A DNA stretch of 64,000 nucleotides, from the NCBI RefSeq assembly GCF_009834535.1, contig NC_045697.1, positions 10,664,001 to 10,728,000 on the forward strand, in the 5' to 3' direction. The stretch is from Camelus ferus. Lineage: Eukaryota. A model generated the notes under the pieces. That model made no database searches and was not told the origin of the DNA. It saw only the letters and a list, made by a program, of their open reading frames with translations. Both the position numbers and the translations under genes were made by a program. Shown one piece after another: positions 1 to 64,000 of this stretch (positions are counted from its first letter, which is position 1; each line of letters begins with the position of its first letter).

Positions 1-683
1 CGAGATTTTTCTGCCTCGCTCGTGCAGGACAGAACTGAATCCACCTCTGTGGAGTGTGATGAGGGGTTACTTGTCAAATGTGCCAATTCACAAAATTATA
101 AATTGACCCAGCAATTCTGCTTCTAGGAATACATACTTACCTGCACATTTGTGAAATAACTTGTTACACAGTATTTGTAACGGCAAAATGGTAGAAAACA
201 CATTAAAAGTAATGAACTACTTTGCAGCAATAAAAAAAAAAAGATGAGGAAGCTCTTAATGTACTAATACAATGACCAAAATATGCATTTACAAAGAAAG
301 CAAGGTGCCAAACAATATACACAATATGTTATCATCTGTGGAAAAAAGACCACAGACACACGTTTGCCTGCGTTACCAGAAAACAAATCGGAAAAGACAC
401 AGACACACAAATGCACACGCAAAACCTGCATACAGCGGTCGTCTGTGAAAGCAAGCTGGGGACTGAGAGCCAGGAGTGGGACAGAAGCTTCGCAACGCAT
501 ACGCTTTTGCACTTCTAAATTCTGAGTATGTAAATATATGTCACCAATTGAGAAATGGGTATTTTCTAAATTCGGTGAAATATGGGAACAAATCAAAGGT
601 GAAAAATACTGATAACTCAACTGAAAAAAATGAGCAAAGGCAAAATCACAAGTTTTTTTTGAAAAAAAAGAAATATATATGGT

Positions 684-776
684 GGGGGAGGGTATAGCTC
701 AGTGGTTGAGCGCATGCTTAGCATGCAGGAGGTCCTGGGTTCAATCCCCAGGATCTCCATCTTAAAAAAAAAAAAA
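684..776 (+). mobile_element. tRNA-Ala-derived SINE (camelid Vic-1 type), short form: head + poly(A)
   Basis: GGGGAGGGTATAGCTCAGTGGTTGAGCGCATGCTTAGCATGCAGGAGGTCCTGGGTTCAATCCCCAGGATCTCCA with intact A and B boxes, followed by an A-run. Confidence 0.88.
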
Positions 777-1174
777 GTAAAGAAAAATGGATAAAAGAAT
801 AGGACTGACCAATGATTAAAGGTACACAAAATAAAGCATGTTTTCTATAACATGTCAGACCGGCCAGATAGAGTCTTCATAACCACAGTTGGAAAAAGTG
901 TGGAGAAACAAGCATTTTCATGCACTAATACAGGGAATACAAAGTGGTATATAAATTAGAGAACAATGGTAATAGCGATGAAAATTTTAAATGCACATAC
1001 CATGGTACGTATGCCACGGTAATTCCTTTTCCAGGGATTCCTCGTACTGGTTGTATTGCCCAACTATAACTATGCAAGATACATATTCAAGAGTGGTCTT
1101 CATAGCAGTGTTTGAAACAGCAAACAACTGGGAACTCAAACATCCATTGCTGTGTCTAATCAATTCATTTTTCA

Positions 1175-1478
1175 AATCCCGAACCTGCAATATGATGGTA
1201 TTTGGAGGTAGGACCTTTGGGAGGTAATTAGGTTTAGGTGAGGTCACGAGCCTGGGCTCATGGTAGGGTTAGTGCTCTTCTAAGAAGAGGAAGGGACCAG
1301 AACCCTCTCTCTCCACCAAGTGAGGAGAGCAAGCCGTCTGCAAACCAAGAAAAGGATTCTCACCAGACATCAAATCCGCCGGCATTAAGATCTTGGACTT
1401 CCAGCCTCCAAGACTAGGAGAGACAAATGTTGACTGTTTAAACCACCCAGTCTGTGGTGTTTTGTTATGATTAAAACA
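1175..1478 (+). mobile_element. MaLR LTR (MLT1A/B-like)
   Basis: gtatttggaggtaggacctttgggaggtaattagg...ggacttccagcctcc...aaaccacccagtctgtggtgttttgttat. Confidence 0.85.
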
Positions 1479-2758
1479 GGCCCCAACTGGAAACCTCTCA
1501 AATGCCAATCCAGTAGGATGGATAAATAAATTATGGTATATTCACGTGACAGAACAACAGCAGTGAATATTTACAACTACATGCAACAACGTGGATGAAT
1601 CTCACAAATAAAATGTGAAGTAAAAGAAGCTAGAAACCAAAGAGAACATACTCCCCTACCAGGCATTGCTAACCTATACACTGAAAATCAGGAGAGGGTT
1701 TCCTTGGGGATAAGCTGGGGACAGCGACCGGGAAACGAGAGAGTTCTTCTGGGGGCTTCTTTTTCTTGACCTGGGGTCTAGTTACACAGATGTGTGCAGT
1801 TTAGTAAAAGCCATCGAGCTGCAGGTTTAGGTGCACTTTTCTATATGCATAAAATTGTTTAAAAATTTTTTTTCAATAAAAAATAGAAAATTCTGACTTA
1901 CTAGGTAGGGCCCAAGAATCTGCATTTGTAATAAACTCCTAAATGAGGCAGATGCTGTTGGTCCAAAGGACACACCTGGAGTAGCAGCGAGCTATGCCAC
2001 AAATGTCCAAGTGTACAAGAGAATTTCCAGGAACAGGCTTCGAGAACAATACACACCCCACCCCCAGCCTCCTTCCTGTTGCTTTGGTTGGCGTTACAGG
2101 TTTACTGAGTGATGTCCACTTCCCGCTGTCCGCAGAGCCCCGAGCACACGTGTTGGCATGACATTCCAGAGCCCATCTGCCATCTGCTCACAAGCTACTC
2201 CCCAGGCTTGTGGCCTGACAGCCTCCCAGACAAGCAGGGCTCTGGTCTCACTGCTCTACAAGACATATTCCACGAGCCCCTGTCTCAACATGCATCACTC
2301 GGGCCTCTGCTTGTGTACCTGCCATGCTCTCCTCTGCTTCCTGAACTCTTCCACAACCGCGCAGCTCAGTTCAAATGTTACTTCCTCCAGGAAGCCTTCT
2401 CTGATTGCCCCACAATGGCTAGTCCCTCCTCTGGACAGCCGAGAGCCCACTATTCGCACCTGACAGTCAGCATGGACCAGCCTGCCTGCATCAGAGCCGA
2501 CTGTGGAGGTGGAGGGCTCAGTGCTCAATGTCAGCCTTTTGAGAGCGGGGGAACCCAGTCTGTCTGCCAAATAGCACCAGGCCTGGCACCCAGTGGGTAC
2601 TCACTATACTTACAGCATTGAAATTCAAGAACTTGGAATCAGACAACCAGGTCTGAATCTCATTCCATTATTTTTCAGAAATATGACCTTGGGCAGATCA
2701 TTTAATATCTCTGAGCTGCTGGGGCTACCGGGAGAACTAAAGAAGTCTGTAATAGGTG

Positions 2759-3199
2759 TGGTGAGATGAATGTTGGCCCCCAAAAAGAATCAGCAAGTCC
2801 TGACCCCAGGAATGTAAGCTTATTTGGAAAAAGGGTCTTTGCAGATTAGGTTCGGGATCTCAAGGTGAGATCATCCCAAATATAGGATGGGCCCTAAATC
2901 CAATGACAGATGTCCTTATAAGAGAAAGCAAAGGGAGATCCAAGCCAGAGACACAGAAGGCAGCCGTGTGGAGAGGGGCAGAGACTGGAGTGATGCAGCC
3001 ACAAGCGAAGGACATCTGGAGGCACCAGGAGCTGGAGAAAGCCAGGAAGGACTGTCCCCTAGACCCTTCAAGGGAGAGTAGCCCTGCCAATATATTGATT
3101 TTGTACTTCTGGCCCCCAGAACTATAAGAGAATAAATTTCTGTTGTTTTGAGCCACCCAGTTTGTGATTATTTGTCACAGCAGCCCTAAAAAGCCAACA
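2759..3199 (+). mobile_element. MaLR LTR (MLT1C-like)
   Basis: ttatttggaaaaagggtctttgcagatt...ccctaaatccaatgacagatgtccttataagag...gagaataaatttctgttgttttgagccacccagtttg. Confidence 0.88.
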
Positions 3200-3289
3200 C
3201 AGTATAAGTCAAATAAATACTTGTTCTTCTGTCCATGTGATCACCGAGGTGTGACATTAATTTAAAAGTTTGTAATGAATATAGATTTT

Positions 3290-3530
3290 ATGCATTCATA
3301 GTTTATTTAACAAACATTCACATAGCTCTTAGTGTATATCAGACAATGTCCTAATTGCTTCATAAATATTATTTACTTAGATATTACGATGATCCCAAAA
3401 GTACTATTATTATTATTATCTCCATTTTTCAGAGGGAAAACTCTGGAACAGAGAGTTTAAGCAACGTGCCCAAGGTCACAGAGCTAGTCAACACAGGAGC
3501 CAGGAGTCAAACTCAGGCAGTGGCTCTAGA
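3290..3530 (-). mobile_element. MIR (representative; further copies at ~2620, 4360, 6230, 10400, 14290, 17500, 21850, 25590, 26790, 29070, 41330, 41670, 43940, 47480, 55290, 58400, 58720)
   Basis: MIR core ccatttttcagagggaaaact...gcccaaggtcacagagctagt. Confidence 0.8.
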
Positions 3531-6500
3531 GTGCTCACCACCGCTCAAGTGCCAGGCCCGTTTTGGAATCTAGACCCCAGCCAGGCAGAGGGTACGTGGC
3601 AGGGCTGCCCAGGGCCACCCGTCCTGGTAACGTCCCTCACACTCCTGCCCCAGCACTGCCCCGTCCAGACAACACTCGACAGCTGGATGTCCAAGCGCAC
3701 ATCCGAGAACTTCCCTTCCACTCAGTGGACCAGTGATGCCTCCCACCACGTGGGCTTCATCCAGCAGCTGCCCGGGGAAGGGGGCCATTTTATATTCATA
3801 CCTAATCTGTCTTTTCCTGGATGTATTTGAAGGCCTCCAAGAGAACGTCACCGCTGGGGACAGGGAAGCTTTCCTTCTCGTGTCTTGCTGGGGACTGGCC
3901 CACTTTTACTCCTCAGAAGGGAACAGCCTGCCTGCACCACTTTCTCGCAGGGAGGAGGCCGGGACAGGGCTCAGCACGACTTCATGGACAAGCTTATGGG
4001 AACACAGTCAACAGGTCTAGTTTTTCATCTTAGCTGCAGAAGCTGTACCATGATGGATGGACTAGAGGAGAGCCCGTTACTGTCTCCAGACACGTCCCCG
4101 CTCCTCAAACCCACCCACACTCATAGGTGGCATATATGCCATTTATTTGATCTGATATACAACAGATCCCCTCCACGGAGGCAACGCGGTGCAGCACAGG
4201 GGACAAGCCCAGGCTTGGGCGGCACAGGGCTCTGGGGCAAACCCTGGCTTGGTCCCTTAGCCATCAGTGCGTGTGACCTTGCCAACAGTCCCTCAACCTC
4301 CCTGAGTCTCTCTTTCCTTATCAACAAAATACAAGTGACGACTGTGAGCCTGGACAACAAACCCAGCTTGCCTGGCTTCAAACTTCGACCCTGCCCACTG
4401 GCTAGTGTGTGACCCTGGTCAAGCTCGTTAGCTCTCTGGACCTCTGCTTCCCCTTCTGTAAAATGAGGATAATAGTACCCAGCTCACAGAGTCACTGAGT
4501 TGTTCAAACCCCTGAAAGCAGGCACATAATAGCAGTTTGCTGTTATAATTGTTAAGATGCAAAGACATGACAGCTGTACCCTGCGCGGCACAGTGAGTGA
4601 CACCTGGGAAGGAGGACAATGGCTCCAGGACCCTATTTATAGCCAGGCCCGGTGCCAATGAGTCTCATGATCTAAAGAAGACAGTGCTGGCTCTGAATTA
4701 AGAACACGCAGGTGTTGGATACAATATAACCTCCTGATTCTAGGTGGACGTTGACACACACACACCTATTAGGCTGTCCACCCAACCCCTCTTTCCTGGA
4801 AACCACCTCCATGCCTGTGAGGCAAGGGGGACATTGACGGCTCGCAGCGCCAGGCCCACACACAAGGTGTCACTCTGGCCACGGCGACTTGATGGGCCCG
4901 TGCTTGGTGACTGGCCCAGGTGGGATGAGAACTGAGACTTGGGACTGAAAGAGAGAGAATGCCCAGCCACTCTCCAGGAAGCCGGCCTGAAACCTATGAA
5001 CTTGGCAGGTTCTCCACCATGAGGACTGCAGGAGGGGGGAACCCAGAGAGGGGGATGGGAGAGAGGAGGAGGAATGAAGTGGCCACCGGGCAGACAGCAG
5101 CCAAGAGGGAAGGAGGTGGAGTCCCTGGTGGCTGACCCCTCCCCCCACGAGGTAACCCAGAGTCCTGATAATAAACCCCCTTCGCTAATAGGCTTCTGTT
5201 ACCTCAACAGGGAGACTCCCACTGAATGTCACATCCTCACGCATCTCAAAGTCTGCAGAAACCACGCTTAATCCCTCCCTCTTCTGCAGGTCTGCCACTT
5301 ACCAGCTCCGCTCCCACGCCCGCCAACTCCAGGAAGCAAATCACATTAGCCCAAAACACTGATAGAAATAGGTCAACCATCCTAAAATCTAATTTTAAAA
5401 TATACCAACACAGAATGGAGAATGACTTTAGAAAACTTCTTTAAGAATAAAAGCAGAGGAGACCTTTTTCTTTGCTTCCTCCATTAGAAAGGCTCTAATC
5501 TGGGTCATGATTTACACTAACTTCATCCCAGACACACAAAACTGGAAAAGACACTGCTTACCATCCACACCAGATAATCTTCTGCACTGCATGCTTTTAA
5601 GGTGTAAAAATTACTATTTTTCGTATTTATTTCTTCATTTTAAAAGCACTATGATAAAATAAAAGGGAAATAAATTACCCACAAAGTAAGCTGCAGAATA
5701 TACGAGAAATAACTAGTCCTGGAGATGGGGGTTGGGGAGTCCTCAATCTGCCACTGGCTAGTTGTGTACTTTGAATGTGGAATCTCATCCTGACTTAGTT
5801 TTCCAATCTGTAAAGGGGGGTGTAATAAACAGAAGTTAGACCACCATCTACCACCATCAACTACCTGAGAGTCAAATGAGCTAACGCTTTGCACAGGATG
5901 CCTTACGGCAGATACTGGGGACAGCAGGGAAGAACCAACAGAGAAAAACAGAGCCCGTTAGATGCCAGTAGTTTTGTAGGAGTAGAGACTACTGAGTGAA
6001 CTAGCATTGCATCCAAGTCCTGGCTTCTAGACCCAGTCCTGCCACCGTGGGGCTTGCTGGGGAGATACAGCCCACGTAACCTCAAAAATAATGGAACGTA
6101 GCTCCGGATAGAACGGTCCTGAGGGAGCAGCAGCAGGGACAGCTTGATGAGCCCCCCTGGGACACCGTTTCTTTCCATATCCCTCCCGACACCAATCTGG
6201 GCATCAAATCTCACCCACTCTTCCCCTCACATGGCAATATTAATAGCAGCCACATGTACTGAGGATTTTTCTCTGTGCCTTGCAGACATGGTTTTAAACA
6301 GAGGCTTCACGTACATCAGCTCATTTCAGCCTCACAGATAAAAGCTACGGAGCGGGCTGTGATTATAGTCATACTACATCTATGAGAACAGAGGTTCTGA
6401 AAATTAACTTGGCCAAGAGCACCCTGCAGGTAACAGGCAAGAGCTAGGACTTAAACCAAGCCTTTTGGACCTAAAATGGATCCTGACCCTGTTCCCCCAT

Positions 6501-8625
6501 CGCCTTCGCCTCATTCCACGTTAGTTCATTATTACCACCCTCCCTGTGACCTATCCTACCAGCTGCTGTCGGATTCTTTTCCCAAAACCCAGCTTCACAT
6601 CCACGCTGGCTCACAGCACCCAGCGAGGCGCACCACAGAAGGCAGGGCTTTCAATAATGCTTCTCGAGTGAATGAAGCCTTTGCTCCTGCTGCCTTAGCT
6701 TCTGTCCCCCTACAGAACCCCCTGGCCTACCAGTCCAGGTACTCCAGCTCTGGCTTCCCAACCTTGGCGGACTTATTCCACAGATACACGCCCCATAGGT
6801 CCACCATGAACCAATGTCTCCTTCACTCCCCGGACAAGCCATTCTCTCTGCCTGGAATGCTCTTTCCCCAACTCCCTCTCCCACCCTCCATCCCCAGCCC
6901 CCACCCCCACCCTCACCCCCCACCCCCAGCCCCTCCTCACTCATCCTGCCATCAACACCTTTTCTAGGTTGAATGCATAGACTGACGACTCCTCCCAAAT
7001 GTAAGCCAACACTCTCTGCTTAGAGAGCCAAGCCCAGGTCACCACTCCGCTCTGGCAACTTCAGTCCAGGGCAGGGATTTATGAAATACCCACACCAGGT
7101 TCTAGAGCACATTCTGCCACAGTGTATAGTTACCTGTCTTCCTGGTCTTTTCTTCTGTCCAGGAATAAGCCTTTGTCTCAAGCCCCAGCTAAACTAGACC
7201 TTTCCATTTTGTATTTACCAAGATATAACATGGTACAACTTCTCTTTAGGGAGTTCCAAATGCACAATTTGGTACACCATTTTGGTCATACATGGGATGT
7301 GAAAGTGGAAAACTCCCCAGTCCGAGGGCATGAAAAGACAGAGTCCAGGTTTCAGGGCCCTCCTCCCTTCCTCTTCTGCTCTGTGCTGGGACTCTGCATT
7401 CAAAACACTTCTCCCTCACGTGGAACAATAGACCTGTGGGATATTACCATCTGTGAAGATGTTACTCCACAGAAGACTTGTCCATAGTCATCTGTTTTGG
7501 TTAGTGTACTACATTAGTTAACCTAATGAACGGAAATCCATCTCTCTCCCTCTTGCTCTATTTTTTTTTTTTTTTTTTGCATCTTCAATTATGATGACAT
7601 CTGCCTCTGTTTTGATGCTCATGAAATGCACCGGCCCCAAATGGAAAAACTATGATTGTCTCATATGTTTTCTTTATGTTGCAAAGCACCTAATGGGCAC
7701 TTCAAGACTATTATGAAATCCAGTAACTGGGTGAAAGAATAGAAATAATGAGCTGATGGAAGAAAATCAACAGTCCAAGACGTCACCTGCTAACTTCAGT
7801 ATTATATTCTCTAAGCAACCTAACGGTGATTTTGAAAGGGGGAGTACTGGTCTGCTCTGGTCTACTTTTGAAACTTCTGGGAGTTTCTTTCTCTGAAGTA
7901 ACAAGTATTAATGAAGGTCAAGGGACAAGCAAGGCCAACAGCCTCAGATTACATTAGGATTCAAATTCTAAACTAATAATGACATTGGAGTCGAAAACCT
8001 CGGAAAGCACCAGAAAGATGTCTTTTAACCTGATCATTTGAATGAAGACCTTTAAAAACACTGCTTTTCCTTGTAAAATATGTGTGAGGAAGTCTTCCCA
8101 AGAAGTCTAGAAGGAGCAAAATAGAACAACATATGGAAACAGATTACAGGATTAACTAATTACATGATCTGTCTTAGAATGACCCATGGAAGATGCTCAT
8201 CACAGTCTTTTTAAAGAAGTCATTGTAAATTCATATTAAACAACAGAATTCTATGCTTTTTACATTAAAAGAAAAAAACAACAAAGAAGCCAAGACTAAA
8301 AACACTAGTAGATACTTGTTTATTTAATTTTATTTACATCAAGTCTAAAAACAAATGAAGAACTATTTATTGAGAATAGTGAACTTGTATTCAACATTAA
8401 TAAATAAACTCAGTTTATTTTCTGCTTCTGCCCTTAGGATTTCCAAATTTAGTCGCTCAAGCAGTGACATAAACAGCAAGCACTCTCCTATGACAGCAGG
8501 GCTCAGAGTGATTTATTTCACTCAACTGAAATTTAAACTAAAAATGGAGAACTACACTTCAAACTGTTTCAACTGCTTAATCTGAGACAAATATAAAGGA
8601 AAGTTTCAACATAAATGTATATTAA

Positions 8626-8735
8626 TGATGCAACACGGATGGACCTGGAGGGTATTACGCTTAGTGAAGTAAGTCAGACAAAGACAAACACTTTATGATA
8701 TCACATATAAGTGGAATCTAAAAAAATAAAACAAA
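8626..8735 (+). mobile_element. Short LINE-1 3' UTR fragment
   Basis: gcaacacggatggacctggagggtattacgcttagtgaagtaagtcagac...gtggaatctaaaaaaa. Confidence 0.8.
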
Positions 8736-8821
8736 GGAACATTTAAAAATGTACATGAACGAAAATCTATGAACTGCCTGTAATAGAAACAAGAGCTGAA
8801 GTTCACAAAATATATTCTCTC

Positions 8822-8867
8822 GCTTTCTCTCTTCCCCCTCTCTCTTTCTCTCTCTCTCACACACACA
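8822..8867. repeat. Compound (CT)n(CA)n microsatellite
   Basis: ctttctctcttccccctctctctttctctctctctcacacacaca. Confidence 0.85.
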
Positions 8868-9730
8868 AATAATCTTCTTGTGAACAACAGCTGACCAGCT
8901 AAAGAAGATGATAACATTACTACAAATTTTATAATTTTTAGTAATCATGCTCATCTTCAAATCTTCATAGTTTAAAGAACAAGCTTAAGCTAGATCTAAC
9001 ATTAAATCAATAAAAATTTAGACTGCCAAACCCTAATAGCAGGCACTTGCCACACACCATTTACATTCTCATCACCCCACACTTGAGAAACACAGAGCCC
9101 CAAGACTCGGGAGTACAGAGGAGGAGCGGTGGTAAGGCTAAACAGTAGGACTGGTACAGAACAGCCCGGTGCCGTGAACACGCCCTCCCACCCTCACTCA
9201 GACTCTTAGAACTGAAGCAAACAGTTACCCAGGTAACAGGCTCCGTCCAGCCTGGCCTTGCCCTGAGCAATAGTCAAAACTGCATTTTGTGGTGGGTGGG
9301 GGAGTTACATTTGTAATTTTAAATGGTCATGAAAGGTCATTATTAACTTCTCATTTGATGACAGAGAAGTTGCATCTTTATCCTAATTTTTACCTTTGGT
9401 ACGTACTTGAGAATAATCCAATGCACTAATCAGATGAAAAAAAAAAATAAAAGGGAGGAGATGGAGGATAAAGAACTGGAAAAACAGCGCAGCAATGCAG
9501 TTTGATTTCATTTCTTATGTTCACACTCCCGACAACCTATTTAACCTGGTTTTCTTAATTTCTGTCTCAATACTTTCGGCTCCTGTGCAATTCAATCGTT
9601 TTTAATCTCACACGTTAAAATACTGAATATATTCTACACGGATGGTGTTGTCATTAACAAACAATATCGTGTGTGTGCACCTGAGCGTGTCTAGGGACCA
9701 ACCCTACCTTTTCCCGCAACCGGCACTTAC

Positions 9731-9950
9731 CTTCAGGGAAAGCATGGGGCTGCACGGTGTGGAGAAAGATGTGCACCATCTGAAAGAGGATGCCAGTGGG
9801 TCCAGCTTCATAAGAATCTTCGGTCTCATAGTTTGTTGGAGGAAATTCAAATTCCAAACGATCAAAACTGTTGGTGGATGGTGGCGACCCCTCTGAAACG
9901 GTGTCCCCACACAGCCCCAGCAGCAGGAAGAAGCCGAGGACTGGGGCCAT
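9731..9950 (-). CDS. PROM1: Prominin-1 (CD133) first coding exon: MAPVLGFFLLLGLCGDTVSEGSPPSTNSFDRLEFEFPPTNYETEDSYEAGPTGILFQMVHIFLHTVQPHAFPE + 1 nt (signal peptide and start of the N-terminal extracellular domain)
   Basis: The translation matches the PROM1 N-terminus as I recall it (human MALVLGSLLLLGLCG...[37 protein letters not shown]). The ATG at 9950-9948 has a strong Kozak context (gctATGg). The donor GAAG|GTAAGT falls after exactly 220 coding nt, as in human (c.220+1). Confidence 0.97.
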
Positions 9951-10165
9951 AGCTAGCAAGATGCCCCAAACATGAGGTAGGACTGGGGGCCTTTTGCCTC
10001 AGAGGTTCTGGAAGCCTGGAGGACTGTGATGCTGTGCAGAAGAGGCGTGGTGAGGACTGAGTGTGCTGAGCCCTCGGTTTTCCAGGCTGGGCTGGCATGC
10101 GGTGATGGGCGGCAGAGAATGTTCTCCGGGGAGTGGAGGGTGGTCAGCCGCTCAAGGCACCATCC
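9951..10165 (-). other. PROM1: 5' UTR part (215 nt) of the first coding exon of PROM1
   Basis: Polypyrimidine tract and acceptor ccccttctctccctgccag|GGATGGTGCCTTGAG on the minus strand. The sequence next to the ATG (ctacctcatgtttggggcatcttgctagctATG) resembles the human leader as recalled. Confidence 0.88.
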
Positions 10166-11861
10166 CTGGCAGGGAGAGAAGGGGCAGCGGTCACTAATGC
10201 ACGCAGCCGGCCTGCAAGCGCAGCTTCCCTGGAGGAGAGGCTGCAAAGCTTTAGAGCAAGCCCTCAGCCTAATCCGCTGTCGGGGATGCAAACACAGAGC
10301 CTGCTTCAGAGCGCAAGGGCAGGAAAGCTAGAAGGTTCCAGGGACCAGACCCAGAAACACCAGGTAGTGAAGTGCATGTGCAGTCTTAGAAGCTGCCATT
10401 TATTAAGCACTTACTACATGCCAGACATGTTCTACATGCTTTGCAGGCAGGCCCTCGGTTAAGGCGTTATCCCGCTTTACAGATGACCCAGATAGCATGT
10501 CAGTGACTTGCCTGGGGCCACGGCTGATTCACAGTGGGACAGAATTCAAACCCAGTCATTTGCTTTAACTATGAACTCTAACCACAGCTCCAAGACACTG
10601 TCCCTGCAGAGCCCTCCCTCCCAGTCAGAGAAGCGAAGGCCCCCAGCAATAGACGATAATGCTTGTTTATTTCCTCCAGTTTGGGGTTGTTCTCCCAGTC
10701 TCTGGAGATACGCCTTTTATTCTGCTATGTGCTCACATGATCTCATCTCAAATATCCCTGTTTCCACTCACCCTCAACCCAAACTAGATGAGCGTGGCCT
10801 GCCCAGGCAGGGACCACACTCTTCAAGGCCGGGTGACACTGGACTCTGCCTTCCTAACACACTCATCAGGTAGCCCTGATGGAAATCCCTGCCCCAAGTC
10901 ACCACCTGGACAACTCGGGGTCCAGGCGATGAGAGGCAGAGCAGAGGGAGGCTCCCACCCACCCCCGGGAAAAGGGAGAAGGATCAGGAATCTAGAAGTG
11001 CTACCAGCCCAGTGTCCAGTGAGAGCAACGTTGACCCTGTCCTCCTCGAATTTCTATCCCCAGAACTGAACACAGGCTGAATCAAAACAGAACCTCCCAG
11101 AGCAGCCGGGATGCTCTGCTTGTCCTTACTTCTTTGGGGTCAGAAAACACCCTGATTTTATTTTTCATGTTAGATACACACTCGATAACTTTCAGAATAA
11201 GGACAGGGTGCTCCTGAAACACATACTGTGAGATGGGGGAGAGGGACCACCAAGAAAGTGACACACTGTATGAGGGCCCACCACCTATATCACAGAAATA
11301 GGTGGTGTCAAAGAAAGCTCCGGACAAGAGGTAGTACTACACGAGCTGTTTGAATGAAGATGCTCATTCATATCGGGTACCCTTGGATATGGGCTCATCC
11401 TCTAAGCCCCATCCCACTCCAACTGCTTCTGCTCTGACCTGCCAGCGGAATGACCCTGGATCCTCCCTTTATGAAATCATGGGCTGCCCAGATCTTCTAT
11501 GGAGCCCAGTGCCAAACTCATCAAACCCCAAGCTTCCAGCTCCATCTCCCCTACAGACCCACCAGGACCCTGGGCACTGTTTCCAAAGGGCAGTCCCTGC
11601 CAGGCATGGCCGCTGTCCCTGTCCTCGGGCTCTGAAGTGCTTAACCTTTCCCGGGTTCTACTAGGAATCAGCGCTCTGCTCAGTCTTCAGATCATTTCCA
11701 GAGAGAGTACATGAGAAGGAAACAAAGCATGCCAGCTATTTCGCAAAGCCCCTCTCTGGAAGTCTGCAGGACCAGCACTGGGTAGGAGGAAGATGGGAAG
11801 GTGGGGGGAGGGGGTGTGGTTATTCAGGTAGGATACGACCACGCTCCTTTAGGCAGGCAGG

Positions 11862-12088
11862 ATGCGCACACACATCACACACACCATGCATTCACTCACA
11901 CTAACACACAACCCACATACACACAACACACATACACGCAACACACTAAATATACCAGGTACATATGGTCCACAGCCAGCACACTCCACACACATACATG
12001 CCACATACTAACACCCACATGCACACACACACACTCACAAGCATCACACATAATACACACATCATACATAAACACACACACCACGCTC
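11862..12088. repeat. Degenerate (CA)n low-complexity tract
   Basis: Interrupted cacaca/catac runs. Confidence 0.9.
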
Positions 12089-15000
12089 ACATCTTATCTT
12101 GTTGTCTGTTAAAGGACAGGCAGGAGCCTGATGGAAGGATTAAGGGCTCAGCTGCTAAGAAAGGCTGACTTCCTGGTAATGCCACCAAGCCTCAGCCAGG
12201 GACACAGAGAAACAGCGGGAGGGAGACGGCGGAAGGCCCACGGGAGATCTGTGACTAAAGAGACCTTCCAACTCCCTCAGAGAAGAAGCAGGGGAAAGGA
12301 AATCCCAAATGAAATGGGAAGACAGGGTGTCAGGGGAGTTGGCACCTGAGCGGCATGTGCAGGTTTCTTTACATCTTGCTCTAGAACTCTTTAAGTTTAA
12401 GAGCATAATAAAATCTCACTACTTATGAAACACTAGACAATTGATACACACCAAGTCGGAAAGGAAGTTATACATCTCAGTTTTAATCAGCTGTGCCCAA
12501 AAAGAAGGTCTGGCTACTTCCCTATGAAACCACCACAGGGAGCCAGCGCCACTGAGAGCAGCTCAGGGAGCTGCCGGCAGAAAATCCAGGAAAGCTCTCC
12601 CGACTCATCAGCTGCATCAGCATCAAACGGGGTGTTTATTTCAAGTGCAGATGATCGATCGGAACTAATCTCTCAAGATGTGGCTCATTAATCTGCATCT
12701 TTAACCCACTGCCCCTGTGAGTAATTAGTAAAACAAGTAAGATTTGAGAACCAGCACTGTTCCCACGGACCCCCTGGCTAATCCGTGCTATTTTCCAGAC
12801 ACCTCAATCTTCCCAAACACAACTGCAGAACAACAGGCACAAGACAAAAGCTCCCCAAGTCCCCTTCTTACATTGAACTGACTGGGCCCAACGTCTGCGT
12901 GGGGGGTCCCTGACTTACTCATCCTCTCTGCACCCCGGGAGCCCAGCACGCGGTAGGCACTCAGTAAGGACTGCTGAAATCAAACGGCGGCAGGCAGAGA
13001 GAAGACTGACAAAGTGGTCATGTTTACCTGTTTCAGAACTGACCAAGCATCTGTTGATAAGCAGCCTCCAGCCTCTGCAAGGGAGGTGCTGGACTGCTTA
13101 CAGCTGTTTCCTCCAACACAAGCAGCAGACTGTCGCCTCGCTGGAGTCATCCACGGCGGAACAACCGGCCTACCATTCTGGGCGCCATACTTTCAGCTGG
13201 GACCCTCGACTTCACAGGCTTTGGAACCGGCTCCCTCAGGGCCTCTCTCGTCACACAGGCACCGGACTATAATCAATAAGGGCGAGTCACCATTTTCTGG
13301 TTTGCGGGGTGCAGATTCCTGGTTTCTACTCCAAATGCACTGAATTCAGATTGGGAAAGGGACCCAAGAACATGAATTTTAAGCAAATACCTCACATGAT
13401 TCTGAGCCTGGAGTCCAGGGATGGGCACGTCCACAAACACTGGTTTAAAAACAAATACAATGACCATCCAGCTTCATTTCTGCTCTCCTTTTTTTGACGG
13501 AAATTTTGAAGGACTTTTTTAAAGGATCTGTAGATGTTTGTTATCTTGGGTTTACTGAGGGGGTGGGGCACGATGGGAGCTGCCCAACTTCTGAGCCAAC
13601 CTTTGTGAGTCCTGTGGGTGGCCGTCTTGCCTCTCATTGTGAGGCCCGCTGAGGTGCCCAAACTGAGCCCAAGCTTGGCCAGTCAGATGCTTACTCCTGG
13701 GCTTGTGCAGGAGAGACACACTGAGGCAGAGGTGGTGTCTACCTCATCCAAACAATGATGGCGGCCTGCCAGCAGCCACAGCCAGTCTCTGGGGGCAGCC
13801 ATGGCCATACACCAATCAGGGGACCTGCTGCATGTCCTGTGTCCCACTCCTCCAGGCTCCTCGGCCTGGCTAGCCAGCCCTCCTGTCATTTCTCTAAGCC
13901 ACCCAGTATCCAGTCCCTTTTTCTGCTTAAGTTATCCAGAGTTGGTTTCTGTCGCCTTGTAACAAAGCAACCTGACCTTTAACAAATCTCAAAGCAAGTT
14001 CTCGGCCCCTGCAAAACCCAATTGTTCATATTTTAAACAGTACCAACAAAACAATATTTGATTTAAAGTTTTATTATTTCCCACTTGTCCTCTGATGCAC
14101 TTTGCTTCACTGACTTGCCATTTAGGGGGAAAACAAAGTAAAACTGGGTCCTTATCTAGACACACAGAAATAGCCCAGCATGCAACTCTTAAGGAAGTTC
14201 ATTTAAAAAAAGATTAGGGGACCCATTAAGAAAACAAAACTAAACTGAAGGGCGCTGCTGCAAGGACAAGAGCCCTCGCTTTTGAGACGGGGACATCTCC
14301 AGTCCCACTGATGAGCTCTGTGACAGTAGTCGCTTACAATCTCCAAGCTGTCCTCTGCTCATCTGTAAAATGGGGTTTGGAATTGTGTGCGAGGGCTGCA
14401 GCTGGAACAGGTACAGGCCCTGCCGCACAAACACCTGGCAGGTGTGGTGGAGGGTGTGTACGGCCACTGCACAGAGAAATAGTCTAAACTCCACCGTGGA
14501 TCCCAGGCTCACCCTGGCAGGCAGGGCAGCTCCGAGGGTACTAAAGGCGGAAACTCACAAAAGAGTGAGGAAAGAGGTAGAAACTTCACACACTAAGTTG
14601 CCTTGATAGTCAAGTCTTCGACCCACAGAAAGCGGCAATTTCATGTAGTTCAACCAACCATCACCAGCAGCTGTCTGAGTCTCCAGTGGGTTTATGTTGC
14701 GGTTGGGAGAAGGGGTGTTCAAGGCCCTTAATCATACACCTGCTGATCTTAACAAAGGTCAGCCGCCGCCCACCGGAACCCGGGAAAACCTTTCTCAAGC
14801 CGGGGCAGGAGAAAGGTCAGCAGCCTCCGTGGGCTACAGGCGCAACCTGTTGCTGCAGAAAGCTAGCGGTAATGGCTTCCTCGGTCTTTCCCTCCAATCC
14901 AAAGACAGGCCGGGGCCCCTCCGGGGCTCGCTCCATCCCGGGTAGGAGCCTCTCTCGGGCTGCGGGACAAAGGATAAGCCGCAGGGCGGGCGCGGGAAGC

Positions 15001-15994
15001 GAGGAGACTCGAAGGAATCCGCCGCCGCCTGGGGGAGGGGGTTGCCGGAGTAACTTGGCTGCGCCCGGCGCGCCAGCGCGGGTTCCCGGCCGCATGCAGG
15101 TTGGTATGGATCGGGGGTCGCCAGTGGAGGGGTGGTGAGGGTCCTGAGCGGTGTGCCTCAAGCCCCCGTGGATCGGATCCCCAGCCCCCGCGCGGACTTT
15201 CGGGAAAACTGACTCCAGGCTGCCGACTCTCCCGCACCGCGAAGCTCTCCCTCCGTCCACGTTTCCCTTTGTTGTCCTGGCCCGCGCCGTACAGGCGCGG
15301 TGCGCCGCGATCTCTCAGTTCTCCCTCCAGCAATCGCCGAACGTCCCCGCGCTGTGCACCCAAAGTGGGCAGAGGGATGCTTCAAGTCAGGGGAGCGAGT
15401 GCTCCCTCATGGGCGCGGCCATAAGGCCTCCCACTGCACCCCCCAGAGCCCCCGTCCTGTGATGGACAGTTGCCCAGCGTACTCCATTTAGAAAACCAGA
15501 GGAAGGTGACCCCTTCCCATACCCAGCCCGGGAGGGTCAGTGCCCCGCAACCCCGGGTCACTCTTCAGCAGAACAGTTCTCAAGTCCCGGGCGAGCCTCC
15601 TCTCGTCCTTCGCCCTCTCAGAGACCCAGCTGGCAACCTCGGGGTCTGGGTCGCGCTCGCTCTCCCACCGCCAGCTCGCGCCCCGGAACCTGGCGAGCCA
15701 CTGCCGCCGGCTCCCCCGCAGCGCATGGCAAGAACACCCACCACGCAGCCCGCAAAGTTTGCGCGCGTCTGCCCCCCGCCCGGAATCCCCGCTGGCTCCC
15801 CCGCCGCTCTTGGAGCTCGCACCACCTGCCACGGGGCCGGGGAGGGGACGCCGAGGGCTGGGCGGAGACGGGCGCAGAGCGAGCCCTTCCATTCCCCATT
15901 CCCCGCCCCAGCTTTCTGGAAAGGGGAGCGCTCAGCCTCGCGGTCGAGTCCGCAGATACCTCCCGAGCCCCGGGATGAAGATGCAGCTACTCAC

Positions 15995-16062
15995 CGCGCG
16001 CCGGGTCCAGCTCCCTCTTCTGCCCTCGCCGCCGCAGCCGCCGCCCCCTTTGCTCATAGCCC
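15995..16062 (-). other. PROM1: Candidate non-coding first exon of PROM1 (donor GCG|GTGAGT; 5' end uncertain)
   Basis: Consensus donor with intron starting at 15994, inside the CpG island. A CATAAA TATA-like element lies on the minus strand at 16096-16091. Confidence 0.55.
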
Positions 16063-16309
16063 CCCTCGCCCGGCCCCGGCTCATGAATGATTTATGAGTC
16101 GGCCTCGGGGACCACCGGGACGGCTTCCGGAGAGGCCGCCTGGCTGCCCCGCGCGCCAGCCAGACCCCCGGACGGGGCGGGCCCGGAAAGGCGCCTGTCC
16201 TGGAGGCCCGCCGGCCAGGAGCAGGGTGACGGCGGCGACCTGTTGCGGCCTCCCCCGCTCCCGGACGGTTGCGGCCGGCGGAATGCACCGCTTCCGTAAA
16301 CGTACTCAC

Positions 16310-16340
16310 CCGCGGCGGGAGAGCCGAGCGCGCGGCCAGG
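16310..16340 (-). other. PROM1: Candidate non-coding first exon of PROM1 (donor GGG|GTGAGT; 5' end uncertain)
   Basis: Consensus donor with intron starting at 16309. TTTAAA at 16366-16371 lies upstream on the minus strand. Confidence 0.5.
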
Positions 16341-16496
16341 TGCCCGGTGGGGACTGGATGGGGACTTTAAAGAGCGCTAAGCCCGGGGTTCTGCCCGCCC
16401 TCCCGGTTGGACCAGCTGAGCAGCTTCGCCACGATGCCCCAGGGTACCCACAGGGACCTCGCTGCATCCATTTCCTGCCGCCGAGAGTCCCCTCAC

Positions 16497-16560
16497 CCGA
16501 GCACGTTCTTCTCCCAACACCCACGCCTCCTTTACGCAAGCAGAGAGGGCTACTCGGAAC
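16497..16560 (-). other. PROM1: Weaker candidate non-coding first exon (donor CGG|GTGAGG; 5' end uncertain)
   Basis: Donor-like site with intron starting at 16496, at the distal edge of the CpG island. Confidence 0.3.
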
Positions 16561-17532
16561 GCCGCTGCTCTTCCACAAACTTCTCTCTCTCTTTCCAACT
16601 CAGACCTGCCTCGGTAACAACCCGTGACGCTTTAGATGCTTCTATTACCAAATTTCAAGACTTTTTTTTAATGCACCCAAATAAAAGAAAACTCAAATCA
16701 TTTGGTTCCTTGACGTGTACTAACCGCAATGCCAGCGGCTGGAGCTATAAAACCGGCAAAAAGCAGTCCTTAACCCCTTATGTGCACACAGGCATCCGCT
16801 ATAGCTGCAAACATTGAGCGTTAGTGACTCTTTGCATATCGGTCTCTCGCCTATGAGTTGCCTGCCATTTCCGCAGGCTAAGTGATGGAAATCTTCTGCC
16901 AGAAGCAACCACTCCAACTACACACACCGACGTTCATCTCACTCTTCCCTCCCTACTTCCTATCTTGAGTGGAGAGTATAGTCTGATAGGAAAAAAGACG
17001 ACCTACAGAAGACAAGCACCTTCAGGACGGTGTCTAGCACACAGTAGGTGTTCAAGGCTTGTGATATAGGATAAATGGGAAGGACGAACAGACCAACGAT
17101 TGAAAGATGGACAGTAACGTTAATTCAGTAGCTCTCTCACTTACCCCAGAACCTAGCACAAAACAGGTGTTGGAAAGAGTGTGATTTGTCTGATTTATAG
17201 TTAAAAGTTTAAATTGATCTTGAATGCGCGTATTTCCAGGGCAAATGCTAGTTCTGGAAACTTATGAAAACTGCAGTACAGACATAGCCAGGTTAGGCGA
17301 GATGTCTAATCAGGCCTGATGTTTCCTCCTCTGAAAGCCCCTGTTGGTTGGGGCCCCTGATGGAACACCTCCAGAGGCCCCAGCACTTCTGCTCAAAGGC
17401 CACCCTCTCTAGGTGGGGCCCAGAGGTGAGTTCTTCCCTCCTGAGAGCAGCCAGCTGTGTCCTGCCTCAAATTTTAGCCCTGTCTTTTTTCATCAGTGCT
17501 TAACCTAGCTAAACCTCAGTTTCCTTGTCTGC

Positions 17533-17582
17533 AAAAAAAAAAAAAAAGAAAAAGAAAAAAAAGAAAAGAAAAGAAAAGAAAG
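17533..17582. repeat. A-rich / (AAAAG)n tract inside a MIR
   Basis: Direct reading. Confidence 0.9.
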
Positions 17583-18172
17583 ATAATTAAGCCTCACAGG
17601 GCTCATTCTTATCCCTAATAATAAAAACAGTAATAATAATTATAACTGTAGTAGTGGTGAGAGCTAAAACTTAATGAATTTTCACTTCAAATGCGATACT
17701 ATGCCAAGCGTTTTATGTGCATTATTTCATGTAATCTTAGCAATAAGAACAGCATATCCCCATCTTAAAAATAAGGCTAAAAGAGTTTCAATAATTTGCC
17801 CAAGGTCACAAACCTAGTAAGAGAAGTACTGAATTTGAACTCAGATCTGGTCTCCAAAGCCCATGATTGTTCTAACACACCAGTGCACAGAAAGATAATA
17901 TAAAACCCCGACAGATGATGTAGTGTGGATTGAAAAGGTCAGCCATCTGTCTTCCTGCAACTGCTTTTATCTCAGATCCCCCAACCCCACTCTAACTGGA
18001 TCGTCCTAGGTGTTTAATAATTAAATGAATAAATAGTAAACATAGAACACAATATTAAGATCTGTTCTGAACAGCCTAAGGCAGACAGTGACAGGACCTA
18101 ATGATTTGTTCTGTTCAATTTAACCTGGAGTTCTAATGCTATAGTTCTGTTATTTGGCACAACTGAATTTCT

Positions 18173-18998
18173 TTTCTTTTTCTTTTTTATTGAAGTATAG
18201 TTGATTTACAATATTGCATTAGGTTCAGGTGTACAGCATAGTGATTTGAGTTTTGGATTCTTTTTGCAGATTATATTCCTATTATAGGTTGTTACAAGAT
18301 ATTGACTATAATTCCCTGTGCTATATAGTAAATCCTTGTTGCTTATCTATTTTAAGTATAGCAGTTTGTACCTGCTAATCCTATACTCCTAATTTGTCCC
18401 TCCCCACCCCTACCCATCCCTACCCCGCCCACCCCCACCACCTTCGGTAACCTGTATGTCTGTGCATCTGTTTTGTACATAGATTCATTTGAATTATTTT
18501 TTAGATACCATATGCAAGTGCTATCATATAGTATTTGTCTTTGTCTGACTTATTTCACCGAGCATAATACACTCCAGATTCATCTGTGTTGTTGCAAGTG
18601 GCAGTATTTCATTCTTTTTTAGGGTTAATAGTCCCTTATATAGCACATCTTCTTAAGCCAATCATTTGTTGATGGGCACTTGGGTTGTTTCCATGTCTTG
18701 GCTATTGTAAATAGTGCTGCTATGAACATTAGGGTGCATGTATCTCTTCAAATTAGAGTTTTCATTTTGGCCAGATATATATCGAGGAGTAGATGGATAC
18801 CCAGGATATGGTAGCTTTGTCTTTAGTTCTCTTAAGGAGCCTCCATGCTATTTTCCATAGTGGCTGCACCAGTTTTTATTCCCACCAACAGTGTATGAGG
18901 GTTCCCTTTTCTCCACACCCTCTTGAGCATTTATTATTTGTAGACTTTTTGATGATGGCCATTCTGAAGCGATACATCATTGTGGTTTTGACTTCGTG
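18173..18998 (-). mobile_element. 5'-truncated LINE-1 3' end (artiodactyl-type)
   Basis: Poly(T) followed by ttattgaagtatagttgatttacaat... TSD caactgaatttct (18160-18172) / caactaaatttct (18999-19011). Confidence 0.9.
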
Positions 18999-19259
18999 CA
19001 ACTAAATTTCTACGTCATCTGTCATATGCAAGGCCAGAGAGGGTGATGTTATTCCCATATACATACTCAGTCATTAGGTGCAAAAATTAGGTCTCCTTTT
19101 CTAAACATCGCTCCTCACTTTTCCTGCCCTAGTGAAATCTAAGCATGAGGCAGTGTGGCAGCCTGGAAACAGCCAGAAGATTCCTTCAGGTTCAGTCACA
19201 AGCTGCCAGTGGGTCCCTGGTCAGTCATGTAACCCCCCAGACTTCACATTCTCTTTGGT

Positions 19260-19363
19260 CAAGAGCCCTGCTCAATGACCACAGTGGGCTAGAGGCTACC
19301 ATTTTGGACAGTGCAGATACAGGACATTTCCATCATCACAGACAGGTCTACTGGATAGTGCTG
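19260..19363. mobile_element. MER3-like hAT fragment
   Basis: ggctaccattttggacagtgcagatacaggacatttccatcatcacaga...ctactggatagtgctg. Confidence 0.75.
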
Positions 19364-20816
19364 GGTTAAATAGTGAGCTATAATAAAGGAAAAATTACAA
19401 CAGGGCTGCAATAAGAAACTTAAAGTTTCAACAAAAATTATCAGGGTTATGTGACATTAGAAGTTAAGTGTTAAAAAAAAGAATGAAGTGTTGATTGAGA
19501 TTAATTATTGTTGGAGTACACAATGCTTGGTCATTCAACAATCCTCAATCTTTGACAAGATATTCTTTATGAAGAACTTTGGATATTTTTCTGAGTCACT
19601 AAGGCTAAAACAAAATAAGTTAGCGAGTATGTTATTCTGGTTAACCTGACAATTTCTGTGAATAACTATGTTCAAAAAAAATTATGTGTTTGTATGGCCA
19701 ACAAACATGGCAGCATGTGACCCTTTAGAAAAACAGGTTTGTGTCATCTCAACATCCACTGACTTGTCTTCTTAAGACTGAAACTTGTGTAAGAGACAGC
19801 CAGCGAGACAGGGAAACAGAAACAGAGACAGAGATAGACAGAGACAAAGAAACAAAGAAAGAGAAATTGCTGTAAACAGAAATTCCACTAGCTTTGAAGG
19901 GAACGGCTTCAGGCAAGCCAGGGTTCTCCTCTAAATGATTTACCTCTTGATTTCCTGTTAATCTAGCTTTTTCCCTCTTGCTCTGGGCTTACGTACCGAA
20001 AATAGCATTGCTGGTGTTTAATAACCAAAAGCCAAGAATACAGTCTTCTTGTGCTTTGAGAACCTTCAGCCATGAGTTGCAACTCCTCCATCAAGCCCAC
20101 TGCATACTAACTCAAAGGCAGAGGAAGAAAACATCAGTACAGTTTGGGCCAAGGGGAGGAGAGAGACAGAAAGCGCAGGCCAAGGACAGTGCCTCAGAGC
20201 TTCAATTCCAAATAAGAAACGTGGGGAGAAGTTGGAAAACTCAGTCACAGTTTAATGGGGCAGGTGTGAGGTACTTTTATATTTTATGTGCTGAGTCTGT
20301 CTTTTGGTAACTGTTTTGAATAAATGCCTCATCTCTGGGGCTGGCTTTCACCTGTGCCTTTCCCTCTGACGTCATTTTTAACATGCACTAACTCAAGTGG
20401 GGCTTCATAACTTGCCTTCAGGAACTGTATGGAAAAAATGAGAGCCATAGAAGGTAAGAGAATTATAAAGTGCTAGGACACTCTCTCATTTTCTTAAGGA
20501 AGGCAAGGTTCTTTCCAGCTAGATGATATTGAGAGCTTGCAGAAGGAGGCAGGCAAGAAAATTCCACAATTCTGATTCTATAGTTTTCAGTTTTTATCAT
20601 ATCCCATAAAAGATTCACCCAGGAACTTTTAATTTACACAACACAAAACTTGCATCTATGCACACAGTGTTTTACCCCTCTGGGAATAATTACTATTATT
20701 ACCTTTCTCTAAAGAACTATTAATTTGCATTTATCTTCATCATCATCTAAAAGCACTTTAAGCATGAGTTAACCATTCGTTCATTCATTCATTCATAAAA
20801 ATTACTCAGCACCGAC

Positions 20817-21165
20817 TGAAACCCAGCAGGATCCTGCAGGGCCCTCCCAGCTAGCCAAAAATATATGGCTCAGATAATGTTCCAGCTGAAAGCAAGACCT
20901 GATGGCTACTTGGAAGCACATAATCAAGACAGCCATCTCTGAAAATTGAAGATTATCCCCTCCCCAGCACATAGCCCTTCCTCTTTTCCTCATATGATCT
21001 CTGAGCAAAACCTGGAGAGTTGGGAGTTGGTTCTTTGGGACGTGAGTGCACCTTCTTCCCAGGATTGCCAGCTTCCTTAACGAAACTATCTTTCCTTTTA
21101 CCCAACACTTGTTTCTTAGTATTGAATTCTTGAGCAATAAGCAGTCGAACCTGAGTTCAGTAACA
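20817..21165 (+). mobile_element. ERV1-class solo LTR (349 bp) inserted in an L2 3' tail
   Basis: TG...CA termini (tgaaacccagcagg...ttcagtaaca). 4-bp TSD cgac/ctac. The flanks rejoin as the L2 motif cattcattc...agcac(c)tactatatgtcagg. Confidence 0.85.
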
Positions 21166-21659
21166 CTACTATATGTCAGGAGCTAGAGATTCCAGTTACT
21201 CTGACCCAGAACATCCTTATGAAAAGTCTGTTACACTTTAATGGGGCAGATTTGAGGGAATTTTATATTTCATGTGCTGAATTTGTCTTCCAGTTACCTT
21301 TTCCAATGAAACTTATGAAAAAACTATTTTATGAAACACTGTCCTTCCTCTTATTGACCCCTTGCATATTTCCCTCATTGTGAGACTTTCTAAAAAATGA
21401 TTCTCTGCATAATTTTTTGCATCATACTTTGTCTACTACCTAAGCTATAATCAGATATTTATTTTAAACCCACTAAACTTCCTGCTAATTACAACACTAT
21501 TCATTTTTGCCAGAGCAATGAAGGTGTTAAATTATAGTCCCCAAAATTATTTATACTAGAGAGTGAAGGAGGAGCCATATTTTGTGGTATGGTGGGAAAA
21601 GCATGGGAGGTGGAGGCTGAACAAACCTGGTAACAAGCCCTAGCTCTTTTATTCCCTTC

Positions 21660-21850
21660 ACTGACTCATTCATTCATTCTCTCATGCATTCATTCATTCA
21701 CTTGTACATGCATTCAACAAATGTTGATTGAGTACCTTCTGCGAGCCAGGCTGAGCAAAGATAAAAGGCAGAGAATAAACCAAAGGACACCCTTGGCCTT
21801 CCAGAGCTTACCCCCTCATAAAGGAGACCTTGAGACACATAAGCCAGCAA
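21660..21850. mobile_element. L2 3' tail (representative; others at ~2280, 6760, 20770, 34900, 48506, 60250)
   Basis: (CATT)n followed by caacaaatgttgattgagtacct...ccagg. Confidence 0.75.
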
Positions 21851-23340
21851 ATCAATAAGCATGTTCGCTGTATACCCTTCGATAAGTACTTGACCTCTCT
21901 GAGCTTCAGTTTCCTCACCTGCAAAATACAGGTTTTGCAAAAATTAAATGAGGTGGTATATGCAACCCACCTGGCACACAGGAGGCAATGAATGGCAGCT
22001 ATTATTTCTGCTCTTTCTATTTCTCTGTCAAACGCTCTCTCACCCCTACCCCCGATTTTTAGTTTCAATTTCATACATTCGGGGTGTAGGGCTGTTGGGT
22101 CCACAAGTTAAATGTTCATCCTACAAATATTTACATAATATGACCCAAGGATGTGTATGGCTCCAAGCCAGAAAGGCTGAAGGAGCTAGACATATTCTGA
22201 CCTTTGCTCTGCAGAAGAAATTGTCCAAGACTTGGAAATGGGCAAAGGAGACGACTGGGCATCCTTCCAGTGGAATGAGGGTCATGATCAAAAGGCCCTT
22301 CTGGGAATTATTGGATTCTATAGAGGTGTATGTTTGATTGTATTTCTATTGACTTGGATACATCACAACTCTGTAAGGGTAGAAGTTAAAATTGTGGAAC
22401 ACTGATAACAATGCAAATGGTTGTTCTCTGGTAAAGATCATTTCCTTTCCACCCTGTTGAAACATAATACTTCACTGCCCTATAGGATGCTGACAAATTT
22501 TGCAACTATCAGCAGATATTCATTTCAGCATTCCCGATTACCTATATAAATGTCTATTCTTCAAAGTATCCTTTGAAGCAGTCATAACATCTTACTGGTT
22601 TCCTCATTAATCAATGAGTTGAGTAAAATCTTTCACATATTTTCCCTATACATTTGCCTGGGAGTCATGTTTTTTAATTTTTTGAAAAAGCAGATAGCAA
22701 TTTTAAACATTAATTAATTTTTAATTAAAATGTGAATGAATCCTGGAAATGTAAAATGCATAGTTACCTCTAAACCTATGCATAGACCCTAATATTATAA
22801 TAACAGCCCCTCTGTTGGGAGAGAGATGCTGCAAGCCTCACATCAAATGTTCCTGTCAACTTTTCTTCCAGCTCTTTCCAACAGCAATCCCATTTAGAGC
22901 AACCTTTGACTCAAGTCTCCAAGGAACTGCTAGGGACAAAGGGAAATATTTTAAAAGCTAGCTTACAGTAGATGCCCTTTGACTGCTGCAGGCACAGAAT
23001 GATTTGTTGTGTTTTAATTAACAGGCTCAACGTTTTTAAAGATCAAGGAAAATGGCGGGGAAGCAGGTTCCAATGTTTACAAAATTCGGTTCTCCCCTCC
23101 ATCCTCATAATTTAGGTAGAATTACCTCGCCCTTGAAAGACCAGGGAGCAGAGAGGAAGGACTGGCCTGGTGGACTGGCTGGCATGTAAGTGCAGGGGCT
23201 GTACTTGGAGGCAGGGTTAAGTGCAGGACTGCCTGACCTCTTTCAATAATCCGGGTGAAGTCTGAGAGAGATCCCCAGACAGTTTACATTACGGAGGGCA
23301 GGAAAATTACAAATGAAGTCAGAATACTGTTCTAGATGAA

Positions 23341-23500
23341 GGCTGTTTTTAACCTCAGCCCTCCTGACATTTGGGGCTGGATAACCCTTTGATGTGGGGC
23401 TGTCCTGTGCACTGTGGGATGTTCACGCATCCCTGACCTACCCACCAGACAGAAGTAGCGCCCACCTCCCACGTTGCGACAACCAAATACTTCCAAAATC
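23341..23500. mobile_element. MER20 (hAT-Charlie)
   Basis: gacatttggggctggataaccctttgatgtggggctgtcctgtgcactgtgggatgtt...gttgcgacaaccaaa. Confidence 0.85.
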
Positions 23501-24040
23501 TAGAGTTTGAAATTTTTTTTTTAAGTCAGAGGAGAAATGATTGAGTTTGGGCAAAATTTATCAGCTGTATTAAAGAAGGCGTCTCCACTATCAGTTTTGT
23601 CAAGTACTAAGCATTTGGGTCGAGACCTAAAGCATATGGTGTACCCAAACCACTTAATCCACTCAGGTCACCTCCCTGGCCCCAGGGAGTCAGCCCTCCC
23701 TGACCTCACATAGCCAATGATGACAGCCTGCTTTGAAAGAATTGCAAAGTGCATTATTTCAGGAATATAGCTACAACTCCTCCACTGGGACCGTCACCAA
23801 CCTCCAGTGCTGGGTGCTGTTCTGAGGATAGCCTCGCACTTGGAGAAGCTCGACATTTTACTTATAATTTTGAGCATAGAGGCATTCGGACAAAAAGACT
23901 AAAAGGATAGTTAATGAAATCTCCGATGGCCTAATGAGAAAGTGCCTGGCGTGTGATAACTCTCAGAGGAAAACTGGTGGGGGGGTGGTCAGGGGCGGTG
24001 CGGGGAAACTATAAGCTCAAAAAAAGACAAACAGAAGTCA

Positions 24041-24350
24041 TGATGAAATAAAATTCACCTTTTAAGGTAAGACAAGAAATGTTTAAGCATTTAAACATCA
24101 AACGTTTCCTGTGCCCTTTGGCCGCCGTCCTCTGACGTACACAGCGCATCTGTATTACGTGCTAACCAGACTCCCCGAAGGCAGAAATACCTGTTTGACC
24201 ATAAAGATCAATTTTCCTCCTATTGACGCGAGCCATGTAACTCGCCAGAAGATAACATCAGCCCTCTCGATCCTGCAAAGGATCGCGGCGGCCCACCTCC
24301 TTGCCTTATACGTGCAGAGATCTTGGATGAACATTCCCTACAATGCCAAG
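24041..24350 (+). mobile_element. LTR-like U3 segment, CpG-rich, abutting an ERV remnant
   Basis: Starts tgatgaaataaaattcacc. LTR-like composition; no 3' terminus or TSD resolved. Confidence 0.5.
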
Positions 24351-24388
24351 ATGTAATCTCCCTTAAAGGCAGCGACTGGTGTGGAATA

Positions 24389-24544
24389 GACTGGTCATGG
24401 GACCTGGGGAGATACTGGACTGCATCTAATGGGGGTTCTTAGCTTAAATACTTACTTAGGACCTTATTCACGTTACAAGCTTTATTACTTGTATTTTGCC
24501 TATTTTATAAGATTATTGTTTCTTGCAGTACCGAACGTGACTGA
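24389..24544 (+). pseudogene. Degenerate ERV env transmembrane/cytoplasmic remnant
   Basis: Translates DWSWDLGRYWTASNGGS*LKYLLRTLFTLQALLLVFCLFYKIIVSCSTERD*: Trp-rich segment, hydrophobic helix, then a basic residue. It lies upstream of a polypurine tract and LTR, where env ends. Confidence 0.55.
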
Positions 24545-24861
24545 GCTTCAGTTAAAAGTAACGATAATTAGGTGACTTGAAACGACTGATCAAATATATA
24601 GTCTTATAAGATCAGTGATGGTAAGAGTGTAACTCCAGATGTGGGAAGAAGCAACAAGAGGGAACTGTATCCTGGACCCTAACAGACCAGTAAGATGGGG
24701 GCCCGGAGGCTTCTGCCTGCTGTTAACAGGGTCTAGTCCAGTAATGTCACATTGAGTGGCCAATCAACAAAATCCTTGCCTAACTCGGGAATGAGCATTC
24801 CCAGCACCACGGGACAAATTGGTCATGAGATGCCTCCCGAACCTTGGTCAGACTTAAGACC

Positions 24862-25336
24862 AAAAGGGAGGGAGTGTCAAATAAAGAACGTTGCCCACCA
24901 TCCGGTCCAGAAGAATCAAGGCATCGGCCACTGTGGCTGCTGACCTACAGTACACCCTGAAGGCTGAAGATCAGGATGAGGTGCCTTCAGGTAGTTGGGT
25001 ATCTTCAGAAGAATTTTTTTATGAACCTGGATTCTTGCATCTTCCCATACTTAGAAAAGCACTAAAATCATTAACTAAGATGTCTGTCTTTGGAGGCTAG
25101 CAGCAACCTTCTCCTGTGATGTTTATTGATGTGTATTTGATTGCACGGGACCTCCTCACCAAAATCACATATATACTGGCTGGCCTCCCCCCACTTACCT
25201 CTTTGGAGCCATTCTTAGAGCTCTCTGAGAGACCGTCTCCCAGGTCATAATTCTCAGTTTGGCTCTAATAAAATTTTCCATTTCTTTCTTAAATTGACTA
25301 TTGATTAATTTTTGCATTGATTGACTATTGATTACA
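24862..25336 (+). mobile_element. ERV polypurine tract (24862-24874) and 3' LTR (from 24875)
   Basis: aaaagggagggag immediately followed by TG. AATAAA at 25267-25272. The 3' end is blurred by a 15-bp duplication. Confidence 0.78.
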
Positions 25337-25366
25337 TGTTTGTTTTTTGGGTACTTTTCTTTTGTT

Positions 25367-25503
25367 TTTGTTTTTGTTTTTTGGGAGGGGAGGTAATTAG
25401 GTTTATTTATTTATGTATTTCCTTTAACAGAGATACTGGGGATTGAAGCCAGGACCTTGTGCATGCTAAGCACACACTCTTCCACTGAGCTCTACCCGCC
25501 CCC
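25367..25503 (-). mobile_element. tRNA-Ala-derived SINE (Vic-1 type), long form
   Basis: Reverse complement of head + taaataaacctaattacctcccc tail. TSD ttcttttgtt at 25357-25366 and 25507-25516. Confidence 0.9.
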
Positions 25504-28101
25504 TACTTCTTTTGTTGTTAGTAGTTAACAGCAAGGGAGCCAGAAGACAGAAGATGTGTATCCACGGGGCAGTTCTGTGTGCTTGTTGCTGCCATTTGTT
25601 GACCATTTACTATCTGTTAAGCTCTGAGCAAATTGCTTTCCATACGTCCCCTTATTTCAAACCCTTCTGAGGGGGCACTGTTATCCTCATTTTCCAGAGA
25701 AGGAAACTGAGGCTCACAGACCCAGGCTGTACTTTATTAGTCCACAGTAAGAACAATAGTTACCATTTATCAAGATAACCGTTACTCTCAGTATTTCACT
25801 TAATGTTTAAGGTGACCCTCCCAGAGGCTCCCCCCAACAGTGCTCTTGGGGTTCTCTGCCCTCCTCTGCTTTCTCTGCTCTCCACCCCAGGCTGGCCATC
25901 TCTGCTTCTTCTTCATTCTCCTTTGTCCACCATGGGACCCTGAGGAATTCAGACACTAGGGGAGCATCTCTTCCTTCTTGGTGTTTCCCTCTGTTAAAGC
26001 GATTCCACCATTAACATGGCTTAATTTGCTCCAAACAGACTGGCTAAGGTTTCAGAACTTCTCATCCCCAATCTCATCACGTGCTCTCAGCATTGCTGCT
26101 GGGTTTCCCAGTCTCACCCTGGGAGGTCCTTCCCCCCTTCTCCAGTCTGGAAGCCCCCGGGAACCTTTTGCCTGGGCCATTTCTCCCCTCCTGCTCCCAG
26201 TGAGGCTGGGCTGGCTGGGAACTACCTGCCTCACCAGCACTGCTGTCTCCTGGGTCAGATGAGGATATCCCACACCCTTCAATATATTTCGAGACTTGAG
26301 GAAACACCTCTCTCCCTGATGTTACCCTCTGTCAAAGGGACACCAAACCAGTACTGCCCAGCCTTCTCCCGCGGACAATTTGGTGAAATGCTCATTTTGT
26401 TTTTACCTCCACTGCCTCTCCCTGGGGAGCACAGGTGCACAGCCATGGGAAATGGGGCGGGACAGGATGTCTAAGTGAAAACACCACGCGCATCACAGAA
26501 CCGTCACTCCAACCCCTGTTTGGGGCTTTGCTGTTTGGCCCAGGATCTCTCAGGGGGACTCCCATCCCGCAGACACAGCCTTCCAGGGACGAGTCCACCA
26601 CTCCCCAGCCATGCTGCACTGGTTCCAATCCCGCCCTGCAAACCGATTAAGCTCAAGGTGCCCCCACTCTCACCAGCCTCCTGAGATGAAGGAACAGGGA
26701 CTCCAAGAGGTTGTGTGTGCCACCTTTTACACCAGAGGGGTTAAGCACACGTTCTGGAGGGAGAGTGCCTGTCACTTGTCCCCTGGGGGTGTTATTTAAC
26801 TGCTCTGTGCTTCAGTTCCCTCCTCTGAAAAGTGTGGCTGACAGATACTAGCATCTAATATGGCATGAGACGGTGAGGATTCAGTGGGTTAACCCACGCA
26901 AAGAGCTCAGCACAGGATCTGATGCGTATTACTATTCAGTAAGGATTGATTGAACATCTGCCCCATGCTGGCTGGTCTTTCCCAAAGTCACAATGTCAGT
27001 CGGTGGGAAATGAGGGATTAAATCTCAGGTCTCTTACTCAAAACCACTGCTTTGCCCAGGACCCATGTGTCTCCATCCTTACACATTCCCTCCTCTGGGG
27101 GTCGACACTGAGCTGGAGCACTGTGAATGCTCCAGTTTCCTGGATGCAGTTTAAAGAGCCCCTCGGCCTCTGATCTCTGAGTCAGCTAAAAATCGTGGTG
27201 ACTGATGGGGCCCAACAGTCGCCCTCCACAAAGGGTCCCTGCTGCGGGACCATCCGTGTTAACAAAGGGAACTTGGGGAACTCCCCCTCTCACCCCTCCA
27301 GGAGACTAGCTAGAGGATCGCTGGGAGCTGGGTACCGAGGGTTCCAGATCCTCACTTCAGGGATCTAGCCTTCTATCCCATGATAGGGGACAATAGAATA
27401 CTGGGAAAAAACCCAGACCAGGCCCCTTCATCTTGGAATGGGAGGCAACGTGAGGGATGGAAATATATGGGCGTTCGGCTCTAAGACCTCAGACAAGCAG
27501 TTTGCTCTCTCTGAACCTCAGTTTCTGCCTTCCCAAACAAAGGGCACAACCAGAACATGTATGTTACAAAGCTAATCCTTGATAAAAGCCCAATTACTCT
27601 TTCATTACCAGAAGGCTCTTCTTAAAGGGCTCCCGTTCTGATGTGGTTTTCTAACTGTGATGCAGGGAGCCCCAGAGTTTGTGCAGGACGTGGTCTGGGC
27701 TCCCCGGCCCCACTTCAAGGGGAGCAGGTGCTCAGATGTCAGTTACATATGTTAGGTTACGTTACTAAATAAGATGTGCATTTAAGGAAAAAAGGATCTA
27801 TTCTCCATCCCAACTCAACATTTAAAATTAGCCTAGGGACAGCCCTGACCTTGACTAGTCATCTAACGACACACAAATAGTAAGAGTGGCCAGAACTGCT
27901 CCTTGTCCGCTGATGTCCACTCCCCCCACCCCTTTACCTTTCATACACTGAAATCCTGAATAAGCAGTGTCACGGCCTCCTCCAGTAAAGACGACGTTTC
28001 CCAGCCTTCCTCGAAGCTAGGTGTGCCCATATCACTGAATTCTGGTCAAGCTGAATTAAGCAGGATTGGTGTACGCAGTTCTCAGAAATGTCCTTAGAGA
28101 G

Positions 28102-28559
28102 TGTGTTTGTTAGTCAGGGTTCCCCAGAGAAACAGAACCAATAGGAGATCTAGATGCAGATCTATTACTAGGAATTGACTCACGTGACTATGGAGGCTGA
28201 GGGGTTCCTCGATCTGCCTTCAGCAAGATGGAACCCCAGGGAAGTTGGTGGTATAATTTTGTCTGAGTCTGAAGGCCTGAGAACTGGGCAAGCTGATAAT
28301 GTGAATCCCAGTCCACAGGCAAGAGAAGATGAAGTGAAATGTCCCAGCTCAAGCAGGAATAAAACGGGGAGAATTTCTTCTTCCTCCACCTTTTGTTCTA
28401 GTCAAACCCTCAGTAGATTGGACAATGCCCAACCACACTGGGGCGGGCAATCAGCTTTACTAAATCCACTGATTCAAATGCTAATCTTATCAGGAAAATT
28501 CTAACAAACACACCCAGAAACAATATTTAAACTGGGAACACGTAAAATGAGCCATCACA
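28102..28559 (-). mobile_element. ERVL LTR (MLT2-like) nested in an MLT1J/K-like LTR (~27990-28850)
   Basis: gttagtcagggttccccagagaaacagaaccaatagga...ctgattcaaatgctaatct...aacacacccagaaacaat. 5-bp TSD gagag/gaggg. Confidence 0.85.
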
Positions 28560-31500
28560 GAGGGAGAATGTGCTTCCTTCATCTCTTCCTCCCACCTGCT
28601 AGTCAGAATTTGGGTCGATGGCTGGAGCTCCAGCAGCCATCTAGGGTCATGAGTTGACCTTGAAAATAGAAGTCACGCAGAGCAAAGCAACATGAAAGGA
28701 ACAGTGAAGCATCACTCCAGCCCTTCACTGCCTTCCTTCCACAACTATGAGCAAGTGACAAATACATCTCTATGAGGTTTAAGCGACAGGTATTTTTGTT
28801 TTTCTGTTACATGTAACCAAACTTCCTCATAACTAACAAAATGCCAATGTATCACGCTTAGTGGAAGATGGTGGGTTCTATGGCTTCTTTATTTGCTGTT
28901 CCTTTCCGCTTTTATTAGTATAGTGCATTTGGACTCACATTCTCCCTCCAACCACAGACTCTTGATTCAGGGAAATGTCTGAATCAATGCCTATAGTTGC
29001 TGCATCCTTGATAGACAGGACAAGAGGTTGGGAGGAGAGAGGACAAATTCCAAATTTAGGGCAGAACAGACCACTTCCTCTCTGTCATTCATCTGTTCCT
29101 TTTCATTTACCGTCTCTGACCAACTCTGTGCAGGTACTGTGCACTCTCTCATCTAATCCTCACCAACAACGTGATGAGGGAAGCATCACCCCCATTTCCC
29201 AGAGGCAGAAACTGAGGTTCTGCGAGGTAAGGAAACAGCAGAGTGAGAATGTCTGCCTCCCTTGATTCTGCACTGATTATTTTTTAAATCATCAAATATA
29301 TTTTCATTTGACTAGTGGGAACTTGGCTCAGGTATTTCATAGATTTACTGCAACAAGGCAGAGAGTGAAATAGTATGAAAAGTGTCTAGTTCCCAGGTGA
29401 TTAGGGGCTGGGATTGGTCAACCAGTTAACCATTGTTTATTGAGCACCTACTGCGTGCCATGCCACTGATTTTGTCTCAGAGCATCACTGATGTGATGTT
29501 TTCAGAGCACCTTCTCTCTGAAGCACGAGCATCACTGGTTCTGTGCAGAACCCACATTGCCCTGGCACACTCCTGTGGTTCAGAAGGAAAGAGGTCAGCC
29601 AGGGGCACAGGGAGCTGGGTCTCCTTCCACCTCTAACACCTGCTAGCTGTGTGCCTTCACATAGGTTGGCTAACCTCTCTTGTCTTCTATCTCTCCTTTC
29701 AGGGCATTTGAGAGTTTTTGCCACCTTTGCTCCTTTTGAGTGTTGCCTAATTCAGACTTGCTCAAAGCTTGTCAGGCAGGGCTATTTAGAGTTGTCCAGG
29801 AAATTACACTCTCAGTGAATTCAGGAACATTCCATTAGGACACCAAAATAATTCACATAAATAAATATCAGGCTTCACTTGCAGTTGCCTTTTATAAAAG
29901 AGAAAGCGTTTGAGAAGGAACTGTTGTTATAGTCCCTGGAATCCTGTTCTTATCTCCTCCTTAATCTTTTTCTTTCAGGACACTCCTCTGGGAAGGAGTC
30001 CCATCGGTGTGCCTTTCCAAAATATATTTGATAAGAATAACCCAGGGCTCTTGATGAAACTAGCAAACAAACAGAACCAGGGTCCTAGGTTGATCTTGGA
30101 GTTGTGACTCTGCAGGTCAGAATGAGGCTGGGAATAAATATTCTTAGGAAGCACCCAGGTCCTGGACTAAACCAAGACTTAAGTTCAAGTCCTGAGGCTA
30201 CAGGGAAGCTGGGATCAGAAGTCTGAATCCTGATTTTCCTGTTCATTAGCTGTGTGATCTTGGACAGGTCTTCTCAACTCACAAGGTATTCACGAGCAAG
30301 GGGCCACATTACATGTCAGATCACGCTCCCGGCTGAAGTGCTGATGGGTGGAAAGTGAGAACCCAGACTGTCCCCTGGGTGTTCCAGAGCCCAGAGGGGA
30401 GACTGCCAAAGAGAAGGACCACCAAAGGTGAGGAATGCCACCAAAGCAGAGGAGGACCCCATAGAGGTACCCAGGAACCTGGCCTGGTCTGCGGGGGAAG
30501 GAGTGGCTTCCTTGAGAAAGGGTTAAGGATGCAAAGGATGACTAGGACTTAGCCAGGTGAACAGGTGGGACAAGAGCACTGCAGGTGTCAGGACAAATGC
30601 ACAGAGGCCTCTTGAGGAGTTCAGGAGATGACGGGGTAGCCAGGGAACAGGGGCAGGAGGTGAGGCAGAACATGCCGGGTCTCGTCCATACACGTGCCCT
30701 GTTCTAAGGGCAAAGGAAAGTCACTTAAAGATTCAGGACAGTCATGGCACGTTCCTCAGCCTCCGAATCTTCATCTGTAGACCAGGAGACTTGACATGTC
30801 CCCTGCTTTCTCTGTTTCCCACTTGCGGTGTAATTCCCCACCCAGAGGAGCGATGCTTTCAAAGTGGAAGCCAGAGCTTGTCCCTCATTTGCTTAAAAGT
30901 CGCCGATGGCCCCCATCTCAACCTCCACTCAGAACAACGTCCAAAGTGTCCGGCGTGGCCTGTAATCCCCGTGGCCCCCAGACACCGGGGCCCACTTCCC
31001 CTCCGGCTGTGCCCTGAGCACATCCTCTGCGAGGGGGACCTCAGCCCCAGATGCCACACAGCCTCTCCGGACTGCACCCCTTGCTGCCCCTGGAGGCAGC
31101 TAAGTTTTGGGGGGGCATTCTCATCTGTCATCTCACACGCGTATTTGTCCAGTTCTCTCTTGCCAGCTCCCCCAGGAGAAGGCAGCCCCTGGGGAGCAGG
31201 ACCTGGTGTCTGCTTGCTGGGTCCCGTGCAGAGCGCCAGCCCATGATATGTGTTGGTTAAATAGCTGAACAATACTTATCGTGCAGGTTTGAGAAGCTTG
31301 AATAATAGACTGATTGTATACATAGTGTTGGGTTCAGTATGTACTTGGCAAATACTTCCTTGTTTCTTTCTACCCTGGTTCCCCGTCTTCCAGACTCTCA
31401 GTTCAAAGTCCTTCCCGGAACACCTTTCACCCCGGGCCCCCAGTTGCCCCACTAGGCCCTCTGCCCTTCCTGCCGACCCCTGGCTCTGTCCCTGACTGTC

Positions 31501-32710
31501 CCGATGCTGGCTTGGCGGCATCCCTAGAGGAAGTGTGGTATGTCACGATTGCCACACAGCCTGGTTGAGGCAGTTTGGACGTTAGCAACTCAAGTCATTG
31601 TCCTGCTGCCCTTGGACCCTGTGTGGTCAGGGCCTGGGTGTGGCTGTCACTTCAGCCAGCATCGAATGCATGCCAGGACATGTAATGAACCGGGACCATT
31701 TTGCAGGGACAGAAAAACAAAACCCTTCCTTGAGCCTTGATTGATGGCTCCTTTTCTTCTGATCTTGACACAGACAGACAGTTTTCACCTGAGTGTTTCC
31801 AGCAGTGACCTGGGTCAGGTGCAGAAAGTCTGCTGGCCGCCCCCAACCCCTTCCTACAATCTGCCTGCAAGATTCATGGAGGCAGCAAGCTGTCAGCGGG
31901 GAGGCTCAGGCGACGGCTGGAAAGGCTCTCTCCTCCTTGTCTCTTACTCAGAACGCATGCGGATTTAAACAATAAGGGCCTACGTGAGAGCATCACTGAG
32001 AAACAGAGTCTTAGCTGCCAACGGGTCTGGACAATCACCCAGATCAGGGGGTTGAACCCAAGGCTCCGGGTTGGCTGAGGGGTTTAGACTTGGGTGCTGA
32101 GCCTGTGTGCCAGGTGGTGTGGGCCCCTGTGCAGGTCTGTGGGCAGAAGGTGCTTGATTTTTCAGATTCTCAGAACCGACCTGTGTAAACGTCCGGCCTG
32201 GAGAAGAGAAAGAACAACCCACCTGCGATCACAGAGCAATGGCAGCTCAGTCTCCCGGGGCCCCAAGACAACCACTCACCAGGTCACTGGTGCTGTTCAG
32301 AGCAAAACAAGGGGCAGATAAATGCGAGCAAACACAGGAACAGTACAAACCAAGCTTAGAGAAAACAAAACAAAGCAAAAGGAGCTACACCAACACGTTC
32401 ACCACGCTTGTTTCTGGGAGCAGTGGGACAAAGTCTTTTTCTTTTCTAGTCTTAAAAAATGTTCTGTCTTTTCCAGATTTTCTATTTAAAAAGCCTTTGC
32501 TTGGAAGCATTATCATTAAAAGAAGAAAACTTTCTTTGAAGGAAAAAAAATCCCTATAATTGAATTAAAATATCTCCATCCAATCCCTCTTTTTATATTT
32601 TTTTAGATTTAAAAGCTTTTTGATTGTTTCGAGTTTGTAAGTGATACATTTGGTAACCAACTTTTCTAGAAAAAAGCATGAAAGTTTAATAATGCATTAG
32701 TTTAGTTTTG

Positions 32711-32962
32711 GAGGGGAGGGATTAATTAGGAGTTTGGGATTAACCTATATAAAATAGATAGCGAACAAGGGCCTGCTGTGGAGCACAGGGAACTGTATTC
32801 AATATCTTGTAATAACCTATAATGGAAAAGAATCTGAAAAATAATATATATAATAATATATGAAAAATAATATATATTATATATATATATATGTATAACT
32901 GAATCACTTTGCTGTACACCTGAAACCTTGTAAATCAGATTTACTTCAATTTAAAAAAAAAA
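32711..32962 (+). mobile_element. 5'-truncated LINE-1 3' end
   Basis: gggagggattaattaggagtttggg...actgaatcactttgctgtacacctgaaac...poly(A). TSD core gcattagttt at 32694-32703 and 32968-32977. Confidence 0.9.
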
Positions 32963-33024
32963 GAATAGCATTAGTTTTTACTCTGGAAGTATTTAGTTTA
33001 AGGGCGTCACAGAAATACTTTAAG

Positions 33025-33152
33025 TGGGTGGATATGACTCAGGGGTAGAGCACACGCTTAGCATGCAAGAGGCCCTGCGTTCAATTCCCAGTACTTCCGT
33101 TTAAAAAAAATACATAAATAAACCTAATTACCTCCTCCCCTCCTCCTCAAAA
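33025..33152 (+). mobile_element. tRNA-Ala-derived SINE (Vic-1 type), long form, diverged
   Basis: Head + tail. TSD agaaatactttaag (33011-33024) / agaaatattttaaa (33153-33166). Confidence 0.88.
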
Positions 33153-33833
33153 AGAAATATTTTAAAGGGTAATTTTTGTGTTCTAAGTTCCGTAAACATC
33201 AGAGCACATTATTTGGAAAGATGCTTTTTTACGGATAGTTTTTAAAGAATTTTCATATAAACTGTTTGTGAAATTTAATTTCTTCAGGGGCTGAACTAAA
33301 TTCTATTAGCTAAGTTTGCCCTGAGACACTACTTCAGGGCAACCCTCATATTTTTCTATTCTTAGCTTCAGAGGACGTTTTAAAAATAAAATTTTAAATT
33401 GTAACGTCAGCTGTTGAGTCCAGTGTGAGAGCTGATGAACTTGGTAATTATAAGGTTTCCTAGAATAAATTTAAGTGACACATAAATACTTGCAATCAGC
33501 TGTTCTTGTTGCTGTAAACATCTCTCTTGCCTCTTCAAGCCTGGGTAAAGCTACGCTAGTTGTTTCCACTTCCAGAAAAATGTGAATTAAGCATCACTAA
33601 TTTATGAGACTTCATTGTAGCCAATTGTTTTGATTCATCTGGGGCAGATGTCTAGCCTCTAAACTGTCCTCTGAAAGTTATCCTTATTCTGGTGGAGAAG
33701 GGACACCTTTTTTTTTTGGTCACCCTTTGCTAATATTAGAATCAAGCTTCCAAGTCCATGCCTGTTTATATCTAGTTATGTCATCTTCTAGAATTTCATT
33801 CTGAATTTATAGGGATAAAAATAATCTGACTAA

Positions 33834-33987
33834 GGGGGGAGGGTGTCGCTCAAGTGGTAGAGTGCATGTTTAGCATGCACAAGGTCCTGGGTTCAATCCC
33901 TAGTACCTCCTCTAAAAATAAATAAATAGACCTGATTACCTCCCCCCAACCAAAAAATAAAATAAAATAAAATATTAAAAAATTAAT
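33834..33987 (+). mobile_element. tRNA-Ala-derived SINE (Vic-1 type), long form
   Basis: Head + tail + (AAAAT)n. Perfect 13-bp TSD aaataatctgact at 33819-33831 and 33988-34000. Confidence 0.92.
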
Positions 33988-36328
33988 AAATAATCTGACT
34001 GAATATAAGCCATTAAACTAAATATAAGCCATTGTGTCTTTAAATATATATGTCTGACTTTAAAACTTTGTTCTGCTTCTTACTAGCTGTGTGACCCTGG
34101 GCAGCTCACACAACTTCTCTGATCCTCATCTATAAAGCAGTGATGGTAATATACATGCCATAAGATGTATATGCTGTCAGATTGCTGTTTGGGGAAATAA
34201 GGGTTTGGGGAACTAAAAGTATGTGATGGCATTATTACAAAGCACATTTAATTTTTTTTCCTTTTCTCCAGCTAATTCTCAGAGAATAATGCCAATAGTA
34301 TTCAGTTACGCAAACATTCATTGAACACTTGTTATATGCAAAGTCCTGGGGATACCAAACCTCCAGTCAAGATGTTTAAGAAGCTTATCGTCTTCTAAGA
34401 AGGACAGACCCCTCTTATGTCATAATTACACGAGCCTGGGAAAGCTGCTTGAACTGAAGACTAAAGAAAGTATTCAGGATTCCCAGGGAAAGGAATATTA
34501 GTTTTACCTGGTACAAAAGAGTTTTTACAAAAAAGGTTTCAGAGTCTCAAGCTAGCCCTTGTGGGATGGAGAGTTCTGACCTGAAAGAAGAGCAGGATTT
34601 GGAAAATGGAAGGGAGAAGGAACGTTCACTACAAGAGGCAAAAGCACGATCCGAAGGCCAGACGGAAGAAATGCGTGTGGTGTGGTTGAGGGTCGCTGCG
34701 GAGGACTGGGTCTCCTCGGGGAGAGGACCGAGTAACAGAGAGAGGAAGATGGAAAACAGAGTGGCTAAAGGCCTAGGTAGAAACCACTGTGGCGTGTCCA
34801 CGTTGCCTCTGCCACGTGCCCGCCCCTTTAAGGCAGCCTGATGTTCCATAAAGGCAAGTCGTGGAACCCGAGTGGCGGCTCAGCAGCACTTACCACCTTC
34901 AATCCGTTCACTCAGCAAAGACTCAGTGAGCATCTACTATGTGCCAGGTCTGTTAGAGAGCCTTGGGAGGCAATATTGAGCAAAGCACAGTTCCTGTCTT
35001 CATGGGGTTCCATTCTACAGGGCAAACAGACAATGATAAATAAACATCCTGTAGGACACAATTTAAGGAATAGTGCCATGAAGTCAAAAAAAAAAAAAAA
35101 AGTATAGGGGACAGAAAGAGCTATTTTCCATGGGGTGTTCAGAGATGGCTCTCGGAGGTGATGCTGGAGCAGAGACCAGAGTTAAGTGGACAACTGTGGA
35201 CCGAGGGTTCCAGGGAGAACAGCCAGTGCAAAGGCCCTGGTGCAGGACTGCTTCACGTGCTCATGCAACATCGACGGTCCTGGTGGCTGCAGTGCAGTGT
35301 AAGGACATGAAGTCAGGGGTTTGAAGATACAGATGAAGGCTTCTAAACCCTAAACTCTGTAATCTGCCCCCTAATCATGCTCTGACCTTCTGAGCTTGAT
35401 CCTCCTGGAATTTGAACTTGGGCTTTCTAAGACAGATTCTCTTGACCCCCTATTGGCTCCCCCTGCCCTTATGGGAACCCCCTAACCCTGATGTGGCCCA
35501 TGGCACATAACCTTGGACACTAGTCTTCAGAAAGGAAACGCATGGGGAAGGGGTTTTATCACCCCGGTAACTGTGCCTCCCTGACAGGTGTCCTCATCAA
35601 ATTCTTAACTTTGATTCTCCAGGCTGGTGGCCAGAGGGGAGGTTCCCTGGCAGGGAGGGCCATGGCAGTCTTGGCTGTGAGACTCCCCGTTCCCTCGGAG
35701 TCTCCCTGATGTCACCACACCCCTGCTAGTCCTTTACTTCTCTGACCTAACCCTGAACACAGACACACCCATCAATTTGCCCCAGCTCAGCTGAGACTGG
35801 GCTGGATGGCTTAGCACAGTTTTATAGGGGATTGGAGAGCACTAAAGTGACATGAATAGAGTCACTGACACCGCCACCAACATGGCTGCTCTCAGAACCC
35901 TAAAGGTCACCCGCAGCTGTCCCATGCCTGGCTCAGCCTCTTCCCAGGCAGTAGCCACTGCTGAGCCTTAGCATCTGGCACCCCTTCTCCCTACTTCTGG
36001 GGTCCAGGTCCCCACAGCGGGGCCCATGGAGAAGCAGTCGGTCGGCTCCTTGCCAGTGTAAGGCCTGCCCTCCAAGCTACTTCCCGTTCCAGCATCTTCC
36101 CCTTCCCGCCTCACTGACATCAGGGACGTCCACTCTTATGTGGGACACCCCGCCCAGCGCCCCAAGGGCTTGCAGCCCCAGCTTTATCACATCAAAGTGA
36201 AACCCAGTCCCTCTAAAACTGAGCTCCCTCACTGAGTTTATGATTACCCTCTCTGTCCAAACTCATTCCCTTTCTTGTTCCGCCGCTGTTCCACTCAGGA
36301 CTGATGAACATCAAAGAGAAGTGGGGAC

Positions 36329-36910
36329 TGAAACCAAGCAGGACCCTGCGGGGCCTTCCTGAGTACAAAAGCCCCTCCGTGCCCATCTCTTATTTGTAGG
36401 AAAAAAGGCTTCTGTCTCCTAGGCCTTCCCCAAGTCCCACAGAACAGACTCAAGCAGTTACAGATTAGGACAATGGAATCTCAGGCCTCCTGGGTCCTCC
36501 TGGAGCTAGATAACCGTCTGGTGCATATCTTGGAGTTGTTCTATAGAAACGAAAACTCCTGCCCTGGGTGAGGATGCTGACTACATGCTGACCACAAGCA
36601 CGTGGACCCCAGACTGGCTGGAGCCAGAAGGCTGATGATGAAGATTCCTGCAACAGCCACCAATCAGAAGAATGTCCATGAGCTGATCACACGTCTGAGG
36701 ACCCTCTCCCCTCGCACTCTCTTTAAAGCCCTTCCCTGAAAGTCATCAGGGAGTTCAGATCTTTTCAAATTCCAGAAGGACCCATTCTCCTTGCTTGGTA
36801 CCCTGCAAATGAACCCTTATTTTGCTGCAAATCCCACTGTCAGAGTTTGGCTTTCTTTGCCTCAGTGTTTGACAAGAGCACTGCCCTCTTGGTGTCATTT
36901 AGAAATCACA
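36329..36910 (+). mobile_element. ERV1-class solo LTR related to those at 20817 and 59619
   Basis: Starts tgaaaccaagcaggaccctgcggggccttcc. Shares ccaatcaga, catgagctgatca, tcagggagttc and ctccttgct...ccctgcaa blocks with the 59619 LTR. TSD not resolved. Confidence 0.78.
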
Positions 36911-37332
36911 GACTCTCCTGCAGTAGGGGTCTTCACAGCTCCACCTGGTGCCCCTGTCCTGAGCTGCTTAGGGCAGGAATTCCCACCTGGCCCGGCCCCT
37001 CAAAGTTCATCTCTGCTCGCCAGCCCAGCACGGGGACTCTGCCTGTGCAGCCGAGTCTTTGGCTCAAGGGCCCAGGGGGCTCACCAAGGATGTCCTGAAG
37101 ACCAGATAGTCTGGGGGAACGTGGCTTCTTTGACCCATCATGCCTTGACTGAGGAACTCTCACCCCGTTTACCAGTTAGATGCTAAAGCAAATGGAGCAG
37201 AGAAGTTGTCCACTTTCAAATGGGGCACAAGGCATGGTGCCTGGATGGGCTCAGGAGGACAGAGACCAAGAGGGACACACCACATAACACAGGGACTTAC
37301 ACCGATAGTAAATATCCACGTACACTCGATAG

Positions 37333-37745
37333 TGTGAAGGAAAAGCCGGGCTGGGCTAACAAGATAACTCACAAATCTAAGTATCGGAATACTGATCTGA
37401 GTTCTGCTGGACTAACTTGTAAATCTAGGTTAATTAGTGTTGGTTTGCTGTTCATGTTTTCTGCTAGCCAGCTGGGTTTTCAAAGATATGTATCTGGCTT
37501 TGGAATGTTGGTTTGCTGCCTCCCCGCCCCCACTTTTGTGATGATAATGCTGCTAAAGCTGTTCCATGCCTACTGGCCGAATACCCCAAGCTTGTACTTT
37601 ACCCTATAAAACCTCATGCGCACGTCTTGGAGGTGCTCAGAGCTTCGGAGCAGAAGCCCCTCTGAGCCCGCCGGCGTAATACATCTGAGTACTCCAACCC
37701 TCCGAGTGGTGCTTGTTTCTTGACTGGCCTGTCGTTTCCATAACA
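37333..37745 (+). mobile_element. ERV1-class solo LTR (413 bp), relatively young
   Basis: TG...CA termini and perfect TSD ATAG (37329-37332, 37746-37749). TATAAAA at 37605-37611, AATACA at 37678-37683; several CpGs retained. Confidence 0.92.
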
Positions 37746-38133
37746 ATAGAATTGATTCAAGACCACGCTGTATCCCAGACACAATGTATGTGGCCCATTT
37801 GCTTGATTCCCAAGGTGAAGAGACTTGGCAAAATTCCATTGCTGAGGAATGGGGGTGGGGCATTGGGTGTGGATTGGCCTGAATCCGGGCCTGGGATTTC
37901 GGCTTCCAACCCCGACTACTTCTTGAGCAAAGAAGCCTGAAACTTGGGGAAGAGAAAACAAAAATTCACTAAGCCAGGTGTCTGGGTCCCTGGGACATTT
38001 TACGCTGAGCTCGTGGCCATGTCCATCATAGAGTGTACAGTGGAATCGTCTGGAATGCAGCAGGGAACCACCCAGCGAGAGTCCTACAAGAGTTGCTTCT
38101 GCTGCCACGGCCAGAAGAGAACAGCAGAAATGT

Positions 38134-38705
38134 TGCCAGATCTGCCTCGTCCCTGATGAACCAAATAACTCAGAGACAGGGTCTTGGAGCTTAGAAGGAA
38201 AGAGACAGCTTTACTGCTTTGCCTGGTGAAGGGGACTCACAGCAGGCTGGTGCCTTCTAAAGTGTACACCCGTCTTAGGGATGGGGTGGGGTGGTTATGT
38301 AGCCAGAGCTCAGAGCTCAAACAATAAACAGTCAACACATTCATTTTCCAAGTGATAAGACTTAGTCATGATGCCTCCAGGTGACCAATTCTATAGAGGC
38401 CAAAAGTTACCACTTTTTCAGTCTCTTTATCTCCTAAGAGCCCAAGGCGTGGTCTTCTTGGTATTTAGCCTACTTTGTAAGGTTACAGTTCTGTGACCTT
38501 CTCCCTGGAGAACAAGTCAGAAACCAAGTGTGATTATTACTTTTGATCACTGGAATAAAGCAGAAACAGAATTAATAGCTTTATTTTAACAAAGGGCCTG
38601 GAGCTGTGAGTAGCAATCGGTCAGGTCCATTGACTGTTTGAAGGGCAAGCATAAGAATAAGCAATCTGTTAGCCTAAGTGTGGCCATTTTATTAATCCTC
38701 TTTCA
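38134..38705 (-). mobile_element. ERV1-class solo LTR (572 bp)
   Basis: TG...CA termini and perfect TSD ATGT (38130-38133, 38706-38709). Minus-strand AGTAAA at 38215-38210. Confidence 0.85.
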
Positions 38706-38807
38706 ATGTCCCCAAGACCAAGGCTTCCCCACCTCTAGAAGAGACAAGCGAACACATTTATGAACAGTCACCTCCCCATCTCCTATCAGCATGGCAGCCA
38801 CCCTGAG

Positions 38808-39135
38808 AGGGTTGAATGGCACCCCCCCCCCCCCGACAGGGTTGAATGGCACCCCCCCCAAATTCATGTTGAAGTCCCTACCCCCTTTTCAGAGGCAGGG
38901 TCTTTACAGAGTCATTAGTTAAGATGAGTCATTAGGGTGGCCCCAAATCCAGAATAACTGGTGACCTTATAAAAGGGGGACACTTGGACACAAAGACAGA
39001 CATAGAGAGAAGGTGACTGTCTATGAGCCGAGGAGAGAGGCCTGGGACAGATCCTCCCCTTGCAGTGCGATAGTGCACACCTGCTGTCTAAGCCACCGGT
39101 TTGTGGTCCTTGGTGCCAGCAGCCCTAGCAAACGA
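38808..39135 (+). mobile_element. MaLR LTR (MLT1A-like) with a 30-bp tandem duplication of its 5' end
   Basis: agggttgaatggcacccccccc occurs at 38808 and 38838, then aaattcatgttgaagtccc...ggtgaccttataaaaggggg. Confidence 0.85.
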
Positions 39136-40689
39136 GCCCCCGCCCCACGAGGACAGTCGTTCTCTATTTTGCAGATGAGGAGAGAGAGGCTCAGAGAGCT
39201 TCCGCGTCCCCCTCAAGGGTCCCTGCCTCCAGTAAGAGGCAGAGCTTTGGTTGCCAAGCCTTTCCCACTGCACGGAGCTGCTCCTCCAGGGGCCACAGGG
39301 GTCGGGGAGCCCGGGACAAGCTGCGCCCTCGTGCCGCAGCGGAGGACGCCCCGCCGGGAATTATGATCACTCGCTGCCCTCCTGCGGTTAGGGAGCAGCC
39401 CTTCCAGTGATCTCCCTGGTGCCCACGGGACAGGGCAGCGCCTTCCCGGAGGCAGGAGGGGATCTGATTCCTGGCAGCCAGGAGGAAGAAGAAGTTTCTT
39501 TATTTATGTTGCAAAGCCTTGTTGGGAGGTCCAGTTGTTTAAACCCGGAGCTGAACTCTGGGAAAGTAAATAAAGTCGCTGCAGGACATTTTTGAAAGTG
39601 AAAGTGTTGTGGCCCTGGGTGGCCGTCCCCTTTCCCACACTGGCATCATCCCATCGCAGCTCAGGGTTACAGACCCCCTCCCCAGGGCCTGCTGCCCCTC
39701 GGCCCTTCGCCCACCCCAGCCTCTCCACGCCTCCGAGAGGTGGGGGCTGCTCTTATTCCCCTGGAGAGCCAAGGAAATCCAAGCTCAAGGAAGCAGAGAA
39801 AGAGCCCAAACCACCCAGCCAGGGAGCGGCAGAGCTGAGATTCAAGCACCACCTTTCATTGTCGTGCCACAGAAATCATCTGGAGACAGTTGCAGGGTGC
39901 TTGCTGTTTGGAGGAGGGAAGGAGGGGAAATGAAGACACAGTCCAGCCTTTCTAGACTGCCTGGAGGGCCTCTGAGCTCTCTCCTGCTAACGACCGCCTC
40001 ACCAACTTGGTCTCCTAACTGTGGTGTTGAAATTGGAAGCAGGTTGGCCCTATGACTGGGCCCCAGGGCCACAGAGCAGGTGCAAATGGCCACCAATTCA
40101 GGCAGCTTTTGTGGAACAGGCTTCTCTGGAGAGAGAGGCAGCGGAGCCGGGAGCAAATTCCAGGTCATAAGACTGCTCGGGGCTTGCAGGGGCTGCCTCC
40201 TCATTTCCCTCCCGCTGATCCTGAGATGTCAGCTTTCCAGTGCTCAGGGAGACTCACTCAACTCAAGGGATGCAGTGGGCTGAAGGGGAAAAATGACTCA
40301 CTGTGAACGACCACAGGATGGTAAAGAGCGAAGATTAAGCCCAGCAAAGAAGGGCCCAGCATCCACAGACCCGCCGCACGCCCTCCCCACCCGCGCTGCG
40401 CCCTGGGGGCCGCACCGGGATGCGGCTGCGTGGCCCCAGGGAGGGGACAGGAACAGAAGGGACAGGCTTTTCAACCAGAAAAGGCCCTCAGGGTTCCAAG
40501 GGGCCTCCTCACCCCAGAGGGTGGTGGGGCCCACAACAGGCAGGTGGCCCCTCCCTGAGCATCAGACAAAAAACACAGGAGGAAGATTTCTCAGCTGAAG
40601 CTCTTTCTGTGACAGGGGGGCGGGGGACGGTCATTCGGCAGATCCAGCCATGGGACAGGAATCAACTGGGCAGGACCCTCTTCTCCTTT

Positions 40690-40735
40690 TTCAAAAAATT
40701 GTAGTAGAACTCACATAACATAAAACTAACCATTT

Positions 40736-40773
<38 letters not shown>

Positions 40774-41085
40774 TATATGTCTGTTACTGAATCACTATGC
40801 TGTACACCAGAAACTAACACAACATTGTAAATACTTCAATTAAAAAAAAATTAACCATTTTAAAGTGTACAATTCACTGGCATTTAGGACATTCACAGTC
40901 TTGCACAACTACCACCCCGTCTAGTTCCAAAGCATCTTCATCTCCCCAAAACAAAGCTCTGATCCCATTAAGCAGTTGCTCCCCACCCCTCTGTCCCCAG
41001 CCCCTGGCAGCCCCCAGTCTGCATCTATCGTTGTGGATTCACCTTTCCTAGGTATGTCGCTCAGATCAAAGTGTCCCACACTCTC
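40690..41085 (-). mobile_element. Old L1M (L1MB/MC-like) 3' end hosting the nested tail
   Basis: aactcacataacataaaa...ttttaaagtgtacaattcactggcatttaggacattcacagt pattern. Confidence 0.75.
40738..40846 (+). mobile_element. Ultra-short L1 3' tail with (AC)15, nested in an older L1M element
   Basis: 16-bp TSD aaaa[c/t]taaccatttta at 40722-40737 and 40847-40862. The body is the L1 terminus actgaatcactatgctgtacaccagaaactaacacaacattgtaaa. Confidence 0.85.
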
Positions 41086-43439
41086 TTCTCAGCGACCTGC
41101 AGAGCATCAGTGTAGGAGGGCGGAACTGTGGTTTTCATTTTCATACATTTTAACCTTTGTTGAGATTTTTTTGTGTGATAATGAAAATTACACATTTTGT
41201 GGTAGAAAACCTGGAAACAGAAAATCCCAAAGAAGAAACTTAAAATTGCTCCTAGTCCCATCCCTCAGAATACCTAGACTAATATCTTAGAGACAAGTCG
41301 CCCATCTTTCCCCCAAGCAAATGTTGATGAGCATCTAGGTTGCTCTACTGGGCTGTGTGCCTTGGGTTGGTTTCTTAACCTCTCTGTGTCTTATTTCCTC
41401 ACCTGTACGATGGAGATGATAGTAGTACCTGCTTCATAGGTTCATTGAGAGGATAAGTGAGTGAATAATACACGTGAAGCACTGAAAATGGGACAAGCAT
41501 GGAATAAACTCTTGGCCAATGTGAACACATCAGCTGTGATTATATTTTCTCCACAATTCAATGTCATGGGGATTATTTTATCTGCAGAAGAAGAAACCAA
41601 GGGTCAGAGAGGTCAGGTAAAACTTCCCCAAAGACCAAAGGAAGCAAGCATTCTTTTTTGAGTAGCTGTATGTGCTAGGTCATTATCATTGTCTCATTTT
41701 ACAGAGAAGGAAACTGAGATGCTGAGAGGTTAAGTGTGTCCAAGGTGTCCAAGGTCACACAGCGAGTTAGGGGCAGAGCTGGTTCTTTGCAGGTCTGGTA
41801 TCTTCCTCCATCCCGCTCCACTGCCTCCTCCCATGTAATGAAGGCCCCTAATACGGGATTTAGGAACATGCGGCCAGAGGTCCTCACCTCTGTGTGGCTC
41901 CAAGCATCCGATTCTGCGTTCCTGGTTCCTCAGAGCTGCCGTTTGCTTCCTCCCTGGCTTCTCGCTCTGGTCATCTCTTGGCTGCACCTGGAGATACTCA
42001 AGCAGTACCTCCAAAAAGCCGAGCAGGGACAAACACGCTGAGGAAGCCGGCTTGTCAGTCCCCAGGTTTCTGCTGCCGGAGCCGCTCAGGTGCTGCTCGG
42101 AGACCGTATGGAGCCCTTGGGCGATGCCTCGCCAGGATACACTAGCTGCTGCCTGCTGAGGGCCAGAAACCTGGCCTTGCCTCACGGACGCCATCCATTC
42201 AAGCCTCCCACCTCTGCCCTGGAGCAGGGTCAGCCCTGCAGTACGTGGGGAAATGCCTCAGCCCTTCCTTCCTCCGCAAGGAAAACCTCTCAGACCTGAG
42301 CCAGCAGCCCTGCCGGCTCCCCTTGCTCAGGATTTCACGCTGTTACCAAAACAATTCAGTGGGCCGTGGAGCCTTCCCTGAGATTCCACGAGAGGGCTTC
42401 GAGGCTGCAGTCTTTTCCCAGGATGCTAATTAAAAACACTACCTGACCGATACAGCATCATAAATAATTCGACTTGGAGGAGCACAGGGACCCAGGGTTC
42501 ACCTGCTGCTCACCTCCCCACAGAGCATCCTTGCTCCTGCCGTTTTCAGTCTTTCGGAGATCTCCCGGGATAGGAGTGCTTTTCGGCAGGAGCTGCTCCC
42601 TCATCACTGGGACTAGAGGCTGCCTGGGTCCTGGCGGCCCTGACAAGCCCCATCGGGGGGTGCTGCCCGGCTTGTCAAATGGGAGTTGAGTCTGGAAGCA
42701 GGACATCCTTCCCTTCAATGAAGATCCCGAGTGTCCTCCAGCTTGGGGCTTGGCAGGACTCAGGGAGGCCTTCTGGTTTTTGAGTTTCCAGAGTGTCCAC
42801 AGGTGAAGCCTTATTTGTGAATTCAGAAATTACAGATGCCTTGGACTCTATCCCTTGAAGATGTCAGGCCCTCACTAGGTGAAGAGATGACGGAGCTCAT
42901 GTGGCACTGTTGGGCTGGGCTGCACAGAGCAGGGACACTGTTGGTGCTATGGGTGTGGCCTTGACACTGGGGAAGGCTTAGAATGTCCTCTGGGGGCCTC
43001 TATCTACCCAACCTATTTCCTTGGCCTTTCTGAACTAACGAAAAACTCACTTAATACACCTGGAAAAAATCTCCACCCACCATGACCCATGGATGAGGTC
43101 CCCATGACTTGGACTTTAACTGATGGATCAGAGAACAGAACACCATGATCACTCCAGACTCTAAATGACACTTCTCTTATACATGTGGCAGACCCTCCTA
43201 ATGGTGTTCCACAGCTGACTCTGCCCTCTTCCCCTGCTGGCAAAGCCCAGGTCTGGGCATTCCCTCTCCCACATGCTCAAGAGAGCTGCCCCTCCATGGC
43301 CACAGGCAATGCATGTGGCTTCGTTTGAGCCATTTGTGGTCCCTTCATTCCCTGCATCCATGACCACTTAGGGGTGAGCACGGGATGCAGCCTCAGCTTC
43401 TGAGGCAGAAGGAGAGGTCCTTTGAGGACTTGGGGAAGG

Positions 43440-43920
43440 ATTCCCCTCCTTAATGGAAAGGATATGTGAGGAGAAATTGCCCCTCCTGTTCTTGGACATA
43501 GGTCTATGGAGATATGTATTGGAGGCTAAGGCCACCGTCCTGTGACCATGAGACAAACCCAAGCACAGAAGCCAGTAAACCAAGAAGCAGTGTAGAAAGC
43601 ACCCAGGCCACTGAGGAAATTAAACAACCCGCTCCCAGCTAGCTTTGCACTTCTTGTATACAAGCTAATAAATCCTTGCTGCTGAAGCCATTGATTTCCA
43701 AATTTAGTGAGCGAGGATCTCTCAGGGAACTTGATGTAACACAGAGATATAAATTCATGGGACTGGAGTGAGGCCACTGGCTTTGCCTTTCCCAAAAGCT
43801 CCCAGATGATGCTGATGTTGGTTCAGGGACCACACTTCGAGTAACCAGGGCTGAACGTAATTTTAGTTGCATGCTCTATCGCTTGCAACCCAAAGCATCC
43901 TAGCTGATAGGAGCTTTAGG
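43440..43920 (+). mobile_element. MLT1J/K-like LTR with a nested MER5-type hAT element (~43705-43850)
   Basis: ggccaccgtcctgtgaccatgag...aataaatccttgctgctgaagcca; cccagatgatgctgatgttggttcagggaccacacttcgagtaacc. Confidence 0.7.
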
Positions 43921-45017
43921 CCAGCACATGACAATGAATAATTGTACTGTGTATTGACAAAGCTCTGGTCCAATACTCATTCATTTGATCCTCGTCACAG
44001 ACCTAGGAGGTGGCTTATTTTGCAGAAGAGGAAACTGAAACTTGGAAAACTGCATTTGCCAGAAGCCTTTTGTTTGTAAGAAACAGAAACCTGGCTCCAA
44101 AGGAGTTCACACACAAAGGGTGCTGACTTAGGTGTCCAGAAAGGCTAGTGGCAGATCCAGGCACAGCTGGATCCGGTGATCAGATTCTGTTGCTGGGGCT
44201 TCGTTTGTTTTACTCTTCCTGACCAGTGACCGCCTTTCTTCAAGTAGCCGAGAGCCTGATCACCCGCAACCCCAGGCTCCCATCCCCTCCTGTCCCACTG
44301 GGTGGAGACCCTTGAGTGGAGGCTTTCTCTCGCCCAGTGTCCACACGTGAAACCCCCGAACCACTCGCCGGTGGCACAGAATAGAAACAGTGAGCACGGT
44401 TAGGAAGTGACTCCAATCGCCAGGCAGGAGATGATGTGGTTCTTGACAGGATGGGAGGATCAGGGGCTGTGAAAATCAGTTGGACATGTTTAAATTCAAA
44501 TAGTTTTGTAAGATTTTTATTTAAATATATTTAAGAATCAGACAAAAATTCTTTACCAGAATTCTTGTTGTAGGGCTTGATGCTGAAAATGTGACTCCTT
44601 GTGGTTGTAGCTCTTACTTGACCTTGGAGCTTGGAGATGTTCATTATTACCTCCTCCACTAGTTATAGGGGCCCTGAGAGCCAAAAAATATTTCATTCAT
44701 TCATTTCCTCAACAAATATTTGTTGGCCCTGCTGTGCACCTGGCTTGAGGAATGGCATCCGGTGAGACTTTGCTGACGTACATACCTCTCCACCCCAGCC
44801 TCTGCCCAGAGATTCTGATGCACCCAACTCCCTACTGGAAATAATTTTACAAGTGATGTTAATGATGGACATGTCTTAAATAAGATAACAATGTGTAAGC
44901 AGGAAAGAAGTGGAGACTAGTTAAGCTAGAAGGCTGATGGTCACATGGGCAGAATCAGGAGAGTGGGAGGGGGAGGTGGCTTGGGCTGATGACATTAGAT
45001 TTGGACCTAATTGAGGC

Positions 45018-45128
45018 ATCCATGTGGTGATGCCCTTCCATGCAGTGATGCCCACCAACATGGTGATGCCCATCCACATGGTAATGCCCATCCATGCAGT
45101 GATGCCCATCCATGTGGTGATGCCCATC
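45018..45128. repeat. 18-bp minisatellite, 6 copies (consensus atccatgtggtgatgccc)
   Basis: Six consecutive units read directly from the sequence, with 0-4 substitutions each. Confidence 0.95.
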
Positions 45129-45665
45129 AGCCAGTCAGAGCAACCATCTTGGAAGCCTGGGCAGAGAAGCTCTGCTTGAAGACTTGGGATAAAACTGGTG
45201 CATCTAGAGAAGAGCGGACACAAAAGGGAACTCACCCTGGAGGTACATCCAGGGTTGAAGGGCACAGAGAAAGTAGAGCAAATGCGAATGGCAGAGACAA
45301 AGGATCAACATCTGAAGAAAGGGGCAAACCAGGGCAGCACAGGACAGCTGAGTCCAGGCAGGAGCATTTCTGGAGGGAAGGACAGATGCAGTGGAAGCAC
45401 CAAGAGGTCAAAGTCAAGTGGGACCGACAGCAGCAGAGCAGGCAAGTGGGTCTGAGGTGCAGAAAGCCTATGATACCCACAGAGGGTGCTGCTCAGGGGG
45501 TGTGACAGGTGGGACAGATGGCAGTTTCATTAAGTCTAAGTCAAAGTAAATAATAATAATAAAAGAGGCAGCTGTGAAAATAAGTCTGATGGATTCGATC
45601 ATTTCCTGGTAAACAAAGCTTACAACAAGCCCTTGCATTTGTGTGATGTTTGATGACTTCCAGGC

Positions 45666-45820
45666 ACGACGGGCTACGCAATTTACAGGGCCTGGTGCAG
45701 AACCAAATGTTGGCCCCTTGTTCAAAAATTAGGAAAAACTTCAAGACGGTGATAGCAGAGCATTAAAACAAGTGTGGGGCCCTATCCGGCTGCACGGTTT
45801 GCACGCCCGCTAAGCTGGTC
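45666..45820. mobile_element. MER45A-like (hAT-Tip100)
   Basis: ggccccttgttcaaaaatta...ttcaagacggtgatagcagagcattaaaacaagtgtggggccc. Confidence 0.8.
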
Positions 45821-46244
45821 TGCTTCTAAGCAGTTTCCCGCTACTCTTTAATCTCAGAGAGAAATGTCTGAGATGGTCTGAGCAGCCAAGTCATTTGGAG
45901 TGGATAGCTTCATCTTCCGAGGCTTGGAACACTCTTCCTATTTGGGGGGTGGAGGAATCCCCCATTGTTTGGAGCCAGGTAGGAGGCATGGTCCCTCGAC
46001 CACAAAAACCCTCTCCAAGCCCCTAGGCAACCAGCGGACAAAGACGTGATCCAGGCTCAGCCAGTCAGATGCTCCCTCCCCAGATTTTGAGACTTGAGGG
46101 ACTGATGTGAAGATGCAGGATGCTTAGAGACATGACCCCATGCCAGTGGCAGGATGGAGGGGCTGGGGCAGGGGTGAGGGTCCAGGGGGAACCAGAGGTA
46201 GTGACCCATCCAACATTTTCTCACATTTTCTGCCACAGAGCCCT

Positions 46245-47350
46245 CTCCTATGCTGCCTGTTCTCCAAGTGTAAGTTCAGGGGAGTCTACAAGACCAACCT
46301 CAGCTTCAGTAATTCAACAAAAAGACCTGCAGAACCCAGCAAAGCTATCATTCTCACAGTTGTGATTTATTACAGCCAAAGCTCACAGATCAAAATCAGC
46401 AACAAGAAGGGCACGGGGAGGGGTCAAGGAGAGGTCCAGGTATGAGCTGCCTCTTGTCCTCTTCCAGTGACATCAGGACAGTGCTTACTTCTCTCAGCCA
46501 CCACGTGAGACAGAACGCACTGGGTGTTGCCAACCAAGGGCACTCATCCAACCCTTGATGTCCAGAGTTTTTATGGGGGTCAGTCGCACAGACACAAAGC
46601 AGATTACACACGTGGCTGACTTTCATATCCAGTCCCTTGGGGCAGCTGATAACTGCTTGGTCCCAGGGCTCCACCACAGATCACATTGTCAGTGCAAATT
46701 ATTTGGCACAGCCCAAGACCCAGGTAAACAAAGGCACTTCTATCAGGTGGACCATCCCAAGGGCTTGGCGGTTAGCTCCCAGAAGCCAGAGATAAAGGCC
46801 ACTCTGTAGGAGCGAAGAACAAATCTGACTGCGTATGAGACCTGTTCCTTTGGCTCTAACCCTGTGCTCTGTTTCCTGGGCTCAGTCATGCTGGTTCTGC
46901 ACCTTTTGTAAAAGACTGTTGCCTAGAGCCTGAAATATACAGTCTACCCATTCTCAAGCTCTGACCTTTAAGGGTATTAACACTTCCCCATTCATATAAA
47001 GATAAAAAGTTGCAGAAAAGAAAATAATATTCGTCCTGCTGGAGGTTTGCAGGAACATCATGACCTGACCCACGTGGACAGATGCCAGAGCAAAGGACTC
47101 TGGCCCCAAGAAGTCTGCAACAACCAGCCCCAGCCCCTTCCCTTTTCAGGATAAAAGCAGCCTGAATTCTGACTTGGGGAAGATGGTTCTCCGGGACATT
47201 AGTCTGCCGTCTTCTTGGGCTGCTGGCTTTGCAAGTAAAGTCTTTTATTCCTTGCTCCAACACCTCATCCCCCATTTATTGGTCTGTCTTGCAGTGAGCA
47301 GAACGAGTTTAGATTCAGTAATGACACCTTTCTTTGGGCAAAGTTAATGC
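46245..47350 (-). mobile_element. MER21-like LTR (host, interrupted)
   Basis: caagaccaacctcagcttcagtaattc...gtgatttattacagccaaag...cagatcaaaatcagcaa...gtccagagtttttatgggggtcagtc resembles MER21C as recalled. Confidence 0.72.
46805..47323 (+). mobile_element. MER34/MER39-like LTR nested in a MER21-like LTR
   Basis: Ends ttattggtctgtcttgcagtgagcagaacgagtttagattcagtaa. Flanks actc/acac. The host sequence rejoins as gataaaggcc|...cctttctttgggcaaagttaat. Confidence 0.75.
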
Positions 47351-48564
47351 CTCCCCCTCCTCCGGCTTCACCAGCCATCTCCCTGGGTGCCCCGAGCCCT
47401 TTCTTAGGAAGTCTTCCGAAGTGCCTGGCTGCTGGACCTTCTCCACGCCTCCCAAGGTGGGCACAGGGACACTGTGAGTCCTATTTCCCAAATGGGCAGC
47501 TGAGGCCCAGAGAGATGTAGGAACTTCTACAAAGTCACACAGGCTGCTCTAGTGCTTGCGTGTCCTGGGACCTCAGCCAGGGTCATCTTGGCTCCGCCCG
47601 GCTGCCAGGGGCTGCCATCCCTCCGAGGGGCAGCAGCTGCGCAGAGAATCAGTCATTGGAAAGGTCAGAAGATTGAGTTCAGCTGAACTTCAGTGCAAAT
47701 ATATCGAGTTCCGAATTTTTTTAAACCCATGTGAGCCTGCTGAAATGAACCATGCAACTTGGCCATCCAACTGGACTCTCGGGAGAATACAGAGGCCGGG
47801 TTTGTGGATAAATTTCTGTAGACCATTACAAGTTTCCAAAAATAGTCTTCCTTCTCTGTGTTGGGGAAACCAGGCAGACTTCCTAGGAGACACGTCGATA
47901 CCAGGGGGCTTCCCCGCAGCCACTAAATGGAAAACAAGCCTTTAAAGCGCTGTTGTGAATTTCCTAAACCACTTGTCCTCCACCCTGAGCTAGAGGTTAA
48001 GCCCTTCATGATGCACCCATGTTGTCTCGCAGCCAGGGGACAGTTCTCCCCTAGCCCTACCGCCAGCTGATCCCATCTGCCCCGGGCAGCCTGGGAGAGA
48101 GATGATCGCTAAGGTAACCCAAGGCTCCGAGGGCAGGCAGACACAGACACACAGCAGCTGCCACTGCTGGGCACGCAGCCCGTGCCCTGTTCTGGAGGGA
48201 CTCCCGGGGCCCTCTGCCAGCTGCGGCCTCAGACCCGGTGCGTGCAGGGCTGCCTGGAAAGAGCTGCTCAGAGAGAGACTTCTTTGACTCTGCAGCACTC
48301 CTGTTCGGTCATGGAGACCCCAGAACCTCAGGGATCGTCTCTCCAACCGGGGACACTGAGGCCAGGAGTGGAACTGACACTTAGCAGCAGAGCTGGGACT
48401 TACACCCAATGGTCCTGACACCTGCTCCTCCTCTGGGGCGATGCCTTGACGCAATGGGCTCTCCAAGACCCCATAGAGAGGGGCTGAACACTGCTGCTGT
48501 GGATGGCATTCATTCATTCATTCATTCATTCATTCATTGAGCAGACATTTACTGCATGTCCACT

Positions 48565-48965
48565 GTATGAGTTTCCCAGGGTGACCATAATAAATTGCCA
48601 CAAATTTGGTGACTTGAAATACCAGGAGATTATTCTTGTACTGTTCTGGAGGCAAGAAGGCCAAAATCAGGGTGTTGTCAGGGCTGCACTCCCTTTGAAG
48701 TCTCTAGGGATGGACCCTTCCCTAGCTCTTCTGGCTTCCAGTGGCTCCAGGCATCCCTTGGCTTGTGGTCACATCCCTCCAAACTCTGCCTCCCTCTTCA
48801 CATGGCCTTCTTGTCTGTGTCTCCTTTCCTTTTCTTCCCTTGTAAGGACACTTGTCATTGTTTTTAGGGCTCACTTTAATTCAGGATGATGTCATCCTAA
48901 GATACTTAATTGTATCAGCAAAGAACTTTCCCCAAATAAGGTCACATACAGTTTCCAGTGGGCAC
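48565..48965 (-). mobile_element. MaLR LTR (MLT1C/D-like)
   Basis: tgtatgagtttcccaggg...gttctggaggcaagaaggccaaaatcagggtg...aaataaggtcacat. Confidence 0.85.
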
Positions 48966-50334
48966 ATCTTTTGGTGGGGGGGCGCCCTTCAAGCCACTCC
49001 ACCTCCCACGTGCTAGACCCTCTTCTGAACCCTAGACGCTGCGGGAGACCTGGCAGACAACGGCGAGCTGAAGGATGCTTATATTCCAGTCGGAAGAGAC
49101 AAACAACAAACCATAAGTTAATTTAATTTCAGGCAGTCAGAACTGCTCTGAAGCACACTTAGAAAGGGAAAAGGGGCAGAGACTGTCTGGGTAGGGGTGT
49201 TCCCTGTAAGATAAAGTGGATGGAGAGCCTTCTTGGAGGACACAGTTGAATGAAGAGGGTTGTGATTGCTTATATCACGTACTTGTGTACAAGTCCCCAT
49301 CTATCGAAGTTCAGTGGCAATAGACGTGGAAAGAGTCAAAACTTGGAAGTTTGTCTTTAGTAGAACATTCTTTGGAGGACCACAGTGTTTCCTGAAGTCT
49401 CATGGCTGCAAATGTAGTATGAAATGAAATGACAGAGCATCAGAACCACAGGCACTGGAATTTGGACTTCCAAGCCAGTTATTTACTGAGCATCACTATG
49501 AACCAGGCACTGCATCATCCAGGATGCTAAATGAGACTGGTCTGGTCCACTGAGTTTTCCCGAGTCCCCCAGAACCGAAGACAACGGGTTTCGCACATTC
49601 TGAAAAGAAGTGTTAGAACACCCCCCCTCCCCGGGATGCCTGAATCTGCCAAATCCGGTGACCTGGGCTCGCCACCCTCCTCATACATGAGAGAAGACGA
49701 GAAATTCGGAGGAGATGGACCAGAGAAGGCTAAAGCACCTACACAGACGTGGAGGATGCTACGGTGCTGCTCCTCCACTTCAGAGGAAAGAGGGGAAGGT
49801 GGGCTCACCATCCCAGACCAGAGCGGGTGCAGGAGGAGGAATCTGGGAGGGGTGAGAAGGGCAGCCAGGCCACTCTGGCGTCTGACTTGGTGCTGAGCAT
49901 GGCCTGAGCTGCTGCGGTGCGGTCCGGCATGGCCAGACCAGAGGAGAGCAGCGACCCTGCTGCAGGCAGGTGTGGCCTCTGAACTGCCGAGGCCACAGGT
50001 AAACGGCACTGCTCTCTGGGAGCCCTCCTGGATGCACAAGGGGGAGTGGCAGCCAGGGACCAAGGGGGCCAAGGAAGGAACCAGATTAGAACTTTCCTGG
50101 AAAAAATCCTGCTTGCTGCTGGGCAGGGGGACCTGCAGTGTGAAGCCCTGGGGCCAGAGATGAAGAGAAGCTGGGAGAGGTCAGACAAGGAGGGACCTCC
50201 CAGGCCAGGAGGCTCCAGGTGGTGATGAGGGTGGTTGTGAGGAGAGGGTGATATCCCTGAGGAGCCCACAGGAGCACCTCACCAAAGACAGAGGAGAAAG
50301 AGGGCCATTCGGGATGAATTGCCTCCACCCACCA

Positions 50335-50755
50335 CAAACACGTTGGCATCTGAACCCCCAGGACCTGTGAGTGTGGCTTTTTTTGGGAATGGGGGTTGCA
50401 GCTAATGTAACTGGTTAAGGTGAGGTCCCACCGGAGTCAGGTGGGCTCCTACTCCACTGTGACTGGTGTCCTTATAAGCAGAGGGAAGTCTGGACACGGG
50501 CACAGAGAGGAGGAGGCCATGTGAAGACGGAGGCACAGTGGCACTGATGCAGCCATGAGCCTAGGAAGTCTGGCGCCAACCGGAGCTGGAGGAAGCCAGT
50601 AAGGAGCCTCCCTTGGGGCTTCAGAGGAAGCGTGGCTCTGCCAACATCTTGATTTTGGATTTCTGGCCTCCAGAGGGTGAGAGAATACATTTCTGTTGAT
50701 GTAAGCCCCTCAGATTGTGGCACGTCACTATGGCAGCCCTAGGAAATTAACGTGA
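50335..50755 (+). mobile_element. MaLR LTR (MLT1C-like)
   Basis: gactggtgtccttataagcagaggga...ttttggatttctggcctccagag...gcagccctaggaaattaac. Confidence 0.85.
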
Positions 50756-53289
50756 GGACCAACCTTTGAGCATCCACCACCTAGCACATTCCAGTCGTCA
50801 GCTATTCCAACAGGAATTCAACAGAACCCCCTTATCTTCGCAGTCTCCTCTCCCTTTGCCCACCCTTCTCCTCCAGCTCCGGAGGCACCAGCCACAGCAA
50901 GGCAGAGGGGGGAGGGGGAGGGAAAATATGCCCCGAAGGACACACCATCGCCCCCCCTCCTGCTGCTGTTCTGCCTGAACTGGGGGAAGAGCGCCGCTTC
51001 AGGTAGGATATGAGATGATAAAAAGAAGAAGAAAGATGTGGCTTAGACCAGACTGGAGTATTTTCACTATCTGAAAATGACCTGAACAAGCTATGGGATC
51101 CATCCACCTATATAATGTGAGATGTTGCCTCCACGAGCCAAGATTGGGCAGGAACTTGCAGGAAACATGCAGGTGGAAGTGACTGATGGGCTCTGACTTG
51201 AAATATCCCCCCCACCCCAAGCCTCAGCAGGAGCCAGAGCGCCTCTCTGAAGACTTGAGTGGTGGCAGGAAGTTTTCCCAGGATTCCCTGTCATTCCTTG
51301 TTCTTTTCCAAAATGGGAGGAACACTCAGTTCGGCTTCATAGACACCTTCGAGTCCTCTTCTCCAGAGATCAGAACCTAACCTGGAGCCCAGGTCACTGC
51401 CGGGAAATGATCCAGATTAAGGAATTGGAAAACACCTGCTCAGGCAACAGCTTTAGCTGGAGGCTGGCCCACGAAGGTCACCTAAGGACCAGTGCAACAT
51501 TCTGTGGTTGGGGAAGTGCTTTCAAGAGAGAGGAAAACCCCTTGAGATGGTAGGTGGTGACACAAACACCGGTGTAAATAAAGCAGGGCTTCCTGGTCGA
51601 GGGCATGGGTGCTCGAGGCAGACAGACGGTGGGGTCTTTGTTCCCGGCCACCTGTGCAGCCTGGGGTTAGAGGCTTTAGCATCAGGGTTAACCGTAGGAA
51701 ACAAAATCCCTCTAGTGGTTTCCAGGGAAAAAGAGAGTTAGTACAGGGAGTTAGGAGCTTACGAAGTCATCTGCAGGCTGCTGGGGAGCACGGACCGGAG
51801 GGGCTCTAGACTGGGTCTCCAGGAGGGTTTGGAGAGGGGTGAGGGTTTGTTGTAACTGGCATGGCATGCCGTACAAGTGGGGCAGTAACTGTTGTGAAGG
51901 AAGAAGTGTGTTATTCTCGCAGATCCCTGGAAACAGGAGGCCTTGCTCAGTAGGTAGGGCCACGTGGGGCAGCACCGTGATCCGCTGGAGGCAGAGGGAG
52001 TGAGGGGGAAAACACGGGCAAGCGCCTTTAGGAAGGTTTCCAGCGGAAGGAGCTTGCTGCAGGGTAAGCTGGCGTGCGACTGGCTGGTGTGAAAAATTTC
52101 AGCAGACTCTGGGCCATGGATGCTGTGCCTGGGTGTCTGGTGCCTGGCCTGGGGGTGACGAAGCCAGGTGGGTAGTGGCTCAGAGGGTGAGAGCCTTAGG
52201 GGAGGTGGCTGGGGGTGTGGGCTCTGGATTGGTCGGTTTGCACAGGAAACACCTGTGCGCAGCCCAGCCATTGGCTGTCTCTGGGAATTAGCTACCTTGG
52301 AGGGGCGGCCCCTCCGGGGTCAGCAAGACCCCAAGGTGTCAAAGCATCAAAAATACAGAATAAAAAGACTTGATTAATACAAGAATGATTTCTTAATTAC
52401 TGTAGAACTGACTGACTGGATGAGAAATGGCTTCTGCAATTTTCTGGAAGGTGAGGAAACAAGCCACAAGGAAGGCACTGAGGTGAGAGGGTATGTCAGC
52501 TGCTTGCAGCGCCAAAGGCGGTAAGTCCTTGGTTCACAGTGACGGCGGTCATTCTTATCCTTGTTTTGAATTCTGTAACGAGGGTGCACAATGACCAAGT
52601 CACTACGTTTGCACTCAAAAAAGGGAAAAAGTTCCTGTCATTTGTCCACTAATACAATACTCCCAGGAGCACAGTTCAGATCTCACGAGTGTACTTGGCA
52701 TCACTTAGATGCACCACATGAAACTGAACCTCGGCTTATTGGGGACAAGGGAGTCATTCTGAGCCTCGACTTTCCATTGAGGGCTTTGGCTTTGCTGGGG
52801 GTGATGTGCCCATGAGAGGACCTTAACAAAATCAGTTCCCGCATCTTCCTGAAATATCCCTGGAGCGCTTCCATATGAGCAGTGTTGCCCGCTGCCAACC
52901 AGGTAAGCAGCAGTGAGGTGAGCCCCAAACTGGGGTGATGAGGAGGCAAACCCCAAATCCAGCCAGGGAGGGCCAGTCCCTGAAGACATTTCCTGGAGTT
53001 GTGGAAACGAAATGAGGGAATGGGTCAGAGGCTGGGGCCTCAGGAGACGCCCGGGGCAGCAGATCACAGCGCCCCCCCAAGTGCCCCCAACAGGCCAATG
53101 TTGCCTCTTTCAGTCTGGCTTGCCCCACCCAATGTCCCAGACTGGAGCCGCACTCCCTGGCTGCTGCCGCTCACGGCAGTCCCACCCGGAGGGGTTTTTA
53201 CTTTTATGGGTTATTTATATAACACGTCCCTCACAATTACAAAAATGATAGTCATTCATCATAAAACAGAGAAATGGATAAAATGTCTT

Positions 53290-54520
53290 TGAAAAAAAGT
53301 CACTACACTGACAAGGATGGTTCTATTGAAAAAGATAACAGCAGGCGCTGTAAGGATGTAGGGCGATTAGCGCCCTCATGCCTCGCTGGCGTTTAGTTCA
53401 GCTGCTTTGCCAAACAATCTCACAGTTTCTCAAAAGGTTAGAGATGGCCCAGCGATTCCACTCCCAGGGATGTACCCAAGAGACATGACAACATATGTCC
53501 ACANNNNNNNNNNNNNNNNNNNNNNNNNNNNNNNNNNNNNNNNNNNNNNNNNNNNNNNNNNNNNNNNNNNNNNNNNNNNNNNNNNNNNNNNNNNNNNNNN
53601 NNNNNNNNNNNNNNNNNNNNNNNNNNNNNNNNNNNNNNNNNNNNNNNNNNNNNNNNNNNNNNNNNNNNNNNNNNNNNNNNNNNNNNNNNNNNNNNNNNNN
53701 NNNNNNNNNNNNNNNNNNNNNACCATACATTGTAAGAAATATCCAGAACTGGCAAATCTATAGACAGAAAGTATATTAATGGTTGCCTGAGGCCAGGGTG
53801 GATGAGATGCGGAGTGACTACTAATAGGTATGGGGTTTCTTGTGTAGTTACAAAAATGTTCTAAAATTGATTGTGGTAACGGTTGCATGACTCTATAAAT
53901 ATACTCGAAATCATTGAATCCTATTCCTTAAATGGGTAGATTTTATGATATGTGAATTATATCTCAATAAATCTGTTATAAAAATTAGTCATGAAAAATT
54001 ATGTCTACACAAAAACCTGTCTAGCAGCTTTATTCGTAACTGCCAAAATATGGAAGCAACCAAAACGTCTCACAGTAGGTGAATGGATAAATAAACTGTG
54101 TTCCATCCAGATAATGAAATATTATTCAGTGCTAAAAGGAAGTGAGCCATCAAGGCATAGAAAGACCTGAAGGAGAAAACTTCAATGCATTTTACTAAGT
54201 GAAAGAAACCATTCTGAGAAGGCTGCAGAGTGTATGATTCCAACAATCTGACTTTCTGGAAAAGGCAAGATTATGAAGACAGTAAGAAGATCAGTGGTTG
54301 AACCCTCATGAACACTATGGATTTCGGGTAGGCATGATGTGTCCATGTCCATGTGGGCTCATCCATTGCAGCAAATGTACCACTCACTGGGGGAGGTTGA
54401 TAGTGGGGCAGAGGTTGTGCGGGTCAGGGGCCAGGGTGCATATGGGAACTCAGTTTTGATGTGAACTTAAACTGGCCTTAAAAAACAAGGCCTATCCAAA
54501 AAATAAAATCACTTAAAGGA
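53290..54520 (+). mobile_element. Stacked old L1M (L1MB/L1MC-like) 3' fragments spanning an assembly gap
   Basis: cccagcgattccactcccagggatgtacccaagagac; gcaaatctatagacagaaagt...ggttgcc; gtaggtgaatggataaataaactgtg. Confidence 0.8.
53504..53721. other. Assembly gap (218 N)
   Basis: Run of N. Confidence 1.
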
Positions 54521-54542
54521 AAAAAATCACTTAGAATCTGAT

Positions 54543-54989
54543 TGAAACAGGAGGGAAGCGGGCAGGGCACTACTGCTGAAGGAATGACACAGTAATTGAG
54601 GACAGGACAAACTGGTTAGGACCAAGATGGTGGAAGATTCTACTTCGAGGAGAACTTGAGCCTCATGGCATAACCACAGGTGCCATGACAGTTCCTAGGC
54701 TGACCATAAAAGGTCAAGAAGTAGGCAGGGCCCAGTTCATGGAAATCCCTGCCCCTTCCCCCCCCCCCCCCGCAAAGAATTGGAATAATCCTCCTACTCA
54801 TTAGCATATGAAATTACTGAGCCTGTAAAACCCATCAGCTCTGCACCTCTTGGTCGCTCACTCTTGCCTTCTGAGACAGCCTGCACTCTGCCTATGGAGT
54901 GTGTATCTCTCTAAATAAATTTGCTTTCATTTTACTATGTCTTGCTCTTAAATTCTTTCCTGCACAAAGCAAGAACCTTTTCTCTGACA
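54543..54989 (+). mobile_element. MER41-like solo LTR (447 bp)
   Basis: TG...CA termini and perfect TSD TGAT. MER41 hallmark blocks accaagatgg, gccatgacagtt, gaataatcc, cattagcata, ctctgcctatggag, aataaa-ttgctttca and aattctttc...caagaacc. AATAAA at 54914-54919. Confidence 0.85.
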
Positions 54990-56297
54990 TGATCACACAC
55001 ACGATCATTCAACAGTTTAAATTATGTAATTGAAGTCTTTGTAAAGACTTTTTATACAGTTTCATGTTCTAGTATTTTCGCATGTTTTTGTTCACTTAGC
55101 AATATACTGTAAACATTCTTCTACGTCAGTAAAGATTTTATTACACTTTAAATATCTGTGTGGAAATCCATTATGTAGATGAATGATGATTTATTTAAAC
55201 ATTCCACATTTTAAGGCATCCTTTTAATTTGCATTAGTATAAAGAATACTGGTAAACAGCACACGTTCTTTGAATAGATTCTTAATGACAATAAAACAGT
55301 GACTATTTGTTGAGTGCTTAGTAACGGCCAGTGACCGACCAAGTGCTTTACAAATGTCTTGATAAACAAATGCTCAGAGAAACTTGGGAAGCAGGTACCA
55401 TAATTAATTCCATTTTACAGCTACAGTGTCAGAGGTTTGGAGATATTAAATGACTTGTCCAAAGTGACACAGCTAGTAAACAGCAAAGCTGCAATCAAAC
55501 TTAGGTTTATCTGATTCCAGAGCTTGAGCTGTTGTTTCTGACGCTTGAACATACTGATTTCATTTCTGTAACTTTTCATTCTTCTGATACCTTCTGTCAA
55601 ATAGTCCTCCAGAGAATTCATCATAATTTGTAGTTCCCACCAAAAATGCAGGAAAATACTCACGATGCTCATCATCACTGGTTTTACGGTTCTTTGTAAA
55701 CTGTGTGTTAACTTGAGAGGCAAAAAATGACTTCCTGTTCTTGTTTCCATTTGTAATCTTTAAGTTACTTGAGAGATGGTATATTTTTGTTGATTGGCTC
55801 ATCCATTGATTTTCTCAAGAATCAACTTTGTATATACATTTTTCCTCTTCCACTGGGCTTTTTCCTTACTGATTTGTTTAGCAATATCCCAGTCGTTACA
55901 GAATTTCCAACTGTTTTCACATTTCATGCTTTTTTATTGTAACTTGTCAATTTCCAATATTTTTTAACTGACTTTTATTTTTAGACTTTCAAGGTGTTCC
56001 CTTACTAACTCCTCCAAGTCCAAGTACAGGAGCAGTGAAGTTCCACCACGAGCAAGCTGACAACAGCTCGTCAGAGGGCCAGCTCCTGGGATGGTTTAAA
56101 ACCAGTCTCTGATCTTATTTTCTCTCCAGTCAAATCCAGAGTAAATATCTATGCTCTATGCTCTCTACTGCGAAAGGGCAGAACACACATCAACTACAGG
56201 AGGCCAGTATCAAAAGTGCAATTTGGAGCTGAAATTTGGTCTGTAAGACAACAAACATCACAGCAAAGTCCTCCTTGTACATTTGCTAATTAATAAA

Positions 56298-56970
56298 ATT
56301 TTTTAAGATATAATTTACGTACCATAAAATCCACCATTTAAAAGTGTAAAATACAGTAGCTTCTATTATATTTACAAGATGGTACAACTATCGAACTTCA
56401 GAATGTTACCCCTAAGAGACACTCCATACCCATTAAGGAGTCACACCCTTCCTTCCCCTTCCCCCGAGCCCTGGGAACCAATAATGTAATTTCTGTCTCT
56501 ACAGATGTGCCAATTCCAGACATTTCATATAAATAGAATCCTACAACACGAGGGCTTTGTGTCTGGTTTCTTGCACTTAGCGTGATGTTTTTAAGGTTCA
56601 TCTATGTTGTAGCTTCATTTCTTTTTGTAGCCGGATGATATTCCATTGTATGGAATTTTGCTTCTCCATTTAATGTTGATGGACCATATGGTTGTTTCCA
56701 CTTTTTGGCTATTATGAATCATGCTGCTATGAAAATTCATGTACAAATTTTCATGCAGACATATGTTTTCATTTCTCTTGGGTTTACATCCAGGAGAACG
56801 GCTGCATCGTACAGTAACTCTGTTTAACATTTTGGAAAACTGCTCAACTTTTTCACAGCGCCGGCACCATTTCTCATTCCCACCAGCAACATGTGAGGGT
56901 TCTAATTTCTCTACATCCCTGCCAACACCTGTTATTTTAAAATTGATTTGTTTTTATTATGGCCATCCTG
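56298..56970 (-). mobile_element. Old L1MB-like 3' end
   Basis: gatataatttacgtaccataaaatccaccatttaaaagtgta...atattccattgtatgga...ccaccagcaacatgtgagggttc. Confidence 0.82.
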
Positions 56971-58169
56971 GTGGGAGAGACTTTTACACTGGATGAACTT
57001 TGAATCAGTTTAAACAAAGACAAACATTCTGAGTGGGTCTTTCAGGGAACTACTGCACAGGTCACACAATGATAATTCTTTGGGAATGACGTTTGGAAAG
57101 AATTCCAGGTCTGTTCTGCTCCATCCGGTACTGGGAAGGCAGACTGTTATTTTTCAAGGCTACTGCTGAACTAGAGAGTTGGGGGTGGGACTAGAGCAAG
57201 TTAAAAACCAGAAATTATATTTTTATGCCGAATTATCTGATTTTTAAAACACCTTTTGATGGTCCCAACTGAAAACACTTGCGGGTCAAAATCAAGTGTG
57301 GGCCCAGTCAGGGTCCTTGGACGTAGAGAGGTGGCTTGGGTAGGAATAGAATGGTTTTCAATTGTTCTAAAGCAGGAAAAATGTTTTATCAGATAAAATT
57401 TTATTCAGGACCCAGAGTGATCTGGAAAATACTTCACAATCCAAATCCTAGCACCACCCATCAGAACAGACTCCTGTCTTCGCTGTGCCTGGAGTCGCCT
57501 TTAGAATGGCCAGATTGCGAGGAGCTGGCAGGGCGTCCAGGAGAGGAGCCCTCCTGGAGCAGCCCCCGGAGGAGAAATGATGCAAGTGCAGCTTCCTTTC
57601 AAGTGGGGGTGTCCGCTGAACCCCGCTGTGCCCCAGACCCTCTGCAATGCAGACTCCCTGTGACCCCTTGGGGATCCTCGGTCAGGTCCGCACACCTGAC
57701 CCCCCTAGACCCTCCCCTGGTCCCTGAATCCCTGCCACTCCCCAGCATCCCTCACCCGAGCCACTCCCCTTCTCTCCTGATCCACTGTACCCCCTGGCCC
57801 TGGTATCCCAACTCCCTTGTTCCTGGGCCCCTGCACCCCTGCACCCTCCTCACCTCCTTCAGCAGCCCTGAGCTCTGCAGAGGAGTTAAGACCTCCTGCT
57901 GGAGGATAAAGAATGTAGCCGGTGCCTGGGCTTCCCATGATTTGCTCATTGGGGGCTACCACCTCAGCCCACGGATCCTCCCCCGCCCCGCTCTCGATGG
58001 CAGGGGTGGGTGGGGCTCCCTGGAGTGGGCGGGGCTCCCTCCACCCCCGCGTCCTTCCCCAAATCCTATTTTAAGGCTCTTCAGTCTTTACTTTGGGAAA
58101 AGCAGATGGAGTTGTTTTTGGCGCCAAACTTCTGAGTTCCAGATCCTAGACGGGGGATGGCTCTTGGCC

Positions 58170-58352
58170 AGGGGGCCTCAAACTTGAACGTGCATGCCCA
58201 TCACCTGGAGGGCCGTAAAAAGATTGTCGGGCCCCTCTCCCAGAGTTTTGGATTCAGCAGGGCTGGGAAGGGGCCAAGAATCTGCATTTCTAACATGTTC
58301 CCAGGTGATGGGATGCAGCTGGTCTGGGGCCAGACTTTGAGGACCACTCATC
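58170..58352. mobile_element. MER5A (similar MER5-type copies at ~1890-2000, ~12610-12760, ~13280-13450)
   Basis: ggggccaagaatctgcatttctaacatgttcccaggtgatg...cagactttgaggaccac. Confidence 0.85.
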
Positions 58353-58836
58353 CGGGCTGTGGGGCCTTGGGGAATGATGGGTGGCACAGCTTAGGTTTGT
58401 ATAGCGCTTTATCATTTACACACTTAGTTTTAGATGCATTATCTTCTTTGCTCCTCCAAACAACCCTGAGAAGATGATCAAGCCCGATTTACAGATGAGC
58501 AGACTGAGGTTTGCAGTGTCACACAGAAGTCCCTGACCCAACAGCGCTCAGCCAGCTAGCCCTCCTCGGACTTCCTAGAGGGGTCAACATCCTAGACATC
58601 CAACATCACAAGGTCACCACACTCCCCATCCCTTACCTCCTGCTCCTCTAGTGTGGAGGACCGCAGTTGCCTGCTGAAGGGGTCTCTCTGCCTCTGCTTC
58701 TCCCTCCTTTCACAGCAGCAGAGAGCACAGAGGTTGAAAGCACGGGTTTTATAGTTAGGGGAGGGGTTTAACTTCCTGCTCTGATAATGTGCTACCTCTG
58801 TGATCTTGGGCAAGTTATGTAACACTTTGTTGTTTA

Positions 58837-59357
58837 CAAAGTATGCCTGCGCTTAGGAGATTCTTTTTCTGCAGTTTCAGTGCTGGATCGCCGCAATGAA
58901 GCCAGTCCCTCAATAAAGCGAGGCACACATTTTTTGGTTTCCCAGTAAATCTAAAAGTTATGTTTATTTAATACTGTATTCTACTAAGTGTGCAATAGCA
59001 GTGTATTAAAAAAAAGATTGTATGCATATGTATGACTGAAACATGATGTATGCTAGAAATTGACACACTGTCAACTGACTGTACCTCAGTAAAAAAATGA
59101 AAAAATGTGCATACCTTAATTAAAAAATATTTTACTGCTAGAAANNNNNNNNNNNNNNNNNNNNNNNNNNNNNNNNNNNNNNNNNNNNNNNNNNNNNNNN
59201 NNNNNNNNNNNNNNNNNNNNNNNNNNNNNNNNNNNNNNNNNNNNNNNNNNNNNNNNNNNNNNNNNNNNNNNNNNNNNNNNNNNNNNNNNNNNNNNNNNNN
59301 NNNNNNNNNNNNNNNNNNNNNNNNNNNNNNNNNNNNNNNNNNNNCGATGTATGCCTG
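58837..59357 (-). mobile_element. Tigger1-type (Tigger1a-like non-autonomous) DNA transposon spanning a gap, with a nested L1 tail at ~59016-59099
   Basis: Left end TA+caaagtatgcct...ggaga...ccgcaat...caataaagcgaggcacacattttttggtttcccagt...aaaagttatgttt...aagtgtgcaatagca matches a Tigger1 terminus as recalled. The right end gtatgcctg is the inverted repeat. Confidence 0.78.
59145..59344. other. Assembly gap (200 N)
   Basis: Run of N. Confidence 1.
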
Positions 59358-59618
59358 CAGTTTTGTTTTTTCATTTGGGTTTTTTTTTTTTTTTTTCATT
59401 TTCCATCTCATTTGATAGTTAGAACAATGCAATTTAAAGCTGCACTTGAGCTCCCCCCATTGCCTACAGGATCAAGTTAAGATTCCTGGTAAGGCATTAA
59501 AATCTCTCCAAGATCTAGCCCCTGCTTCCTTCTCCAAGTTCCCCCCAGGACGAAGCTGTTCTTCCTCAAATTCTCAGCGTGATGGTTGGCACCTACTAGG
59601 CGCTCAGATACAGATCCC

Positions 59619-60089
59619 TGTAAAGGAGCAGGACCCTGTGGGGCCTTCCAGGGTCAGACTCCTCCCCCGTATGCTCTGCTGCAGCTCCTCTCTGAAGCAC
59701 CCGGATAATAGTATCTCATGTGTATTTCCTGAGTTTTTCAGAAGCTTAAAACCATCACTAAAGGGAAGAAATTACTTGATGATCGAGAAGGCGTAGCCCC
59801 CAGACCTTCCTCGCCCAGGGGTTGATAGTGTTGACTGCCCTGTTCCCTCCACATCAACCAATCAGAGATTTTTGCATGAGCTGATCATGCACTCTGTGAC
59901 CCCCTCCCTCATCTGATCTGTAAATATGCTTTGTTGAAACCCTTCAGGGAGTTCGGGGTTTTCTTGGGCATGAGCCACCCCGTCCTCCTTGCTCAACCCT
60001 GCAATAAACCTTTCTCTGCTCCAGATTTCGATGTTTCAGTTTGTTTGGCCTCTTGGAGCGGCAGGCACACGAACTTGCCTTCGGTAACA
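59619..60089 (+). mobile_element. ERV1-class solo LTR (471 bp)
   Basis: TG...ggtaaCA termini and perfect TSD TCCC (59615-59618, 60090-60093). CCAAT box; AATAAA at 60003-60008. Confidence 0.92.
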
Positions 60090-61549
60090 TCCCGAGTGGA
60101 TGAAGACATGTGCCGGAGCCTTGTCGTGCTCTTTCCTCCTTTGTTCATTTCTGGCTTGCCCTACCTTTCTTTTTTTTTTAAATCCACTTAATTCCAACTC
60201 TTTTTCAAAGCTGCCCAAGTGCACATCCTCCACAGTGAGGTGATGCGTCCAATACATTTATTCATTCAATGAATATTCATTGGCCGCATCCATGTGCCGG
60301 GAACTGTACAAGATGCTGGGCTGCAGCAAACACGGCGGAACGTCTGAATGAGACGTTCCGCTGCCACCTGCACTGATGTTTGTGGTAGCACTTACCTCAG
60401 CAGGTGGTCCCCCCACCAGACAGCGGACAAACTCTGAGCAGAGAGCACAACTCATTCAGTTCTGTGCTGTGCACGGTGACTGTGCCAGTGACATCTGTCA
60501 CATCAAGTCCACCAAGCTATTTGTGTTTGTCGTATTTCGCTTATCTAGTTAACCCCCTGACGTTATAGCTATCTCTGACTTTCCCTGGTATTTAGATTTT
60601 TATGTAGAATACCTAAAATGAAATGGAAATATGCTTGTTGAAAGTACTTGCAGTTTCAAAAGTAACATGTTTTGCAGGGGATTCACTCCTCAAGAGCTTA
60701 TATACGGTCTTTCCTGATTTAATTCCCTTATAAAGGTGCCAAGTGTACCCTCAAGACCCTCAGTTTCCTCATCTGCCAAAAAGAAGGCTGTTAAAAGGCA
60801 AAGTACATTGTGCAGATACCTTCCCTTCTTTTTTAAGGGATGCAGTTGAAACGACTTTCAACCTGCCACGCACGTTGACTTTCTTTTCTTACTGAGACTG
60901 GGAAGAGCGAGGTCGTGTTTGCTCAGCGCAGCTGCACCCACTGTTCCTAAGCAAACTTCTCAGAACTGCCAACTCCCTTACCACGTCGATTTCCTTTTTT
61001 TAATGACTTCCCCTCTCAACTGTTCACATTCCTCCTTAATCAGATTCAACATAATTTAAACCACCCCAGGTGCCTCGGGCACACTGGGTGCCGAGTAGCA
61101 CCCTGCACTGACACAGGGATCGTCTCAGCCGCCACGTGCACAGTACCATTTGCCTCAAACTGGCCCCAGATGATCATGATTTTGCTGCCTTGATACATGA
61201 ACTTTTATTTCCAAATTTCTGTGCTGTCAGGCTGTACTCACAGTCTACGCTTACTGTATACACAACTTCCTGAGAGACGAGGGGCAAGGCCCACCTGTTC
61301 TGTAGAGACGCGAACCAACAGTACTCGGCCACTTGTCAACACTGTGATGTTCAGATCGTGATGGCCCAGGGTGCTGAAGGTCCGACCGCTGAGTGAGAGG
61401 GGCGTGGTTGTTTTATCTTTTTCCTTATAAACAACTAATAGTAAACATCCAAAGAGTATTTTCAGAAGCATGTGTTCAGGGACGTTAGGTCTCACATCCA
61501 CTCCTTTATGTGAAGCTCCCGAAATAGCCCTCCTAGATTTCCGTGTATG

Positions 61550-61900
61550 AATGTGGGCTGTGATACAGAACTTGCAGATTCAGTGGCTCAGAGCCGAAGG
61601 CATGTAGATCTCTGTCTCGTACAGTCTAACCGGAGTGCTCCAAGTTGATGGACAACTCCACTCGCAAAGGCGTTCTGGGACCCAGGCGGCCCCATGCGTG
61701 GATCTGCAAGGCTGGGGTGAGGGCACACCTCCTCTAGGGTCCAACTGGTGGGACGGGGACTGGTGGAGGGGCCTCGTGATGGTATGTACCCTTCAGCTTC
61801 CATCTCTTGGTGAGATTAGTCACCTGGCCACATGTCTCAGCAAGAGGGACGAGGGAACGCAGTCCCCAGCCAGGCAGCTGCGAGCCCAGTGACAACTCTG
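61550..61900 (-). mobile_element. Old MaLR LTR (MLT1-like)
   Basis: cagtggctcagagccgaaggcatgtagatctctgtctcg...cacctggcccacatgtctcagcaagagggac. Confidence 0.55.
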
Positions 61901-62824
61901 CTTATGCAACAGAAGATGCTGGTGGACAACCAGCAGTATTTAGTGCAAAAGTGTTTTTGTCTTTGTTTTATAGAAGCAGTTGGAAACTGCGATACTAGTG
62001 TTTGATTTTAAGCAAATCCAATAGGAAAAAAAGTCAGATTTTTATTAAAAAGTTAAAGAAATATATTTTAAAACGGAAATAAACCCGAGGGGCCTTTGGT
62101 CATCAGCCGACTTGCCTCCAGCAGCGGTTAGCTCTGCCTTGTTACTCCCAGTCTCCCCTGGGAGGGAGGGACTTGCTCACTGCTGGTTCCAGCACCTAGA
62201 GCAGTTCCTGACACACAGATGACTGACAAACCTCCGTGGATAGATGGGACTGAAACCTATCGAAATGTAGTTAACTTTAAGTTATTTTGTGACTTTACAT
62301 CCTTCTCTGCTGGGTTACCAGAAATGGCAGGAACATTTCTGAAGCTCTAAATATATATAACAAGTTTCTTGCATGTATATGTATAGAGCAGAAAGTCTAA
62401 ATGCCAGCCAGACTACGAAAGTACAAAGTACAAAGAAAATCTGGACAAGTTCTGAAAGACCCTTGGTATTTATACTTCTATCCCAAAGAAACAGCTAATG
62501 AATGTGACTTATGTTGTGCCTTAGGTTTTTTTTTTTAACCAAAGCACTGTCAACTTTGACTCCCAGATGTGGAAAAGCACAGTGTGACATTCAAAACACC
62601 TGTAAAATGAAGTACCTTAATTTGCTGAGAGACATTAAATTGCCTATGATCAAGAACAAGCCTATTTTTTTTTAAAGACAAAAATCAAACATTTTGCTCC
62701 CATTAAAACCAAAAGAATAATGTGAATTAGTCCTGTCACTTGGAAATGAATTCTTATCAGAGTGGGAAATTTACTCCAGCAAATATAGCAGTAAATATTA
62801 TTAAAATAAATTCAGTGACCTTTT

Positions 62825-64000
62825 TAAAAAAGATTACAAAATTGAATTTATTGAGTTTCACACAAGATGCACTTATAAAATTAGTACTGAATGCCATTTT
62901 AACAGAAGAAATGAACATCATTCCAAACTCCCAATATATTCTGGGAAAGAAAAAAAAATCTCCCGAAAATGACAGCACAACAGAGTAATTCAAGCTGAAT
63001 TGGAAGATATACCCAAATCATATTCTTGCTCTGATGAGGGCTATGTTTGGCCAAGTTTTCCCCAGACTATTCCCATTCCTCATGGATACTGTTCCTTATG
63101 GTGAAGAGAAGACGGAAAAGAGAATAATTTAAAAATGGGGCTTCACTGACACATACAGAGCAATTTAAAGTCTTTCATTTTTAACTTAAAATACTTCCTG
63201 GTTTCACAAAACTGTTTTTGTACAATTTCCTCTTTTTACCCTATGTGAACATTAATCTTCAGATTTCTTCAGCTTTAATGCAAATTAAAATTCACTTTTG
63301 TTTTTCAAATGAACAAGCCAAATTAAAGCTTGCTTTGCATTTCATCCAGGAAATAGACAAATCACCTAAACTTAACCTTCTGCACGTCATATGCCGGAAA
63401 TAATCAGCATGAGAGCTAAACTTCAAAATGGAAACATCAAAGGGAGTAACAGTTAACAGTGACATCTGGATGTCCTGAAATTAGACATCGTAGAATTTTC
63501 ATAAAAATGCAGAAAGGTTTCTCAAGATAAAATGTGGTGGAAAGTAACTTGTCCTATGATGCAGGCCACAGACTAGTAATTAAGCAGAAATGGAATCTTG
63601 ATCTCAAATAAAACCAAAAATTATCTTTTAGCTGCTGTTCCCAACATCCACGCACATACACAGACACATGTCCCAAACACTCCATTTACTTCCCCCCCAA
63701 CACAGCTTGCCCATCCCCAGCACATGTGCACAGATGGAAAGCCGAGCACGTTCTCTAAGCCCAAGAGAGATGATGTCCCGTCCACTTAGAATATTGACTT
63801 TAAAACTTACTTTGAAAACCCAGTTAATACCTTTGAATTTTGTACACTGACAGCCTGTTCAACACCAAATCCTTTTGACTGTAACAATTTATGAAGCAAT
63901 TAGTTTTAAAGTGAAACCAGTTAACTATACATTAAAGTTAACACTGCTCTGCTTTTTCAGTATAAAAAGTGCCTTTTATAAAGGGAATTTCTATTTTATC
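62825..64000 (-). other. TAPT1: Probable distal 3' UTR of TAPT1 (terminal exon; CDS outside the window)
   Basis: Repeat-free AT-rich block with minus-strand AATAAA at 62852-62847 followed by U-rich sequence. In mammals TAPT1 lies upstream of PROM1 on the same strand. No TAPT1 coding sequence is visible, so the identity is inferred from synteny. Confidence 0.55.
62847..62852 (-). terminator. Polyadenylation signal AATAAA (probable TAPT1 3' end)
   Basis: Plus-strand tttatt; the minus strand continues ttcaattttgtaatctttttt (U-rich). Confidence 0.5.

Follow-up and report, generated by a model that had tools for sequence, protein, structure and literature searches.

Upstream open reading frames (uORFs) are present in roughly half of mammalian mRNAs; the scanning model predicts that ribosomes will use an AUG that lies near the 5' end in a strong context. 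Conserved regulatory uORFs of the generic mammalian kind keep a start codon and an in-frame stop across orders, while the encoded peptide is free to vary. In the leaders of C/EBPα and C/EBPβ, a uORF whose stop lies a few nucleotides ahead of the AUG that it regulates governs start-site selection, as reportedly described by Calkhoven et al. in 2000. Leaders of the ATF4 type place a short 5'-proximal uORF in good context ahead of an efficient, out-of-frame uORF that overlaps the main ORF, with a clear path to the main AUG for ribosomes that bypass the latter. The first uORF of ATF4 is three codons long, more than half of the translating ribosomes reinitiate after it, and the layout is conserved among vertebrates (PMC11058473).

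Here we compare these systems with the 5' leader of PROM1 in Camelus ferus, using a window of 64,000 nucleotides (NC_045697.1, positions 10,664,001 to 10,728,000), to which all camel coordinates below refer. The product of PROM1, prominin-1 or CD133, is a widely used stem-cell and tumor marker, and PROM1 is a retinal-disease gene; the level of CD133 protein is often equated with that of its mRNA. A previous sequence-only reading of this DNA had proposed that the leader forms an ATF4-like uORF relay through which CD133 output could be gated by stress at the level of translation.

Materials and Methods

The camel leader was compared with those of 12 other mammals, using the DNA around short gene calls of this exon in public assemblies. 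The relatives were a suid (L001), the gray whale, the coppery titi monkey (L009), mouse (L005), a rat-like murid represented by a transcript (L014), a ruminant-like sequence (L010), and six further mammals, one of them also represented by a transcript (L013). Identities are given per column, with camel as the reference. Searches of JGI metagenome contigs, using peptide patterns and a DNA pattern at the exon end, yielded no orthologs.

Results

The first coding exon of PROM1, the homolog of human exon 2, occupies positions 9731–10165 and, like all PROM1 features described below, lies on the minus strand. Its 73-residue product matched the Pfam family Prominin, was identical (100%) to a protein of Camelus ferus, and shared 73% identity with prominin-1 of pig, which bears out the gene assignment made in the sequence-only reading. 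The PROM1 protein of Bos mutus, searched by tblastn, matched this exon alone within the 64-kb window. The window therefore holds the 5' end of PROM1 and comprises part of the next intron (1–9730), the first coding exon, the upstream introns, and a CpG island. Within the exon, a leader of 215 nt (10165–9951) precedes 220 nt of coding sequence (9950–9731) that specify the signal peptide and N-terminus. The start codon (9948–9950) has a strong context, with G at both −3 and +4. In alignments, the pig, gray whale, titi monkey, and mouse proteins begin at this same codon. Runs of N were seen elsewhere in the window, at 53504–53721 (218 bases) and 59145–59344 (200 bases).

Several lines of evidence agree on the 5' boundary of this exon. 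A polypyrimidine tract and AG splice acceptor can be read in the sequence at 10166–10185, ending in ...ctctccctgccAG (10167–10166) so that the exon begins at 10165; this acceptor is kept in all 11 genomic orthologs, with an identity of 0.79. The spliced rat-like transcript contig L014 leaves mouse genomic sequence exactly at the exon boundary, where it carries unrelated sequence 5' of GGATGG and mouse genomic DNA has an acceptor at the same point. The first base of a second spliced transcript contig, L013, falls 3 nt before the boundary. At the other end of the exon, both transcripts run on into the next exon at the splice donor GTAAGT (9725–9730). Human PROM1 exon 2 spans 16077741–16077309 with its start codon at 16077529 (hg19), which gives a leader of 212 nt (Sompallae et al., PMC3810939) compared to 215 nt in camel. 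Judged by genomic orthologs, transcripts of other mammals, and human coordinates, the boundary placed at 10165 by the sequence-only reading is supported.

The leader contains three upstream ATGs (uATGs), and a script check reproduced every coordinate, codon count, and spacing previously reported for them. uORF1 (10152–10163; ATG GTG CCT TGA, MVP*) has three codons and a strong context: its +4 base is G and its −3 base, which is the last base of whichever exon is spliced upstream, is G in transcript L014 (the last base of its exon 1) and at all three candidate camel donors. uORF2 starts at 10098, 53 nt after the uORF1 stop, runs for 78 sense codons in frame +1, and stops at 9864–9862, overlapping the coding sequence by 89 nt (9862–10098 overall); its context is weak, with C at −3 and C at +4. 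uORF3 (9953–9973; MFGASC*, six codons) also has a weak context, with C at −3 and T at +4, and stops 2 nt before the main ATG, which itself lies 201 nt after the uORF1 stop. The number of camel uATGs is no more than composition gives, with three observed against 1.83 expected from leader shuffles (P for at least three = 0.27); across the 13 leaders pooled, 39 uATGs were observed against 26.9 expected. The predicted RNA fold of the camel leader was no more stable than those of shuffled sequences (z = −0.28), and a structured-element or IRES-like reading was dropped on that ground. An Rfam search of positions 9000–18000 matched no family.

A CpG island at 14751–16750, 5–7 kb upstream of the start codon, is the candidate region for first exons, with a GC content of 0.64–0.76 and an observed/expected CpG ratio of 0.72–0.97. 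A simple donor scan predicted candidate first-exon donors at 16496, 16309, and 15994, each with G as the last exon base, in agreement with the earlier claim that all three CpG-island donors supply a G at −3 of uORF1; weaker candidates lie at 17144 and 14512. In human, promoters P1–P3 are located in a CpG island 8–10 kb upstream of the start codon (PMC3810939), and the camel island is likely their counterpart. A further human promoter, P6 (16077254–16077627), begins within exon 2, past uORF1, at −98 relative to the start codon, and gives a much shorter 5'UTR (PMC3810939). Transcripts from P6 would bypass uORF1.

The exon-1 fragment of the rat-like transcript found no match when searched in the camel window. 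In that transcript (L014:1–30), exon 1 brings its own uATG (ATGCGGGATGG), which opens an eight-codon uORF overlapping the uORF1 start; first exons can therefore add uORFs to the shared leader, and upstream exons in camel may likewise add uATGs. Assuming an hg19-to-hg38 shift of −1623 bp, we take cDNA position 51 of human NM_006017.3 to be base 5 of exon 2, which is the G in the start codon of uORF1. A human variant at this cDNA position is filed under 'GE_Change_in_existing_uORF' (PMC10771650 Dataset S1), and the MANE transcript and its main CAGE peak dominate in retina (PMC10771650 tables).

Conservation within the leader peaks at uORF1 and uORF3. Identity to camel was 0.90 for uORF1 and 0.81 for uORF3 (0.94 for its ATG block), compared to 0.65 for the whole leader and 0.74 for the first 70 nt of coding sequence. 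The ATG triplets of uORF1 and uORF3 persist in 92% and 100% of species, respectively, which places them in the top 2–5% of leader triplets; this conservation exceeds chance. The leaders vary in length from 151 to 230 nt and are rich in indels between the two conserved uORFs.

The uORF1 ATG is present in 12 of the 13 mammals (the exception, L012, reads ACG) and the uORF has three codons in 11, being extended to 14 codons in L003 by a 2-nt insertion. Codons 2 and 3 vary (GTG/CTG/GTA/GTC and CCT/CTT), and in L015 the stop has changed from TGA to TAA and is thus retained. Every species has the uORF3 ATG, in each case 23 nt upstream of the main AUG and with a weak context. In 11 of the 13 it is followed by exactly six codons and a TAG at −5 to −3, 2 nt before the main ATG, without indels, while the peptide differs between species (MFGASC, MTGASH, MFGGSC, MRGGPC, MSGGSC, MFRPSY, MFQRLH, MRAGSG). 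The two murids have lost this TAG, which opens an overlapping ORF of 39–40 codons. A start and in-frame stop are thus kept across orders, with the peptide free, for both uORF1 (11–12 of 13 species) and uORF3 (11–13 of 13). The sequence-only reading had placed both uORFs in human as well, and they are indeed common to the titi monkey and most of the mammals sampled. The human uORF3 peptide that it gave, MFGGSC*, also proved accurate: in reverse complement, the inner primer used for RACE by Sompallae et al. reads ATG TTT GGA GGA TCT TGC TAG (PMC3810939 Table 2).

uORF2 shows a different pattern. Its ATG occurs in seven of the 13 species, and the 50% retention of the triplet is average for the leader (67th percentile of triplets). 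The weak context noted in camel extends to all seven carriers (−3 is C or T and +4 is C). Frame and length drift among them, from 7 to 80 codons, and the uORF overlaps the main ATG in only two, camel (78 codons) and L003 (80 codons). In the gray whale it ends at the uORF3 stop, in L004 at −35, and in L013, where it is in frame 0, at −51; it spans 7 codons in the ruminant-like sequence and 28 in L015. AAG takes the place of the ATG in the titi monkey and L012, as does AGG in L016; the ATG is also absent from the murids, and the suid leader lacks about 44 nt (window 10099–10142) including the uORF2 ATG region.

Other species have overlapping uORFs from other starts. A uATG absent from camel, TGAATGA, lies 4 nt after the uORF1 stop in the titi monkey, mouse, rat-like murid, and L012; in the first three it opens a uORF of 70–98 codons that overlaps the PROM1 start, and in L012 the uORF ends before it. 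A third start, at −85, gives an overlapping uORF in L016. The suggestion that the uORF2 ATG is not in human, so that the ATF4-like step may be lineage-specific, fits its replacement by AAG in the sampled primate, but an overlapping uORF as such is not confined to the camel lineage, because the titi monkey, mouse, and rat-like species have one from the TGAATGA uATG. In total, overlapping uORFs occur in six of the 13 species and begin at three different positions. In most species the leader is open in frame +1 over most of its length, and about a third of uATGs would be expected to lie in this frame; because the frame is nearly stop-free, any uATG in it overlaps the main ATG automatically. Convergent maintenance of an overlapping uORF was rejected for this reason. 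Judged from these alignments, the overlap looks passive rather than selected, and, most likely, camel uORF2 is a by-product of a frame with few stops and sees little use.

Two further sequence elements were observed in and near the leader. The sequence CTACCTCA at 9973–9980 is the canonical 8-mer match to the let-7 seed, and its last base is the A of the uORF3 ATG. Seven of the 13 mammals have it intact (camel, L002, L003, L009, L012, L013, and L015), and mouse retains a 7-mer of it; no paper was found on let-7 acting on the PROM1 leader. Outside the leader, an intronic block at 10241–10310, 75–145 nt upstream of the acceptor, has an identity of 0.76–0.83 across mammals, above that of the leader. 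It carries CTCTAAAGC (10256–10248) and GGATTAG (10275–10269), the latter resembling an OTX/CRX-type homeodomain site. The block as a whole may be regulatory DNA for retina-expressed PROM1.

Discussion

The reading that we favor, and to which we give about an even chance, is that the two conserved mini-uORFs constitutively hold prominin-1 synthesis back to a moderate degree, as a brake that depends on the promoter used. It builds on the uORF anatomy, exon boundary, conservation, and start contexts described above. The ribosome behavior that we infer would run as follows. With uORF1 placed right at the 5' edge of the exon, splicing from any upstream first exon would add it to the transcript, and most scanning ribosomes would translate it given its strong context. 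uORF1 is so short that many of these ribosomes would be expected to resume scanning, with 201 nt in which to regain competence before the main AUG; that it is permissive for reinitiation is supported by the equally short ATF4 uORF1, which lets more than half of ribosomes reinitiate. uORF3, with its weak context and its stop 2 nt before the main AUG, would divert a minority of ribosomes, and the strong main AUG would take the remainder. Transcripts that start inside the exon, as from human P6, would escape uORF1, so that the brake would be set by promoter choice. The size of the effect is likewise inferred, and the translational effect of uORF1 and uORF3 could be negligible.

The same conservation might have other causes, and we consider it possible, if rather doubtful, that the conserved islands are kept for splice-acceptor or exonic-enhancer function, the context of the main AUG, the let-7 site, or P6-like promoter DNA, with uORFs that lack a meaningful translational effect. 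The conservation of uORF1 is confounded by its position beside a highly conserved acceptor that several first exons must use, and it extends into the intron; even so, the uORF1 stop survives a change from TGA to TAA, and a strong-context AUG so near the 5' end should be used on established knowledge of scanning. For uORF3, the G of its TAG doubles as the −3 base of the main AUG, and the let-7 seed match that overlaps its ATG in seven of the 13 species may be a further confounder. Against this, the invariant uORF3 core ACCTCATG includes the T and G of the ATG, which lie outside the let-7 site, three species with a broken let-7 seed still keep the ATG, and 11 species keep the exact length of six codons free of indels. 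Part of the constraint may act on the DNA rather than the mRNA, as this part of exon 2 lies within the reported human P6 promoter region, and the uATG count is at chance level. We regard as improbable a diversion of the C/EBP type, in which ribosomes that end uORF3 just before the main AUG would reinitiate downstream, for example at the in-frame Met at codon 58 of the camel exon, which would yield a protein lacking the signal peptide or just a loss of output, in a share that depends on initiation-factor activity. The closely placed stop in 11 of 13 species and the presence of Met58 suit this alternative, and the underlying C/EBP principle is established; set against them, the weak uORF3 context in all species would place few ribosomes on the diversion path, the murids have replaced the arrangement with an overlapping uORF, and prominin-1 without its signal peptide is not known to have a role.

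The ATF4-like relay put forward in the sequence-only reading is the least probable of the explanations weighed here. Under it, ribosomes reinitiating after uORF1 would be captured by uORF2 in unstressed cells, and eIF2α phosphorylation would let them bypass uORF2 to reach the PROM1 AUG, raising CD133. The camel geometry does fit, with a strong three-codon uORF1 followed after 53 nt by an out-of-frame overlapping uORF and a main AUG 201 nt past the uORF1 stop; this spacing is comparable with the ATF4 layout (PMC11058473), and some overlapping uORF exists in six of 13 species from three different uATGs. On sequence grounds, however, the relay is not supported: the leader shows neither an efficient inhibitory overlapping uORF nor a clear path to the main AUG, and the architecture is not conserved. 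Taking start context as the proxy for efficiency, uORF2 is weak in all seven carriers; it retains its overlap in only two of them, its ATG is missing from the suid, titi monkey, murids, L012, and L016, and the overlap itself appears to be a passive outcome of a stop-free frame. The uORF3 ATG intervenes between uORF2 and the main AUG, present in all 13 species, and would catch some of the bypassing ribosomes. Given so leaky a uORF2, a low supply of ternary complex should reduce rather than raise reinitiation at the main AUG. It seems very improbable, too, that the conserved uORF pair couples promoter choice to translation while a middle uATG in the +1 frame, as in camel, primates, and murids, adds sensitivity to eIF2α phosphorylation and so uncouples CD133 protein from mRNA under stress. 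Our literature search found no study of PROM1 leader uORFs, no paper linking CD133 translation to eIF2, and no report of stress gating of CD133; an apparent match, an EIF4G2 paper, uses CD133 merely as a marker and was set aside.

If uORF1 and uORF3 do act as a promoter-dependent brake, the choice of promoter would change the protein yield per transcript, and loss of the uORF1 start through rare variants in the human 5'UTR could alter prominin-1 dosage. The variant filed as a change in an existing uORF would, under the shift assumed above, be an example of such a loss. Because roughly half of mammalian mRNAs have uORFs, the PROM1 result is unsurprising: this is a routine conserved-uORF leader, of use for annotation.

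Compared to the known systems, camel PROM1 is like the ATF4 and GCN4 leaders in having a three-codon 5'-proximal uORF followed by a longer, out-of-frame overlapping uORF at distances of the same order. It is unlike them in that the overlapping uORF is weak and unconserved in presence, frame, and length, and in that a third uORF intervenes; the layout of ATF4 is conserved among vertebrates (PMC11058473), whereas in PROM1 other lineages use other uATGs or none. The resemblance to the C/EBPα and C/EBPβ leaders lies in uORF3, a short, out-of-frame uORF that ends 2 nt before the main AUG in 11 of 13 mammals; the differences are its weak context and that no functional isoform of prominin-1 from a downstream start is known. 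A further comparison is with the generic conserved regulatory uORFs of mammals. PROM1 shares with them the conserved start and stop, the fixed length, the free peptide, and a leader common to alternative promoters, and shows nothing distinctive beside them. The PROM1 leader is thus an ordinary leader with two conserved, putatively translated uORFs, of a known kind.
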